Notes under the pieces: generated by a model | The model's database searches: none | What the model was told of the DNA's origin: nothing | What the model saw: the letters and a program-made list of their open reading frames with translations, nothing else | Program-made: the position numbers and the translations under genes | Shown here: one piece after another, positions 1 to 64,000 of the stretch | Layout of the letters: each line of letters opens with the position of its first letter | Numbering within the stretch: position 1 is the first letter of the stretch | From: Salpingoeca rosetta | Lineage: Eukaryota > Protista > Choanoflagellata | Direction: 5' to 3' | DNA: 64,000 nucleotides | NCBI GenBank assembly: GCA_033442325.1 | Contig: JAWQFM010000006.1 | Span: forward strand, 2,025,386-2,089,385

Positions 1-86
1 TGTGTGGGGGGGGGGCTGGTCCATCGTAATTGGGGGAGGGGTTCCATGGTAGCACGGGGTTGTGTGGCTGTGTGTCCATGCTAGTT

Positions 87-124
<38 letters not shown>

Positions 125-127
125 GTG

Positions 128-310
128 TGTGTGTGGTGGGCTGGTCATTGACTCCCTCAGTAGTAAAACGGGTTTACTGAGTGCTTGCGCAAGAGAACGA
201 GTGTGTCAAACGCTTAATGGTTCGCAAAGAGAAATCCGGCGTCTTGGGCAGGTGTCTTGTTGGTGTTGATCCGGGGTGAAGCCAAAATGGCTTCTCAGGT
301 GGAGTCCACA
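128..310 (-). ncRNA. Candidate Fanzor omegaRNA (scaffold ~308-148 plus ~20-nt guide 147-128)
   Basis: Overlaps the last ~45 codons of the Fanzor ORF. Hairpins at 294-278 (GAAGCCA/TGGCTTC) and 181-156 (CTCAGTA/TACTGAG, containing the stop codon). The second hairpin is followed directly by GGAGTCAA (155-148), whose GGAGTC can pair with GACTCC at 306-301. Boundaries are inferred. Confidence 0.5.
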
Positions 311-2637
311 AGCCAAGGGGCAAATCGTGTCTCAGGCCGAGACCGATAAGCCCGATGGCGGTGGCTCCAACGACGTCGCGGTCTCGCGCGACGCCGCATG
401 CCGGGCAACGCGTCAAACGCGTTGCCGAGGAGTATTGTCCTTGCACACCGCAGCAGTAGGTGTACTTGCTGCTGCGGTACTCGCTGGTAGTCTGTGTGTG
501 ATTGTGTGTGAGTGTGTGTGCGTGTGAGGTAGTGCATGCACCGACTAACCCTATAATTCACATGGAGACACATCCATACTCTCTCTCACACTCTCTCTCC
601 TCACCTGAACGTCGAGCAGCTTGCTGATGTGTTTGCGAAGTTGTCCCGTTGGGCCGTGCAGACCTGCTCCTCGAGTTCTGAAGCCGTTGCTGTGTGTGAG
701 TGAGTGTGTGAGTGAGTGAGTGAGTGGGTGTGTGGGTGTGTGTGTGAAACAAAGAAAACAACAACGTACCTTGCCGCGTCGCCCCAAAAAACCTTGGCGC
801 CGGGGAATGTTTTAGCGACTCGCAACGCAAACGCGCGCAAGTCCCGCCGCCGTGCCAAAAAGCCATGGAGCAGTTGTTTCCTGTGCCGTCTTGTGAACTT
901 GGTCCGAGTATGCTGGCGGTGTGCCAGCTCCTCAATCGTATGGGGATGTCGTATGGGTCTCTGCTGCTCCACGCCTTGCTGCGCTGCTTGCCATGCTTCC
1001 TTGTGTGCCTGCCTTTTCTCCCGTCGCGCCTTTTTCTGCTTCGACGAGAGAAGGCGACAGTGGAGGAAGTTTGCCCAGCGCTGTTGCCTGTAGCGCAGAA
1101 CCCGCCCCGTCTGTACGCAAGCCAGTGTCACTGGGACGCGTACGCCGGGATCGCACCCAACCACGGTTGGTTGGGCAGTCCTCTGACGCAAGCGACACTT
1201 GCGACGGCGACGGCGACGGCGACGACGGGATCTTGTGCGTCGCTGGCTCTTGGTCAACTTGTCCTTGCTGGCATTCTGATCCGCAACGACCTTGCCACCA
1301 TTCTTGTTCTTGGCAGCCCCCTTCGGCTTCTCCTCTACCTGCAGGCAGACGTGTGCTGCGACTCCGTCCGTTACGAAGGACGTCGCTTCCTTGAGCCGCT
1401 CGTGGTCTCGAGGGCGCCTTGGGCTGAAGAAGTCATCAAGGCGAGACCCATCGCCTTGACGGGGTTGTATCTTGAGGAGGCGCAGCGTGGATTTGGAGAA
1501 GCGCAGGTGTCTTGTGCCTCGAAACAGGGGAAGGAGCGGTGGGTGCTTGTAACGGATGTGGCTGTGCAGCAGGAAGACAAGGAGACAAGGTGCATGTGAG
1601 TGTGTGAGATAGTAGTTGACATGAGCGACGAGCAGTGCACATGGACACATGCATCAGACACACCTGTACTGCCGCAGTGCCTGGTTGACTGCAAACACAA
1701 AGCCCAGGCGCTCCTCATTTGTCTTGCAATCTGTGAGCAGGTCTCGCAGCTCAGCGTACTCAAGATCATCCTCAACTGAGTCCTTCTCTTGGTCCTCCTG
1801 GTCCTCCTGCTCTTGCTCCTTTGCTTTCTGCCGCACATACCTGAAAGTACGCAGCCAGCGTGCTGGGGCGTGCCTGATGTGGAGTTTCAGGGCTCCTTGA
1901 AGCGTTCGGCAGGTCATGTCAAGGAGGTTGTGTGCGATGGCCTTGATCTGTGGTGGCGTGTTGACTGGGGTGGTGGCGTTTGGCATTGTGCGGCTGACGC
2001 CGCGAAGGGCCGATGTCTGCCGCGTGAAGGCTGTTGTGGAGACCTTGAGGGCCTCCCATAGGCCTGGTGCTTGGTACGGCTGCTTTTTAGCGCGGACAGC
2101 GCGGCGAGGCTGCTTCTTGGAGCATGTTGTGTGGCGAGGACGCTTCTGAGGACGAACAGCGCGCCGAGGCTGCTTCGTGGGAGGAGGCTGAAGCTCACGT
2201 GCCAGCACGCGCTGGGCCTCTCTTGTACTGACATCGTGGGCTGGCACCTTCTTCTTGCAGATGACAGCGAGCAGCGTATCAACGTCCTCTGGCCCAAAGC
2301 CATCGACCTGCGGGATGGCTGACGACTTGCCTTGACCAGGCCCCTTCCTTCGCCGCCGCCGGCGGCGCTTCCTTTTTCGTTTGCGCTTCTTCTCACTCTT
2401 CTCCTTCTCCTTCTCCTTCTTCTTCTTCTCCTCCTCCTCTTTTCGCTTCTTGATTCGCTCTTGGAGCTCGCTCTTCATATCCACTCCCTCTGTGCTCTGT
2501 AGCAGCTGCTCCAGCACCTTATCACTCGCCTTGCAGACGAGGTCGCTCACCCACTCCACGTGCTCCACACATTCCGCCACACGTGGGTCAAGGCCCAGGC
2601 TGGCAAAGGTCCGTGTCGCAGAGACAAACTTCTTCAT
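174..2637 (-). CDS. Fanzor (TnpB-like RNA-guided RuvC endonuclease), probably Fanzor1-type; 4 exons 2637-1664, 1561-770, 689-605, 491-174; ~722 aa
   Basis: Three GT-AG introns join the pieces in frame (974+792+85+318=2169 nt). The spliced protein has RuvC-I VVGCDPGVRVPVT (Asp codon 1152-1150), then VFWGDAASNGFRTRGAGLHGPTGQLRKHISKLLDVQTTSEYRSSK (Glu codon 482-480, in the Fanzor 'vdEyrTSk' position), Cys finger YCCG...RCPACG and RuvC-III RDRDVVGATAI (Asp codon 377-375). It also has LLPLFRGTRHLRFS and N-terminal MKKFVSATRT...VSDLVCKAS, which resemble Fanzor1 N-terminal regions. Confidence 0.9.
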
Positions 2638-2831
2638 GCTGAACAAGCCGGTGAAAATGGAGCAATCGATGGCCTTTTGTTTGGGTTTTGGGTGGGTGTG
2701 GTGCTTCGCGCGCGTTCTGCACTCCTCCCGCCGAATTCCCACAACCGGCAATGTTTTTGAAAGGCTTCCACGGTGAGGGGTTTTCACCTCCCTGATTTTG
2801 CCAACAAACAAACAAAAAGGAAACAACCAAC

Positions 2832-2914
2832 CAAGAAGGAAACAGGCAAACAAGAAGGAAACAGGCAAACAAGAGAAGGAAACAGGCAAACAAGAGAAGG
2901 AAACAGGCAAACAA
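2832..2914. repeat. Four tandem 19-21 nt repeats (aa(ga)gaaggaaacaggcaaac) upstream of the Fanzor ATG
   Basis: Directly visible; contiguous copies with no unique spacers. Confidence 0.9.
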
Positions 2915-2940
2915 CACCACACACTCTTCTTTTGAAAAAT

Positions 2941-2989
2941 TATGAAGGCGACATGGCGCACGCATGGCGTGCGCCATTTCGCCTTCATA
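2941..2989. other. 23-bp-stem inverted repeat/hairpin upstream of Fanzor
   Basis: tatgaaggcga-c-atggcgcacgc [atg] gcgtgcgccat-t-tcgccttcata: 22 of 23 positions pair, 3-nt loop. Confidence 0.9.
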
Positions 2990-4280
2990 TCCGCACCTGC
3001 GGCCACATATGGGCCAAAATGTGCCGTGCGGCAATAATGTGCCACATTGTGATGGGAGGTGGGTAAAGCTCATGTGTGTGGGAGCAGCAGCATCATCCCC
3101 TCGTGTGTGTGTGTGCATGTGGTGCACTCGCTCCTCAGCTTCCTCTGCACGGTTCACGCAGTCCTTGCACTTCTCTCTTTCTCTCTCTGTCTACACACAC
3201 ACGGATACACGGACACACACAGATACACACACACGGACACACACACAGATACACACGGACACACACGTGCACACACACACACACATGCGCACACACACAC
3301 ACACACGGATACACGGATACACGGACACGCACAGATACACACAGGCACGCTCCCCCCGCCCTCTCCCCCTCTCTCGCTGTTGCTCGTGCGTACACCTTTC
3401 TTTGCCGGCTGCTTAGACTATACTTACGCCACCGACGTCTTTGCACCCCCGACCTGCTTGGACGTCAGCCATGAAGCACTGATGCTGATGGCTCGAATAA
3501 CAGGCCCGTGTGTCCTCAAACGAACGCCAATCCCATGCGCCACGTGAACAGCGGCACTGCCCTTCCAAACAGAACGGCACCCCTCACCCGCTTGTGCAAC
3601 AAACGGGTCACCTTCTCCTCCCTCCCCGTCAGCTCTCTGCCTTGGCATGTGCGTTGCTCGTGGATGGTAAGATGGTGGGTGTCACCTGCGTTCCATCCAC
3701 TGCGCCGTGCTGNNNNNNNNNNNNNNNNNNNNNNNNNNNNNNNNNNNNNNNNNNNNNNNNNNNNNNNNNNNNNNNNNNNNNNNNNNNNNNNNNNNNNNNN
3801 NNNNNNNNNNNNNNNNNNNNNNNNNNNNNNNNNNNNNNNNNNNNNNNNNNNNNNNNNNNNNNNNNNNNNNNNNNNNNNNNNNNNNNNNNNNNNNNNNNNN
3901 NNNNNNNNNNNNNNNNNNNNNNNNNNNNNNNNNNNNNNNNNNNNNNNNNNNNNNNNNNNNNNNNNNNNNNNNNNNNNNNNNNNNNNNNNNNNNNNNNNNN
4001 NNNNNNNNNNNNNNNNNNNNNNGCGCACACAAACATAACGCACAACATCTTTTTTCTTCTTTTTTCTCTCCTTCCTCCCATAACAACACACATCAATTTT
4101 TATTACGCCACCACCAGCACCCGGCTTTCTTTGATTTCGTGCGCGTCGAGGAGACGCTGCACCATCTAGTAGTCTACAACTACGCCGGAATAATCACCTA
4201 GGCGGCAGCAGACCCACGACGGTGCTCCGATCATTTCCCACCAGAAGAGTTCTTCGAACAACATGCGCGGTGTGTGTGTG

Positions 4281-4404
<124 letters not shown>

Positions 4405-6302
4405 CATACATTCGCACTACTATCTTCGCCCACCAGCCTGCTACANNNNNNNNNNNNNNNNNNNNNNNNNNNNNNNNNNNNNNNNNNNNNNNNNNNNNNN
4501 NNNNNNNNNNNNNNNNNNNNNNNNNNNNNNNNNNNNNNNNNNNNNNNNNNNNNNNNNNNNNNNNNNNNNNNNNNNNNNNNNNNNNNNNNNNNNNNNNNNN
4601 NNNNNNNNNNNNNNNNNNNNNNNNNNNNNNNNNNNNNNNNNNNNNNNNNNNNNNNNNNNNNNNNNNNNNNNCATGTGTTGCACGCGTGCACACCTGATCA
4701 GACTCATCACGGGAACTGCCAGAGCCACACACCCACACATACGTGTTCGCCAACGCCCTCGCATCAATCAGCCATCCGCGACAGTGGCCATCATTTCATC
4801 AGCTTCGAAGGAGTGCTGCCAGCACAACCCACCCCTCGCCGCTTGTGCGTAACCGCATCACCACCCACCTTCTCCCCCTGGTTGTCGTCTTCGTCGTTGT
4901 GGCGGTTCTGCCTGCTGACTGGTGGCATGCATCGTCGCCCTCAGTTCATATCATGTCCATGTCTCTATCTATTCGTGTCATGTATGTTCAGCCCCCGTGC
5001 ACCCCTCCCTCCTCACTTACCGCATTTTGGTGTTGTGCCACCGCACTTGCTCCTCTGCCTCCAGTACATGAACAGCGGTGATTTCACGGCGTGCGTGCTT
5101 TCCCTCGGCCACACGGACGCGAGTGAGGAAGCAACTCTTGCATCCTGCATCTCAGGGTGCCAATCAAGCAACTCAACCTGCCGGTGAGTTGTGAAAGGCT
5201 GACGCAGCGGCGTCTTGGAGTGTCGGGGTGTACGCTGTGTACATACAGCTAACAGCAAGTAGTTGACTATGAACTTGCTATCTGGGCACGTTTTGTACTC
5301 TGTTCGAGGATTCCTTCTTGGCAGTGCTTGCCGCCTAAATGCCTATTGGGGTGTCATCTGGGTCCTGCATCAGTGCTTACCTCTGCTGCCTGANNNNNNN
5401 NNNNNNNNNNNNNNNNNNNNNNNNNNNNNNNNNNNNNNNNNNNNNNNNNNNNNNNNNNNNNNNNNNNNNNNNNNNNNNNNNNNNNNNNNNNNNNNNNNNN
5501 NNNNNNNNNNNNNNNNNNNNNNNNNNNNNNNNNNNNNNNNNNNNNNNNNNNNNNNNNNNNNNNNNNNNNNNNNNNNNNNNNNNNNNNNNNNNNNNNNNNN
5601 NNNNNNNNNNNNNNNNNNNNNNNNNNNNNNNNNNNNNNNNNNNNNNNNNNNNNNNNNNNNNNNNNNNNNNNNNNNNNNNNNNNNNNNNNNNNNNNNNNNN
5701 NNNNNNNNNNNNNNNNNNNNNNNNNNNNNNNNNNNNNNNNNNNNNNNNNNNNNNNNNNNNNNNNNNNNNNNNNNNNNNNNNNNNNNNNNNNNNNNNNNNN
5801 NNNNNNNNNNNNNNNNNNNNNNNNNNNNNNNNNNNNNNNNNNNNNNNNNNNNNNNNNNNNNNNNNNNNNNNNNNNNNNNNNNNNNNNNNNNNNNNNNNNN
5901 NNNNNNNNNNNNNNNNNNNNNNNNNNNNNNNNNNNNNNNNNNNNNNNNNNNNNNNNNNNNNNNNNNNNNNNNNNNNNNNNNNNNNNNNNNNNNNNNNNNN
6001 NNNNNNNNNNNNNNNNNNNNNNNNNNNNNNNNNNNNNNNNNNNNNNNNNNNNNNNNNNNNNNNNNNNNNNNNNNNNNNNNNNNNNNNNNNNNNNNNNNNN
6101 NNNNNNNNNNNNNNNNNNNNNNNNNNNNNNNNNNNNNNNNNNNNNNNNNNNNNNNNNNNNNNNNNNNNNNNNNNNNNNNNNNNNNNNNNNNNNNNNNNNN
6201 NNNNNNNNNNNNNNNNNNNNNNNNNNNNNNNNNNNNNNNNNNNNNNNNNNNNNNNNNNNNNNNNNNNNNNNNNNNNNNNNNNNNNNNNNNNNNNNNNNNN
6301 NN

Positions 6303-7003
6303 TGCACGCAAGCAAGGTCTGCAGACTTCGCTTCAACGCACAACACTGGGGCTGGCGCTGAGCCGACCGTGCGCGATGCTGTGCAGCGTGGCCCGTTCAA
6401 AGTGCACCTGCAGCACAAGCCCGGCCGTTTCGTCCGGGTGCATGGCGTAGTACGACAGCGCCTTGTTGAGGTGGTTTCTCTGCACCTTGCTCGCCTTGCT
6501 GGCAGCAGTGCGTGCTGCCGCCGCCGCCCACCGCCGATGCACGAGCCCAAGGCGATGGTGCGCCTCCCCCGAGCTTCAGCGACACAGCGCGACGCATTGC
6601 ACTGATCCAGGCCGCGTTGTCGTGCCGGCCGGCGGTGGCGGGCGCGGACGTGAGGTTGCGGCTGATGTCTGCAAAGATGGCGATGGCGCTGTTGAGGTAC
6701 GAGTCCACGTGCGTATCGTCGCGAAGGCCGGGGGCAGCACTCGCCAGCAGCGCCGCAAACCCAAGATGCGTGCCGCCCAGCTCAAGCTGGATCTGGTCCC
6801 ACAACTGCGGGTGCACGGCGCGGCGCGCAAGGCAGTCCTTCGCCTGCTGGTAGTACTGGATGGCGTGCATGTGCAGGTTGCGGTCAGCGGTTGACGCGAC
6901 AGCATGGGGACTGGCACCTGCCGTGCCCATGGTGGTGGTGGTGGTGTTGGTGGTGGTTGCTGCTTGTGGCATATTGGCATCCGACTGGCTGCGTTGGCTT
7001 TCT

Positions 7004-7035
<32 letters not shown>

Positions 7036-10000
7036 TGATTGTTGTTGTTGTTGCTGTTGTTGTGGCTGCGGCTGTNNNNNNNNNNNNNNNNNNNNNNNNN
7101 NNNNNNNNNNNNNNNNNNNNNNNNNNNNNNNNNNNNNNNNNNNNNNNNNNNNNNNNNNNNNNNNNNNNNNNNNNNGCCTGCTGCCGTGTGCGTGGTGCAG
7201 GGTCTGGCTGGCCAACTCTCGCCGCAGTTCCCCCAGCAGTGTCGTGCGCCACGGCCCGCTCCCAGATGCAGCCGCCTCCAGCCGTTGCCGTTGCCGCTGC
7301 CCGCTATCACCACCACCACCACCACCACTACCATCATCACCATCACCACCATCGCCATCGTCGTCGTTGGTGCTGGCTTTCGTGTCCGTGTGAGCGTCGG
7401 GTTGTTCTGATGCTGATGGCCGTGCTGACTTGTCCTTACTTGCATCGTGCACTGCGCCACTGCCACCACCATCGCCACCACCACCGCCACGACGCCGCGC
7501 ACGCTGTGCTTCCTGCGCATTCATGTGGAGTTGGTTGCGCGCGTAACTGATGCGCATGAGCTTGGCCAGGTTGCAGTTGATGACGGCCTGGTTCACGCGG
7601 TCCCGCAGGTTGCGAAACGCCGCCAGCGCGCGGAAGAAATGCGCACACGCCATTTGCTTCTGCTCTTCAAATTGCGCGGCAGACCAGGCAGTGAGTACCG
7701 GCATCTCCGATAGCTGGTCCATCAGCACTTTGGCCATCTCGTTGTGCGCGTTGCCCGTCTGCCGCACCAGCGTCTGCTCCTCCATCAGAGAGGCCTGCGA
7801 GTGTGTGTATGGTTTTGTGTGTGCGTGAGCGATAAGGGGAACATATGTGCCAGAGACAGGGCAAGAACAAACCAAGAGTCAAATAAGACGAGCAATCAAA
7901 CACACACACACACGCGCGCGCGCGCACACACACACGCACACACACACGCACACACACACACACACACACACAGACAGACACAACCAAGCAACCACAAACG
8001 CGCGCGCATCCCCCCCCACGCACACACACGCACACACACATGTACAGCCACCGCACGTTGTGGATAAAGTCGTAGAGAGCGAGTGCCGCCTTTGCCAGTG
8101 CCGCTCTGTCGCTGGGAAGAGGAAACGAGACAACGGCCTGGCGCTGGAGCAGCGATCCCCCAAAAGTGCTTGGAATCGAACCAAATTGCTGGCCCCAATC
8201 ACGCGTGTCGCCATCACCACCAGCACTGTTGCCTACACCACTGCCATTCCGGCCGACCTTGTCCTCGCTCGAACCGCTCGCCTTCATCACCATATCGCCA
8301 TCATCACCGTCATCGTTGTCATCGTCGTCATTATTGTCAGTTTGTGCTGTTGGCGGAGGTGTTGCCGATGTTGACGGTGGCGGCGGTGCGCTGCTGCAGC
8401 GGCTGTTGTCGTTGCTGGTGGTGGCCCCTGGAGCTGTCACCATCACACGCGCGCGTCCAATCAAGCAGCCACACCTCCTTCGTCGGCACCACATGCCCAC
8501 ACCCGCCCCCTTTCCCTGCAGAAGAAGAAGAAGAAGAAGAAGAAGAAGAAGAAGAAGAAGAAGAAGAAGAAGAAGAAGAAGAAGAAGAAGAAGAAGAAGA
8601 AGAAGAAGAAGAAGAAGAAGAAGAAGAAGAAGAAGAAGAAGAAGAAGAAGAAGATGATGAGGTGGAGGAGAAGGTGGTGGTAGTAGAGGAAGAGATGATG
8701 ATGATGATGATGATGATGAAGAAGNNNNNNNNNNNNNNNNNNNNNNNNNNNNNNNNNNNNNNNNNNNNNNNNNNNNNNNNNNNNNNNNNNNNNNNNNNNN
8801 NNNNNNNNNNNNNNNNNNNNNNNNGATGAGGTGGAGGAGGAGGTGATGGTAGTAGAGGAGGAGGTGGTGGTAGTAGAGGAAGAGGTAGTGGAGGAAGAGG
8901 TAGTGGAGGATGTGGCGGTGGTGTCCCACCGCGCCAGAGCCGCATCCTGCCGTGTGCGGTATGTTGCCTCTGCCATCTGCTGGGGAAGGTGCTGGGGTGC
9001 GTCGTGGTGCAGCGCCGCAAGCGCCAGGAGCGCGTGTGCGGCCAGCGGCAACACTTTACCAAGCAGGTCGTCTTCTTGCTTCACGTGTGTCTGCAGCTGC
9101 TCTGCCGCCCTGATGGCAATGATGGGGCCCGCTGCTGGTGGCGGCGTTGGTGGTAATCGCGATCGCGATGGCGATTGTGTCGAATGTGCTGTCGTTGTCG
9201 TTGTCGTTGTCGTTGTTGTTGTGGTGGTGGTGGTTGTGCGCGATTGGTGGCCGTCCACGTGTTGTCGACCAGCCCTTGATGCATCGCCGCTGCGCTTGCT
9301 CTCCAGCTGTTCATCACCCGCGCCATTGACTCTGCTATCATTGCTCGCTGCACTCCCCCCCTCACCACCTTCCAGCTTACCACCACTACTGCCATCGCCT
9401 CCACGCTCTTCCGTTGTCATCACCATCCCCATCAGCACCGTCACCATCCCCATCAGCACCTTGACCTCCGCCGTCACCACCGTCATACCACGTGCTTGCT
9501 CGGCGCGCGCCGGTGCGGCACCGCAGGCACAGGTCACAAAAGCGGACGGTGGATCCAAACTTCCCGCGCTGCAACGCAAGCTTGGTCCCGCGCTGCAACG
9601 CAAGCTTGGCCAGCGTTGCGTAATGGTGTGCGGCGCGCGTGAGCACCAGCTCCAGCAGCTGCCGGCTGTGGCCGTCCTGTGGGTTGTCTGCAATCCACTC
9701 CACCGCTGGCTCCAACAGGTCCAAGGCAACGAGCTGTGCATGGTACGCATCAGTGTCGGGTGGCCGACGCGGTGGCGGTGATGATGAAGATGTTGGTGGT
9801 GTTGCTGTTGATGATGACGAAGCACTGGCACCAGCACGACCACTGGCACCAGCACGACTACGCCCCTGCCCCTGCTGCTGCTGCTGCTGCTGTTGCTTGT
9901 GTGCGCTTGGCGTGCGGGCTGCACCACGTCTTCCATCACTGCCATCACCACCACCATCACTACCATCACTACCATCACTACCATCACGACTGCCACCATC

Positions 10001-11479
10001 GCCATCGCCACGATGATCAGCGAGGTTGAGCCGGGCGAGGACGTGCGGTGGCATCTGGCTCAGGTGCAGGTTGATGGCGGCTGCAAGCTTCGGATACCGC
10101 TCTGCCTCCACCAGGTTACGTGCGTTGGCCAGGAGTCGACACACCGTTGCATCATCGTCGTCCGTCTGGGGCTGGTCGTCCTCCAAAATGCGGATGGCAA
10201 TCTTGTACAGCAGCAGCGCGACCGAGTGCGAAAACGGGTTGGTCACGTTTGAGTTTGGGTCTGTGGACAAGGACCGCGATTGCTCAATGAGGGCGGTGAA
10301 GTCGTACAGCCGCACAATGTCGTCATCCTCGCCCTTGTACAGCCAGTAGGTGTGTCCTTCCTCCGTGCAGTTCTTGTTGAGGAAGGTCTTCATGGATTGC
10401 GCAATGGCCACAACGGCCTCTGGATCAAACCCGCTCATCTCGGGCAGGTCCTCTGTTGTGATTGTCTCGTAGCGTGACACAGCACCGTTCTGTGTTGGCG
10501 GTGGAGGGGGGGATGTAATTGGGCCGTGTTGTGTTGTGGTGGTTGGGCGTGATGTGTTGGTTGTGTATNNNNNNNNNNNNNNNNNNNNNNNNNNNNNNNN
10601 NNNNNNNNNNNNNNNNNNNNNNNNNNNNNNNNNNNNNNNNNNNNNNNNNNNNNNNNNNNNNNNNNNNNNNNNNGCAAACACATAAACACATACACACACA
10701 CACAAACAAACAAACACAAATACACACACACAAGCGAACACAAACTCTCTCACACACACACACACAAACTCACGCACCGTGTGGTAGCACATCATAATCT
10801 CTGGGACGTTGCACATGAGGTTGTCCAGCCAGAGATCCATGCCAGTGAGCACGTTGATTGACTGTCCGTCCTCCCGCAGCTTCAGGCTGATGGCCGGCAC
10901 GGGCTTCTCGCCATCGCCAAAGATGGCAAGGTCAGACGTGACGACAGAGCGGATGTCGTGGAAGGACCACAGGTGGTCGTGTGTCTGCCAATACGAGCGA
11001 ACAGGAAGACGCTGCTCCGCCTGTCCAACAACCGTCGACAGCAGCAGTTGGTTTGCCTCATGCCCACCACTACCGCTACCGCTGTTGCCACTGCTGTTGT
11101 CAATGCTGGCGCTGGTGGTATTCGTGTCCTCGTTTGATGGGGGAGGTGGCAGGGAGAGCGATGCCGGAAGGTGTGCAAGCGACGTGGATGTCTGTGACGA
11201 CGAGTTGCAAATCGCTGATGGCGGTGTCGCTGTTCCCGACGACACCGCACCATCGTGCACAGCGCTGCTGCCGTGATCCAAACTACCATTACCACCACCA
11301 CCATCATCGCTACCAGTGCCATCGTTGTTTGAGTCATTGGCATGATACAGCGGCGTGAATGGAAGAGGAATGGGGACTTGGTCGCGCTGGCTCACGTGTG
11401 AGAGAGGAAGGTACTCCAGCTGTGGCAGTGCCGGCAAGACATCTCCCGCCCTACTCACCACAGTGGTGGGCGGTTTCAT
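6303..11479 (-). CDS. EDRF1: Erythroid differentiation-related factor 1 (EDRF1)-like gene; multi-exon, interrupted by gaps, with apparent frameshift(s); 5' and 3' ends uncertain
   Basis: Motifs SDLAIFGDGEKPVPAISLKLRE...INVLTGMDLWLDNLMCNVPEIMMCYH and AIAQSMKTFLNKNCTEEGHTYWLYKGEDDDIVRLYDFT, plus C-terminal GNAHNEMA, NQAVINCNLAKLMRI and AIQYYQQA, match the EDRF1 family as recalled. Confidence 0.85.
8520..8655. repeat. (GAA)n microsatellite, about 45 units, next to an assembly gap
   Basis: Directly visible; could encode poly-Ser on the minus strand within the EDRF1-like gene. Confidence 0.95.
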
Positions 11480-11518
11480 TCAAAAAGAAAGCCCACAATG
11501 GCCAGGTACCATTGGGCG

Positions 11519-11560
<42 letters not shown>

Positions 11561-12829
11561 CGTGAGGGTGTGGATTGGAAAAGCTCCAACAAGAGGCAGC
11601 GCAGGCTGTCATGCACAGCGCACAGGCAAGCCACTCACAGACAACCAACGCGGCTCGCCATCCTCGTTGATTCAGCAGCATGCAATCTCGAATCACCAGC
11701 AGATGTCTACGGGATAATCCAAACCGTTTGTTGGATGGAGCTTCTCGCTTCGCCCAGCATATCAGGCTGTCGACCCCCTGTACCGCCAACACAGAATGTG
11801 ACACAGTCGATGGGATGAGTTGTGGGCGACCGCGGTCGGTTGGAAGCCAAGACCTGCATATTACGAAGCGAGGGCATGTGGCAAAGAGAAATACACACAC
11901 ACACACACGCACGCACACACACACACACACACGCACACACGCACGCATGAAAGCACAAGCAGGAGCCAGACAGTACAAGCCCCTCCGCCCAAGCCACACA
12001 CCTACATCGTAGGAGCTGGTGGCGAAGTCAGACGTGCGTTGGAGACGCACCAGCCAGAAGTTGACCAGCTTGTCGTCAAGAAGCTAGTTGCCATGAAGTC
12101 TGGCAATGGATGTGTTGGACGTTAAGGCGGAGATGACCACAAGGCAGCCACGATCGCGAACAAGGGGGCAAACAGAAAACAAGACATGGGCTGATGAGAT
12201 GACGCAAGCACCGTGACCCTAGCTCGAACCTGATGTAGCTGCGGTCGAGGGTCTGCGGTTTGCCAACACCAACAACGACCATCACTTCCTTGCTCATCCA
12301 GCGGGTGTGATTGCGGCCCAGCTTCTCGTTATGGCGCGGTGCTGGTTGCGTGAGAGAGAGAGAGAGAGAGAGTGTGTGTGTGTGTGTGTGCGTGAGAGAG
12401 AATGAGAGTGTGTGTGTGTGTGTGTGCGGGTGAGACAGAGAGAGAGTGTGTGTGTTCATGTTTGTATGTGTGTGCGCGACGTGTGGTGGCGAGTCTATCA
12501 ACCACAACCTCTGTGCAGGTGGGTGTAACACTTGTGCGGTTGGTTTTTGCGGAACGAACCTTTGTGGTCTGCGCTGTCGGGCTCAGCGGCGTTTCCGCCT
12601 CAGCATTAGTGGGGCGAAGTGCGCGCGCTGCTGCCGTTGACGTTGCTGTCTCGCTGCAACAGTTTGTTCGCGTACACACACGTCCTGCGGTTGTTGGTGA
12701 TGCCTTCTTCTAATACATAGCCCGCGCCGTGCTTCCCTCGGGCGAGGGTGTGCATGCTGGCTGTAAACTGTTCGAATCAAACCATGCACACGTGCACAGA
12801 GACACAGAAGGAGTGACGGGAGTGCCGCG

Positions 12830-13954
12830 CTCATGCAGGTGAATTCAGGAGCACACCACCGTGCAAGCGAGGTGCTGGCCGGATCCAAAGCCTCACCCCA
12901 TCCGGTATTGGGATGCCAAGGACACTCAGGCTATAAGTGTGCTCCTTGAACAGCTCAGCCCGCACTCGGCCACACTCAGGCAGCGTCACGACACACAGAG
13001 CTGGACAGTACCCAACGGATTTGGTGCCTTTTGCGTCGGTTCACCGCGAGTACACGCCGATACATCCAACACGTGAGTGCATGCACATTGGGGAAACAAA
13101 CAAAAAAAAAGGAACATCAAGATACAGGCAAACGAAGGTCACAGCACCCTAAAACAACAATGCAGCGCACCCCAGGTTGTTGGTGTCCTCCGCTTGAGAT
13201 CAGTCCATGGCTCATTCGTGTAGGACGCATATGTCGTCTCCTGTTCATCGAGCAGCCACGCCGCGAAGGCGTTCAGGGTTCTGAAATGGCGCATATCCAC
13301 CACTGACACAAGCACAGCGATGGGCGTGAATGAGTGGGAGGGGTGCATCGGATGCGCATGTATGTGGCCCGACACACACAAGCACACAGAAACCAGGGTG
13401 ACATGAACGAGAACACGAGAGCAGTCAAAGGCGGCAAAGGACGCACCCGTTTCATGGTATGAAGGATGGTTGCTTTGGATATGTGCCACAAGCTGTGCGC
13501 AGCTCGGAAACCCGCCACAGTCACAGTTCACGCAAACAAACGTGTCCCTCGTCTGTTGTGAACAGCATATGCAACGCAACATGCAAGTGTGTGCCAGTTG
13601 TGAGCACAAAAAGGTTGTGTGGCTGTGCCAGCAAAGGCAGCGCCAACATAAAACAGGCATTGGGGGACAGAGGCAAGCGCGGGCAAGTACCTTGTACTCG
13701 TCTTCATGCGCCTTTGACTTTCGAATGTGATCCTTGAGGTGTCGAACAGACCTGCACGTCTTGTTGCACTTCTCGCAGCGGTGAGGACCAGAACCACTAC
13801 CAACGTTGACAACTTGCACCAAGGCCAGAAGGGATGGGATTTCGGTGAGGTCGTGTGTGACCTTGATGTGGTCGATCAGCCGTGAGACATTGCCGGTGGC
13901 CTCAGTGAAGCTGCAAGCGACGTGGGGACATTGCCTCGTCAAGGTCGTGCTCAT
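12830..13954 (-). pseudogene. Decayed C2H2 zinc-finger / Mutator(MULE)-like transposase N-terminal fragment
   Basis: Three C2H2-like fingers (CPHVAC..HIKVTH, CEKC..HIRKSKAH, CVNCDC..HIQSNH). These are followed by HFRTLNAFAAWLLDEQETTYASY and, in a later exon, GTKSVGYCPALCVVTLPECGRVRAELFKEH...IPIPDGVRLWI, which resembles the FAR1/WRKY-like DNA-binding region of MULE transposases. There is an in-frame TGA near 13042 and no DDE domain follows. Confidence 0.55.
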
Positions 13955-14268
13955 TTTGGGTGGTGGTGTGCAGTGGGAAATGGCCGTTTCAAGAAGGAAG
14001 CGCGAGTTGGCGGGTGGTTGGAGGGGGCCTTTGCAAGTGCAATTCAGCGCTGCAACATGTGCCGTCGCGAGCTACAGCGGTTCTTGGCAATGTCTTGCCA
14101 CAGTGCTCAAAACTCCCACAATTTGGCACTAGGGTCCCCCGCCCCAAAAACGTCGCACGACAGCAAAAAATAACCCTGCACGAATTCGCTAATTGTGCAT
14201 CAGATCCCAAATTTTGTCGGGAAGAACGCAGCGGCAAACGAATGGTATGAGAGCGGCGTGCTTGTCTG

Positions 14269-14309
<41 letters not shown>

Positions 14310-14857
14310 GGGAGCGAGCGGTTGCTGGTGGCGGTGGAATGAATGGGATGGCTGGCTGATGGCCTGGCTGAATGGGTGCTGAAGGTGGTGGTTGTGGTGC
14401 AATGTTGTTGGGGAACCGCAAGCAAGAAGCATGCTTTCTGGCCTGGTTGGCCTCTGTGTGTGTGTGTGTGGTTGTTCGTTGTCGTTTGTGTTGTCGTTTT
14501 TCGTTGCCGTCGTCTGCCACATCACGCATCACATCGATTCGTGTTCATCACGTCAATCAATTCATCGTTCGCTGTGCTCGAGCACAGCTTCGTTTGCTTC
14601 CTCCCCTTCCTTCTTTGGGCACTCTTCACCTCACACCAGGTCGCACACACACACACACACACACACACACGGCACGCAGCAGGGGTGATTGCCGTAGATT
14701 GGTTGCTGTTGCCGTTACGAAGAGAGAAGGAAAGACGGCAATCAAGCAGAACCAGAAGAATAAGAAGAAGCACAAGACGCACAAGACACACTGCAAGTGA
14801 CGTCGCACGACTCCCTGAAACGCTGTACCGTTTGCCAACACAACCTCACCAAAGCAA

Positions 14858-14962
14858 GCAACAGGCAACAGGCAACAGGCAACAGGCAACAGGCAACAGG
14901 CAACAGGCAACAGGCAACAGGCAACAGGCAACAGGCAACAGGCAACAGGCAACAGGCAACAA
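14858..14962. repeat. (GGCAACA)n heptamer tandem repeat, about 14-15 copies, immediately 5' of the ATG at 14974
   Basis: Directly visible. Confidence 0.95.
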
Positions 14963-14973
14963 CGCCCTTCGCC

Positions 14974-15930
14974 ATGGCATTGCAGGTCGAGCCATGGCAC
15001 ATTGTGGCCTTCACCATTGGAGGCCTGGCTTTTGTGATGGGCGTGGCTCTGATTGTGGTGTACTGCTGCTGCAACTCACGCAGACGACGGCAAAAGTCGC
15101 CCGGCAGCCCGCCCAGCCACCGCCTCCTGACAAAGGACCACGTGGTCAACGACATGGCGGAAACCCCAGCCATGTTCCAGGAAGGCAAGCAGAAGAGCAA
15201 CCCGCTCTTCTCCCGCCACTCGTCCATCATGTCGTCAGACTCCAACGCCTCCATTGGCGGGCTCTCCCAGTCCAACGCGAGCATGGAAGCGTCCAGGGAC
15301 CACGTTACCGACCAGGAGGTGCTGCTGCCCGTGCCCGAGGCGTCTTCCTCGGAGTCCACCAGCGCCACCACGGGCACACAGGACACCGCACACGACGCGG
15401 GCGAGGAGCTCGAGGTCACCACGGGGTTTGCTGCCGTCTTATCCCCAGCAGAGCGGCAGCAGCAACAACAACAGGAACAGCAGGGAGGACGCCATGCTGG
15501 GGCGGCTGAGGCGACAGCCAACTCGTCCGTGCCGACAGCCACTACAGCGACAACGACGGCAGATGAGGGTGCGTCACGCACATCCCACTTGTCACAGCCA
15601 TCACCATCACGCCCCCTGCAGTCTCCAGACAGGCCCCAGTCCCCTCCCATTCACATCGTCACGTCGCCTGGTGGTGGGCAGCATCAGCAGCAGCAACAAC
15701 AGACGAGGGCAACAGAGTCACACGCACACGACAGCAGCAACGGCGCAAGCGGCAGCGATGGTGCGAGCGACCAGCCACCAGCACAACCTTCCGAGAATGA
15801 CCGCGCCGCCAAGCTGCGAGCCATGCGAGAGGCACGTGCCAGGAGGAAGAAGGACGAGTGGGCAACGCTGGAGGAATCCCTCGCCATCATCGACAGAATA
15901 TACAAGGACGTCATCGTGTCTGATGTCTAG
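14974..15930 (+). CDS. Intronless single-pass membrane protein with juxtamembrane CCC cluster, disordered tail and C-terminal class I PDZ-ligand-like motif (-IVSDV)
   Basis: gccATGg start; hydrophobic IVAFTIGGLAFVMGVALIVVY followed by CCCNSRRRRQK; long open frame with coding-like composition; ends DVIVSDV*. Confidence 0.75.
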   Translation: MALQVEPWHIVAFTIGGLAFVMGVALIVVYCCCNSRRRRQKSPGSPPSHRLLTKDHVVNDMAETPAMFQEGKQKSNPLFSRHSSIMSSDSNASIGGLSQSNASMEASRDHVTDQEVLLPVPEASSSESTSATTGTQDTAHDAGEELEVTTGFAAVLSPAERQQQQQQEQQGGRHAGAAEATANSSVPTATTATTTADEGASRTSHLSQPSPSRPLQSPDRPQSPPIHIVTSPGGGQHQQQQQQTRATESHAHDSSNGASGSDGASDQPPAQPSENDRAAKLRAMREARARRKKDEWATLEESLAIIDRIYKDVIVSDV

Positions 15931-16258
15931 TTTTGTGTGTGTGTGTATGTGGGTGTGTTGATGTAGTGTGTATGTGGGTGTGTTGATGTAGTGTGTATGT
16001 GGGTGTGTTGATGTGTTTGTGTGTACAGGTGTGTACAGGTGTGTACAGGTGTGTTTGTGTGTACAGATGTGTGTGTGTGTGTACAGATGTGTTTGTGCGT
16101 GTTTTCGCGTGCGTATTGGTCCGCTGATAACAGTGAACAGCAATGCGTTTTGGCCTTGCCGTGCGCTGTGCTTGCTTGCGTGTGCTTTGCGTTGCTGTGT
16201 GCCGGTCGCCATTGTCGACACCAAGCATGGCAGCTGCGACAACTTACATTCCCCCCTC

Positions 16259-16291
<33 letters not shown>

Positions 16292-16897
16292 GCACGCACG
16301 CACGCATGCACGCATACGTCTGGTTTGCATGTTAGCCCTTGCTTGCTGTCTCCTCTCTACGTCTCTTTCTCTTTTTGTTTGTATACTTTTCCCATTCCGC
16401 ATCATGTACCATTTGCCCAATTCATTCATTCACTCCTTGGTTTGTTTGTTTGTTTGTTTCATCTTCGTTGCGCTCTTGAGAGTCCCTGCCCCTGTCCACC
16501 TGCGTTTGCATGCCGTTGTCACTTTCCCTCGCCACCATACTGCCTCGTTGTGCTTCGCTCTGTCTTCCGCACCTTTGTTTGGGATGTTGATTCTCACTCG
16601 GCTTATCTGCGTGTAGCTGACCCTTCCGCCCCCCACCCACTTGTCTTTAGTTGGTCGATCCATAAACGCCCGAACGCAATGGCAGGATGAGAGACGGAGG
16701 TGGAGGGGGAATGGAGGAATATAGGGACGGCGCAATGGAAGGGGTGGAGGAATGGGTGGATGGATAGAGTGGAGTGGCACAGAGATAGGCAGATACCCAG
16801 ATGGACAGACAGACACACACACACACACAGACACACAGACACACACACATACACACACACACAACACACACACAGACACACACACACACGACACACG

Positions 16898-16928
<31 letters not shown>

Positions 16929-17201
16929 TTTGCATGGTTCATTCTGACGGTAGATTGAGCCTGGCAGAGTGTAAACTGGCTGATGGAAGGGTCCTCCGCG
17001 TCGGACGCGTCTTCGCTCCTCATTTATGTATAAATGGGAGTTCGCATAAATCATAAAGGGTGACCAGTGACCGAGATGAGTTATGCCCGTGGATGCCCGC
17101 CAGCAATAGACTCTCAGCTAGGTGCATATCGATCCTCGGGTGCAATACGAATCGTAACCTGAGTTGATTAAGACACACACACACACACACCACCACCACC
17201 A

Positions 17202-17290
<89 letters not shown>

Positions 17291-17775
17291 ACAAGCCCCC
17301 CCTCCAATACACACCCACAACCCATTCGTTGAGCGTACGATGTGGTCAATTTATAGGGCAGCCTTTGATGCGAATAAACGCTCAAGCAATGCGGCGCAAA
17401 AGAACAACAGCATGCTTGCAAGCAAACAAAAAGGGTAAAGAAAAGGAAGAGTAAGAAGGCAAGGCGGGACTCATGCGAAACAACAGACAAGAGAGTGACA
17501 ATGCGAAAAAGAAGGGAAGGGAAGAATGAAACGAGCAGGGGACCGTCATAAACGTGTGTTTAGTGTTGTAATGTAACGGAAACCATCCAAGCACAGGCCT
17601 TGACGGGAAGCAAACTAAAAGAAAGAGCGGGGGAGGGGGGGTTGCAAAAGGGTTTGGCAAGTGCAACCATGCCAACAGCATGGCGTTCGCATGGCAATCC
17701 CCTCAACACGCCCGACATCGCTACCAGCACACTCGCAGCTCCTGAGTGATTTGGACACACGGGGACAAACTAATA

Positions 17776-17816
<41 letters not shown>

Positions 17817-17859
17817 GCTACACGAACCACAAGAACAAGAGGAGCGGCTGCTGTTGTGG

Positions 17860-19697
17860 TCATACGGTAACCTGCCGTTGTCTGCGCCCGACAACGTAAC
17901 CGCCCCTGCGCGCCTGCCTGCCTGCACCGTTGCCATTGCCGTTTGCGTGCGCGGTTGTGACAGCGGCCATGTGCTGACTGTACTCCGTGCTGCCGTGGTA
18001 CGACTCGTTGAGCCCGCCGCCCTCAGACTCGTCCATGGCCTGCAGCAGCATGGACGCGCCCTCACGGCTGCTGAGCCGGGCCAGGTGCTCAGCAAGCTTC
18101 TCCATCTCTGCGCGGTCCTCGCCAAACACCTCGGGGTGGCCCGAGCGCGCGACGAGGAGCTCAAACTCGAGGTCGCGGATGGAGCGGCGCAGCGTGTCGT
18201 GGTCCTCCTGCAGCTTCATCACATAGTCCCGCGTCTCCTGCAGCAGCACCCGGTCCGCCACATTCCGGTCGTGCGCAATCGACGGCGTCACCTGCTGGCA
18301 GCGCAGGAAGCACTGGCGCAGGTTCTTGCGCCGGCTCCGCTCGCGCTCTGTGTTTATGCGTATTTTTGTTGTGGGGGAGGGGGTTGTGAGTGAGGTGGTG
18401 AGGCGATAGGGGAGAGAGGGAGATGCGTGTATGTATGTATGTGAAACAAGGACGCAGTTCGACAGACAGAGAGAAACGCGGTCGCACGCAAACACACGCA
18501 CACGCACACATGTACACGCACACATGTACACGCACACACACCACACACACACACACACACCACACACACGCATACATTCACACACACATATACACATACA
18601 CAGCACACACACACACACCCACACCCACACACACACGTACCACACATGCACACACATTCCCCCCCCCCCCAACAACACAAGCACACGTGACACGGGCTGT
18701 GGCTCTTACCGTTGTGGCAGACGCGGCGGGAGCGCGGGTGGGTGCCGTCGTCGTCGTCGTCGTCATCATCGTCGCCGGCGTTGTCCTCGTCGCTGCCAGA
18801 GTCTGGCTGCACGGGCTCCTCCACTTTGCTCTTGGACCGGCTGCCGCGCGGCCTGGAGCCGTTTCGCGAGCTGCGGCGCGCCCGCGGCGTCCCTGCCTTT
18901 GTCGGCGTCACCTCCATCGCGCCCGGGCTCGGGGCGTACATGGGCACCTGCAACGTGTGTGCGCGCGGACGGCCCATGGCCCCATCGCCAACCACCGCCT
19001 CGTCCTTTGGGTGCTGCTGCTCGTGTGAGAGCTTGGAGCGCGTGCGCACGCCGCCGTTGGTAGCCGTGGGGTGGGGCCCGGGGCTGCTGGCCGTGGTGGT
19101 GACGGCGATGGTGGTGGCCGGGCTCATCGACAGGTCGTGCAGGTGCTGCGAGATGTGGTCCGCGGTGATTGGCGACGCGGTGGCGCGGGTGGTTGCCTTG
19201 AGGTATGCCTTGGTCTGGTCGCGGCGCAGCGGTACGCCCTTGGGCGCAATGGGCAGGCTCGATGCCCGCGCCCGCGACAGGCTGCCGGCCCGCCGGCGGG
19301 TGCTCGTCGTCATTGCATCGCCTTCTTCAAGCAGTTGTGTGGCTATGGGGGTCTTGCTGCGCGCCTGTTGGCTGTTGGTTACAGCGTCATGTCCGTTGCC
19401 GTTGCCGTCGGCATGTCCATTCGCATGCGCATTCGCATGGCCATTTGCGTGGCCATTTGCGTGGCCATTTGCATGCTGTTGCTGGGCGAACAGCTGTTGT
19501 TGTTGCTGCTGGTAGGCGGCTGGGGCCTGAAATGCACCGGGCACGAGCTGCTGGTTGTGAAACTGCTGCTGTGGGGCGGCGGCCTGCTTGAAGGGCTGAA
19601 ACTGGGAGGAGGCAGAGTGCACGCCGCCGTTGGGGACGTTGGGGACTACGCCTCGGTGTTGGGTGGCAACGGCATCTTGACTGCTCTCAGCAGACAT
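17860..19697 (-). CDS. bHLH-leucine zipper transcription factor of the Myc/Max network (Mxd/Mnt-like); exons 19697-18710, 18347-17860
   Basis: A GT-AG splice gives RRVCHNERERSRRKNLRQCFLRCQQVTP...DRVLLQETRDYVMKLQEDHDTLRRSIRDL, i.e. an H-E-R basic region, HLH and zipper. Confidence 0.8.
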
Positions 19698-20130
19698 GGC
19701 ACAACAACGCCTGCAGAGAGGGAGGCAGGGAGGGGGGAGGAAGACGAGAGGTGTGTTGTGGTGTTGGGGCGAGGAGGTGGTGTTTGGGCGAGGTGGTGAG
19801 CAAAAGTGTTGGCAAAGTCAGTGCAAATGCAATGTGTCGACAAATGAGACATGGAGCAGTCAGAGAGGAGGAGGAGGAGGACGGAACATGACACTCTATC
19901 CACTCGGGGTGGGGGGGGGGTTGCTAACCGATGCATGTGTGTCGCCGACACACAGGTGAACAACAGAAAACAATGAACAGAGCAAACCAGAAAGAACAAA
20001 AGGGCAAGCAGCCAGCAGGAAAGAGAGAGGAGGGGGGGGGGGAGGCGGACACAAGACACGTGGTCGCGTACGCCCATGTGTGTGGCTGAACAAACACACT
20101 CAGGCAGACAGACAGACAGACAGACAGGCA

Positions 20131-20200
<70 letters not shown>

Positions 20201-22641
20201 GTGTACCTGTGTTGTGAAGGGGGGGGGGTTGTTGAGAAGGGTCACTCAGGCACGCTTGTGGCTTGCTGTGTCGAACGTTGTGGTCAAACGCGTGCGAAGA
20301 GGCTGGGAAAGGCAGCAACGAAAAGGGTGCAGCTGAGGTTGTCGTGTTCGGGATGCGTGAGGTGAAGAGGCACGTGGCAAGGTCCGGGTGGTTTGTTTGC
20401 TTGCTCGCGCTCACAACAACAAAGCCAACAAAAAAAATTCAAAGCCCACAAGCGACTATGAAAGTCATGAACAGGGTAGATGGGATGCACAAGACCATGC
20501 ATGGGAACGCGTTTGAACCAGTGTGTGTGGTTGTTTGGGGGGGGGGGGATTGGGGACGGACAGAACGGGGGGAGGACAATGTGGTGTGTGGGTGTGCGGG
20601 TGTGGTGGAATGTGAGTCGATGGTGGTTCTTGTTGAGGGAGCACATGGCACAACGGCACAGGCACAACGGCACAGTCATAGCACGTGCATCTGCATCGAC
20701 CCACAGACACACACACAGGCACAGAAACAGACAGACACACACACACACACACAGACACACAGACACAGACACACACAAACACAAACAAACACACTCGACA
20801 AACACACTCGACAAACACACTCGACAAACACACTCGACAAACACAAACAAACAAGCCACAAAGACAACCACACCCACCCACCCACAAACATACTTGTCGA
20901 TAGGGGGTGATGTGCTTGCAGGCAGGCAGATTTGCTGAGCTGGAGCGTGTGTTGTGGTGTGCTGCGGGAATTGAGCAAGGCAGGGGCAAGAAACACGAAG
21001 AGACCAAATAAACAACACAAACAGCAGCGGTCGACATGCGTGAGTTTGGTTCGACAGGACAAGCCAGGCACGTGATGATGGCTGAAGATGACTAACAAAG
21101 CAAGCAAACAAGCAAGAATGCGTGTCACATCGGCAAACAGGCAAGCACACCGGCACGCACATGGTCAGCGAAGATGGAGCGAGAAAAAAAGAAACAACAC
21201 AGGCACCCACAAAAAGTGTTTGTTCCCCGTCTTTACTCGCACCTGCTTGGGAAAGGACCGTTGGACACGTGTGTGTGTATGTGTCGCGCTGTGAAGTGTG
21301 TGCGATGTTAATGTGTTGATGTGCTGGGGTGAGTGCATGGGAAATCACGAACGAACGAACGAACCAAACAAACACGAGCAAGCAAGAAGGCAAGTCAAAG
21401 ATAGCAAGCATGCGTGAGCGCGACAAACAACAAACAAACCAAAACAAAGGGAAGGAAGGAGGACGTGAACAAACAGAGCAAGCAAAAGCGCTGAGCACAA
21501 TCAGCGTCATGACAGGGGAAACCAGTTGCCCGCTCGCTCACCAAGGACAAAAAACAAAAGTGAAGGAGTTCCTGCGTGGGTATGTAGCGGGGGGGGGAGG
21601 AAGAAGGAGAGAGGAAGGAGAGGAAGGAGAGGGCGAAACAACTGTTTGTTTGCTCGTCGTGGGGGTGTGTGTATGTGCGTGTGTGGAGAGCGCGTGCATG
21701 TGTGTGGCATGTGGTTGTGTTTATGTGCGCGCCACGCACACATGCACACGCACACACACAAGGCCACAGCGAAAGCCAAGCATCCAAACAAAACACAAAC
21801 ACGAGGCAACGACGCAAGCAAGCAAGGCAACGTGGGCGTGTGTGTGTGGAGGAGGAGGCGGGGCAGCAGCAACAAGCAAACAAAACGAGCATGACGAAGA
21901 AGGACATTGCTCACGCACCACGCGGGGCAAAAAAACGGTTTGCCAGGACAGCCGAAACCTAGATCAAAACGAACGATCCACCACCACGTGTTGTTCTTGT
22001 TGCTGCTGCGCTTGCTCGTGCTTGTTGGCCTAATGCGCATACAGGGCGACTTGAAAAGTTCATTTTGCAACGCGTGGGTGGTTGGGTGCGGGAAGTGCAA
22101 CCAAGTCGGTTGGGTGGTGCAATTTGCAACGACCTACACGAAGGAACATGAAAAAAAATAACTGGTGTGACCAAATTGATTCCATGCTTTTTTATGTTAG
22201 TTGTTGACTTTTTTGTTTTGCGTTCGGGGGAGCACTTTTCATGATGTTGAGAGCACTGTTTTGCCGCGGCGCCGGACGAGGTTTGTTGATGGTGGTGGTG
22301 TTCGTGTGCTGCTCGTCATGGTTGCTGCCTGTTGCCTTGTTGGCGATGATGCGTGGTGATGATGATGGTGATGATGACGCCAACACAGACACGCTAGGTC
22401 TCACGGTACTGCCGTGGTGCTGCTGCTGTGCACACATCTGTTGTGTCTGCGTGCAGGGCATTTTTTGCAGCGCAGCTTGGCTCGGACAACAACGACAGCT
22501 CTGCCACGGCGACCACGACCACATCAACTTCAGCACACCGCAGCTTTCTTCGCCACAAGCACACACACAAACGCAAACGCAAAGTCAAACGCAAAGTCAA
22601 ACACAGACGCAGACACACCACCAGCACCAGCACCAGCAGAC

Positions 22642-23005
22642 ATGAGCGACATGGAGTGCACAAAGAAGAAGACGACGGCAAAGAACACGCGGGAAGTTAC
22701 AAACCTGACCCCGGAGGAGCAGCACGACGACAAGACGCGCGCTGGCGTCTCGGAGACATGGGAGCAGATTTGGGCTGATGGCTTGGAGCCTGGACAACGC
22801 TTTGACGCCAGGGGCCCAGCCCCTATCCTCAAGCACCTCCTCGACACCAACGCCCTTCCCAAAGGTGAATGAATGTTATGTGTTGGTGCGTGCGTTTGCT
22901 GGTGATTCTGTGTCTGCTTGTGTTTGTGTCTGCACTTGTGGTTGTGTTTGTGTTTGTATCTGTGTTTTCACTTGCGTTGATGCGTTCAGCGACGTCAAGC
23001 TCATG

Positions 23006-23052
<47 letters not shown>

Positions 23053-23645
23053 ACACAATCACAATCACATACGCACACGCACACACACACACAATCACAC
23101 AATCACACACAATCACACGCACCGCCGTCCCTGGTATTCGTGTTGCCACAACCACAGGGCGTGCGCTGGTGCCTGGGTGCGGGCGGGCATACGCACCGCT
23201 GGAGTTTGCGCGACACGGCTACCAGACGCTCGGCGTGGACCTTGCGCACACGGCCGTCAAGGCCGCACAGGAGTTTGTGGACTCTGTCGAGGACAAGCCG
23301 AAGGAGGGTCTCCTGGAGCTGCGCGCGGCCAACTTCTTTGAGCTGGAGGGCCAGTTTGACGTCATCTACGACTACACGTTCCTGTGTGCGCTGCACCCGA
23401 ACGCGCGCGAGAAGTGGGCCGCGCAGATGCACAAGCTGCTGGCGCCACAGGGGGAGCTGGTCACGCTCATCTTCCCCATTGTGGAGAAGGAGGGCGGCCC
23501 GCCATATGCCATGAGCATGGACCTGGTCAAGTCGCTGCTGGAGCCGCTCGGGTTCACGGCCACAACCCTGGAGATGCTGCCAGACGACATGTGCCATCGC
23601 GGCCGCGAGGAGCGCACCGCCCTCGGCAGATGGGTCAAGAAGTAG
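22642..23645 (+). CDS. SAM-dependent halide/thiocyanate/thiol methyltransferase (TPMT/HOL family); exons 22642-22864, 23158-23645
   Basis: Motifs WEQIW...RFD, LPKGRALVPGCGRAY, GVDL, NFF, FDVIYDYTFLCAL, GELVTLIFPI..GGPPY and terminal GREERTALGRW, as in plant HOL proteins. Confidence 0.9.
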
Positions 23646-23668
23646 CCGTGCGCCCGTGTGTGTGTGTT

Positions 23669-23699
<31 letters not shown>

Positions 23700-24153
23700 T
23701 GTGAGTGAGTGAATGTGTGTTTGTGTTCTGTGTGTGTGTGTGTCTTGTGTGTGTGTGTGTGTGTGTTGTTGTTGNNNNNNNNNNNNNNNNNNNNNNNNNN
23801 NNNNNNNNNNNNNNNNNNNNNNNNNNNNNNNNNNNNNNNNNNNNNNNNNNNNNNNNNNNNNNNNNNNNNNNNNNCCTTTCGACTTGCAGTTGTGCGTGTG
23901 CGTGTGTGTCTGATGACTTGCTTTGAAGTTGTGTGTTGCCGCTCACGCGCAAAAGCAACTTTTGTTGAAGCATTGTACAATCGTCGTTTATTCTTGCTTG
24001 CTTGAGTATGATGTGCGCAGCATATGTACGTAAAGCATAAACCAACCAAACAAAATGCACATGCATGCGGAATAATACAGCACAAACATCAGTACAAGCA
24101 CAAGCAATTTGGCGTGATGGGATGGGATGTGCACAGACCAGCGCAGGGTGTGG

Positions 24154-24420
24154 CTACATGCTCTGCGCCTGATGTGACGATTCCGCAGCCATCAACATCT
24201 CCTCCAGGTCTGTGGTTGGCCGTGTCAAAGGTGTGTGCGCGCGCGCGCTTGTTTTGTGTGTGATGAGGTTGGAATGGGAAGCAAGCGGGCATGGGTAACA
24301 AACGAACAAAGGAACCAAAGGAAACCAAGGAAACACGGGAACAAACAAGTTGACCACAAAGAGAAAGACACACGCACACACGCACGCACACACACACACA
24401 CACGCACGCACACACACACA

Positions 24421-24484
<64 letters not shown>

Positions 24485-24757
24485 CACACAGCCCCCCCCC
24501 CCACACACACAGCCCACACGACCCACCATCTGGGAGAAAGTCGTCCTGGTCGCTCTTGCTTCTCCGCAGCGGAGGGCGGTCCTTGTGTTCCGCCTTGACC
24601 TGTGCTGCTGCTGCTGCCGCTGTTGGTGCTGTTGATGTGTTGGGGGTGGGCTTGGTTGACGCACACGCGCCGCCGTTGCCATTATTCCGCACGCCGCTGT
24701 TAGCGCGCGTGTTTGTGCTGTTGCGTAGCGTCTGTGGCCGCCTGTTACCCCCGCTGC

Positions 24758-24794
<37 letters not shown>

Positions 24795-25089
24795 GTGGTG
24801 GCGTCTGGCTTGCTTTCCGTTTGGCGATGCTCCCGACGATGACGACGACAACGATGATGAAGAGGAAGGGGATGATGTCGACGTGGGCCCCCGACTGCTG
24901 TGTCGACGATGGCTGTGTGCAGTTCTTGAAGAGGGCGATGTTGCTGCTGCTGCTGTCGTTGTTGCCACTGGTGTTGTTGATGATGATGGCGATGTGGCTG
25001 TCGTATGCGAACCAGTTGGTCGCCCGTTCACACGGCCACCGCCGCGCTGAGGTGACGTGGACAGTGACCGAGCAGACCTGAACTTTGGG

Positions 25090-25133
<44 letters not shown>

Positions 25134-25504
25134 TTGTTGTTGTTGCTGTTGTTGTTGGTGATGTGTGGAGGTGGCGGCGGGTGTTGACGACTGCATGCGC
25201 TCCAAGTGCTGGTGGAACTCCTGCCTCAGGCTCTGCCTGCTCTCGTGCTCCTTCAGCACCGTCGTTGCGCTGCGGGCCGCCCCTGTCGACGAAGACGCAA
25301 CCGAGGGTGCGGGGGTCGATGGCAGTGATATCTGGGACGCGTACATGGACGTGTCCATGCCACCCACCAGTGCGCTCGAATCAAACAGGTTGCCCGAGTA
25401 ATCCACAGCCTCCCGCTAAGTGCACGTGTGTGTGTGAAGAGGGGGGGGGGGGTAAAGCGGGAGTGAGAGGGTGCAAGGCAGAAAGCGCATGTGAACGTGT
25501 GAAT

Positions 25505-25561
<57 letters not shown>

Positions 25562-26211
25562 GTCAGTAAGTTATACGTGTGTTTTGTGGTGGACCACCAA
25601 CTGGACGGAGTGTCAATTTTTAATTACCACCACCACCACCACCACCACCACCACCACCACCACCACCACCACCACCACCACCACCACCACCACCACCACC
25701 ACCACCACCACCACCACCACCACCACCACCACCACCACCACTGTCACAGCCTCAAAACAACACAAAGAACCTTCTTCTTGGCGTGGGGGCGAATAAACCG
25801 CTGGTAATCCTTGTCGTTCAAGCACTGTCCAAAGATCTGCCCAAACATCCTAACAGCATGGTCAATGCACAGCACACAAAATAAAAGGCGTACACAGAGT
25901 GAGACTGTATCGTGGGCGATGTGTCGAGGGAGCATCCCCCCTCCCTCATCATACAACGGAGGTTGCATTCACATGTCTCCGATCACTTACTTGAGCGAGC
26001 GCTTTGTGCCATCCGTGACAGCTTGCTTCTTGGCCTTTTCCATGGCTGTGGGTTCCATCGCACACAAAGCGACAAAGGTGGGATTTGGAGAAGGGAAACG
26101 TGGATGTTACATTACTGAGATGCCACAACATTCATTCATGCATACATAACACTCATGCATTCACAACATTCATGCATACCAGCCACCATTTTACACACAC
26201 ACACACAGACC

Positions 26212-26256
<45 letters not shown>

Positions 26257-26919
26257 CGACACACACACACACACGTCAGACACACACACACACACACACA
26301 GTCAGACACACACACACACACACACCTTGGTGGCGCGTGGGCATGATGGCATTGCCATACCCAATGTCCTCATGATAAGCACCATCCTGAACGGCAGTGC
26401 AGATGAGTGAGCGCTTTGAAACCAACAAAAAAGCGCAAGTCGAATGGTCTACACACAACCCAGCACCAATTCATGGAGTGCACAGGCTGGGAATGCTGGG
26501 CGTGCTCCATCCATACCATTGTCAGAGTGTACCCACCGCCAAACACGGCCACCACCATTATCGCCAAACACGACCACCCGAATTTGCAGCCTGACCTTGA
26601 GGGTGACGCGAATGATGGCAGAGACGCCCACTTCATACTTGCTCCCTTTCTTGTCGGCGTAGTCGATGTTGACGGCGCGAATGGACCGGCTCCACCCATT
26701 GAATCCAAACGTGTGATTTGCAATGTCAAACACCATCCACTGCTGCACGTACGCAATCTGTGGGGGATGGCGAAGGAAGCACAAGTGACCCGAGGAACGG
26801 GAATGAGACACCAAGGTATGCCAAGCGATGAGCAGAGGGAAGGAACGAGCGTGCGTGTATGTGTCCGAGTACACATGTGGGTCTTTATGTGCGTGTACTT
26901 TGTGCGCACAGACAGAGAC

Positions 26920-26986
<67 letters not shown>

Positions 26987-27281
26987 CAGAGACAGAGACA
27001 CGCACACGCACACAGACACGCACACGCACATAGATACACACACATAGACACACACACACATAGACACACACACAGACACACAGACAGACACACGCACACA
27101 CACACACCTCGTTGCCGCCGGCGCCTGGTCGGTAACTGATGAAATCGGCACCCAGTTTCATGTTGAGGGCCTTTTGGATGCGATCGCGCTCATCCTCGGA
27201 GAAGGCAACACCACCAAACAGCAGGTGTGGTCGCTTCGCTGCCGGCTCATCCCCATCCCCATCGCCACCACCACGCTGCAT
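24154..27281 (-). CDS. RAD52: DNA repair/recombination protein Rad52, multi-exon, with polyQ low-complexity C-terminal region
   Basis: [22 protein letters not shown] | [27 protein letters not shown] | [11 protein letters not shown] | [19 protein letters not shown] | [14 protein letters not shown]. Confidence 0.93.
25626..25742. repeat. (CCA)n microsatellite in a RAD52 intron
   Basis: Directly visible. Confidence 0.9.
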
Positions 27282-27393
27282 CTTGGCTTGTGGCAGTAAC
27301 CGCCGATGGGATGCGTTGCTGCTGCTTTTCGCTGGTTCGTCCAAGCACGTTCAAGCTTGAATTTTGCGGCAGTGGGCAAAATGTAATGGCCGT

Positions 27394-27432
27394 GTGGTAA
27401 AATGGTGGTAAAATGGTAAAATGGTGGTAAAA
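27394..27432. promoter_or_regulatory. Four TGGTAAAA repeats in the ~230-bp divergent intergenic region between RAD52 and the hydrolase
   Basis: tggtaaaatggtggtaaaatggtaaaatggtggtaaaat lies between head-to-head starts at 27281 (-) and 27514 (+). A regulatory role is inferred only from position. Confidence 0.35.
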
Positions 27433-27513
27433 TATAACGGTCCTCACAGCACCTTCACGAACACACAACTCACCCACACCGCCTTGCTCTTCTTTGTTTG
27501 TGAGTGCAAGCAC

Positions 27514-29107
27514 ATGAACCACACAATGCGCTCGCGCCGACGGACGAAAGGGAAAGGGCACGAGGCGCCTACCACTTCTGACACTGCCACTACTGCCTCT
27601 GCCACCACTGTTGCCGCTACAGCCAAACCCAACAACAACGACAGTGACAACACCAAGATGGACGAGCTGGGAAACCCGGGCGGAAAGCTGGTGCTGCTGC
27701 CTGCGCTGGCGCCCCTGGTGACGTACGGCACCATCACGCTGTCGCTGGCGTTTGGCCTCCTGTGCGCTTGGCTGGAAGGAAACGCAAGTGTGGCCACGTT
27801 TGTGCTCGCCACCATGTTTGTCTGGGGGGTCGTCTCCCTCGTCGTCACCCACATGGTCAAGCACCCACCGTTCCGCGTGTACCAAGGGCCAACCCACGAT
27901 CTGCTCACGTCCGAAGTGCGCGGCGCGGCCCAGATCGTCTGGGGCGGCATCAAGACAGACCCAAAGGCCGACTTTGGCATCGAGTACGAGGATGTCATCG
28001 TCCCCGTCCTGGACATGGACACGCTCCAGCCGACCCACGCCTACCTCAGGGGCTGGTACGTTCCGCCAACCGCCCGCGATCTCTGGCGCCCTGACAACAG
28101 CTCCAACGACGACCACGGCGACGACCACGGCGACGACCACGGCGACGACCACGGCGAAAACACGGGCAGCAGCGACAGTAGTAAGGGCGACGGTAGCAAA
28201 GGCGACGGCAGCAAACGCGGCGGCAACAGCCAAGACGACAAGGGCCAGGATCGCACGCAGCAAGGCAGCAAGCAGCTGGCACAGGATGTTCATGCAGATG
28301 GGGGCGATGCACACCGGCGGCGTCGTGCAGCCGAGAGCACGACGGCCGTGATCATGGTGCACGGCGCAGGGCGCGATCGGCGTGCGTTTCTGCGGCATGC
28401 GCGAGACCTCCACCACAAGGGCTACACGCTGCTGCTGTGCGATTTGCGGGAGCACGGCCTCAGCTTCGGGGAGGGGCACGGCATCAACTACGGCCCGCGC
28501 GAGTGCGACGACGTGTGCAGCATGGCGCACTGGCTGCGCGAGGACCAAGGCCACAAGGCAGTGGTGGTGTGCGGCACGTCAACGGGCGCGTCGGCGGGGA
28601 TTATGGCGGCCGCACGCGTGCGCGACCCGGCGTCAAGCATGTACATCAACGCTGTCATCGCCGAGAACCCGTTTGCGTCCCGCCGCGAGCTCTTTCGCGT
28701 CATTGCCCGGCAGTACTTCCGCCTGCCCGGCTACTTGGACGTGCTGCTCCTGCCATATCGCCTCGCGCTCGTGGCCATCATGTACTTTGTTGTGTCCCTG
28801 CGCGACCCGAGCTTCCGCCGCGAGCCCGTCGACTGCGTGTACGACATTGCGCCCCGCCCCTTGCTGCTCATGCACAGCCGGGCAGACACGACTGTGCCCG
28901 TGTGGCACACGCAGGAGCTGTATATTGAAGCGCGCGACCCAAAGGGGCTGTGGATTGTGGACAACGGCGGCCACGCTGCTCTCTACAACCACTACCCAGA
29001 CGAGTGGATGGAAAAGTACGATTTGGTGTGGAGAGACAGTGAGAAAGGAAGAAAAGGATTGGGGGGGGGGTGCTTTGGGGTTGGCTGTTTTTTGTGTGTT
29101 CGCGCGC

Positions 29108-29191
<84 letters not shown>

Positions 29192-29328
29192 GCTTGGGCT
29201 GCTGCTGCTGCTGTTGATTTTGTTGTTGTTGTTTCCTGTGCTCAAGTTCCTTCCAATCACACGCACATGCACAACACAGGGTTTCGACGTTCCTGTCTCA
29301 AGTGGAGCGCGTCGTTCACTGCATGTGA
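27514..29328 (+). CDS. Membrane-anchored alpha/beta hydrolase (ABHD13/YqkD-like); 2 exons
   Basis: N-terminal hydrophobic helices, LRGWYVP, VIMVHG, DLREHGLS, nucleophile GTSTGA, PLLLMHSRADTTVP and GGH triad. A splice at ~29014/29280 gives the terminal KVSTFLSQVERVVHCM*. Confidence 0.88.
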
Positions 29329-29377
29329 GCATCTCAGCAGCTTGGTACCGTACCACCTCAGCGAAGAGCCAACACAC

Positions 29378-29462
<85 letters not shown>

Positions 29463-30075
29463 ATTGCGCACTTGCTGTGAACAACAACAGAGGTTGTGTA
29501 TTGTATGGGATACTGGCACAAGCAAGAGGGGGAAGAACAAGAAGAAGCGGGACGATACACGCAACAACAAAACGGAGAGGAAGGGGAAGGAGAAGAGCTA
29601 ACTTCAATCTCGAGAAAGAAGTAGGCAACCAAACAAACGAAAAAACAACACACTCTCAGCAACAAGCATGCACGCGGGACAGAAACAAGGCGTGTGTGCC
29701 AGCAGCACGGCAACGCACACGAGGAGGGAACACAAACAAGACGTGAACACGCAACAAGCACAAACACCAAAAACACCAGCGCCACTGCCAACACACGCAA
29801 CACACATGGTCGTGTACACGGGGAAGAGGAGAATGACGAGGGAGGAGAACTTATGATTAGAGACAGCGAGGAGGGGGGGGGGGGGAACAAGGGGGGACAG
29901 CAACGGGGTAGCACACCATGGACGACGTGTGGGGTCAGCACACCATAGACGACGTGTGGAGTCAGCACACGCAAACAGAGCGATTCAGATGACAGCAGCG
30001 ACACCAGACCCGAGAGGAGGGCTGACACCAGCAACGACGCACCGCCCACAAACAAAACACAACAGCAGCAGCAGC

Positions 30076-30712
30076 TCAGGAAAGGTGGGCGTGGCGGGAG
30101 AAGGCGACGCGGAGGTAGAGGTTGTCGCCAAGCATCTTGTTGTGCAGGGCCACCAGCGCCTCTGCCGCCTCCTGCACGCTGTTCAGCTCAACAAACGCCA
30201 TCTTCTTGTCTTCGGGGAACATGTGCACGCGCTTGGGCTGGAAGCCGTGCGTGACAAACAGCTGCGTGACATAGACGTCATTTGCCTCTGCCGGGAGGCG
30301 GGAGAGGTGAAGCACGGGGCAGGGCGGGTGGATGTGCTTGTAGCTCTCCTGGCTCTTGAAGCGGTGGATCTTGGACTTGGAGTAGTCCTTGGTCAGCTGC
30401 GCCTCCTCGTCGTTGCGCGGGAGGGCAACCTCGGGGAACTTGGACAGCACCAGGCGCAGCTGGTTGCCCTGGAACGGCAGGCCGTTGAGGTTGGAGATGG
30501 CTGTGGCGGCGTGCTGCGGCAGCATAAACTGCACCAGCGCACGCGACCGGTTCTTGTGCATAATCTTCACTCGCTGCAGAGTTGTTGGGGTGGTGGTGAA
30601 GAAGAGAGGGCGAGAAGGAGGGAGGGGCAGGGTTGTTGTTGTTGTGAGGGAAGACGTGGGAAGACGTAGCAAGGGCGAGGCTTACCAAACCATTGCGAGC
30701 ACAAGAGCAGGG

Positions 30713-30764
<52 letters not shown>

Positions 30765-31537
30765 CCTACCGTGACGTCGCCGTAGACGCCGCAGAGCATG
30801 AAGAGGTGGTCCGGCTGGATGGTGGCCTCGTTCAGATTGCTGAACAGTACACACACGCACACACGCGCACGCACACACATGCAGAAAACAACGATGAACG
30901 GTGAGGAGAAGGTCGGGGGGGAGGCCCCAACGTGCACACAGGTGGCAATGTGCATGAAAAAAAAAAAAGCAAGCAAGGGGCATACGAATAAGTGGGAGCG
31001 TGCCGTACAGGCGGGGCAAGGCGGGGCCGCGAAACAAAGAAAGAAAGCGTGTACCTGACGAGGACGACGCATCCTGGGGTGGTGGCCGGCATGCCTGGTG
31101 CCATCTGCATGCCCATTGCCGAGCCCATACCCATTGTCGGCATCCCAGGGGCCTGCGCCTGCGGCATTTGGCCTGCAGGTGGGTGGAGTGGGGGAGGGTG
31201 TGTGTGTGTCATGCGGGAGCAGCGCTTGCATGAGTGTCAATAGAGCGGATGCATGCGTAAAGATGAGGCAGCTGAACAGCGTGACATGCACCATGTGTGC
31301 AGCACGGGTGGGGTGTTTGCACCACCGCACCTCCCATGGCGCCGCCCATCGGGCCCATAGCCGGCGACATGCCCTGCATGGTTGCCATCACGTTCATGGC
31401 GCCCGTGTTGCCCATCATCTGCTGCTGTTGCCTGAAACACAGTGAACGCAAAAAGCGAACGATGAGCACGAGCACAATGGAGCACAGGCGAGGATGGTTT
31501 GAGCGCAGCGGAACAGTGGCTGAGCCGCAATCAACTG

Positions 31538-31628
<91 letters not shown>

Positions 31629-32475
31629 TGCAAAATGCTTACGGCTGGAGGTTGATGGGGGTGTTGGGCAGCGTCTCGCCGTCCATGAGCGGGCTGCGGA
31701 TAAAATCGCGGGCCCTGTGATGCATGCAAGCGAGTGGAACACATCAGGACACAGACGTAGCATTTCCCATGACACGTGTCAGGTGTCGCACACGGCCCTT
31801 GCTTCAAACAAACAATGCAGAAGCAGATACAGCAGCAGAAGCAGCAACAACAAGAAACAAGAACAAGAACAACAAGAACAACAAGAACAAGAACAAGAAC
31901 AAGAACAACAACAAGAAACAACAAGAACAAGAAACAACAACACTACCACCAGTACCTGGCTGGATCGCTGTCCTGGCGGACGGTGACCTCATTGAGCTTC
32001 GAAAACTCAACGGCGAGGTGGCAGCAGCCGGAGTAAATGTCCTGGTTGTTCAGCATACGACGCGCCAGCGCAGCTGTTGGTCATCAACAATGGTTGGCAG
32101 TGTCAGGGATGAAAGCGGGTGGTGTCAGCACAAGCATGTGCAACAGAAGAGCGGAAGGAAACGCACAAGTGAATAGGAAAAGACGGATTGTTCATGACGG
32201 CATGACACAACGCACAAGTGCTCGCAGATGGGACTGCATCACATCGACACCACGCCAACCCCAACGCCCAAACGCTCCATCGCTACGTGCGCGCGCTTAC
32301 CAGAGGCCTCGCTGTCCATCTGCACGAGGGCTTGCAGAAACGACTGCTTCATGAAGCAAACCATCTTGTCCACTGCGCACACGGAGAAAGGCAGAGCAGG
32401 GGAGGAGGAAAAATTAGTTCAATGAATGAACGCCAAGGGGACGGACAGCAAAGTGAACAACAGCCATGGCAATAG

Positions 32476-32572
<97 letters not shown>

Positions 32573-34423
32573 AAACGGACCTCGGCCAGCGCGGGAGAAG
32601 AGGGAATGCAGGGTCTGGAGGGAGATGGAGTAGGAAAGGTTGGTGACCTTGGCAATCAGGCACTTGCTTGGAGGGTTTGTGTCGCGTGTTTGCACACGCT
32701 GCGACAAAAGGGAAAGAAAAAGATGAAGGGTGGGTGAGGAGAATGTATTGAGGTGAGGTGCTTGCTCATGAGACCAAGCCAGCAAGAACGGGGAACTGTT
32801 GTTGCATGCACAAACAAACGCGCAACACGAAGGAAGCACAAAACAAACGCATCTGCGCACATACTCACACATATTCACACACACACACACACACACACAC
32901 CTCGAGCTCCTGGTGCTCGGAGAACTGGAGGTAGGCCTGACTGTCGCGGATGCGAATGGTGGGCTCCGAGTCGATGACACGCGACGCAACCTCCACAGAG
33001 GGCATCTCAACAAGCGCCTGCTTGTTGGTCATCATAATGACATTGGAGGGCGTTGCATACTTCATCAAGTGCGGCAGCAGCTGCAGGTCCAATACATAGC
33101 AGGGCGGGGGTTGGAATGAAGGAATGAATGCAGGTATTGATTGTAACGCACGAGGCGAGAGTGTGGCGCACAAACGCGAGACAGAAACAACGACACACCA
33201 CACATGCGGACACAAGAGCACAGCACAGCACACAAGAGCACAACACAGCACAACATACACATACACAGACACAGACACATACACACACACACGGACACAG
33301 ACACACACAAAGCAGTCGTGAGTACTCACGTCGGCAGCAGTGGCCGAGTCCGGCAGGTTGCGGATGTGGATAACACGGGAGGGTTTGGCCGCCATTCGGG
33401 CTTTCTTGGTTATGTCGCCTTCGGAGGGTTCCTGAGGAATGCCTGTTGAAAGTGGGTCGCAAACACAAACACAAGCAAGCGGTAGATGGATGTTGTGAGT
33501 GTCATTGCGTGGTGCTGGGTCGTGGGGCACCGGGAACGCAGCCAAACGGATCAAAAGGAGCAGGAGAAGTGGCTCAAGGGAGACGAGAAAGGGAGAGTGA
33601 GGGTGAGAGTGAGGCACCTTCAGATGCAGCGCGCTGTCACAGCAAGTGAGAAGAAGGCAAAGGAAGCCATGGATCATCAAGAGTGTTGTGAGGAGGAGGA
33701 GGAGAAGCACAGGAATCAAGTGGTAGCAGCAGTAGCGGCAGCATGTTGACGGTGGAATATGGGGTTGTGGAGCAAGAGAGCAGGGAGATTTGAGAGGTTG
33801 TTTGACCACAGCATTGGCACGGAGACAGTGGGCACGGCAGAGTTGAGGTGTGGGGGCAGGCGATGAAGAAGAAGCAGGGTGGCCAGGAGTTGAAGGAAGG
33901 GGCATTCAGTGGGATGCACGCATCACAAAGGGGGAAGTGGAGGGTTCGAACGGCGGGGATGGAGCGGGAAGAGTCATGGAGTTGGCGTGAAGACGAGGGT
34001 GAAGACGAGGGTGAAGACGAGGGTGAAGACGAGGGTGAAGATGATGAGACACAGACAGAGAGGTGAGGAGAAGAAGACGACGATGATGATGACAATAACG
34101 ATGGCAATGACGAAGAACACGCAACAGAGAGCAGCAAGGATGAACCCAGCGTCGTGTGGGCACGAGCGTCACGATCAGAACGGAAGCACACGGAATGGGA
34201 TACACAAAAAGAGCAACAACAACACAACACAACAGAAGGCAGCCAGGGGATCACAAAGACGAGACACTGAGAAAGCGATATCATGCACACAACACACACA
34301 ACACACACAACACACACAGCAACACGCAACACACACAACACACCAAGACACGGGATGCAGTGTGTCCAGCGACTGCACGTGACGTGCAACGTGTTGTGTG
34401 GCACTGACCTTCGCTGAGCTCAT
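30076..34423 (-). CDS. Polypyrimidine tract-binding protein / hnRNP-L family multi-RRM protein; 5' micro-exon (MSSAK) tentative
   Basis: PSRVIHIRNLP, QALVEM, AYLQFSEHQEL, NLSYSISLQTLHSLFS, SNLNE..PDHLFMLCGVYGDV.RVKIM, ALVQF, LTKDYSKSKIHRFK, HPPCPVLHLS, LRVAFS. Confidence 0.9.
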
Positions 34424-34893
34424 CGTTCAACTGGCAGAGTCGCCGTGTGTTGTTGCCGTTGTTGCTGTTGTTGATCGTGCTACTGGCGTTGTTGCTTCGT
34501 CGTTGACCGACTGGAGAGATGCGGGTGCAGGTGCAGGTGCAGGTGCAGGTGCGAGCGATTGCACACAACAAGGGAAGAAGGGAGAGAGGAAGAGGAGAGA
34601 GGAAGAGGAGAGAGGAAGAAAAGTTTCGCGCCCAGGAAAATTGTGCTGACTCAGTAAGTCGTCGATTGCTCAGTCGTCACATCATCGTCGTCAACTTGTG
34701 TTTGGATTGCATTGCTGCTGTCTGTCACTGGCTTCACCGCTCCGCCTTGCTTGCCTTGCCTTCATTTCCAACCATCCACCCATCGAGCAACCTTCATCCC
34801 AGATCAAGCAAACAAGTGAAAGCAACAGACACAGCAACAACACACATACATACACACACACACAAGCACACGCCACACGCCACTCAACAGTAC

Positions 34894-35217
34894 ATGATGC
34901 TGGGCCTGGACGGGGACGTGCTTCGCAAGTTTGTGCTTGCGGAGGATCGACAGGCGATTGTGGACCAGCATGTGAAGGGCACCACCAGCCACTTTGTGCT
35001 CAGCATCCTGCACGCCCTGAACAAAGGCCGCTACCATGACGCAGAGGTGCTCCTGCACGAGTGGGACAAGGTGGCTCGCAGGCAGGGCCTTCCGCCAGAC
35101 TACGAGCTCCTCAAGAACCGCTGCATGCTCTGCCTCTATGAGAAGAAGCCCGAGGACGTGCTCGCACACTTCCAGCGCGCCTTCAACATCAAACTTCAGG
35201 TGTGTGTGTGTGTGTGT

Positions 35218-35277
<60 letters not shown>

Positions 35278-36639
35278 ATCTCTCTCTCTCTCTCTGTTTG
35301 TGTGTGAGGCACTTGGCTTTTTCCCTTTCATTGCAGCTTCTGGTGAAAAGGTCCCGCAACTTCCTTTCCGCCTTCCAATTACAACTAAACACACAGCGCG
35401 AACCACGCACCTTGATGAACTGCAGCATCCAGCACCAACATCTGCAACATCCGAGCACGCCAGTCGCAGTGTGGTCAGACAACCTGCCACTGCTGCCATC
35501 GTTGCTTGCCGTTGCCTGTCGTTGCTTCACCTCTGCTACGCTCGTGTGGGTTGCTTCATCTGTCCCATGCGTCGTGGCCATATGTCGTGGCGATGCGTCT
35601 CACATGCATAACGCGGGCGCTACCATGCACTCTCATGAGGCAGGCTCCGTCGAAGGTGGATCAGTCACTGCTCGACTTTCCCAACATCTCCAAGCGCAAG
35701 CTCGAAACTGTACGACAAACTTGAGACAAACAGCAGACAGATGTCACACACACAGACACACAGACACACACACACACACAGACACTCTCTCTGTCTCTCT
35801 CTCTCTGTCTGTCTCTCTCTCTGTCTCTCTCTCTGTCTCTCTCTCTCTGTCTCTCTCTCTCTCCCTCTCTCTCTCTCTCCCCTCATTGGCTGCCGCCAAC
35901 TTCTCACAAGGAAAGTTCCAACCTCCTCCACACCACACCCCCCTCCTCTGACTGCGTCTTCCCAGGACACGTATCTGAACGACTTTACGGAGGCGGCGAC
36001 GTCGTGGCTCATGGACCGATGGAAGACACTGAGCAAGGAGCAGCTCAACCGCCTGCTGCGCTCGCGTGTCACGTACCCGACACACCCAACCATCGTCGAC
36101 ATGCTGGTGGCCGATATGGCAAACGCCGTCAAGGCCAAGAGGAACATCGACCTGCATCCCGTGGTGGCGCACCTCTCGCTCGCCCAACTTGACAAGATCT
36201 TCAAGGCATGCTCCTCCGTCTCCATGCACAGGTAGGTGTGTGTGTGTGTGTCTCTGTGTGTGTGTCTGTGTGTGTCTGTGTGTCTGTGTGTCTCTGTGTA
36301 TGTAAAATAGAGAAAGAAAGAGCGTTTGTGCGTGTGTGTGTATGTGTGTGTGTGTGTGTGTGTGTCAGCCTGTCACTGCTGACTCGATTGGATGCGAGAC
36401 CTACACCTGAAACGATTCGTCCCGTTGATGTGTTGGTACGACTGCTGACTCAAATGGTGCGCACGCCCCCTCACGTGCAAGCAGGGAGTTTGTGACCACG
36501 TATCTGAGGAAGCTCGCTGCGACCTTTGACGCAAAGGCGCCCACCCGCCTTCACACAGGTCAGTCCCTGGCTTGAAACACGCAAGCCACCTTGCATGCAT
36601 GCATGTGTGGAAACATCTGCTGGTAAATCCAGTACGCTC

Positions 36640-36716
<77 letters not shown>

Positions 36717-37060
36717 CCACACACACACGCACATTCACGCATACACACAAACACATTCACGCATACGCACAAACACATTCACGCATGCACGCACATTCAC
36801 TTGCGCCATTGCGCTTTTCAGACCAAGCGCGCATGCAAGAGTACTTGGAGGCGTGCGTGGCGTTCACGTCGAAGCTGCCGCCCGTGTTCAACGACTTGCG
36901 CGCCGCCGCCATCTTTCGAAAGCTGCAGTTCCTCGTGGCCGTGGTGAGTACACACGCACGTGTACATGCACAACTATGCTTGCACACACACACACATATA
37001 CGCACACGCGCACACACGCACACACGCCCACACACACACATATACGCACACACACACACA

Positions 37061-37114
<54 letters not shown>

Positions 37115-40100
37115 AACTGTCTTGGCTGCCATGAACAAGGTGCTGAGCTCACGGCATGCCTGCCTGCTGTGACCACATGTGTTGTATGGACACAACAACG
37201 ATCATCAGCATGACGTGTACGATGCGCAGCTGTTTGAGACGTATCTCAAGCTGCCAAAGCGCGCCCCGCAGTCCATTGCGTACGTCCCCAGATGAAACAC
37301 GTGCCGACATGGGCATTGCTCATGCTCGCGCAGGGCGCATCTTGCGGTGTTGTGGCTGTTTGGTTGGTGATGCGTCATTCAAATACACTCCCAAACACTC
37401 CCAAACACACCAACACATACTCAGAGACACAGACACACACGCAGACACAGATGAGCATGCATTCGACAGAGTCAATCCCATCTCATTTACCTGTTGCGCA
37501 TTTTGTCAGTCCAACACGCAAGGAAGGCGACATTGCATTCACGGTTGCGCACACGGGCCTGCAGCTTCCTGGTGCGCTCCTATCTGTGCGCTTACATGTG
37601 TGCGTGTGTGCGTGAACACAACTTTGAGCGTGTGCTGCATGTCCACGCACACATTTATTCATTCATTCATTCGTTCGTTCGTTCGTTCGTTCATTCGTTC
37701 GTTCATTCGTTCATTGATTCATCCATTCGGTTATTTACTCGTTTTGTTCTTTCGTTGTATGCTGCACGACTGTGAACGCTCAGGTGTCGATCTCTCAAAC
37801 GAGAATGACGATACGCCATTCATCACCGAGTTTCTGGAGCATCTCTTCCGCCAGGTCCGCTAAAGCAACGCGATCACCATACATGTCACGTTTGCCTGCA
37901 TACACACACGCGCGCGCACGCACCACAACGCATACACACGCTTGCACGCACGCATGCACGCACGCACGTACGTGTAATTGTGAGCGCACCCTCACCTCTC
38001 GCTTGCTGCTTGCCTGTGGTGCAGAAGAGTGTGACATCGCCCAAACCGTTTGATCGCTATCTCCAGGAGCGATTTGTCAAGCGTGTCTTCGCCGAATGTG
38101 AGTTATGGAGAGGGGCGAACAGCGCAGTCATCCCCGCAATTCTTTGCCATTTCTTCAGCATGATTGCAGACACACACGCACACGTGCACACGCATACACA
38201 CATACACACACATATATACACATGCTCACTCCATGTTGCACGTGTACAAAACACCCTTCCATGCAACCACCCCCTTATTAGCCAAGCTGGCGAGCGGCGA
38301 TGACAAACCGGACACGCACGCCGCCGTGCTGTCTGATCTTGGGAACGTGGAAGCATTCAACAAGCAGGTGGGGATATGTACTGTACGCATGTTTGTGCAC
38401 GTATGTTGGCTGAAGAGGATGCGCGCCTTTGTGTTTTCGTGCAACCACCCACTGACAACACACACTAAAACACACACACACACACACACTAACACACACA
38501 CACAACCACACACACACACACGCACGCACAACCACACACTAACACACATACACACACACACACACACGAACACACACAACCTCTCTCTTCCTCCCTCCTC
38601 CCCAGAAACGGCTCGAGTTTACGCGGCAGAACAAGCAGCAGTACGGTGTGGGCGAACCCGTTGTGCTCAGCGTCGAACTCAAGAACATCCCATCCCTCGA
38701 CGTGCAGGTGTGTGTTTGTGTGCGTGTGTTTGTGTGCGTGTGTTTGTGTGCGTGTGTTTGTGTGCGTGTGTTGTGTGTGCTTTGATTGTGAATGTTGACG
38801 CGTCGCATAACAGCGAGCCCCTGTCACTCCTTTCCTTCCTTCCTTTTCCTCCCTCCTTACCGACAGGTGTTTGAGGTCAACACGTTCAACTACTACAAGG
38901 ACAAGTCTGAGCCTGTGCCGGCCAAGCTCAACATCGACGGTCTGCTCCCAAACCTCAAGGCCACGCGCTCCTACAAGGAGTTTCCGAGCATCGCCATGTG
39001 AGTTGGCGGAATGTGCGTGTTTGGGCGCGGATGTCTCCGCTCCTCTTCCATCTCCTTTTCTCTCGGTTCCTCTCCATTTCGCTCAAATTCGCTCCATGTC
39101 TCTCCATGTCTCTCCTTGCTTTTTTTTTTCTTCGTGACACCCATTTCTTCAACCTCAACATTGCCTGCATGCACGCCGAACATTCCTGCAGCCATCGTCA
39201 CGATCTGGAGCTGCAGGAGATCAAGCGACGCGGCGTGTACCTGGTCGAACTCAGGGGTGGCGGCCTCAGCAGGTTGGGCAGACAAGTGGAGACGCGTGAT
39301 GTTGGTGCTCTTGCATCGGGCAACTCGCTCTGTTCACTTACTCGTGTGCCTCACCTCACACGCACACACCCACTCACTCACTCACTCACTCACTCACTCA
39401 CTCACTCACTCACTCACTCACTCACTCACTCACTCACTCACTCACTCACTCACTCACTCACTCTCTCTCTCTCTCTCTCACACACACTCACTCACATTCA
39501 CTCACTCACTCACTCACTTACTCACAAACATGCACACGCACGCACACTCCCCCCCGCCCCCAGCCGAGCCATGGTCTCTGTGGGGCAGCTGTATGCAACC
39601 ACGGCGGCTGGCGTTGCCGGCACGGAGGTGCGCGTGTACAACGAGCTGGGCGAGCACTTGCCCGAAGCAACCGTGTGGATGGAAGGCCGCGAGTACGGGC
39701 GCAGCAGAGCCGAGCACAACCACATCTCGCTGCCGTTCTCCAGCCACGCGCGCCGCGCAAAGGTGATTCTGCAGCACGACGGGTTTTACGCGCTGGCGAC
39801 GGTGCCGCTGTACGATGAGCAGTACAGCTTCTCCTTCCAGTGCCTGGTCAACCACGAGACTGCGATCCAAGGCAACTTGCAGGCCAGGCTGGTGCTGCTG
39901 CCCAAGCTCACCGCCAACGACGACACGTGCGTCCCGCCCACACTCATTGCGCAGCCGCGCGTCACCACCACCTTCCGCGACAGGGCGGCCAACGTGCTGA
40001 CGCAGGCAGACCACGGCATTGCGTTCTCGGACACCGCCGACGTGGAGGTGGTGGTGAAGGTGCCGCCGGGCGCGGCCACGCTCGACGTTGCCGTCAGCGG

Positions 40101-43100
40101 CAGCATCACCAAGCTGGACGGCACCAAGGAGCAGGTCTCGCACATGACCACGCACCGCCTCCTGGACACGTCTGTCGTGGGCAGCCTCGTGCCAGATGCA
40201 TCGAGCATGCAGGCGACCATCGACAACATTTACCTTGTCAACACGGGCACTGCGTATGTGCTTCACGTACGTGGCCGCTGCGGTGAGGCGCGCAAAGGCG
40301 TGCAGCTGACCCTCACCATGCAGCACGCGTTCCTGGTCCGCGCCATCACCACAACGCTGCAGACGGACGAGCACGGCCAGGTCGTGCTTGGGCCCCTCGC
40401 CAACGTGCTGTCGCTGCAGGCCACGCTGCGCAGCGGGCACTACCGCCGCTGGCGTGTGCAGGACATTCACGGCAACCACCCACTGCCTTCCTCGCTCACA
40501 GTCATGGAGTCTGAGGCATTTGATTTGCCGTTTGACAGCAGCAGCAGCAACAGTGGCAGGAGTGGTGCTGCTGCTGATGCGGTGCGGCTGTTTGCTGAGG
40601 ACGCCAACTCGGGCCTGCTCACCATGCCCGTGGACAACGCAATCACGTTCGCGCACGGCCACATGCGGGTAACGCTGCCCTGTGCAGGGAACTACAAGCT
40701 GCTCATCACACGCCCGAGCCTCGAGTCCAGCAGCGTCACGGCCATTTCCATCACAGCCTTGCCTCGCAACCTGCCGGCCCTTTGCCGGGGCACACTCCCA
40801 CCGCTTCCCGCGTCCTCATCAGGCGCGCGTGGTGGTAGTGGTAGCGCAAGTGCTGGCGGTGGTGCAAGGACGTACACGGCGTGCCCGCAGCTGGTGGGCG
40901 GCTCCCTGTCGCCAGCGCTCGTGCACGTGCGCGAAATGTCGGCAAACAGAGACACCGGTGACGTGCGCGTGTGTCTTGGCAATGCACAGGCCACCACCCG
41001 CGTGCACGTGTTCACGCGCTGGTCAAGCGTGGGCGAACCGGAACTGGAGGCCCTGGAGAGCGGGGACGACTGCCTTTCTGGCGACGACAACCACCACGCC
41101 CCAGCCGATGCGCCGCCGCCAGAGTGCCGCTACCTCTCTGGACGCGTGCTGTCTGAGGAGCACCAGTACGTGCTGCGTCGCAAGGCCATGCCGCCGCGGC
41201 TGGGGAACATGCTGCCAAAGCCCACGCTCGTGCTCAACCCGGCTGAGGTGCGGGAGACGGAGACGCGACGGGAGCACCTGGAGCGCGAGAAGGCATGGCG
41301 CAAGGACGACATGCAGGGCGCCATGGGCTGTCGTCGCAGGATGCGTCGCGCTGGCGGGAAGAGCGCCAAGAAGAAGATGTACGGTGGCGCCATGGCCATG
41401 CCAACGCTTGAGGCCGTGTCGTGCTACGACTGGCTGGAGACACCCGCAGCCGTTGTCACCAACCTGCGGCCCGCGGTGGAGGGCGCAGATGGCAGTGGTG
41501 ATGGCAGCTCGGGCGCCGGGGTTGGTGTTGTGACGGTGAAGCTGACGAAGAAGGCGCTTGCTGCTGCATCGCGGGTGTTTGTTGTTGTGGTGGACGAGGG
41601 CCAGCTCCTGTTTGACAGCACCGCTGTGTCGTCCACAAGCGCCACCAGCGGCAGCGACAGCAGCAAGGCAGCCGTGCCGCGCGCACGCGATGTGCGGCAC
41701 TCGTGGCCACACGACCTTGAAACGCCATACGCAGAGCAACGCGAGGTGATTGCTGTCAATGCCAGTGAGCCGTGGTCGTCATCGTCATCATCAGCGTCGC
41801 AATCGGCATCTGATACGGATGCATCACCACCAGCGGCGGCTGCTGGGAGCAGCGCGGACGGGGCCGTGTTTGAGACGGTGGACACGGTTGGCAAGCTGTT
41901 TTCGTCGCTGGTGTCACTGCTGCCCAACAGCGACGCCGCGTCGGCGCTGAGCAAGTTCTCGTTCCTCGCGTCCTGGCCCACGCTGTCCACAGAGGCAAAG
42001 ACGCAGCACTACGCGGACAACTACTGCCACGAGCTGAACCTGTTCATCTTCAACAAGGACCCCACCTTCTTCGAGGAGGTCGTGCGGCCGCACCTTGCCA
42101 GCAAGCTGGACAAGGACGTGATGGACTGCTGTCTGCTCTACTCCAACCTGGACGCGTGCCTGCCGGCGCTGCGGCGTCGCCAGCCGCTGGCGGACTGCCC
42201 TGCTGTCGAGCAGTTCCTGCTGGCGTGGCGCGGCGTGCTCTCTGCACCGGAGCTTGCGTCGCTGATGCAGGCGACCACCAAGGACATGCGCAACTCGCCC
42301 GAGATTGCCGGGCTGTTTGACCGCCTCATCACCGCCAAGCAGCAGGCCGTTGAGGAGGAGCAGCAGCTGCAGCACGCCCTGCACGCCATGGCGGACGAAG
42401 AGGAGGAAGAGAGCGAGGCTGGCGAGGGCGCGATGGGAGGCGCAGACATGGACTTTTTCATGGCCCAGCCCATGGCGGCAGCGCCGCAAGCGGAGATGAT
42501 GGAAGCATCGGCCTTGTTCGACATGGACACAACAACAGCAGCAGCGCCACCACCGCCGCCGGCAGCAGCACGCGCTGCCCCCCGCATGCTCATGTCAGCC
42601 GCACCAGCGCCCGGAGCGATGCTCAGCCGCGCTCGCCGCACAGCAGATGTGACGCGGGACCGCATGGCTGCGCCAAAGCTGGCCGCCCCCGTGGGCAAGA
42701 CGAAGGAGTACACGGAGAAGACGTACTGGGACCACAACGCAGAGAAGCGCTTCCACTTGCGGGTGACGCCCTTCTGGGCAGACTGCGTGTCGGCGCTTGC
42801 TGCCAGTGGTGCTGGTGACAGTGACAGTGATGGTGATGGTGTTGGTCGACCGACGTGCATGGCGCGCACGTGGCTGCACGCGACCAAGACGGTGAATGAG
42901 GCGCTTCTTGCGTTGGCCATTGTTGACCTTCCCTTTGACAATACCATGGCTGTGGATGAGGAGCAGCGCGTCACGCACACGGGCAACTGCTTTGTTCTCA
43001 CGCGCGCACTTCGCCCCGTCCACACGCGCGAGGAAGGCAAGATGATGGTCTTCCAGACGTTTTTCGATCCCCAGGGCGCTGTTGACGCCGCCGCCCCAGA

Positions 43101-44065
43101 AGAGTAAGTGGGTGTGTGGGTGTTGGGTGGGGGGGGGGTGTACTTTGTTTGTTTTGTTAGTTCGGTTATATTTTTGCTTTGCTTTGTCTGTTTGTTTGTT
43201 TGTTTGTTTGTTTGTTTGTTTGTTTGTTTGTTTGTTTGTTTGTTTGTTTGTTTGTTTGTTTGTTTGTTTGTTTGTTTGTTTGTTTGTTTGTTTGTTTGTT
43301 TGGTCGAGTGCGTTCCAGCTCGCGCCAAACTCACCACACACTCGCTGTCTCTCTCACGATGCCCCCTCCCCCTCTTCTTCTCCGTTTCTCCACCGCGGCT
43401 GCCCAGGTTTGAGACGGGCCGCGTGTATGGAAGCCGGATCATCTGCACGAACATGACGAGCACGACTGGGCAGCTGGATCTCCTTCGCCAGGTGCCCAAC
43501 GGAGCGGTGCCGCTGCCCACCGTCAGCAGCAAGCGCAGCGAGCACGTGCCTATCTCGCCCTTTGGCAACCACCGCCTGGAGGTGTTCTTCTACTTCCCGC
43601 TTCCTGGCGAATTCGCGTGCTATCCGGCCTGCCTCTCCAAGGAAGGAGCACTTCTCTCCATGGCGCCCCTGCAACGCGTCAAGGTGCGTCGACGTTTGTG
43701 TGCGTGTGCGTGTATGTGTATGCGTGTGCGTTTAAGTGTATGCGTGTGCGTTTAAGTGTGTGTGTGTGTGTGTGCGTGTGTGCCTGTTTGTGTGTGGTTT
43801 TCGTTCCAACATCAAGCGCAAGATCTTTGTCTCACGTGCGTGGCTTCCACCGCCACGATTCACTGCCCCAGGCTGTGACGACGCTGTCCACGTACGACAC
43901 GACGTCCTGGCCCGCGGTCGCCGCGCACGGAACCAATGACGAGGTGTGACCTCAGACAGAGGCCAGAAGGAAGGGCAGGTGGTGTGGTGGCGAAGGATGA
44001 GTGAAATAAGGATGAAGCGATGTGCAAACGAGGGTTTTGCTTGCATTCGAGAGGAACGATAGTGT

Positions 44066-44137
<72 letters not shown>

Positions 44138-44946
44138 TTGCTTCACATGTCTCACTCGCTGCGACTGTGCGCGCGTGTGCTTGTGTGGCTGTGCTGCTGC
44201 GTCAGGTGTTGGCGTTCTTGCGCGAGAATCCCAAGAGCCAGGCGGAGATCCACCTTGTGCTCTGGCGCCTGCGTGACAAGCAGTTCTTCCTTGAGTTGGG
44301 TACGTCACAACAACATCTGCAGCCATATACAGATGCTGCTATTCCAAGGGCGTTTCCATTCAAGCTTGCACACATGAATGCACGTCGGGTTTACACACCA
44401 GTTGTGTTGTCACTCTTCACCCCCACTCACTCCCCCACTCCACCCTCTCTCGCACACATACACACGCCCCGCTCCACCCTCTCTCGCAAACACGCACACA
44501 CACACACATACACACGCACCACTGTTCCACGGGCTGCAGTTTCGCTGCTGCGCAAGACAGGCGCGTTTTTCCAGAATGTGTGGGCGTATGCGTTTCTGCA
44601 CCGGGACGAGGCGAGTCTTGCCGAGTACATGGCCGCCAACCAGCGCCAGTTTGGGCCGGGCGTGCACGCGAAGCTGCTCACCACGCCATGGAACCTCAAC
44701 TTCAGGGTATCCCTTTGCATGCAGCACTTTGAAGTTTGTGTGCCTTTGTGTGTGCGTGTGCGTGAGTGTGTGTGTGTGTGTGTGTCTGTCTGTCTGTCTG
44801 TCTGTCTGTGCGTGTCTGTGCTTTGCCTTTGAATGAGTGAGGTACAAGTGTTGCCATCCCTTTGCACTTTGGTTCCTTCCTTCATTTGACTTGGCCCGCT
44901 CATCTTGATGCCACACTTCACCACACCGCACGCTGTTGTGTTGATG

Positions 44947-44984
<38 letters not shown>

Positions 44985-45301
44985 CTGCTAGCACTCTGAC
45001 TTCTGGCCGGTGATCAACGCGCGTGCGCACAGCATCACGGACGAGAAGACGCAGCTGCTGAACGACGCCATCCTTGAGAAGCAGGCCGCTCTCTTTGGAG
45101 ACCTTGCCTTCAGCGATGCGCTCCCGCCACCAGCTCTGCCGAGCCTGTGCTACTTTCTCATCCTGGAGGATGATGTGGACGGTGCGCGCACCATGCTGCA
45201 GCGTGCCCGCGCGTCGCTGCGCGATGATGAGGTCTGCAGTCTTCAGCTCGACTATCTCGAGTGCTACCTCGACTTTTTCAAGGTGCGCAAGTGTGAACCT
45301 G

Positions 45302-45383
<82 letters not shown>

Positions 45384-45674
45384 ATGCAGGTGCATGCGTG
45401 TGTGTGTGTGTGTGCAAGTTTTCGTGCATGTGCAAACCAATGACCGCTTGTCCACCACACAAACGACCTTCTTCCCCTTCCTGACCAATCCTCCTCCTCG
45501 CTTCCCCCCCCCCCACCACCTCCTTGCATTGCCACCTGCCAGGGCCCCGAGCTGACCGCTGCACGCGAAATTGTTGCCAAGCGCGCCAAGATGTCCCTCC
45601 CCGGATGGCAGTCCAAGTTCCAGAGCGTACGTTCCTGTTGTGCGTGCGTGCGTGTCTGTGTGTGTGTGTGTGTC

Positions 45675-45715
<41 letters not shown>

Positions 45716-45738
45716 GCGTCCGTCTGTTTGTGTGTGGG

Positions 45739-45769
<31 letters not shown>

Positions 45770-46740
45770 TTGTGTGTGTGTGTGTGTGTGTGTCTGTCGG
45801 TCTGTCTGTCTGCCTGTGGGCATTTCAACGTGTACGGTCCTTGGTTGTGGTCAACCCGCACAACAATCAAGTCCACATGACGATGACAGCGCGTACACCT
45901 TCCCTCACCTCACTCCCTTTGGCGACACACATCGCACTTTCGATGCGAAACACAAATTGCCTTCAGATTGGGGAGATGATTGCTGAGATTGACTCTGGTG
46001 AGGCCGTGTCGGCGGAATCGCAGGCCCGCGCCGCCCTTCCCGCCATGGACATTTCTCTCGACAACAACGACGTCGTCATCTCATACTCGGTGTGTTGTGT
46101 GAATGTGTGTGTGTGTGTGTGTGTTGTGAATGTGTGTGTGTGTGTCTGTGACTGCGTGTGTGTTGTGAATTTGTGTCTGTGTGTCTGTGTGTGTCTGTTG
46201 TTTGGCTCTTATCCTTTGTAACTCTGCTCACGTGCTTGTGTTGTATTCCCTCTCGAGCAGGGCATGGCGCCCGGGGCGACGGCGACAGTGAGCTTCTACG
46301 TGATGGACATTGAGCTGTTGTTTTCCTCACAGCCGTTTGGACAGGACGGCAAGAAGTCATCCATTTACGTCCTTCCAAACATCTCCACCAAGGTCGGAGA
46401 ACACACGTGCACGTTGCTGTTGCAACATTGTCGACGTTGTGTCATGTAACTCCACAACCTCATGCCACCATCGCTGTGTCGCCCACGACGGCCCAGATAC
46501 CAAAGCGTCTCACCAGCTCCTTGCTCATGTTTGGATTCCTCTCAACTGTGTTTTTGCGGGGGGGTTTTTTTTTTGTTGTTGTTGTTGTTCTTGATTTTCA
46601 AGGTGCCGCTGCCTGACGGCAAGAGCTCTGTGACTTATGCGCTTCCGTCTGGCGCCCGCACGCACGACGGCCTTGTTGAGGTCACCTGCGCCGGCCTCAC
46701 CCGCTCCCTCAACTTTTTCTCCTCCCAACTCCGCGTCCAG
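34894..46740 (+). CDS. Very large (>2000 aa) multi-exon protein resembling Dictyostelium actin-binding protein F and uncharacterised bacterial giant proteins; 3' end lost in the gap
   Basis: N-terminal [19 protein letters not shown]; internal [102 protein letters not shown]. One exon is about 3.5 kb (39563-43104). The family call is from memory of these motifs. Confidence 0.7.
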
Positions 46741-46872
46741 GTGTGTGCGTGTGTGTGTGTGTCTGTGTGTGTGTGTGTGTGTCTGTGTCTGTGTGTGTGT
46801 GTGTGTCTGTGTCTGTGTGGATGTGTGTCTGTGTCTGTGTGTATGGGGTCTCTCTCTGTCTCTCTCTCTCTG

Positions 46873-46904
<32 letters not shown>

Positions 46905-46912
46905 TGTCTCTC

Positions 46913-46943
<31 letters not shown>

Positions 46944-47908
46944 GNNNNNNNNNNNNNNNNNNNNNNNNNNNNNNNNNNNNNNNNNNNNNNNNNNNNNNNN
47001 NNNNNNNNNNNNNNNNNNNNNNNNNNNNNNNNNNNNNNNNNNNNNNNNNNNNNNNNNNNNNNNNNNNNNNNNNNNNNNNNNNNNNNNNNNNNNNNNNNNN
47101 NNNNNNNNNNNNNNNNNNNNNNNNNNNNNNNNNNNNNNNNNNNNNNNNNNNNNNNNNNNNNNNNNNNNNNNNNNNNNNNNNNNNNNNNNNNNNNNNNNNN
47201 NNNNNNNNNNNNNNNNNNNNNNNNNNNNNNNNNNNNNNNNNNNNNNNNNNNNNNNNNNNNNNNNNNNNNNNNNNNNNNNNNNNNNNNNNNNNNNNNNNNN
47301 NNNNNNNNNNNNNNNNNNNNNNNNNNNNNNNNNNNNNNNNNNNNNNNNNNNNNNNNNNNNNNNNNNNNNNNNNNNNNNNNNNNNNNNNNNNNNNNNNNNN
47401 NNNNNNNNNNNNNNNNNNNNNNNNNNNNNNNNNNNNNNNNNNNNNNNNNNNNNNNNNNNNNNNNNNNNNNNNNNNNNNNNNNNNNNNNNNNNNNNNNNNN
47501 NNNNNNNNNNNNNNNNNNNNNNNNNNNNNNNNNNNNNNNNNNNNNNNNNNNNNNNNNNNNNNNNNNNNNNNNNNNNNNNNNNNNNNNNNNNNNNNNNNNN
47601 NNNNNNNNNNNNNNNNNNNNNNNNNNNNNNNNNNNNNNNNNNNNNNNNNNNNNNNNNNNNNNNNNNNNNNNNNNNNNNNNNNNNNNNNNNNNNNNNNNNN
47701 NNNNNNNNNNNNNNNNNNNNNNNNNNNNNNNNNNNNNNNNNNNNNNNNNNNNNNNNNNNNNNNNNNNNNNNNNNNNNNNNNNNNNNNNNNNNNNNNNNNN
47801 NNNNNNNNNNNNNNNNNNNNNNNNNNNNNNNNNNNNNNNNNNNNNNNNNNNNNNNNNNNNNNNNNNNNNNNNNNNNNNNNNNNNNCCAACGACGACCGTA
47901 CGTACGAC

Positions 47909-47963
<55 letters not shown>

Positions 47964-48066
47964 ACACGCACATACACACACACACACGAACACACGCACG
48001 TGAACAAACACTTTGTTCGCACTGCTCACGTCCCGCATGTAAATTGTTGCGTGGCTTGTTTCGCAG

Positions 48067-49417
48067 GGCTTGGAGGAAGTGCTGTGTCAGGCGTGTGAGG
48101 ACGTTGGCTACCGCCGTCCAACGCCAGTGCAGGAGGCTGCCATTCCGCCCGCGCTGGAGGGCAAGGATATTGTTGGTATTGCCAAGACGGGTAGCGGCAA
48201 AACGGCAGCGTTTGCCCTGCCTGTCATGCACAGTCTTATCAACGCGCGCCCACGCGAACGCCGCTTCCATGCTCTCGTCATGGCGCCAACCCGGTGAGGC
48301 AGCGAGGGGAGAATGCATGCGTGCACATGCTCTTGTGTGTGTGGGGGGGGGGTCTGCGTCCGCGTGTGTGTCTGTGTGCGTCTGTGTCTTGTCTGTTCTG
48401 TGTGTCTGAGTGCACGTGTGCTTCTCTTTCTGTCTGTGCGCACGCACCTGCTCCTCTTTGTGGTGTCAATGGTTGCTTGTAGCTGGCTTCTACGGCCGCA
48501 TGCTGCTGACTGTGGCCATTTGCCCGTCCTTCCTCGCCTTGCGTTTTTGTCGCTGTGTATACAGCGAGCTTGCACAGCAGATTGAGGGCGAGTTCAAGGC
48601 CCTCGGTGCCACGATCGGTCTCAAAACAGGTGAGAGAATGAAGCAGTTGCGGTTCGCTGCACTGTTTTGTGGAGTTACACGGCCTACGAGGGTTGCTTCC
48701 TGTCATGTCAAACTTTTCTTGTGCATGCTAGCAAATACACATGCACCACGGGCATGCAACCGTGCGTGCGTGCATCTGCTGGCCCGCGAACAAGCTGACA
48801 CATATACACTCCAACCATGCCATCCTCAGCCCTCCTTGTTGGTGGGCTGAGCCTGCAGCAGCAGCAGGACCGGTTGAGTCAGAACCCGCACGTGCTCATT
48901 GCCACACCTGGCCGTATCCTGCACCATTTGGAGCGCACAAACGGCTTCAAGCTCAACAACGTCAAGTTCCTGGTGGGTCGCTGGCACAGCGGTATTGCTG
49001 CGCATGCGTCGTGGAAACCATATCTTTGTCTGTGTGTCTGTGTCTTGTGTGCGGACGCAGCAGATACAACAGCACACGCAAACACACAAGCACACACAAG
49101 CACACACAAGCACACACACACACCGAGTTACGCATACATAAGCGCACGCCAACTCACACACCCAATCCCGCGCCCCCACGACTGCGCCGCGCGGCTCCAT
49201 TGCGCTTTAGATTCTCGACGAGGCAGACCGGATGCTGACGCCGGAGTTTGAGCGGGAAATTGACCAGCTCCTTGGGCACATTCCCAAGCGCCGCACAAAC
49301 TTCCTCTTCTCCGCAACGTCAAACGACAAAGTGAAACACCTCATGCACGCCGTCCTCCGCAACCCCGTCCACATCAAAATCAAGCACAAGTGCGTGTGTT
49401 TGAGTGTGTGTGTGTGT

Positions 49418-49470
<53 letters not shown>

Positions 49471-50718
49471 TGCGGCTCGCTTCATCGACGTGTGCTTGTG
49501 TGCTTGTGTGCTTGTGTGTTTCCGCTTTCGGTTCGGTTTGAATTTAGGCTGTGATCGTCATCAGCTCACAGTTCCCGTACGCACCCTGCGGCTGTCGTTG
49601 TGCTTGACAGGGTCAAGACTGTGGATACGCTGGACCAGCACTGCGTGTTTCTTCCGCTGCAGTTCAAGGTGCTGTTCACACGAGCGAGGAGAAGGGAGAA
49701 AGAGTAAGGGAGAAACGGGAGATGGGACTTGAAGGAATGGGAAGCAGTCGCGTGTTGTACTACGCCCAGACGCAATAAGATCTGTCTCTCTGTCTCTCCC
49801 TCTCAGGCCCTCATTGTCCCCCCCCCACCCACCGCGCGCGTTTGCAGGAGACATATCTTGTGTGGTTCTTGCAGCGGCAGGGCTTGCAGGCCGATAGCAG
49901 CGTCATCATCTTCTGCGAAACAAAGCGCGCAACCATGAAGTCAGTTGCCGAGGCGTGATGGCAGGGGAGAGGAGGGAGGGTGGTGGTCGTGGTGGTCGTG
50001 GTGGTCGTGGTGGTGCTGCCGTTACTTGGAATGATGATGATGATGATTGCTGTTCTCAGTTGTGATGTTGGCGTTATCGTCCTGCGTCTGTGCATTGTCC
50101 CTCTCTCTCTCTCTGCCATCTGCGTCCATTGACCCACGTCGTGCGTGTGTCGCACCATGTCACTTGGCGCCAGGCTCGTGCTGATGCTGCGCAAACTCGG
50201 GCTGCGGGCCACGTGTCTGCACGGCAACATGTCCCAGGAAAAGCGCATTGGCGCTCTCGCTCGCTTCAAGACACACAAGGACAAGTCAGTTGTCGCGCCG
50301 TGTGTGTATGCGTTGCGTGTGTGTGTGTATGTGTATGCGCTGTGTGTGTGTATGTGTATGCGCTGTGTGTGTATTTGTGTGTGCCATGTTGCCACGTGCT
50401 TGATGCTTTACGGCCTGTTGCTTACGTGCTATTGTGACGTATTGCTGTTCTGGACGTGTGATCCGCTCGTCCAACTGACTGCACTGTTGCTCACGCATGT
50501 GTGCATGTTGTTTCTTTTGTTTGTTTGTTTGTTTGTTTGTTCGTTTGTTTGTTTGATGTGCAGCGTGCTGGTGTGCACGAATGTTGGTGCGCGTGGTCTT
50601 GACATCCAGGGCGTCGAGCTCGTCATCAACTACGATCTCCCAAAGACGTCCGACGTGAGTTGCAGCTGCAGCTGCTGCTGTACTGCAATTCGTGCCATTG
50701 TGCCGTTTGTGCCGTTTG

Positions 50719-50774
<56 letters not shown>

Positions 50775-51178
50775 CGATTTTGTTGGTGTCTCGCTTCATT
50801 TGCTCACACTCACACTCGCTCTCACACCCACGCTTCACTCACACCCATGCTCGCCATCCCAATGTCACCATGTCGACACGGCAGGTGTATCTGCATCGTG
50901 TTGGGCGAACGGCTCGCGCCGGGCGGTCTGGACGCGCCGTCACATTTGTCACGCAATATGACGTGCCATACTTCAAGGAGATTGAGGCTGGCGTGGGCTT
51001 GGACTTGCCCGTGCGCAAGTACGACAAGGAGTGCAAGGAGCTGTATGCGGAGATTGACGAGGCGTCGCGATACGCCACGCGGGAGATGAAGGAGATTGAG
51101 GCAGAGACGAGGACAAAGCGTGGCGGGAAGCGACAAGCCGGTGGTGGCAACGGCCGCTTCAAGAAGAAGAAGTTCTGA
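48067..51178 (+). CDS. DDX47: DEAD-box RNA helicase DDX47/Rrp3; 5' end at or in the gap
   Basis: Q motif [70 protein letters not shown]. Confidence 0.88.
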
Positions 51179-52804
51179 TTGCACGCGGCGTGACGGAGGG
51201 ACCTCTCTTGGACGTGTGGACGTGTGGACGTGTGTGCATGCGCACGTGTGTACATTGTGCGTGAGTGCGTGCCCTTACTGCTGCGGCATTTGCTCGCTCG
51301 GTTATCGATCCCTTCTTTCTGTTCATTGCTGTTCAGCTGTGCAGAACATTGTGTGCGTGTGCGACTTATGTATCGGTTGCGGCTGAAACGGCAGCTGCTG
51401 GTGTCGTGCGTGATATCGGGTTTACTCGACAACAATTGAACCACAAATCACAACACGGAGCAAGGAGTAGAAGAAGCGGAGGAGGTGGTGCTGGTTGTGG
51501 TTGAGAAGGAGGGGGGGGAGAAGGAAGGTGCAAAGAGGTATGTGCGAGCGTGCGAGGTGCGCGACAATCACAGCACCGCATGCATGCCAGCAGACGGGTA
51601 ATGGACAGATAAGCAGCAAGGAGCGGCGAGCCGCGCTGTCGCCGCAGAGCTAATGTACAAGAGATGAATGCATGCAAGGACAAGAGTGCAGGCAAGAAAT
51701 GGCGAGCGTGTGCCATGAGCGCTCTTTCAGCCCCAAACAAGGATGGCGACGCCCATGAGCGCACACGCCAGCGCCACGTATTCGCTCGCGCGTTCCCCTG
51801 CGATGGTGAATGACGTGCGTGACGTGCGTGAGCAGAGGTGATGAGACGGTGATATGCACTGCAGTGCATCTTGTGTGTGTGCGTGTGTATGTGTGCGTGT
51901 GTATGTGTGTGTGTGTGTGGTGTGTGGTGTGTGGGTGGGTGGGTGGGTGTGGGGGGGGGGGGTGTTCACTGCATACGAGGCGAACAGCACAATGTGCTGC
52001 AAGTCATTACTCTGTGTCTCCTCACCTATTCTGGCAAACTTCCACAGCAAGCTTGCAGGACTGAAGAAGCGGAAGGGGAATGTATGAAGGAGGAAAAGGG
52101 GGCAGAAGCGAGCAGTGAAAGGAGCATGACAAAACACAGTCGAGTGCACAGAGAACGCCGAGAGTGCGAGTGAGTTGTGGTTGGGTTGGACTTGGATCGG
52201 CTCATGCAGCTGAGTTCACACACACACACACACGTTCACCCACGCACACGTTCACCCACAGACACTCACCCGTTCACCCACGCACACACATACCCACACA
52301 CGCACACGTTCACCCACGCACACGTTCACCCACAGACTCACCCGTTGCGCAGACCATCCATGAACTTTGGTGCAAAGGCGCGAGCATACGCGCATGCGCA
52401 AATCAGCAGCAAGATGACTTGCAACAGGCTCTGGAAGTTGAACAGCGCCGACTGCAACAAACAAAAAGGAGAGAGCAAGGAGGGTGGACGACAGGGAGTG
52501 AGTGAGGAAGACGACGAACACCGTGAACTGAAGGAGGGCGAGGGGGAAGAGCGACGCTGTTTGCATGATCCGACACCGCCGACAGAGCCAACACAGCCAA
52601 CACAGCCAACATATCCAACACCCACAACCACGAACCATCGTTGCGGTTGAAGAGGGGATATCGACATCAAGAAATGCATTCAGGCGTGTTTTGTTTGGTT
52701 CTCTTCTTCTGTCTGCGCACACAAACCACTGACCACGACGGGAGCAGCAGCTTTATCAACTGGTCCGCCCCACACCCCACACGTCACACCTTGCATATCG
52801 CACC

Positions 52805-53668
52805 ATGTTCAGCAGCGGCAGCGGCGGAAGCACGAGCACGGCGACGACCTTTGGGTCGACCGCGTCGCAGTCTGGTGCGAGTGGTTTGTCGCTTTGGCAA
52901 TGGGGCGCCTCAATGGACGACGACGAAGGCGCCTTCAGCGGATCCTCCAGCGCCATCGACGATCCAGAATCGCTGGTGTGTGTTGTTTGATGTTTGATCA
53001 GTGCTTACGTGTGCTCGCGGTGTGTGCTTTGCTTGAGATTTCTGTTGTCGTTCTCTTTCTCTTGCTCATTCACCAACACTCGCTCATTCACCAACACTCC
53101 CTCGTTCACCAACACGCACTGACTCACTCATTTTGTTGCTTGCGCTTGTTCAGGTGTTCAAAGGAGGAAAGGACTGCGTGCTGTTCTTGATCGACTGCTC
53201 ACCACCCATGTTTGACGAGTTCACGCCGCCCACGGACGACGAGGAGGCTGGCTCCACCTTCTTCAGCACCGCCGTCAAGGCCGTGCACAGCGCCCTCCGC
53301 AACAAGATTGTCTGCTCCGACAAGGACCTCGTGGGCATCGTCTTCTTCTCCACCGTCAGTGTTGCGTGCGTGTGTGTGTGCGTGTGTGTGCGTGTGTGTG
53401 TGCGAAGAAGACGGTGGCATGGTGTGGTGGGACTTTCTGTTTGAATGCCCACACCCGCGTCTTTGCGTTTCTTTTGCGTTGCTCCCATTCATTCACATGT
53501 GACAGGAGCATCGCAAAGGAGACAGCGATCCCGAGCACGTGTACATCCTGCAAGACCTGGACGTTCCATCAGCAGAGCAGATTCAGCTCCTCGAGAGCAT
53601 CGCAGGTGTGTGTGTGTGTGTGTGTGTCTGTCTGTCTGTCTGTCTGTCTGTGTCTGTCTGTCTGTGTC

Positions 53669-53703
<35 letters not shown>

Positions 53704-54525
53704 CAAGTGTCTTGCGTCACTGCTCATCGTTACCCGGTGCTTGTCTGCCTCCTTGCCCTCTCCACCTCTCTCCCCTCCCCCGCCTGTCCGCATCCTCATC
53801 AACTCCAATGCCGTTAACATCGTGGCAGATGGCGAGTACGACTTCTCGGAGCACATTGGCAGCAGCGACCGCTACTCGCTCAACGATGCGCTGTGGGCGT
53901 GCGGCAACCTCTTTTCCAACGTGCGCACAAAAGTCGAGACAAAGCGCATTCTCCTCTTCACCAACGTCGACAACCCGCACAGCACAGATGACGACCTCCG
54001 CGTGAGTGTCTGTGTTTGTGTCTGTGTCTGTGTGTGTGTGTGTGTTTGTGTCTGTGTCTGTCTGTGTGTGTATGTGTGTGTGTGTGCATGCCTGTGTGAA
54101 ATTGCATGCCTGTGTGTAAATGCATACCTGTGTGCGCGTGCGTGCGTGTGTGTGTGTGTACCTCTGCTGTCACACTACCTTGCCTTGCGCTCTCGTTGTT
54201 CTCTCTCACACCCGATCTTCATCCCGCCCGCTCACTACCCCATCGCTCTACAGCGGCAACTGGAGACGAAAGCGCGGGATTTGACGGATCTCGGCATTGA
54301 GATTGATCTCATGCACATGTCCAGTGACGCCGCCAAGTTCAACATGGACGCCTTTTACCGGCCCCTCGTCGTCAACGCTGTCAGTGCACACATCCGCATG
54401 GCATTGCCACTCACTCGCTTGCTCGCTCGCCTGCGCAGCTGCATGTTCCGTTTTGCCTCGTCAGTTGCTTTGCGGGCTTCCCTTGTTCGGTTGCTGATAC
54501 GTCACCTGACACACACACACGCGCG

Positions 54526-54612
<87 letters not shown>

Positions 54613-55129
54613 GGATGACGAGCCGGAGGCACAGGTGTCGCAGGGGTTTGAATCGTTGCTTGCGCGCGTGCGGTGCAAAGCGCAGAAAAAACGCGCACGG
54701 ATGACGATTCCATGGCAGATTAGCGACGACTTTTTCATCAGCATCAAGGTGTACAACCTCGTCGGCTCGGCAACGAAAGGTGCGTGCACATGACGGTGCC
54801 ATACGTTTGCGTGATGACGATGGTCGTGTGTATGAATGTATGTTTGATGCGGCGGTTTTGGATTTCATACGTGCTCGTGCTGCTGCTGTTGTGTTGTTGG
54901 TTCAGCGTCATACACGTGGCTTGACGGGCGGGACAACGAGGAAGTGACGAGTAAGACGCGCTTCTTCTGCAGCGAGACCAGCTCCCCTCTCCTGTCCACA
55001 GATATGAAGTACTCTTTCACCTACGGCGGCGAAAAGGTCTGCGCCCGTGTGTGATGTTGTGTTTGTGTTTGTGGTGCGTTGTGCTTGTGCTTATGTTTGT
55101 TTGCATGGTGCATACACGACACACTTCTT

Positions 55130-55160
<31 letters not shown>

Positions 55161-55598
55161 ATGGTGCATGCATGACACACTTCTTTGTGTGTGTTTGTTT
55201 GCATGGCACACTTCTTTGTGTGTGTTTGCATGGTGCATGCATGACACATTTCTTTGTGTGTGTGTGTGTGTGTGTGTGTGTCTACTCTGCTCACCTCACT
55301 ACCCTGCACTCATCGTTGCGTTTGCAGATTGTGTTTGACAAGACGGAAGTGGACCAGATGCGCACGTTCGGTTCGCCAGGTACATGTTGATGGTCGCAGT
55401 GTGCATTGAAAAGCACAGCAATCGTGGCTGCTGCCGTAAACACACGTGCATGCACCTCTTTCTTCACACACACACACACCCCACCACAACAAACATCAGG
55501 GCTGCTGCTGCTTGGGTTCAAGCCGCGGTCTGCGCTGCACAAAGAGTACAACGTCAAGAAGTCCAGCTTCATCTACCCCGACGAATCCGTGCGTGCAT

Positions 55599-55640
<42 letters not shown>

Positions 55641-57159
55641 CGTGCGTGCGTGTTTGCGTGTGGGTGCGTGGGTGCGTGGGTGCAGTTCTCCATTCTTGAC
55701 CACTTCCGTATCATGTCATAGCACTGCACTTCACCTCACATCAGAATTCAATTCCCCTCTCAACCTTCATCCCCTCACCACCAGCTGGTTGGCGGGAGCA
55801 CGCGTGTGTTTGCGGCCTTTCTTGACCGCTGCCTTCGTCTCGACCGCGTCCCCATCTGCCGCCTCATCCCGCGTGCCAACAGCCCGCCGGAGTTTGTTGC
55901 GCTGCTGCCACAGGAGGAGCGGGTGGATGAGGATGGCAACCAGGTGGTGCCGCCTGGCTTCCACATCATCACCCTCCCCTTTGCAGAGGACATGCGCTCC
56001 CTCAAGAAGAAGAAGGGACCAGAGCCAACAGAGGTAACTGTGCTTGTGCCCTGTTGTGTGTATGTGTGTGTGTGCGAGTGTTGTGTGTCCTGTTGTGTGT
56101 GTGTTGTCTGTCCTGTTTTATCACTCTCCTCTCCTTTCTCTCCCTGTCTTGTCTCCCTTCATCCAGGGCTCCACTCTGACACCGCACATTGTCCAACCCA
56201 CATCCCCCCCCCTCAATTCACCCAACACCACACATACACGCAAACACACGCGCACGCGCATACATGCGGCCGCAGGAGCAAGTTGGGGCGATGAAGAAGC
56301 TGATCAAGTCGATGAACTTCACTGGTTTCTCGTCGGAAAAGTTTGAGAACCCGTCGCTGCAGAAGCACTACTCTGTACTCGAAGCGCTCGCCCTCAACCG
56401 CGACATCACGGAGGATCCGCCAGACCACACAAGTACGCACACACACGCACACACACACACGCACACGCACACACACACACGCACACACACACACGCGCAC
56501 ACACACGCATACGCACACACACGGCGCTGGGTTTTGTTTCGTTTTCGTTCGTGACTGCGTGTGGCTGTTGCTCTACTTCTACCTTTTGCTGTTGGTTGAG
56601 ATGCGCGTGCTTCATCGCACACACCATTGTCACCACTCATGTACACTGTGTGTTCAACTCTCTCTTCCACTGCCTCCTCTCTCATATGTGCAGAGGTGGA
56701 TGTGGAGGATTTGTCCTCCAAGGCGCGTGAACGGTCACGCAAGGTTGCCGAGTTGCTTTATCCCGCCGGCTACGACCCAGAGAGCATCGCCTCCGCCAAG
56801 GCTTCCTCCGCCAAGCGCAAGGTGACTATGTGTGTCTGTGTGTCTGTGCCTGTGTCTGTGTGTCTATATGTCTGTATTCATACATGCGCCCATGTATCGG
56901 TATTCACCTGCACCCCGTCTGCCTTTTTCTCCCTCTGTGTGGTTTTCAGGCTGGCACAGGCGGCACTGCCAAGCGAGCAAAGACGACTGCGAGTGCAGAG
57001 GTCGACACGGCGCGACTGGCGACACTGCACGGCGAAGGAAACCTGTCCAAGCTGACGGTTGCGGAACTCAAAGCCGCCATCCAGAGCAAAGGTCACGCCC
57101 CCCGCGGCAAACGGAAGGCAGACTTTGTGGAGCAGCTGGACGAAATTTTGTCTGCTTGA
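52805..57159 (+). CDS. XRCC6: Ku70 NHEJ DNA end-binding subunit with C-terminal SAP domain
   Basis: KDCVLFLIDCSPPMF, DKDLVGIVFF, KRILLFTNVDNPH, LLGFKP, FIYPDES, FVALLPQEE..QVVPPGFHIITLPFAEDMR, FENPSLQKHYSVLEALAL, SAP LSKLTVAELK..KRKADFVE. Confidence 0.95.
55095..55265. repeat. Imperfect ~30-50 nt minisatellite (tttgcatggtgcatgcatgacacacttctttgtgtgtg), about 4 copies, in a KU70 intron
   Basis: Directly visible. Confidence 0.75.
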
Positions 57160-57639
57160 GACACAGGGGAGAGGCGGAGCATGATGTGGTCTGGTGGGCA
57201 TGATGACGTGCAAGTTTGCTCATGTTGTTTTGTTGTGTTGCGTTGCTCTTGCGTGCTGTGGTGTTTTGTGTTGTGTCACTGCTGTTGCTGATGGAGTAAA
57301 AGAACTCACCTGAAATGGTATGAACGAAGCATCCACACACACACTCACTCACACACACACACTCTCTCTCAAGTTCAAGTTCACAGACACACTCTCTCAC
57401 TCACCCACGCACTCACTCACCCACATGCACTCGCGGACACAGCGCTATGCGGTTCGTTTATTGTCCTGACACCCCCGCCACGTCACCGTCACACGCTGCA
57501 GAGGCTGCAGGCGAGCAACACGTGCGTGGCATAAGTTACTCCAACACATGGCTTAGCCTCTGCACCATCTCACAACACCATCTCACACCATCTCACGGCC
57601 CATGCACTGTCTCATGTACTGTCTCGCATACCCACAACG

Positions 57640-57951
57640 TCACTGCTCCTTGTGTTTCCTGAGCGTGGGAAACGGCAGACGAACGACATACAGTCGCGAC
57701 CCAAAAGAGCACAGCACCGTGTCATCAGCCATCAACTCAATCACGTGCGAGTCGTGGAGTGGCGGCTCGTCTGCTTGCAGGCATGAGACAATGGAGGTGT
57801 TGGTGTTGGCGAGCGGTGTGATGAGTAAAACGGGTACAGGCTGATTCACAATAATTCACACACGCACTCACGCGCGCGCATACAGCTGCATGTACATTTA
57901 CACACACACACACACACACTCACGCGCGCGCATACAGCTGCATGTACATTT

Positions 57952-57985
<34 letters not shown>

Positions 57986-58002
57986 TCACACACTCACACA
58001 CT

Positions 58003-58033
<31 letters not shown>

Positions 58034-59465
58034 ACTCACACACACACACTCACACGCGCACACACAAACACACACACACTCACGTGCAGCTGCTGGTGTC
58101 GATGTTGCTGGGTCGATGTCGAGAGCGATTGTGCGAATGCGTTCGCCAGATGCCATCACGTCCCAAGCGGTCAGCTCCGCATTCGACACTGCCGGTTGCA
58201 ACGGATGAACCGATGAGGTGGGGGGAGGGGTTAGAGAAAGCACAGACAGGGCCAAAACACCGTGTCAGCGCATGTGTAGGTGTACACACGCGTATTCAAG
58301 CAGGTGCAGATGCATGCACACGTGTTTGCCCAACCGAACCTGTGACAAGGATGGAGGACGGATGCAGCACAAGGGAGTGGAGTGCCTACGAAACGCAACA
58401 ACACAGAGAGAATGTAAGAATATGTGGGGAGTAAGCCGAAGTGGCCACGCATCACACGTCCAAGTACATTCAGCAGTGCATCGTCTTTGCCTTTGACCAA
58501 CCTGACGTGGCTGCAAGACACGCAGACATGACTGCGTCTTTCGGTCCCACATGCGCAGTGTATCATCATCTCCCAACGACACGACATGGATGCTGATTAC
58601 GAGCGTTGGATGGAAGGAAGTAAGCGGCGGTAATATGGCGTCACATCGTTCGTGCGTCTCAGGAGCAAAAGGGCACACACACACACACACACACACACTC
58701 ACTCACTCACTCACTCACTCACTCACTCACTCACTAATTCACTCACTCACTCACTCACTCACTCACACACGCAAACGTACAACGCCCCATGAATCCCTCG
58801 TCACTGTCGCTCTATGCTTCCTCGCACCTGTTTGCGCCGACGTGCGTCACCATGTCCTCGTGTCCGGAGAACACAGTCTCGATCTTCGCAGATGCAACAT
58901 CCTGAGAAGCAGCAGTGAGAGAAACAGCAGCGGCGGCCAGATGAGTTTCGTGAGAGGTTGTGCGCACACAACACCACAAACAAAACAAAAGACGACCATA
59001 CGCGCGCACACACACACACATACACACACATGAGCGCATGAACGATTTGAGAGCAGTTTTCTTACCCATACGCGCACAGATCCGTCGGCGCTGCCGGAAA
59101 CGATGATGGTGGCGCTCAGCGGACTGACGGACACAATCACACAAGAGCGGTGGAAGGTGGTCAAGGTATGTAGAAGGTGGTTGGAGCACGGAAGTGCAAA
59201 CACGAGCAGGGGGCGTGAAAGGACACCACCACCGGCTCGCTGTCTCTCCATCTTTGACATTTGGCTTTCCCCTGCTCAATCGTGCTCATCACAACACAGC
59301 AGTGAGGCAACAGCACGACACAGCTCTGCCCAGCGCACCTGACATCCCGCGTTGACGTGCGCGTTGGCCCCGAAAATGTCGTTAGACATGAAATCGGACC
59401 CGTGTGGCCCGTCAGCGTGGCGGAGAGCCCAAAGTCAAGCTGATGACGAGCACGTGCATCGTGTG

Positions 59466-59504
<39 letters not shown>

Positions 59505-60651
59505 AATGGGAGGTGGCCATCAACTTGCACATTTAACTTCACAACTGTTCTCAAGTCGTCAATACCTTGCGAATGAGACGGATGCACGCGTCTCGACCTG
59601 CCGTGATGATAAAGTCACCAAACACACTCATGCACGACACGGTGGACTGATGGTGACGAGGCAGTGGTGGTGGTGGTGGTGGTGGTGGTGGTGTGTGAGA
59701 GGATGAGTGCATGAGGGGCTTCTGAAACACACGCACAGGCAATCAATTGCAACCGCTTGCACTGACAACCGCACACACACACAAATACACACACCAACAC
59801 GCATACACGCTTTGACACTACCGTGTGGCATTTCCTTGAGCAGACGTGATCGATGTGAGCAGGTGTCGGCGCAGCCAGGTCCTTGAGAGTGTTGAAGCTC
59901 TCGTACGAAAACGTGCCAGAGGCAGTCCTGCTCACAACAGACTCCGCACTGCAGGCATGGTGGTGGTGGTGGTGGTGGTGGGATAAAGTGTTGGGGTAAG
60001 GTGCATGCAAGGTCACGACAAGGCGCGAGATACAGAGTCGCCTCATGGCAATGCATGTGCACAAACGCACGCGTACATATACATACACACACACATACAC
60101 ATACACACCTGAGTGTGCGGCGATGGCCATATCGGTGTGGCGGCGACGCGTCGGAAATTCCGGATGCTGCCATCGTCAGATCACACATGCACGCAACCGA
60201 GTGTGTGTGCAATGAGCACGGTGGCGAGCGCGCGTTGTGACGGTTTTCAGGCATCAACGACTCAGAGACACAGCAACAAGACACAGCAGCAGCACACGGC
60301 GATAACACACAGGGCAAACAAGCAGCAACACGCGACACTCAGAAGAGGGAACTGACTGTCGGCCATGGAGGCTGTGCGGTGGTGGTGGTGTTGATGGCGC
60401 TGGTGCCGAGTGTTTGGAAAGTGTGGCTGGTTTGGTGTTGTCGGCACGGACTGGCCCTTGTCAAAGTGCACAGCCCACGCCTCCAGCACACCGTCGTCGC
60501 GAGCAGCGAGCAAGTGGTGGTCCGAGAACAGCATCTGAGTTGGTCGGTGGTCAGTGGATGGACAAAACGTGGTGGATGGCTGTTGTGAGTTGAAGGTCGA
60601 GGTGTGATGGAAACGCTCAGCAACCCCATGATGTCGCCTGATCTATCGTTT

Positions 60652-60742
<91 letters not shown>

Positions 60743-61634
60743 AGAGAGCACGGTGTCGGCAGCAGCGGCACCTGCGTGACGCGTGGGGGACGCCCGCCTT
60801 GCATATGACTTCCCGGCGGCTGAAGAACGTGGCAGTATTGTGTATGCAGCTCCCACACCTGGTGACAAACCAGAGGCGGGATGAGGATGTGTACGAGTGG
60901 GGTGAAGTATGATAATGAACGCACCCTGGAATCACACACACACACACACATACACGGCAGTGCAATCCAGAAAAATGCACAAGATCGTCCTCTGACACTC
61001 ACTTCCGGCAGCGCATGCACACACATGCACGCACACACACACATGCACGCACACACATACACACACGCGCACACACACACGCGCACACACACACCAAACA
61101 CACCACACACACACACATCACACACATCACACACACACCGACCTCGATGACGCCGTTGTTGAAGCCGAGTGCAATAAAGTGGGCGAACGTTGCGATGCAC
61201 CACGGCACGTCCCCGCGAACCACGGGCGAATGGCGACCGCTCTGGTTCCGCTTCTTCCTCTCGTCACTTCCGTCCGTTGTGGCGGTGGCAGCGTGTGCAC
61301 CGTGCCCACCAGTGCTGTTATCGTCCTCGCTGCCATCCTCTTCCTCATCATCTTGGTCATCTTGGTCTATTTCATCAATCGCAACAAACATTACAGGGGG
61401 AAGAGAGTGAGAGGCACGAGCAAAGACGGCAATGAGTGCTGCGGCACGCGTGCTCACGAACAAACAACAAGAAACAAGGACAACCGTGCATGTATGCATG
61501 CATCTGTGACCATCACCTTCGGATTCTTGCTCATCACGAAGACCTGCGGGAAGATCAAGGGGCAAGGGTGAAAGGATGGGGTGAGACGGGTGGGAGATTG
61601 AGCCGAGCAAGGTGCTTGTACACAACCATTCACT

Positions 61635-61680
<46 letters not shown>

Positions 61681-61912
61681 TACAAACACATGCACACACA
61701 CAAACATACAAACATACAAACACACACAAACACACAAGCGATGAGGCAGATGCCATGCTACGCACTGCAGAGGTGGCGATGTGTGTGCAAATCCCAAACA
61801 GAGACAGCGCCGTCCATCGAGCATGCCGCCACCAGCTGCTGCTGTGTGTTCACAGAAAACAGCTCAAGCTCTGCACAGGTATGTGCCCGTGTGAATGTGC
61901 GTGCGTGAGTGA

Positions 61913-61974
<62 letters not shown>

Positions 61975-62221
61975 AAGCGTGTGTACGCGCGTGCTTGAGT
62001 ATGTGTCTGTGAGTGTGTGCGAGAGATAGACAGATGGGCAGAAAGGGAGACACGCAAAGAGCAAACAATTGCACATGTGTTCTTACGAGCGCGGTGCGTG
62101 AGCGTTCCGATTTCGACGTCAATCAGCGACATGGCTGCAATGCTGTCCACATCCTCCCGTTGGCCAAACAGCGCGTGCTTCGTACTCCGCACAATCGTCC
62201 GCACCTGGTAATGCCGGTGCA

Positions 62222-62284
<63 letters not shown>

Positions 62285-63004
62285 GTATGTGAAGTGCGTT
62301 GAGTGTGTATGTGTGTGTGTGTCAGTGAAGTGCAAGGAAGTAATTGTTTGAGTGACACGAACAAAGCAAAAGCGAACAATGCAGTCAATGACTGGCGATG
62401 TGCATTTGTGCTGACCCAAAACACGGCGACGGTGACGCCCAGGGCAACGAGAACGGCTTGTGTAATGTCGAGCATGCCACCCATGCCAATCACTGCACCG
62501 CGCACGGCAGCAAGGAGGATGTGGATACACATAATGAGGGTCCAGGTCGTTTGATGTCAGCCACAACGCTTCAGCACTCACACAAGCACACAAACACAGC
62601 CATCTATGCACACAACTACGACAGCCCCTTCCATCACAACCACACACACACCACCACCACCAGTGCGGTGGGACGCACGGTTGAGGATGTAGTCGGTGGC
62701 AGTCGGGGTGGCGGGCAACGCATCTGCGACGGGCAGCTCAAGCACGGGGTGGAAGACAATCACGTTGGAATGGCGTGTTGTGTCTGGTTGGTTGGCCAGA
62801 GCAAGCGCAGCCCATGCCGCCTCTGTGTTTGGCTGCACAAACGACGCCAGCGAATGGGGGCCAGAGCCTGATGACGTTGGGTGATGATAGAGATGGTGAG
62901 GTGACAACAGTGATTATGGGAGTGGTGAGGATGATGATGGTGGTGGTGATGTGGGAAGATGCATACTTGCTGCAATTCACATGCAAGAACAACCACACCC
63001 ACAA

Positions 63005-63036
<32 letters not shown>

Positions 63037-63083
63037 CTGTGTGTGTGTGTCTGTGTGTGTGTGTGTCTGTGTGTGTGTGTGTG

Positions 63084-63126
<43 letters not shown>

Positions 63127-63258
63127 ATCTCACGTCCAGAGAGGACGGCGATGAGGACTGTGGCGACCATCGACATGACGCCGAGCACAGCGTTGATCAC
63201 GACACCGCGCGACGCAGACCCGCGCAGCAGGTTCTGGTGTGGCGTGTGGTGTGAACGA

Positions 63259-63299
<41 letters not shown>

Positions 63300-64000
63300 G
63301 TGTATGTGTGTGTTGTGTTAGTCGATGAGTGTGTGTGTGTATGTGTGTGTTGTGTTAGTCGATGTGTGACACGCGGCATACATGCAATGTGTGACACACG
63401 GCATACATGCGTTGTACAAGCGATGAGAGCACAACAAAACCACCAGCAAAGGCGACCATGGCACCACACGCAGCGTATCCATCACCGCAATACCACCAAA
63501 GTCACCGCGACCTCACCTGAATGGCGCGGGAATCGTGCTGGCGAGCAGCAACATCAAGCGACCGCGCCACCGAGGACGACGACGACGACGACGGTGATGG
63601 TGATGGTGATGGTGGCACGGCTGATGTGGTTCTGTCTGCAGAGTCGATCTGCCGCATGAGATCAGAGAGCTCGAGACGCCGCATGTCTAGCGACATGACA
63701 GCAACGTAGATGATGACCTGGGGAGTCGACGGAGGCGTGGTGGACGTGGTGGTCGTGGTGGTCGTGGTGGGCGTGGTGGTCGTGGTGGTGGTCGGGGTGG
63801 TCATGGTGGACGTGGTGGTCGTGGTGAGCTGGGGGTGAGCTGGGGGAGAGTAGGGACATGGCACGAAGGTGTGGTGGTCGTTGGGATCGCAACACCACTC
63901 GAGGGAAAGAAGACGAAGGAGAAGCAGAACCACACACTCACACACGAAGGGAGGTCCAACGGGTAACCACAACATGAACAGTGCGAGCAATATGAGACAT
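57640..64000 (-). CDS. SCAP: SREBP cleavage-activating protein (SCAP): end of sterol-sensing domain, TM7-8 and WD40 region; 5' part beyond the window
   Basis: [19 protein letters not shown] (compare SCAP VLSIDIRRMELADL), two further hydrophobic helices, then WD40 blades [62 protein letters not shown]; ends [17 protein letters not shown]. Confidence 0.85.

Follow-up and report, generated by a model that had tools for sequence, protein, structure and literature searches.

Structure of the gene

The window analysed is a stretch of 64,000 nt from the genome of Salpingoeca rosetta. Exons of a candidate gene were found on its minus strand at 2637-1664, 1561-770, 689-605 and 491-174. Scripted splicing joins them into one frame of 722 aa with no internal stops. 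The exon lengths, 974 + 792 + 85 + 318, add up to 2169 nt, a multiple of three, and the spliced frame ends with the TAA codon at 176-174. This exactly reproduces the structure proposed in the initial annotation, which had joined four minus-strand pieces through three GT-AG introns into 722 aa without stops. The host, described there as a unicellular relative of animals, is indeed such an organism.

All features below are on the minus strand. Exon 1 (1664-2637) begins with the ATG at 2637 and encodes aa 1-324 plus 2 nt. It is followed by intron 1 (1562-1663; 102 nt, phase 2), which starts with GTGTGT and ends with CACAG. Exon 2 (770-1561) encodes aa 325-588. Intron 2 (690-769; 80 nt, phase 2) has the boundaries GTACGT and CACAG. 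Exon 3 (605-689) covers aa 589-617, NGFRTRGAGLHGPTGQLRKHISKLLDVQ, and is separated by intron 3 (492-604; 113 nt, phase 0; GTGAGG and CACAG) from exon 4 (174-491), which encodes aa 618-722 and the TAA codon.

The four-exon model is more than a chance assembly, since three kinds of evidence agree with it: a junction in an existing gene model, gap-free paralogous exons, and a single HMM domain. The NCBI model PTSG_06033, which represents the C15 copy of the gene (paralogue P0001), has the same start as exon 1 and an identical exon 1/2 junction (..ALRQY/SHIRYK..). The uninterrupted exons of the C2 and C8 paralogues take exons 3 and 4 without gaps (alignment A1; tblastn). At the site of intron 3, these paralogues and all intron-free relatives are continuous, and the alignment is ungapped. 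Junctions 2/3 and 3/4 are both crossed by one domain, aa 384-682, of an HMM of intron-free relatives. Intron 2 and the phase-2 intron of the SAl-2 paralogue family are two codons apart; in PTSG_12014 the exon ends there with GD plus a split codon.

Conserved motifs and the catalytic site

The exon 1 product is rich in Lys, Arg and Glu. Its aa 83-98 (window 2344-2391) form an NLS-like tract, KKRKRKRKRRRRRRRK, after which comes a helical region. Exon 2 encodes a WED-like hairpin TDGV (aa 389-392), the RuvC-I motif VVGCDPGV (D462, codon 1152-1150), a basic helical insert, and the VFWGD strand, where G585 (codon 783-781) occupies the old position of the RuvC-II glutamate. The T, G, D, P and G columns of this region are invariant in alignments A2 and A3. 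Exon 3 fits the family motif RGGGxKGPvxeLrrrL. Exon 4 contributes the predicted alternative catalytic glutamate E621 (codon 482-480), the zinc ribbon C630-C631...C646-x2-C649 (window 396-455), the RuvC-III pair R655-D656 (D codon 377-375) and a non-conserved C-terminal tail of roughly 65 aa. The motifs DPG, WGD, SEYRSSK, CC...CxxC and RD, named in the initial annotation, could all be located in the spliced protein (CDPG, 461-464; FWGD, 583-586; SEYRSSK, 620-626; CC, 630-631; CPAC, 646-649; RDRD, 653-656).

Fanzors as a whole have Gly or Pro in place of the RuvC-II Glu and a conserved alternative Glu downstream (PMC10530073). Here these are G585 and E621, which align with the family columns FGxGG and sEfRTSK and are 36 residues apart. 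The same spacing separates G500 and E536 of SPu-1 (PMC3627910). In SpuFz1, the Fanzor1 protein of Spizellomyces punctatus, the substitute Glu likewise lies exactly 36 residues on, within the motif E-x-x-[ST][ST]; the catalytic residues of that protein are D383, E541 and D606, and the alternative Glu is essential (PMC10432273, PMC10530073). The order of parts is also the same: WED hairpin, RuvC-I DPx, Gly-Asp strand, substitute Glu, zinc ribbon, RD. Judged by these alignments, D462, G585, E621 and D656 appear to reproduce the rearranged RuvC site of Fanzors.

The Bao-Jurka motif D-X(125,275)-[TS][TS]-X-X-[C4 zinc finger]-X(5,50)-RD is present in the spliced protein. The distance from D462 to S624-S625 is 162 residues, the zinc-finger cysteines are 630, 631, 646 and 649, and RD (655-656) comes five residues after C649. 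The first zinc knuckle is CC and not CxxC; the same deviation is seen in SAl-2, the C2 paralogue and P0066.

An AlphaFold2 model of exon 2 alone, computed from a 14-row alignment, has a mean pLDDT of 50 and the order beta-beta-beta-helices-beta. When this low-confidence model was compared with PDB by Foldseek, SpuFz chains ranked first, yet with E 0.3 and TM 0.26, and no matches were obtained at E 0.001 or better.

Similarity to Fanzor1, Fanzor2 and TnpB proteins

Exon 4 matches the Pfam family PF07282 (Cas12f1-like TNB) with 27.9 bits, above the gathering cut-off of 26.3, and this upholds the initial claim of a TnpB-derived Fanzor gene. The match spans window 354-482 (aa 4-46 of exon 4); in a six-frame scan of the genome the locus scores 28.4 bits. 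The NCBIfam model NF040570 (guided_TnpB) recognises exon 4 at E 6e-5, far under the full-length cut-off of the model. Exons 1-3, taken singly, gave only noise with Pfam and NCBIfam. In ESM-Atlas, 96 of the 100 neighbours of exon 4 belong to TNB-domain clusters; the neighbours of exon 2 are eukaryotic clusters, with Mucoromycota as the commonest phylum and one cluster that also has the TNB domain.

Single-sequence searches of PDB with exon 4, exon 2, P0005 and P0002 were unproductive, with Cas12m at E 0.85 as the top match. Profile A2, through whose unnamed metagenomic members the kinship to solved Fanzor1 structures runs, has SpuFz1 as its best solved match (PDB 8GKH, E 1.4e-25; also 9CEU-9CEZ), followed by GtFz1 (8.9e-15) and PpFz1 (2e-13). 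Matches of this profile to TnpB, Cas12m and TranC are at E 0.001 or worse and are confined to the zinc ribbon. ISDra2 TnpB (PDB 8BF8, 8H1J), of the ancestral kind, shares the core of RuvC and zinc ribbon (TNB) and the RD motif, and is matched weakly (E 0.07, over the C-terminal 44 aa); it differs in having the canonical RuvC-II Glu, a length of ~400 aa, no introns or NLS, and a position within IS200/IS605 elements. A C-terminal profile matches 70 library proteins, and the full-length ones share FGxGG..RGGGxKGP..sEfRTSK.

A Fanzor1-like HMM was built from 11 distant full-length relatives, the protein under study being left out. It scores the spliced protein 78.5 bits as one collinear domain, aa 384-682, in which only the WED and RuvC-I match is independent, the relatives having been chosen with a profile that included the C terminus of this protein. 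Of 200 shuffled sequences, none was returned even though the threshold was very lax. Residues 1-383, which are highly basic, gave no significant alignment to the family REC region with this HMM, and they cannot be aligned with SpuFz1, from which the protein differs also in the CC of its first zinc knuckle.

A TnpB/Fanzor2-like HMM scores the same protein at 36.8 bits, against the 78.5 above. This bears on the possibility that the gene is a Fanzor2 or a plain TnpB-like gene, as precedent in the literature would suggest: the entries for Salpingoeca ATCC 50818 in PMC3627910 are the Fanzor2 families SAl-1 and SAl-2 only, choanoflagellates are named under Fz2 in PMC10432273, and the closest paralogue family is that of SAl-2 and the C2 locus. 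However, no features of Fanzor2 were observed (OrfB/HTH domains, a Glu spacing of ~45-51 aa, an IS607 TnpA neighbour). The domains HTH_OrfB_IS605 and OrfB_IS605 gave no Pfam match even at E up to 10, the spacing from G to E is 36 as in SPu-1 and not 51 as in ISvMimi_1, and the only significant structure matches are to Fanzor1. SAl-2 itself is missing from the tree alignment of PMC3627910 and scores slightly higher as Fanzor1-like (54.6 bits against 42.6), whereas SAl-1 has 25 bits with the Fanzor1-like HMM and 137 with the TnpB/Fanzor2-like one. An affiliation with Fanzor2 or plain TnpB is thus very improbable, and the scores of SAl-2 suggest that this family may have been misclassified.

SAl-2 (PTSG_12014 / PTSG_12556; PMC3627910) is encoded in the same genome, PTSG_12014 being the C8 locus (100% match exon by exon). 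It shares with the gene the GD...E and CC...CxxC ribbon, a phase-2 intron no more than two codons from intron 2, and ~30-35% identity over exons 3-4. It is nevertheless a separate family of 485-498 aa with a CCHC knuckle, published as Fanzor2; its zinc ribbon is interrupted by an intron, and no intron occupies the site of intron 3.

Assignment of the protein to the Fanzor1 type is supported by sequence comparison. As argued initially, it can be called Fanzor1, on the strength of the A2 profile, the HMM scores and the 36-residue spacing; the relocated glutamate, however, is no mark of Fanzor1, as all Fanzors carry it (PMC10530073). The four-exon gene of S. rosetta is most probably real, apparently intact and of the Fanzor1 type, a eukaryotic kind of protein that descends from TnpB, the nuclease of bacterial transposons.

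Copies and genomic context

No other copy of this gene family in the genome is intact. The copy at C15 lies at the cut edge of a collinear segmental duplication of at least 11 kb, which includes an EDRF1-like gene; it is truncated and has two 1-nt deletions. The copy at C28 is decayed, with stops, frame shifts and no exon 3. It had been considered as an intron-less check of the junctions and was dropped for its decay and the missing exon.

Comparison of the intact gene with the C15 copy revealed two in-frame indels in exon 1, of 27 and 30 nt, and indels of 5, 1, 22, 9 and 23 nt upstream of the ATG. The synonymous divergence is 0.034. Since the segmental duplication, change has been mostly at synonymous sites: there are 13.7 synonymous and 16.3 nonsynonymous changes, which corresponds to dN/dS = 0.37, less than 1 with binomial P 0.006, or 0.0005 if the ragged last 12 codons are omitted.

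The gene is situated downstream of an ordinary host gene, which is EDRF1-like. No transposase or recombinase is encoded beside it, and a search for terminal inverted repeats at the locus retrieved only (GT)n/(AC)n microsatellites. The 439 nt upstream occur at this locus and at C15 only. The features of a eukaryotic transposon carrier (ends, target duplications, several copies) were not observed, with 173 nt covered on the 3' side. A second intact copy is absent from the genome, so that nothing indicates current mobility.

The 3' flank and expression

The 3' flank (window 1-173) is the place where the guide RNA of a Fanzor is expected. It contains a (CA)n microsatellite ~37 nt past the stop codon. 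No sign of a guide RNA was found in these 173 nt by folding, Rfam or conservation. The z-score for unusual folding of window 1-330 is -0.67. Rfam gave no match at threshold, and the only sub-threshold matches are miRNA-like ones on a palindrome. Conservation of the 3' end with the C28 copy is absent, the homology stopping at 279. Elsewhere in the gene, a sub-threshold Rfam match to the fluoride riboswitch was observed inside exon 2.

RNA runs X14 and X15, of which about a quarter each was searched, yielded 0 and 5 reads and no exon junction. RNA reads end near window 168. In run X1, which is DNA-like, one contig carries intron 1 unspliced, and run X4 yielded short contigs of low depth.

The setting is different from that of SpuFz1. 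That protein is encoded by a single exon in an element of ~2.1 kb, which has 30-nt inverted repeats and exists in dozens of copies, and its guide RNA has been mapped (PMC10432273). The S. rosetta gene, in contrast, has three introns and one intact copy, and neither ends nor a guide RNA were found.

Relation to known Fanzors

Fanzors are the RNA-guided nucleases of eukaryotes. The gene was initially described as hidden, and this holds for its annotation: it is absent from the set of PMC3627910, no 255-970 aa entry was found in the protein collection searched, and word-based searches for homologues, queried with exon 1 or, via P0001, the exon-2 region, retrieved PTSG_06033 only. However, Fanzors of S. 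rosetta were published in 2013 (PMC3627910), and the literature of 2023 already covers introns, NLS and the relocated glutamate in Fanzors; none of these three features is new for the Fanzor family. Salpingoeca is unmentioned in the portion of the PMC10432273 supplements that was searched, and the catalogues of 2023 may include the locus.

The locus gives S. rosetta, which serves as a model species near the animals, an unannotated and apparently intact gene of the Fanzor1 type. Since the families listed in the literature for choanoflagellates are all Fanzor2, the known distribution needs a small correction.

Possible function

If expressed, the product would be predicted to go to the nucleus and to bind an RNA made from the 3' end of its own gene or close to it; like SpuFz1, it would then cut DNA that matches the guide of this RNA next to a short motif. 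The chance that the protein is an active RNA-guided nuclease today is about one in three. The initial suggestion of a programmable endonuclease that is possibly still active was overstated, since its basis was the retained residues alone; guide RNA, element ends and a second intact copy were not found, and transcription is almost nil. A caution also comes from CrFNuc, the Fanzor1c protein of Chlamydomonas reinhardtii, which resembles the S. rosetta protein in its unicellular host, introns and rearranged RuvC site, and differs from it in belonging to multi-copy Helitron2 elements with a sequenced 3' small RNA (PMC10530073). CrFNuc formed an RNP and showed no cleavage in vitro (PMC10530073), and therefore intact residues are no proof of activity. 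If it is not an active nuclease, we infer that the gene is either a recently immobilised, still intact passenger of a transposon, or a host gene co-opted for a changed role.

One possibility is that the gene is a young relic, a transposon passenger that has lost ends and mobility, and whose frame is open only for lack of time, with no function left. The state of the copies (one intact, one truncated, one decayed), the missing element ends, the near absence of transcription and the non-canonical zinc knuckle all point in this direction. So does the lack of a close orthologue in a library of 1.84 billion proteins, where only the S. rosetta paralogue scored high; this library and the word-indexed collection apparently draw on eukaryotic sets such as EukProt. 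However, the dN/dS of 0.37 is significantly below 1, and at the observed synonymous divergence a neutral frame of 2.2 kb would be expected to have acquired a stop or a frameshift, as the C15 copy has. Moreover, the three splice sites are still canonical and all catalytic residues are kept, so that a functionless relic seems rather unlikely.

Another possibility is domestication, in which a Fanzor1 was fixed at one site and selected for a host function, whether or not that function depends on the nuclease. Such a Fanzor1 would be single-copy, intron-bearing, nuclear-targeted and transposon-free, and would serve the host as an RNA-guided DNA binder or cutter. The single intact copy with its signs of purifying selection is consistent with this, as are the NLS-like tract, the ordinary host gene next to it, the lack of transposases in the vicinity, and the host-style introns, one of which (intron 2) is at most two codons from an intron of the SAl-2 family and has the same phase. 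On the other hand, the selection signal comprises ~30 substitutions and could reflect constraint that preceded immobilisation, or gene conversion between the duplicates. Expression is very low, and no orthologue was observed in other organisms in the protein libraries searched, which leaves no evidence of long retention. Domestication is thus improbable, but if true, it would make S. rosetta a tractable system for the native role of Fanzors near animals.

S. rosetta can be transfected and edited. As the intact copy is single, one knockout or tagging experiment could test the function of the gene.

Gene structure

The Fanzor gene occupies positions 2637-174 of the minus strand (contig C6). Its exons are 2637-1664, 1561-770, 689-605 and 491-174 (2169 nt in total), and the introns of 102, 80 and 113 nt start with GT and end with a pyrimidine- or CA-rich tract and CAG. 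Joined by script from the minus strand of window 1-3300, the four pieces proposed in the initial annotation matched exactly, and translation of the spliced frame yields 722 residues with a single stop, at the end. The same fragments occur in the mechanical ORF list, spread over three different frames. Every motif named initially was found: CDPG (461-464), FWGD (583-586), SEYRSSK (620-626), CC (630-631), CPAC (646-649) and RDRD (653-656).

Indirect evidence for the splice junctions is good. The exon 1/2 junction (..ALRQY/SHIRYK..) is identical in the NCBI model of the paralogous copy on contig C15. Exons 3 and 4 map gaplessly, end to end, onto single unbroken exons of the paralogues on contigs C2 and C8. 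A Fanzor1-like HMM of 11 intron-free relatives, with the C6 protein left out, gives one domain match over residues 384-682, spanning junctions 2/3 and 3/4 (78.5 bits, E = 2e-20 at Z = 1e6), the independent part of this match being WED and RuvC-I only, as the relatives were picked with a profile that included the C6 C-terminus. Of 200 shuffles, not one was reported even with a very lax threshold. The start codon at 2637 is supported by the indels between C6 and C15: those in exon 1 (27 and 30 nt) are multiples of three, unlike those upstream of the ATG (5, 1, 22, 9 and 23 nt). The search for junction reads in two raw-read RNA runs did not bear out the junctions, one run containing no reads of the gene and the other five, with zero joints. 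The contig runs resemble DNA, and one contig of run X1 carries intron 1 unspliced.

Copies, duplication and constraint

The host was described initially as a unicellular relative of animals, correctly so: the exon 1 ORF matches one protein, PTSG_06033 of Salpingoeca rosetta, at 93% identity, and another locus of the genome agrees exon by exon, at 100%, with a further S. rosetta protein, PTSG_12014. The assembly has 55.4 Mb in 68 contigs, and the window corresponds to G000:C6:2025386-2089385. The family has one intact copy (C6) and two others. On contig C28 the copy has decayed: stops and frame shifts interrupt it, and exon 3 is missing. Over window 756-3078 the C15 copy shares 93% identity with C6 (exon 1 98.5%, exon 2 97.6%, indels not counted); its exon 2 carries two 1-nt deletions, and exons 3-4 are absent.

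A transposition origin of the C15 copy is ruled out, as collinear homology at 92-99% in blocks extends from window 787 as far as 11,698 or beyond (C15:1068713-1080196), a segmental duplication 11 kb or more in length. One edge of it falls in a CA repeat (microsatellite) of Fanzor intron 2. An EDRF1-like host gene, upstream of the Fanzor gene on the same strand (6400-11479, minus; EDRF1_N 192 bits, TPR_EDRF1 45 bits), lies within the duplicated block. Since the C15 copy is the edge of this duplication, PTSG_06033 is the annotated stump of a duplicate. This 554-aa pseudogene model (L002, G000:C15:1067182-1072454) lacks RuvC-II, RuvC-III and the zinc ribbon. The protein collection searched has no entry of 255-970 aa for the intact C6 gene.

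The 588 codons shared by C6 and C15 differ by 13.7 synonymous and 16.3 nonsynonymous changes (dS 0.034, dN 0.013, dN/dS 0.37; binomial P = 0.006, or 0.0005 without the ragged last 12 codons). A neutral 2.2-kb frame at this dS would probably be broken by now, as it is in C15. Small as the counts are, this argues that selection has acted in one lineage or both since the duplication. Gene conversion following the duplication is a possible alternative to selection.

In a search for flanking terminal repeats only microsatellites were seen, the 3' side covered being 173 nt; a right end could lie further out. The 439 nt upstream of the gene are present solely at C6 and C15. Long N runs occur at 3713-4022, 4446-4671, 5394-6302 and elsewhere in the window, and on C6 the 10 kb ahead of position 2025386 consist entirely of N. 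A near-perfect palindrome (2941-2989; arms of about 23 bp, 4-nt loop) is located ~300 nt upstream of the ATG. As it is found only at C6 and the duplicated C15 locus, it is not the terminus of a repeated element; it might belong to a promoter or be what remains of an element end.

Type and catalytic site

With 27.9 bits, exon 4 clears the cut-off (26.3) of the Pfam Cas12f1-like TNB domain, and it has weak matches to the NCBIfam RNA-guided TnpB models. Nearly all of its language-model neighbours are TNB clusters; exon 2 has eukaryotic clusters as neighbours, most commonly from the phylum Mucoromycota, and one of them also carries TNB. The predicted model of exon 2 is poor (pLDDT 50), and its best Foldseek matches, SpuFz chains, are non-significant.

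A profile of the C-terminal module of the C6 gene and two paralogues (alignment A1) had 70 matches among 1.84 billion proteins. The full-length ones are of two kinds: proteins of 640-860 aa (and one of 496 aa) with the pattern lFGnGG..RGGGxKGP..sEfRTSKlC, and TnpB-like proteins of about 400-610 aa with a longer spacer, some carrying HTH_OrfB_IS605 and OrfB_IS605. The C6 protein shows the former pattern. In a joint alignment (A2), the TDGV hairpin of exon 2 and the RuvC-I DPG are conserved. The A2 profile matches the solved Fanzor1 proteins SpuFz1 (E = 1.4e-25), GtFz1 (9e-15) and PpFz1 (2e-13); TnpB is matched only at E = 0.07, within the ribbon. With a TnpB/Fanzor2-like HMM the spliced protein scores 36.8 bits, well below its score with the Fanzor1-like HMM, whereas SAl-1 of the same genome scores 137.

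Gly585 and Glu621 lie 36 residues apart, exactly as G500 and E536 do in SPu-1; in ISvMimi_1, a Fanzor2, the corresponding spacing is 51 (sequences from the supplement of PMC3627910). The relocated Glu itself does not help in telling the types apart, since it is common to all Fanzors and some TnpBs (PMC10530073). Together, the A2 matches, HMM scores and spacing support the initial assignment to Fanzor1, the link running through unnamed relatives and not through a tree.

The protein has the Fanzor1 nuclease residues and domain order. The D-E-D triad is indeed complete, D462, E621 and D656 corresponding to the catalytic D383, E541 and D606 of SpuFz1 (PMC10432273). An NLS-like basic tract spans residues 83-98.

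Possible mechanism and activity

By analogy with the Fanzors that have been tested, SpuFz1 among them (PMC10432273, PMC10530073), the C6 protein would be imported into the nucleus and bind RNA transcribed from its own 3' region, and the D462/E621/D656 site would cut guide-complementary DNA adjoining a short motif. Nothing supports the RNA part of this scheme: the 3' 330 nt of the locus fold no more stably than shuffled sequences (z = -0.67), an Rfam search of the locus gave zero families at threshold, and homology with the C28 copy stops at window 279, ahead of the stop codon. Nor do retained catalytic residues prove activity, since the intron-bearing CrFNuc formed an RNP yet did not cut in vitro (PMC10530073). 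That the C6 protein is an active nuclease at present is possible but rather doubtful.

Relation to other Fanzors

Two families, SAl-1 and SAl-2, both classed as Fanzor2, were described in this very strain (Bao and Jurka 2013, PMC3627910). The C6 gene is neither SAl-1 (contigs C14 and C29) nor SAl-2 (L029, C8:1603578-1606670; L030, C12:268783-271881; protein P0002), but a separate locus. The catalogue of 3,655 Fanzors by Jiang et al. 2023 includes choanoflagellates, and the same study reports the capture of introns, the acquisition of an NLS and the rearranged site (PMC10530073). What is new is therefore the unannotated C6 gene itself, not Fanzors with these features. Its interest is modest: a Fanzor1-type protein where the literature gives Fanzor2 for the group, and a sole intact copy, apparently under constraint, in an organism that is experimentally tractable.

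Closest to the C6 gene are SAl-2 and the C2 paralogue, with about 30-35% identity over exons 3-4. The SAl-2 intron lies within two codons of C6 intron 2, in the same phase. The published class of SAl-2 may need revisiting, since it has the Fanzor1-like GD...E arrangement (34-residue spacing), scores 54.6 bits with the Fanzor1-like HMM against 42.6 with the TnpB/Fanzor2-like one, and is absent from the tree alignment of the 2013 paper.

The SAl-2-like C2 paralogue (L026, G000:C2:2276255-2279407) has one exon with VVGLDPGTR and a second, uninterrupted one reading VHRGRGGG...DEFRTTRYSLCC...CKSCG..RDRD; its TNB domain scores 28.7 bits, and the GD strand seems to be missing (..SDFLWS..). Among the nearest full-length relatives is P0023 (704 aa), encoded at 10001-12115 of a 30-kb ENA metagenome contig (L034). 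The densely packed, single-ORF gene calls of this contig, including a single-ORF RNA polymerase Rpb2 subunit, a RING/DTC protein and a methyltransferase, look like those of a giant virus.

What the first reader, a model, noticed from the sequence alone, without database searches (positions are those of the whole stretch)
128..310. Candidate omegaRNA overlapping the Fanzor C-terminal codons, with a predicted guide
Seen (minus strand): GGACTCC at 307-301; a 7-bp hairpin at 294-278; a possible TTGCG/CGCAA plus GAAC/GTTC stem at ~227-186; a terminal hairpin at 181-156 that contains the stop codon; then GGAGTCAA, which is complementary to the upstream GACTCC. Established: TnpB/Fanzor omegaRNAs overlap or follow the ORF 3' end, often close with a pseudoknot, and take their guide from DNA flanking the element; IS200/IS605 right ends often finish in TCAA. 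Inference: a ~160-nt scaffold with a guide starting UGACCAGCCCACCACACACA. The protein tail after RuvC-III may be shaped by RNA structure rather than protein function.
Basis: partly seen in the sequence, partly recalled or inferred. Interest (0 to 1): 0.85.

Follow-up and report, generated by a model that had tools for sequence, protein, structure and literature searches.

The report
Misplaced omegaRNA call beside Salpingoeca Fanzor
A far stronger candidate scaffold lies just upstream (484-278), inside the last coding exon of this known Salpingoeca rosetta Fanzor gene.

Summary
The window gene is Salpingoeca rosetta PTSG_11622. It is a four-exon Fanzor/TnpB-like gene, and this species was already listed as carrying Fanzor2 (Bao & Jurka 2013).

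Three results count against the proposed scaffold:
- It has no excess structure: 128-310 gives z -1.0 and 148-277 gives z +0.6.
- GGACUCC has a better partner upstream.
- The proposed guide runs into a (CA)n microsatellite.

The only readable paralog (contig C28) loses all similarity at 278, not at TCAA 148.

Positions 484-278 on the sense strand form five stem-loops:
- The fold is -89.8 kcal/mol for 440-278 (z -7.9).
- None of 1000 synonymous recodings of the same peptide fold as well.
- C28 keeps the fold (z -3.3), with two compensatory double changes in one stem.

Three boundaries coincide at about 278: the end of the RNA structure, the end of paralog homology, and the end of the structurally alignable TnpB core (aa 688-691).

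My best reading (about 0.5) is a TnpB-style scaffold embedded in the ORF, ending at about 278, with the guide starting near 277. The 34-codon tail would be read-through.

The scan's notes list omegaRNA candidates at other Fanzor loci of this genome; I did not check them.

The parts
174..2637 (-). Four-exon Fanzor/TnpB-like gene (S. rosetta PTSG_11622, 722 aa). Exons: 2637-1664, 1561-770, 689-605, 491-174.
   Evidence: The spliced translation is identical to P0002. P0002 is XP_004998100 / PTSG_11622. Pfam PF07282 scores 27.3-27.9 bits against a cut-off of 26.3.
443..484 (-). SL-0: a 14-bp stem-loop with a 12-nt loop, at the start of the last exon.
   Evidence: The core stem arms (479-470 / 456-447) are identical in C28; the two substitutions near the top lie in the loop region.
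404..426 (-). SL-A: a perfect 10-bp stem GGCAACGCGU/ACGCGUUGCC with a 3-nt loop, in the zinc-ribbon codons.
   Evidence: In C28 all three loop bases differ, and one stem pair is broken.
370..397 (-). SL-B: an 11-bp stem with a 6-nt loop, across the RuvC-III RDRD codons.
   Evidence: Comparing C6 with C28 there are two compensatory G-C to A-U double changes, one C-G to U-G change, and no broken pair, although the changes are non-synonymous.
300..369 (-). SL-C: a long imperfect stem-loop of 26 bp. Its base pairs GGAGCC(AC) 368-361 with (GUG)GACUCC 309-301.
   Evidence: It is poorly kept in C28, where 9 pairs are broken.
278..294 (-). It is the last stem of the structured domain, and paralog homology ends at its 3' edge.
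   Evidence: C28 refolds a 6-bp hairpin here in a shifted register.
257..277 (-). Candidate guide under the revised model (starts ACCCCGGAUCAACACC...). The boundary is uncertain by about 12 nt, because a TCAA sits at 269-266.
   Evidence: This is inference from the boundary at 278. The 22-mer 277-256 is unique in the genome.
174..277 (-). 34-codon C-terminal tail plus the stop codon. It has no excess RNA structure and no paralog homology, and lies outside the TnpB core.
   Evidence: GC3 is 0.56 in the tail against 0.67 in the rest of the gene; the difference is not significant.
156..181 (-). It is real as sequence, but its significance is not established.
128..155 (-).
   Evidence: There is no support from copies or from folding.

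Best explanation
The flagged interval is mostly the unstructured, lineage-specific 3' tail of a known S. rosetta Fanzor gene, not an omegaRNA scaffold. The real RNA-structure signal lies just upstream. About 205 nt of the sense strand of the last exon (484-278) form five stem-loops (SL-0, A, B, C, D). They lie over the zinc-ribbon and RuvC-III codons.

I read this as a TnpB-style omegaRNA scaffold embedded in the 3' end of the conserved ORF, either active or a relic. The old element's right end would sit at about 278 (possibly up to 266), and the guide would be the DNA that follows, from about 277. The annotated ORF would then simply read through the old right end for 34 more codons.

What is shown: the structure, its excess over both shuffles and synonymous recodings, its retention in the paralog, and the coincidence of three boundaries at about 278. 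What is inferred: that the structure acts as RNA, that the protein binds it, and that the next roughly 20 nt serve as a guide.
For: Structure:
- 278-440 minus strand folds at -89.8 kcal/mol against -57.5 +/- 4.1 for shuffles (z -7.94, 0 of 200 as good).
- 255-500 gives z -7.77.
- Across the gene the only comparable peak is the hairpin upstream of the start codon. About 1% of windows in the whole 64 kb reach z -5 or lower.
- There are four perfect hairpins of 7 bp or more within 156-426, against a background of 0.59 per kb.

Not explained by the protein sequence:
- The native fold is -89.8 kcal/mol. Permuting synonymous codons gives -60.6 +/- 4.0, and resampling codons gives -62.5 +/- 5.1. None of 500 did as well in either test.

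Paralog:
- The homologous 168 nt of C28 fold with z -3.33.
- SL-B has two compensatory double changes and one wobble change, with no broken pair.
- C28 similarity ends at 278/279, and nothing downstream matches.

Protein boundary:
- ESM Atlas structural matches to TnpB/Fanzor-like clusters stop at aa 688-691, which corresponds to window ~278-267, starting at the ~278 boundary.

Precedent:
- TnpB omegaRNAs overlap the 3' end of the ORF, and Fanzor GtFz1 overlaps by 17 aa (PMC10432273).
- The ApmFz2 scaffold is 205 nt and consists mostly of long stem-loops (PMC11832414).
Against: - The runs guessed to be RNA hold intron words, so they are DNA or unspliced.
- Only two readable copies exist, and C28 is a decayed, 5'-truncated fragment. 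Its end at 278 could be a rearrangement breakpoint at a palindrome.
- SL-C is not kept in C28 (9 broken pairs).
- The plus strand folds almost as well (z -7.1), so DNA-level palindromes are not excluded.
- Characterised Fanzor guide RNAs mostly lie downstream of the ORF (PMC10530073). A scaffold wholly inside an exon, with the ORF reading through the guide, has no precedent that I found.
- The gene carries host-type introns. Its only near-identical copy is part of a segmental duplication of more than 9 kb, so the element looks immobile.
- No pseudoknot partner was found for the nucleotides before the proposed guide.
- The other Fanzor loci of this genome show no such structural peak.
Confidence: 0.5

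Rival explanations
1. One reading: a scaffold of about 160 nt at 310-148, closed by GGACUCC/GGAGUC pairing, with the element ending in TCAA at 148 and the guide at 147-128.
For: The listed stems and the 6-bp long-range complement exist and appear in the MFE of 128-310. Characterised Fanzor guide RNAs usually lie after the conserved ORF end (PMC10530073). The TnpB core ends at about 278, so 277-148 is the place where such an RNA would usually lie.
Against: - z is -1.0 for 128-310 and +0.6 for 148-277.
- C28 shares nothing after 278.
- GGACUCC is used by the far more stable SL-C.
- The guide would be mostly a CA repeat.
- TCAA also occurs at 269-266, so the motif carries little weight.
Confidence: 0.06
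2. Extended model: the scaffold starts in the structured exon domain (484-278) but continues through the loosely folded 277-148, ending at the terminal hairpin and TCAA. The C28 copy would then be truncated at 278.
For: 148-440 still gives z -5.9. Its MFE and centroid keep the 181-156 hairpin, and pair a downstream GGGAG (156-152) with CUCC upstream. In ApmFNuc, structure conservation extends from the 3' non-coding RNA up into the ORF.
Against: All the excess stability comes from 278-440. A 130-nt unstructured insert is unlike known scaffolds. The model also needs the C28 break to fall by accident exactly at the end of SL-D and of the protein core.
Confidence: 0.1
3. The stem-loops act as something other than a guide RNA. 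They could be single-strand DNA hairpins serving as subterminal transposition signals, or an mRNA structure affecting translation or stability.
For: Both strands fold equally well. A second strong hairpin peak sits upstream of the gene at about 2940-2990, which recalls hairpins at both ends of an element.
Against: Four G-U pairs in the sense-strand stems (two each in SL-0 and SL-B), and a C-G to U-G change in SL-B of C28, fit RNA (or single-stranded DNA) of the sense strand better than the opposite strand. No transposase is annotated in the 10 kb upstream shown; that neighbour is an EDRF1-like host gene, and the downstream flank reads N. This reading also does not exclude an omegaRNA role, since in IS200/IS605 the two overlap.
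Confidence: 0.2
4. The structure has no function. It would be palindromes left by mutation, such as template switching, in a GC-rich exon.
For: About 1% of 160-nt windows in this 64 kb reach z -5 or lower. SL-C has decayed in C28.
Against: Five consecutive stems sit exactly over the last 70 conserved codons. The fold stands 5-7 sd below synonymous recodings. There are compensatory changes in SL-B.
Confidence: 0.12

Closest known systems
TnpB omegaRNA (reRNA) of IS200/IS605 and IS607 elements, for example ISDra2
   Same: A structured scaffold on the sense strand overlaps the 3' end of the nuclease ORF and ends at the element's right end. The guide is the flanking DNA (general knowledge; the overlap is noted in PMC10432273).
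   Different: Here the whole candidate scaffold lies inside a spliced eukaryotic last exon, and the ORF has no stop before the putative right end. No TnpA, TAM or RNA data are available, and no pseudoknot was found.
Fanzor2 omegaRNA/fRNA of Acanthamoeba polyphaga mimivirus (ApmFz2/ApmFNuc)
   Same: The scaffold is of similar size, 205 nt, and is mostly long stem-loops (PMC11832414). Structure conservation reaches into the ORF (PMC10530073). The S. rosetta Fanzors were classed as Fanzor2 (PMC3627910).
   Different: The ApmFz2 RNA lies about 200 nt past the ORF end, up to an inverted repeat, and is closed by a pseudoknot. Here nothing structured or conserved lies past the conserved ORF end.
Fanzor1 omegaRNAs (SpuFz1, GtFz1, CrFNuc-1)
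   Same: Fanzor genes can carry introns, and their guide RNAs derive from the 3' UTR or right end. GtFz1 overlaps the ORF by 17 aa.
   Different: Those loci are multi-copy with clear terminal repeats and conserved 3' non-coding RNA. This locus is effectively single-copy and has no recognisable ends.

Membership tests
   z is -1.01 for 128-310 and +0.60 for 148-277.
   C28 homology ends at 278/279. Only microsatellite matches are found downstream.
omegaRNA (revised interval 484-278) | A stably structured scaffold on the sense strand at the 3' end of the nuclease ORF. | tested here: met
   z is -7.94 and -7.77. None of 1000 synonymous recodings fold as well.
omegaRNA (revised interval 484-278) | The structure is kept across copies with compensatory changes, and conservation stops where the guide begins. 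| tested here: inconclusive
   Only two copies are readable. SL-B has two compensatory changes and none broken, but SL-C has 9 broken pairs. The C28 fold gives z -3.3. The break at 278 fits the model, but C28 is a decayed fragment. A covariance model found no further copies.
omegaRNA (either interval) | The RNA is expressed as a discrete small RNA and is bound by the nuclease. | not testable with these tools
The candidate RNA runs hold intron words.
omegaRNA (either interval) | A pseudoknot or closing helix lies next to the guide (TnpB and Fanzor2). | tested here: inconclusive
   GGAGUC 155-150 is complementary to GACUCC 306-301 over 6 bp, but it competes with SL-C. No partner was found for the nucleotides before position 277.
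Fanzor/TnpB nuclease | A TNB zinc-ribbon domain together with the D ... [TS][TS] ... C4 ... RD motif. | tested here: met
   PF07282 scores 27.3-27.9 bits against a cut-off of 26.3. GCDPG, SSK..CC..CPAC and RDRD can be read in P0002. Atlas structural matches to TnpB-like clusters reach TM 0.55-0.66. Bao & Jurka list this species with 2 Fanzor2 families.
IS200/IS605 element with a TCAA right end | A Y1 TnpA, subterminal hairpins, and a right end cleaved after a fixed tetranucleotide. | not tested
   TCAA occurs at both 151-148 and 269-266, so it has no discriminating power. I did not search for a TnpA. The upstream neighbour is an EDRF1-like host gene.

The most novel reading that the evidence does not exclude
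A host-resident, intron-bearing Fanzor whose complete guide-RNA scaffold is encoded inside its own last exon. The same roughly 205 nt would specify the zinc-ribbon/RuvC-III residues and also five RNA stems. The ORF would have no stop inside the element and would read through the guide into flanking DNA. The mRNA would therefore have to be either translated or cut into guide RNA. This would be in a choanoflagellate used as a model for animal origins.
Probability: 0.3. Interest if true: 0.6.

Novelty: new member of a known kind. Interest (0 to 1): 0.4.

Why it matters
Fanzor guide RNAs are usually sought downstream of the ORF. At this locus that rule points to an interval with no signal, while the coding exon carries one of the strongest structure signals in the 64 kb. 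If the embedded scaffold is real, three things follow:
- It would give a concrete RNA and guide position to test for a native RNA-guided nuclease in S. rosetta, a genetically tractable relative of animals.
- It would be a clear case of codon choice being constrained by an overlapping guide RNA.
- It would be a warning that omegaRNA prediction in eukaryotes should scan the last exon and not only the 3' UTR.

Tried and rejected
- **RNA reads.** The look-up of sequencing runs gave no usable RNA evidence, because X1 and X2 hold 0.75 of the words spanning intron 1.
- **C15 copy.** It is 93-99% identical to the window, but it is part of a segmental duplication that extends more than 9 kb upstream. 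It carries a frameshift, and its last exon lies in a 965-N assembly gap. It therefore says nothing about the 3' boundary.
- **DNA to the left of window position 1.** It reads N in both assemblies.
- **Relatives elsewhere.** HMMER with exon 2 against 1.8 billion representative proteins found only the S. rosetta cluster. The viral and metagenome contig scans found nothing.
- **Known RNA families and literature.** Rfam gave no relevant hit. The held supplements of the Fanzor papers do not mention Salpingoeca, and no paper mentions the gene ids.
- **More copies in the genome.** A covariance model built from C6 and C28 found no additional or 'ghost' copies.
- **Other Fanzor loci of this genome** (C2, and the C14/C29 pair). 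None shows a structure peak, so they give no independent support.
- **GC3 of the tail against the rest of the gene.** The difference is not significant, p = 0.2.
- **Inverted-repeat search for terminal repeats.** The output was swamped by CA/GT microsatellites.

Full report
**What the locus is.**
The minus strand of window 174-2637 carries a four-exon gene with exons 2637-1664, 1561-770, 689-605 and 491-174. Its spliced translation is identical to P0002. P0002 is the 722-aa hypothetical protein PTSG_11622 (XP_004998100) of Salpingoeca rosetta ATCC 50818.

The last exon scores above Pfam's cut-off for the Cas12f1-like TNB zinc ribbon, PF07282 (27.9 bits against 26.3). The sequence also shows the GCDPG, SSK..CC..CPAC and RDRD motifs of TnpB/Fanzor. 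Atlas structural matches to TnpB/Fanzor-like clusters cover aa 452 to 688-691.

Bao & Jurka (2013, PMC3627910) already list Salpingoeca sp. ATCC 50818 with two Fanzor2 families. I did not check that this gene belongs to one of the two, but a Fanzor in this species is not new. I found no description of its guide RNA.

**Checking the observation.**
- GGACUCC at 307-301.
- The 7-bp hairpin at 294-278.
- UUGCG/CGCAA and GAAC/GUUC between 227 and 185.
- The 7-bp hairpin at 181-156, with the TAA stop (176-174) in its 5' arm.
- GGAGUCAA at 155-148.

As an ensemble they are not above chance. For 128-310, z is -1.01, and 32 of 200 dinucleotide shuffles fold as well. For 148-277, z is +0.60.

Perfect hairpins of 7 bp or more occur at 0.59 per kb in this window, and only 1.3% of 183-nt windows hold two. 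The proposed guide ends in (CA)4 and runs into a CA microsatellite at 135-89. TCAA also occurs at 269-266.

**What the copies say.**
The genome (55 Mb) holds three loci of this family.
- **C15** is 93-99% identical. It is part of a segmental duplication that extends more than 9 kb upstream through the EDRF1-like neighbour. It has a frameshift (P0001 = PTSG_06033), and its last exon lies in a 965-N gap. It gives no information on the 3' boundary.
- **C28** is a decayed, 5'-truncated fragment covering aa 471-686, with in-frame stops and a frameshift. It is about 80% identical over window 1126-771 and 522-279.
- C28 then diverges completely. Only microsatellite matches are found in 3.3 kb downstream.

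Conservation ends at 278/279, the 3' edge of the 294-278 hairpin.

**What is really there.**
Scanning the gene for excess folding energy gives two strong peaks (z about -7 to -8) and one weaker one. The strong peaks are the hairpin upstream of the start codon (about 2940-2990) and the interval 251-500. A weaker peak lies at 951-1100 (z about -5). The flagged 148-277 is flat.

For 278-440 the sense strand folds at -89.8 kcal/mol against -57.5 +/- 4.1 for shuffles (z -7.94). For 255-500, z is -7.77.

The fold is five consecutive stem-loops:

| Stem-loop | Window | Base pairs |
|---|---|---|
| SL-0 | 484-443 | 14 |
| SL-A | 426-404 | 10, perfect |
| SL-B | 397-370 | 11 |
| SL-C | 369-300 | 26 |
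| SL-D | 294-278 | 7 |

These stems lie over the zinc-ribbon and RuvC-III codons.

The structure is not a by-product of the protein sequence. Across 500 permutations of synonymous codons and 500 resamplings by the gene's own codon usage, none folded as well. The means were -60.6 +/- 4.0 and -62.5 +/- 5.1 kcal/mol. In the whole 64 kb, about 1% of 160-nt windows reach z -5 or lower.

**Conservation of the structure.**
The homologous 168 nt of C28 still fold with z -3.33. Stem by stem:
- SL-B differs at five stem positions. These amount to two G-C to A-U double changes and one C-G to U-G change. No pair is lost, although the changes alter amino acids.
- SL-0's core stem arms are unchanged, with both substitutions near the top in the loop region.
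- SL-A changes all three loop bases and breaks one pair.
- SL-D refolds in a shifted register.
- SL-C loses 9 pairs.

With only two sequences, one of them a pseudogene fragment, this is suggestive but not proof.

**Three boundaries coincide.**
The end of the structured domain is at 278. The end of paralog homology is at 278/279. The structurally alignable TnpB core ends at aa 688-691, and codon 688 is window 278-276. The 34 codons after that point (277-177) have no homolog, no excess structure and no structural match. They look like read-through into DNA that was once flank.

**Best explanation and its limits.**
I read 484-278 as a TnpB-style omegaRNA scaffold embedded in the 3' end of the conserved ORF. 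The old right end would be at about 278 (up to 266 if GAUCAA belongs to it), and the guide would start at about 277. The 22-mer 277-256 is unique in the genome.

Precedents:
- TnpB omegaRNAs overlap the ORF, and GtFz1 overlaps by 17 aa.
- The ApmFz2 scaffold is 205 nt of mostly long stem-loops.

Points against:
- Characterised Fanzor RNAs mostly lie after the ORF.
- The plus strand folds nearly as well (z -7.1), so DNA-level hairpins are possible.
- No pseudoknot partner was found.
- The gene looks immobile: it has host-type introns, it is effectively single-copy, and no further copies were found by a covariance model.
- The other Fanzor loci of this genome show no such peak.
- No RNA evidence could be obtained.

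From then on I kept those places out of all searches and scripts. The runs guessed to be RNA hold intron-1 words, so they are DNA or unspliced. DNA to the left of window position 1 reads N.

**Verdict.**
It is wrong in placement, in the end motif and in the guide.

My confidence that 484-278 is, or was, the scaffold is about 0.5.

If real, this is a new member of a known kind. Its unusual feature is that the scaffold lies wholly inside an exon. Interest is moderate.

Noticed in passing
window 2940-2990 (both strands): A near-perfect long hairpin (ATGAAGGCGAAATGGCGCACGC / GCGTGCGCCATGTCGCCTTCAT) lies about 300 nt upstream of the start codon. It gives z -6 to -8 in the structure scan. Together with the 3' structured domain it brackets the gene. 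It is shared with the C15 duplicate only as part of the larger duplication.
   Followed up: partly
window 756 to beyond 9000, and C15:1068683-1077000 (L024, L027, L030): A segmental duplication (93-99% identity) carries the Fanzor gene together with its EDRF1-like upstream neighbour. The C15 Fanzor copy (PTSG_06033) has a frameshift after aa 527, and the assembly breaks in exon 3.
   Followed up: partly
G000:C28:768352-769015 (L002, L025): A 5'-truncated, decayed fragment of the same Fanzor family. It lacks RuvC-I and exon 3 and has in-frame stops. It lies about 550 nt upstream of what may be the start (an ATG) of another gene, not checked, on the same strand.
   Followed up: partly
G000:C14:437439-437645 and C29:224083-224289 (L047, L048); C2:2276572-2278272 (L023): Three further TNB-domain (Fanzor-like) loci exist in the genome. 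C14 and C29 are a near-identical pair with a canonical CDEAWTSKTCGRCG...RDANAARNIL motif. C2 is a single short copy. None shows an RNA structure peak in or after the ORF.
   Followed up: partly
window 951-1100, minus strand: A second, weaker structure peak inside exon 2, with z about -4 to -5. I have no explanation for it.
   Followed up: no
window about 18400-22400 and 29041: Several other 160-nt windows reached z -4.6 to -6 in the coarse minus-strand structure scan. I did not examine them.
   Followed up: no
window 1 and L029:12638: The window starts exactly where the older assembly (GL832956.1) has a gap or withheld stretch. The true downstream context of the gene's 3' end is therefore unknown.
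   Followed up: no
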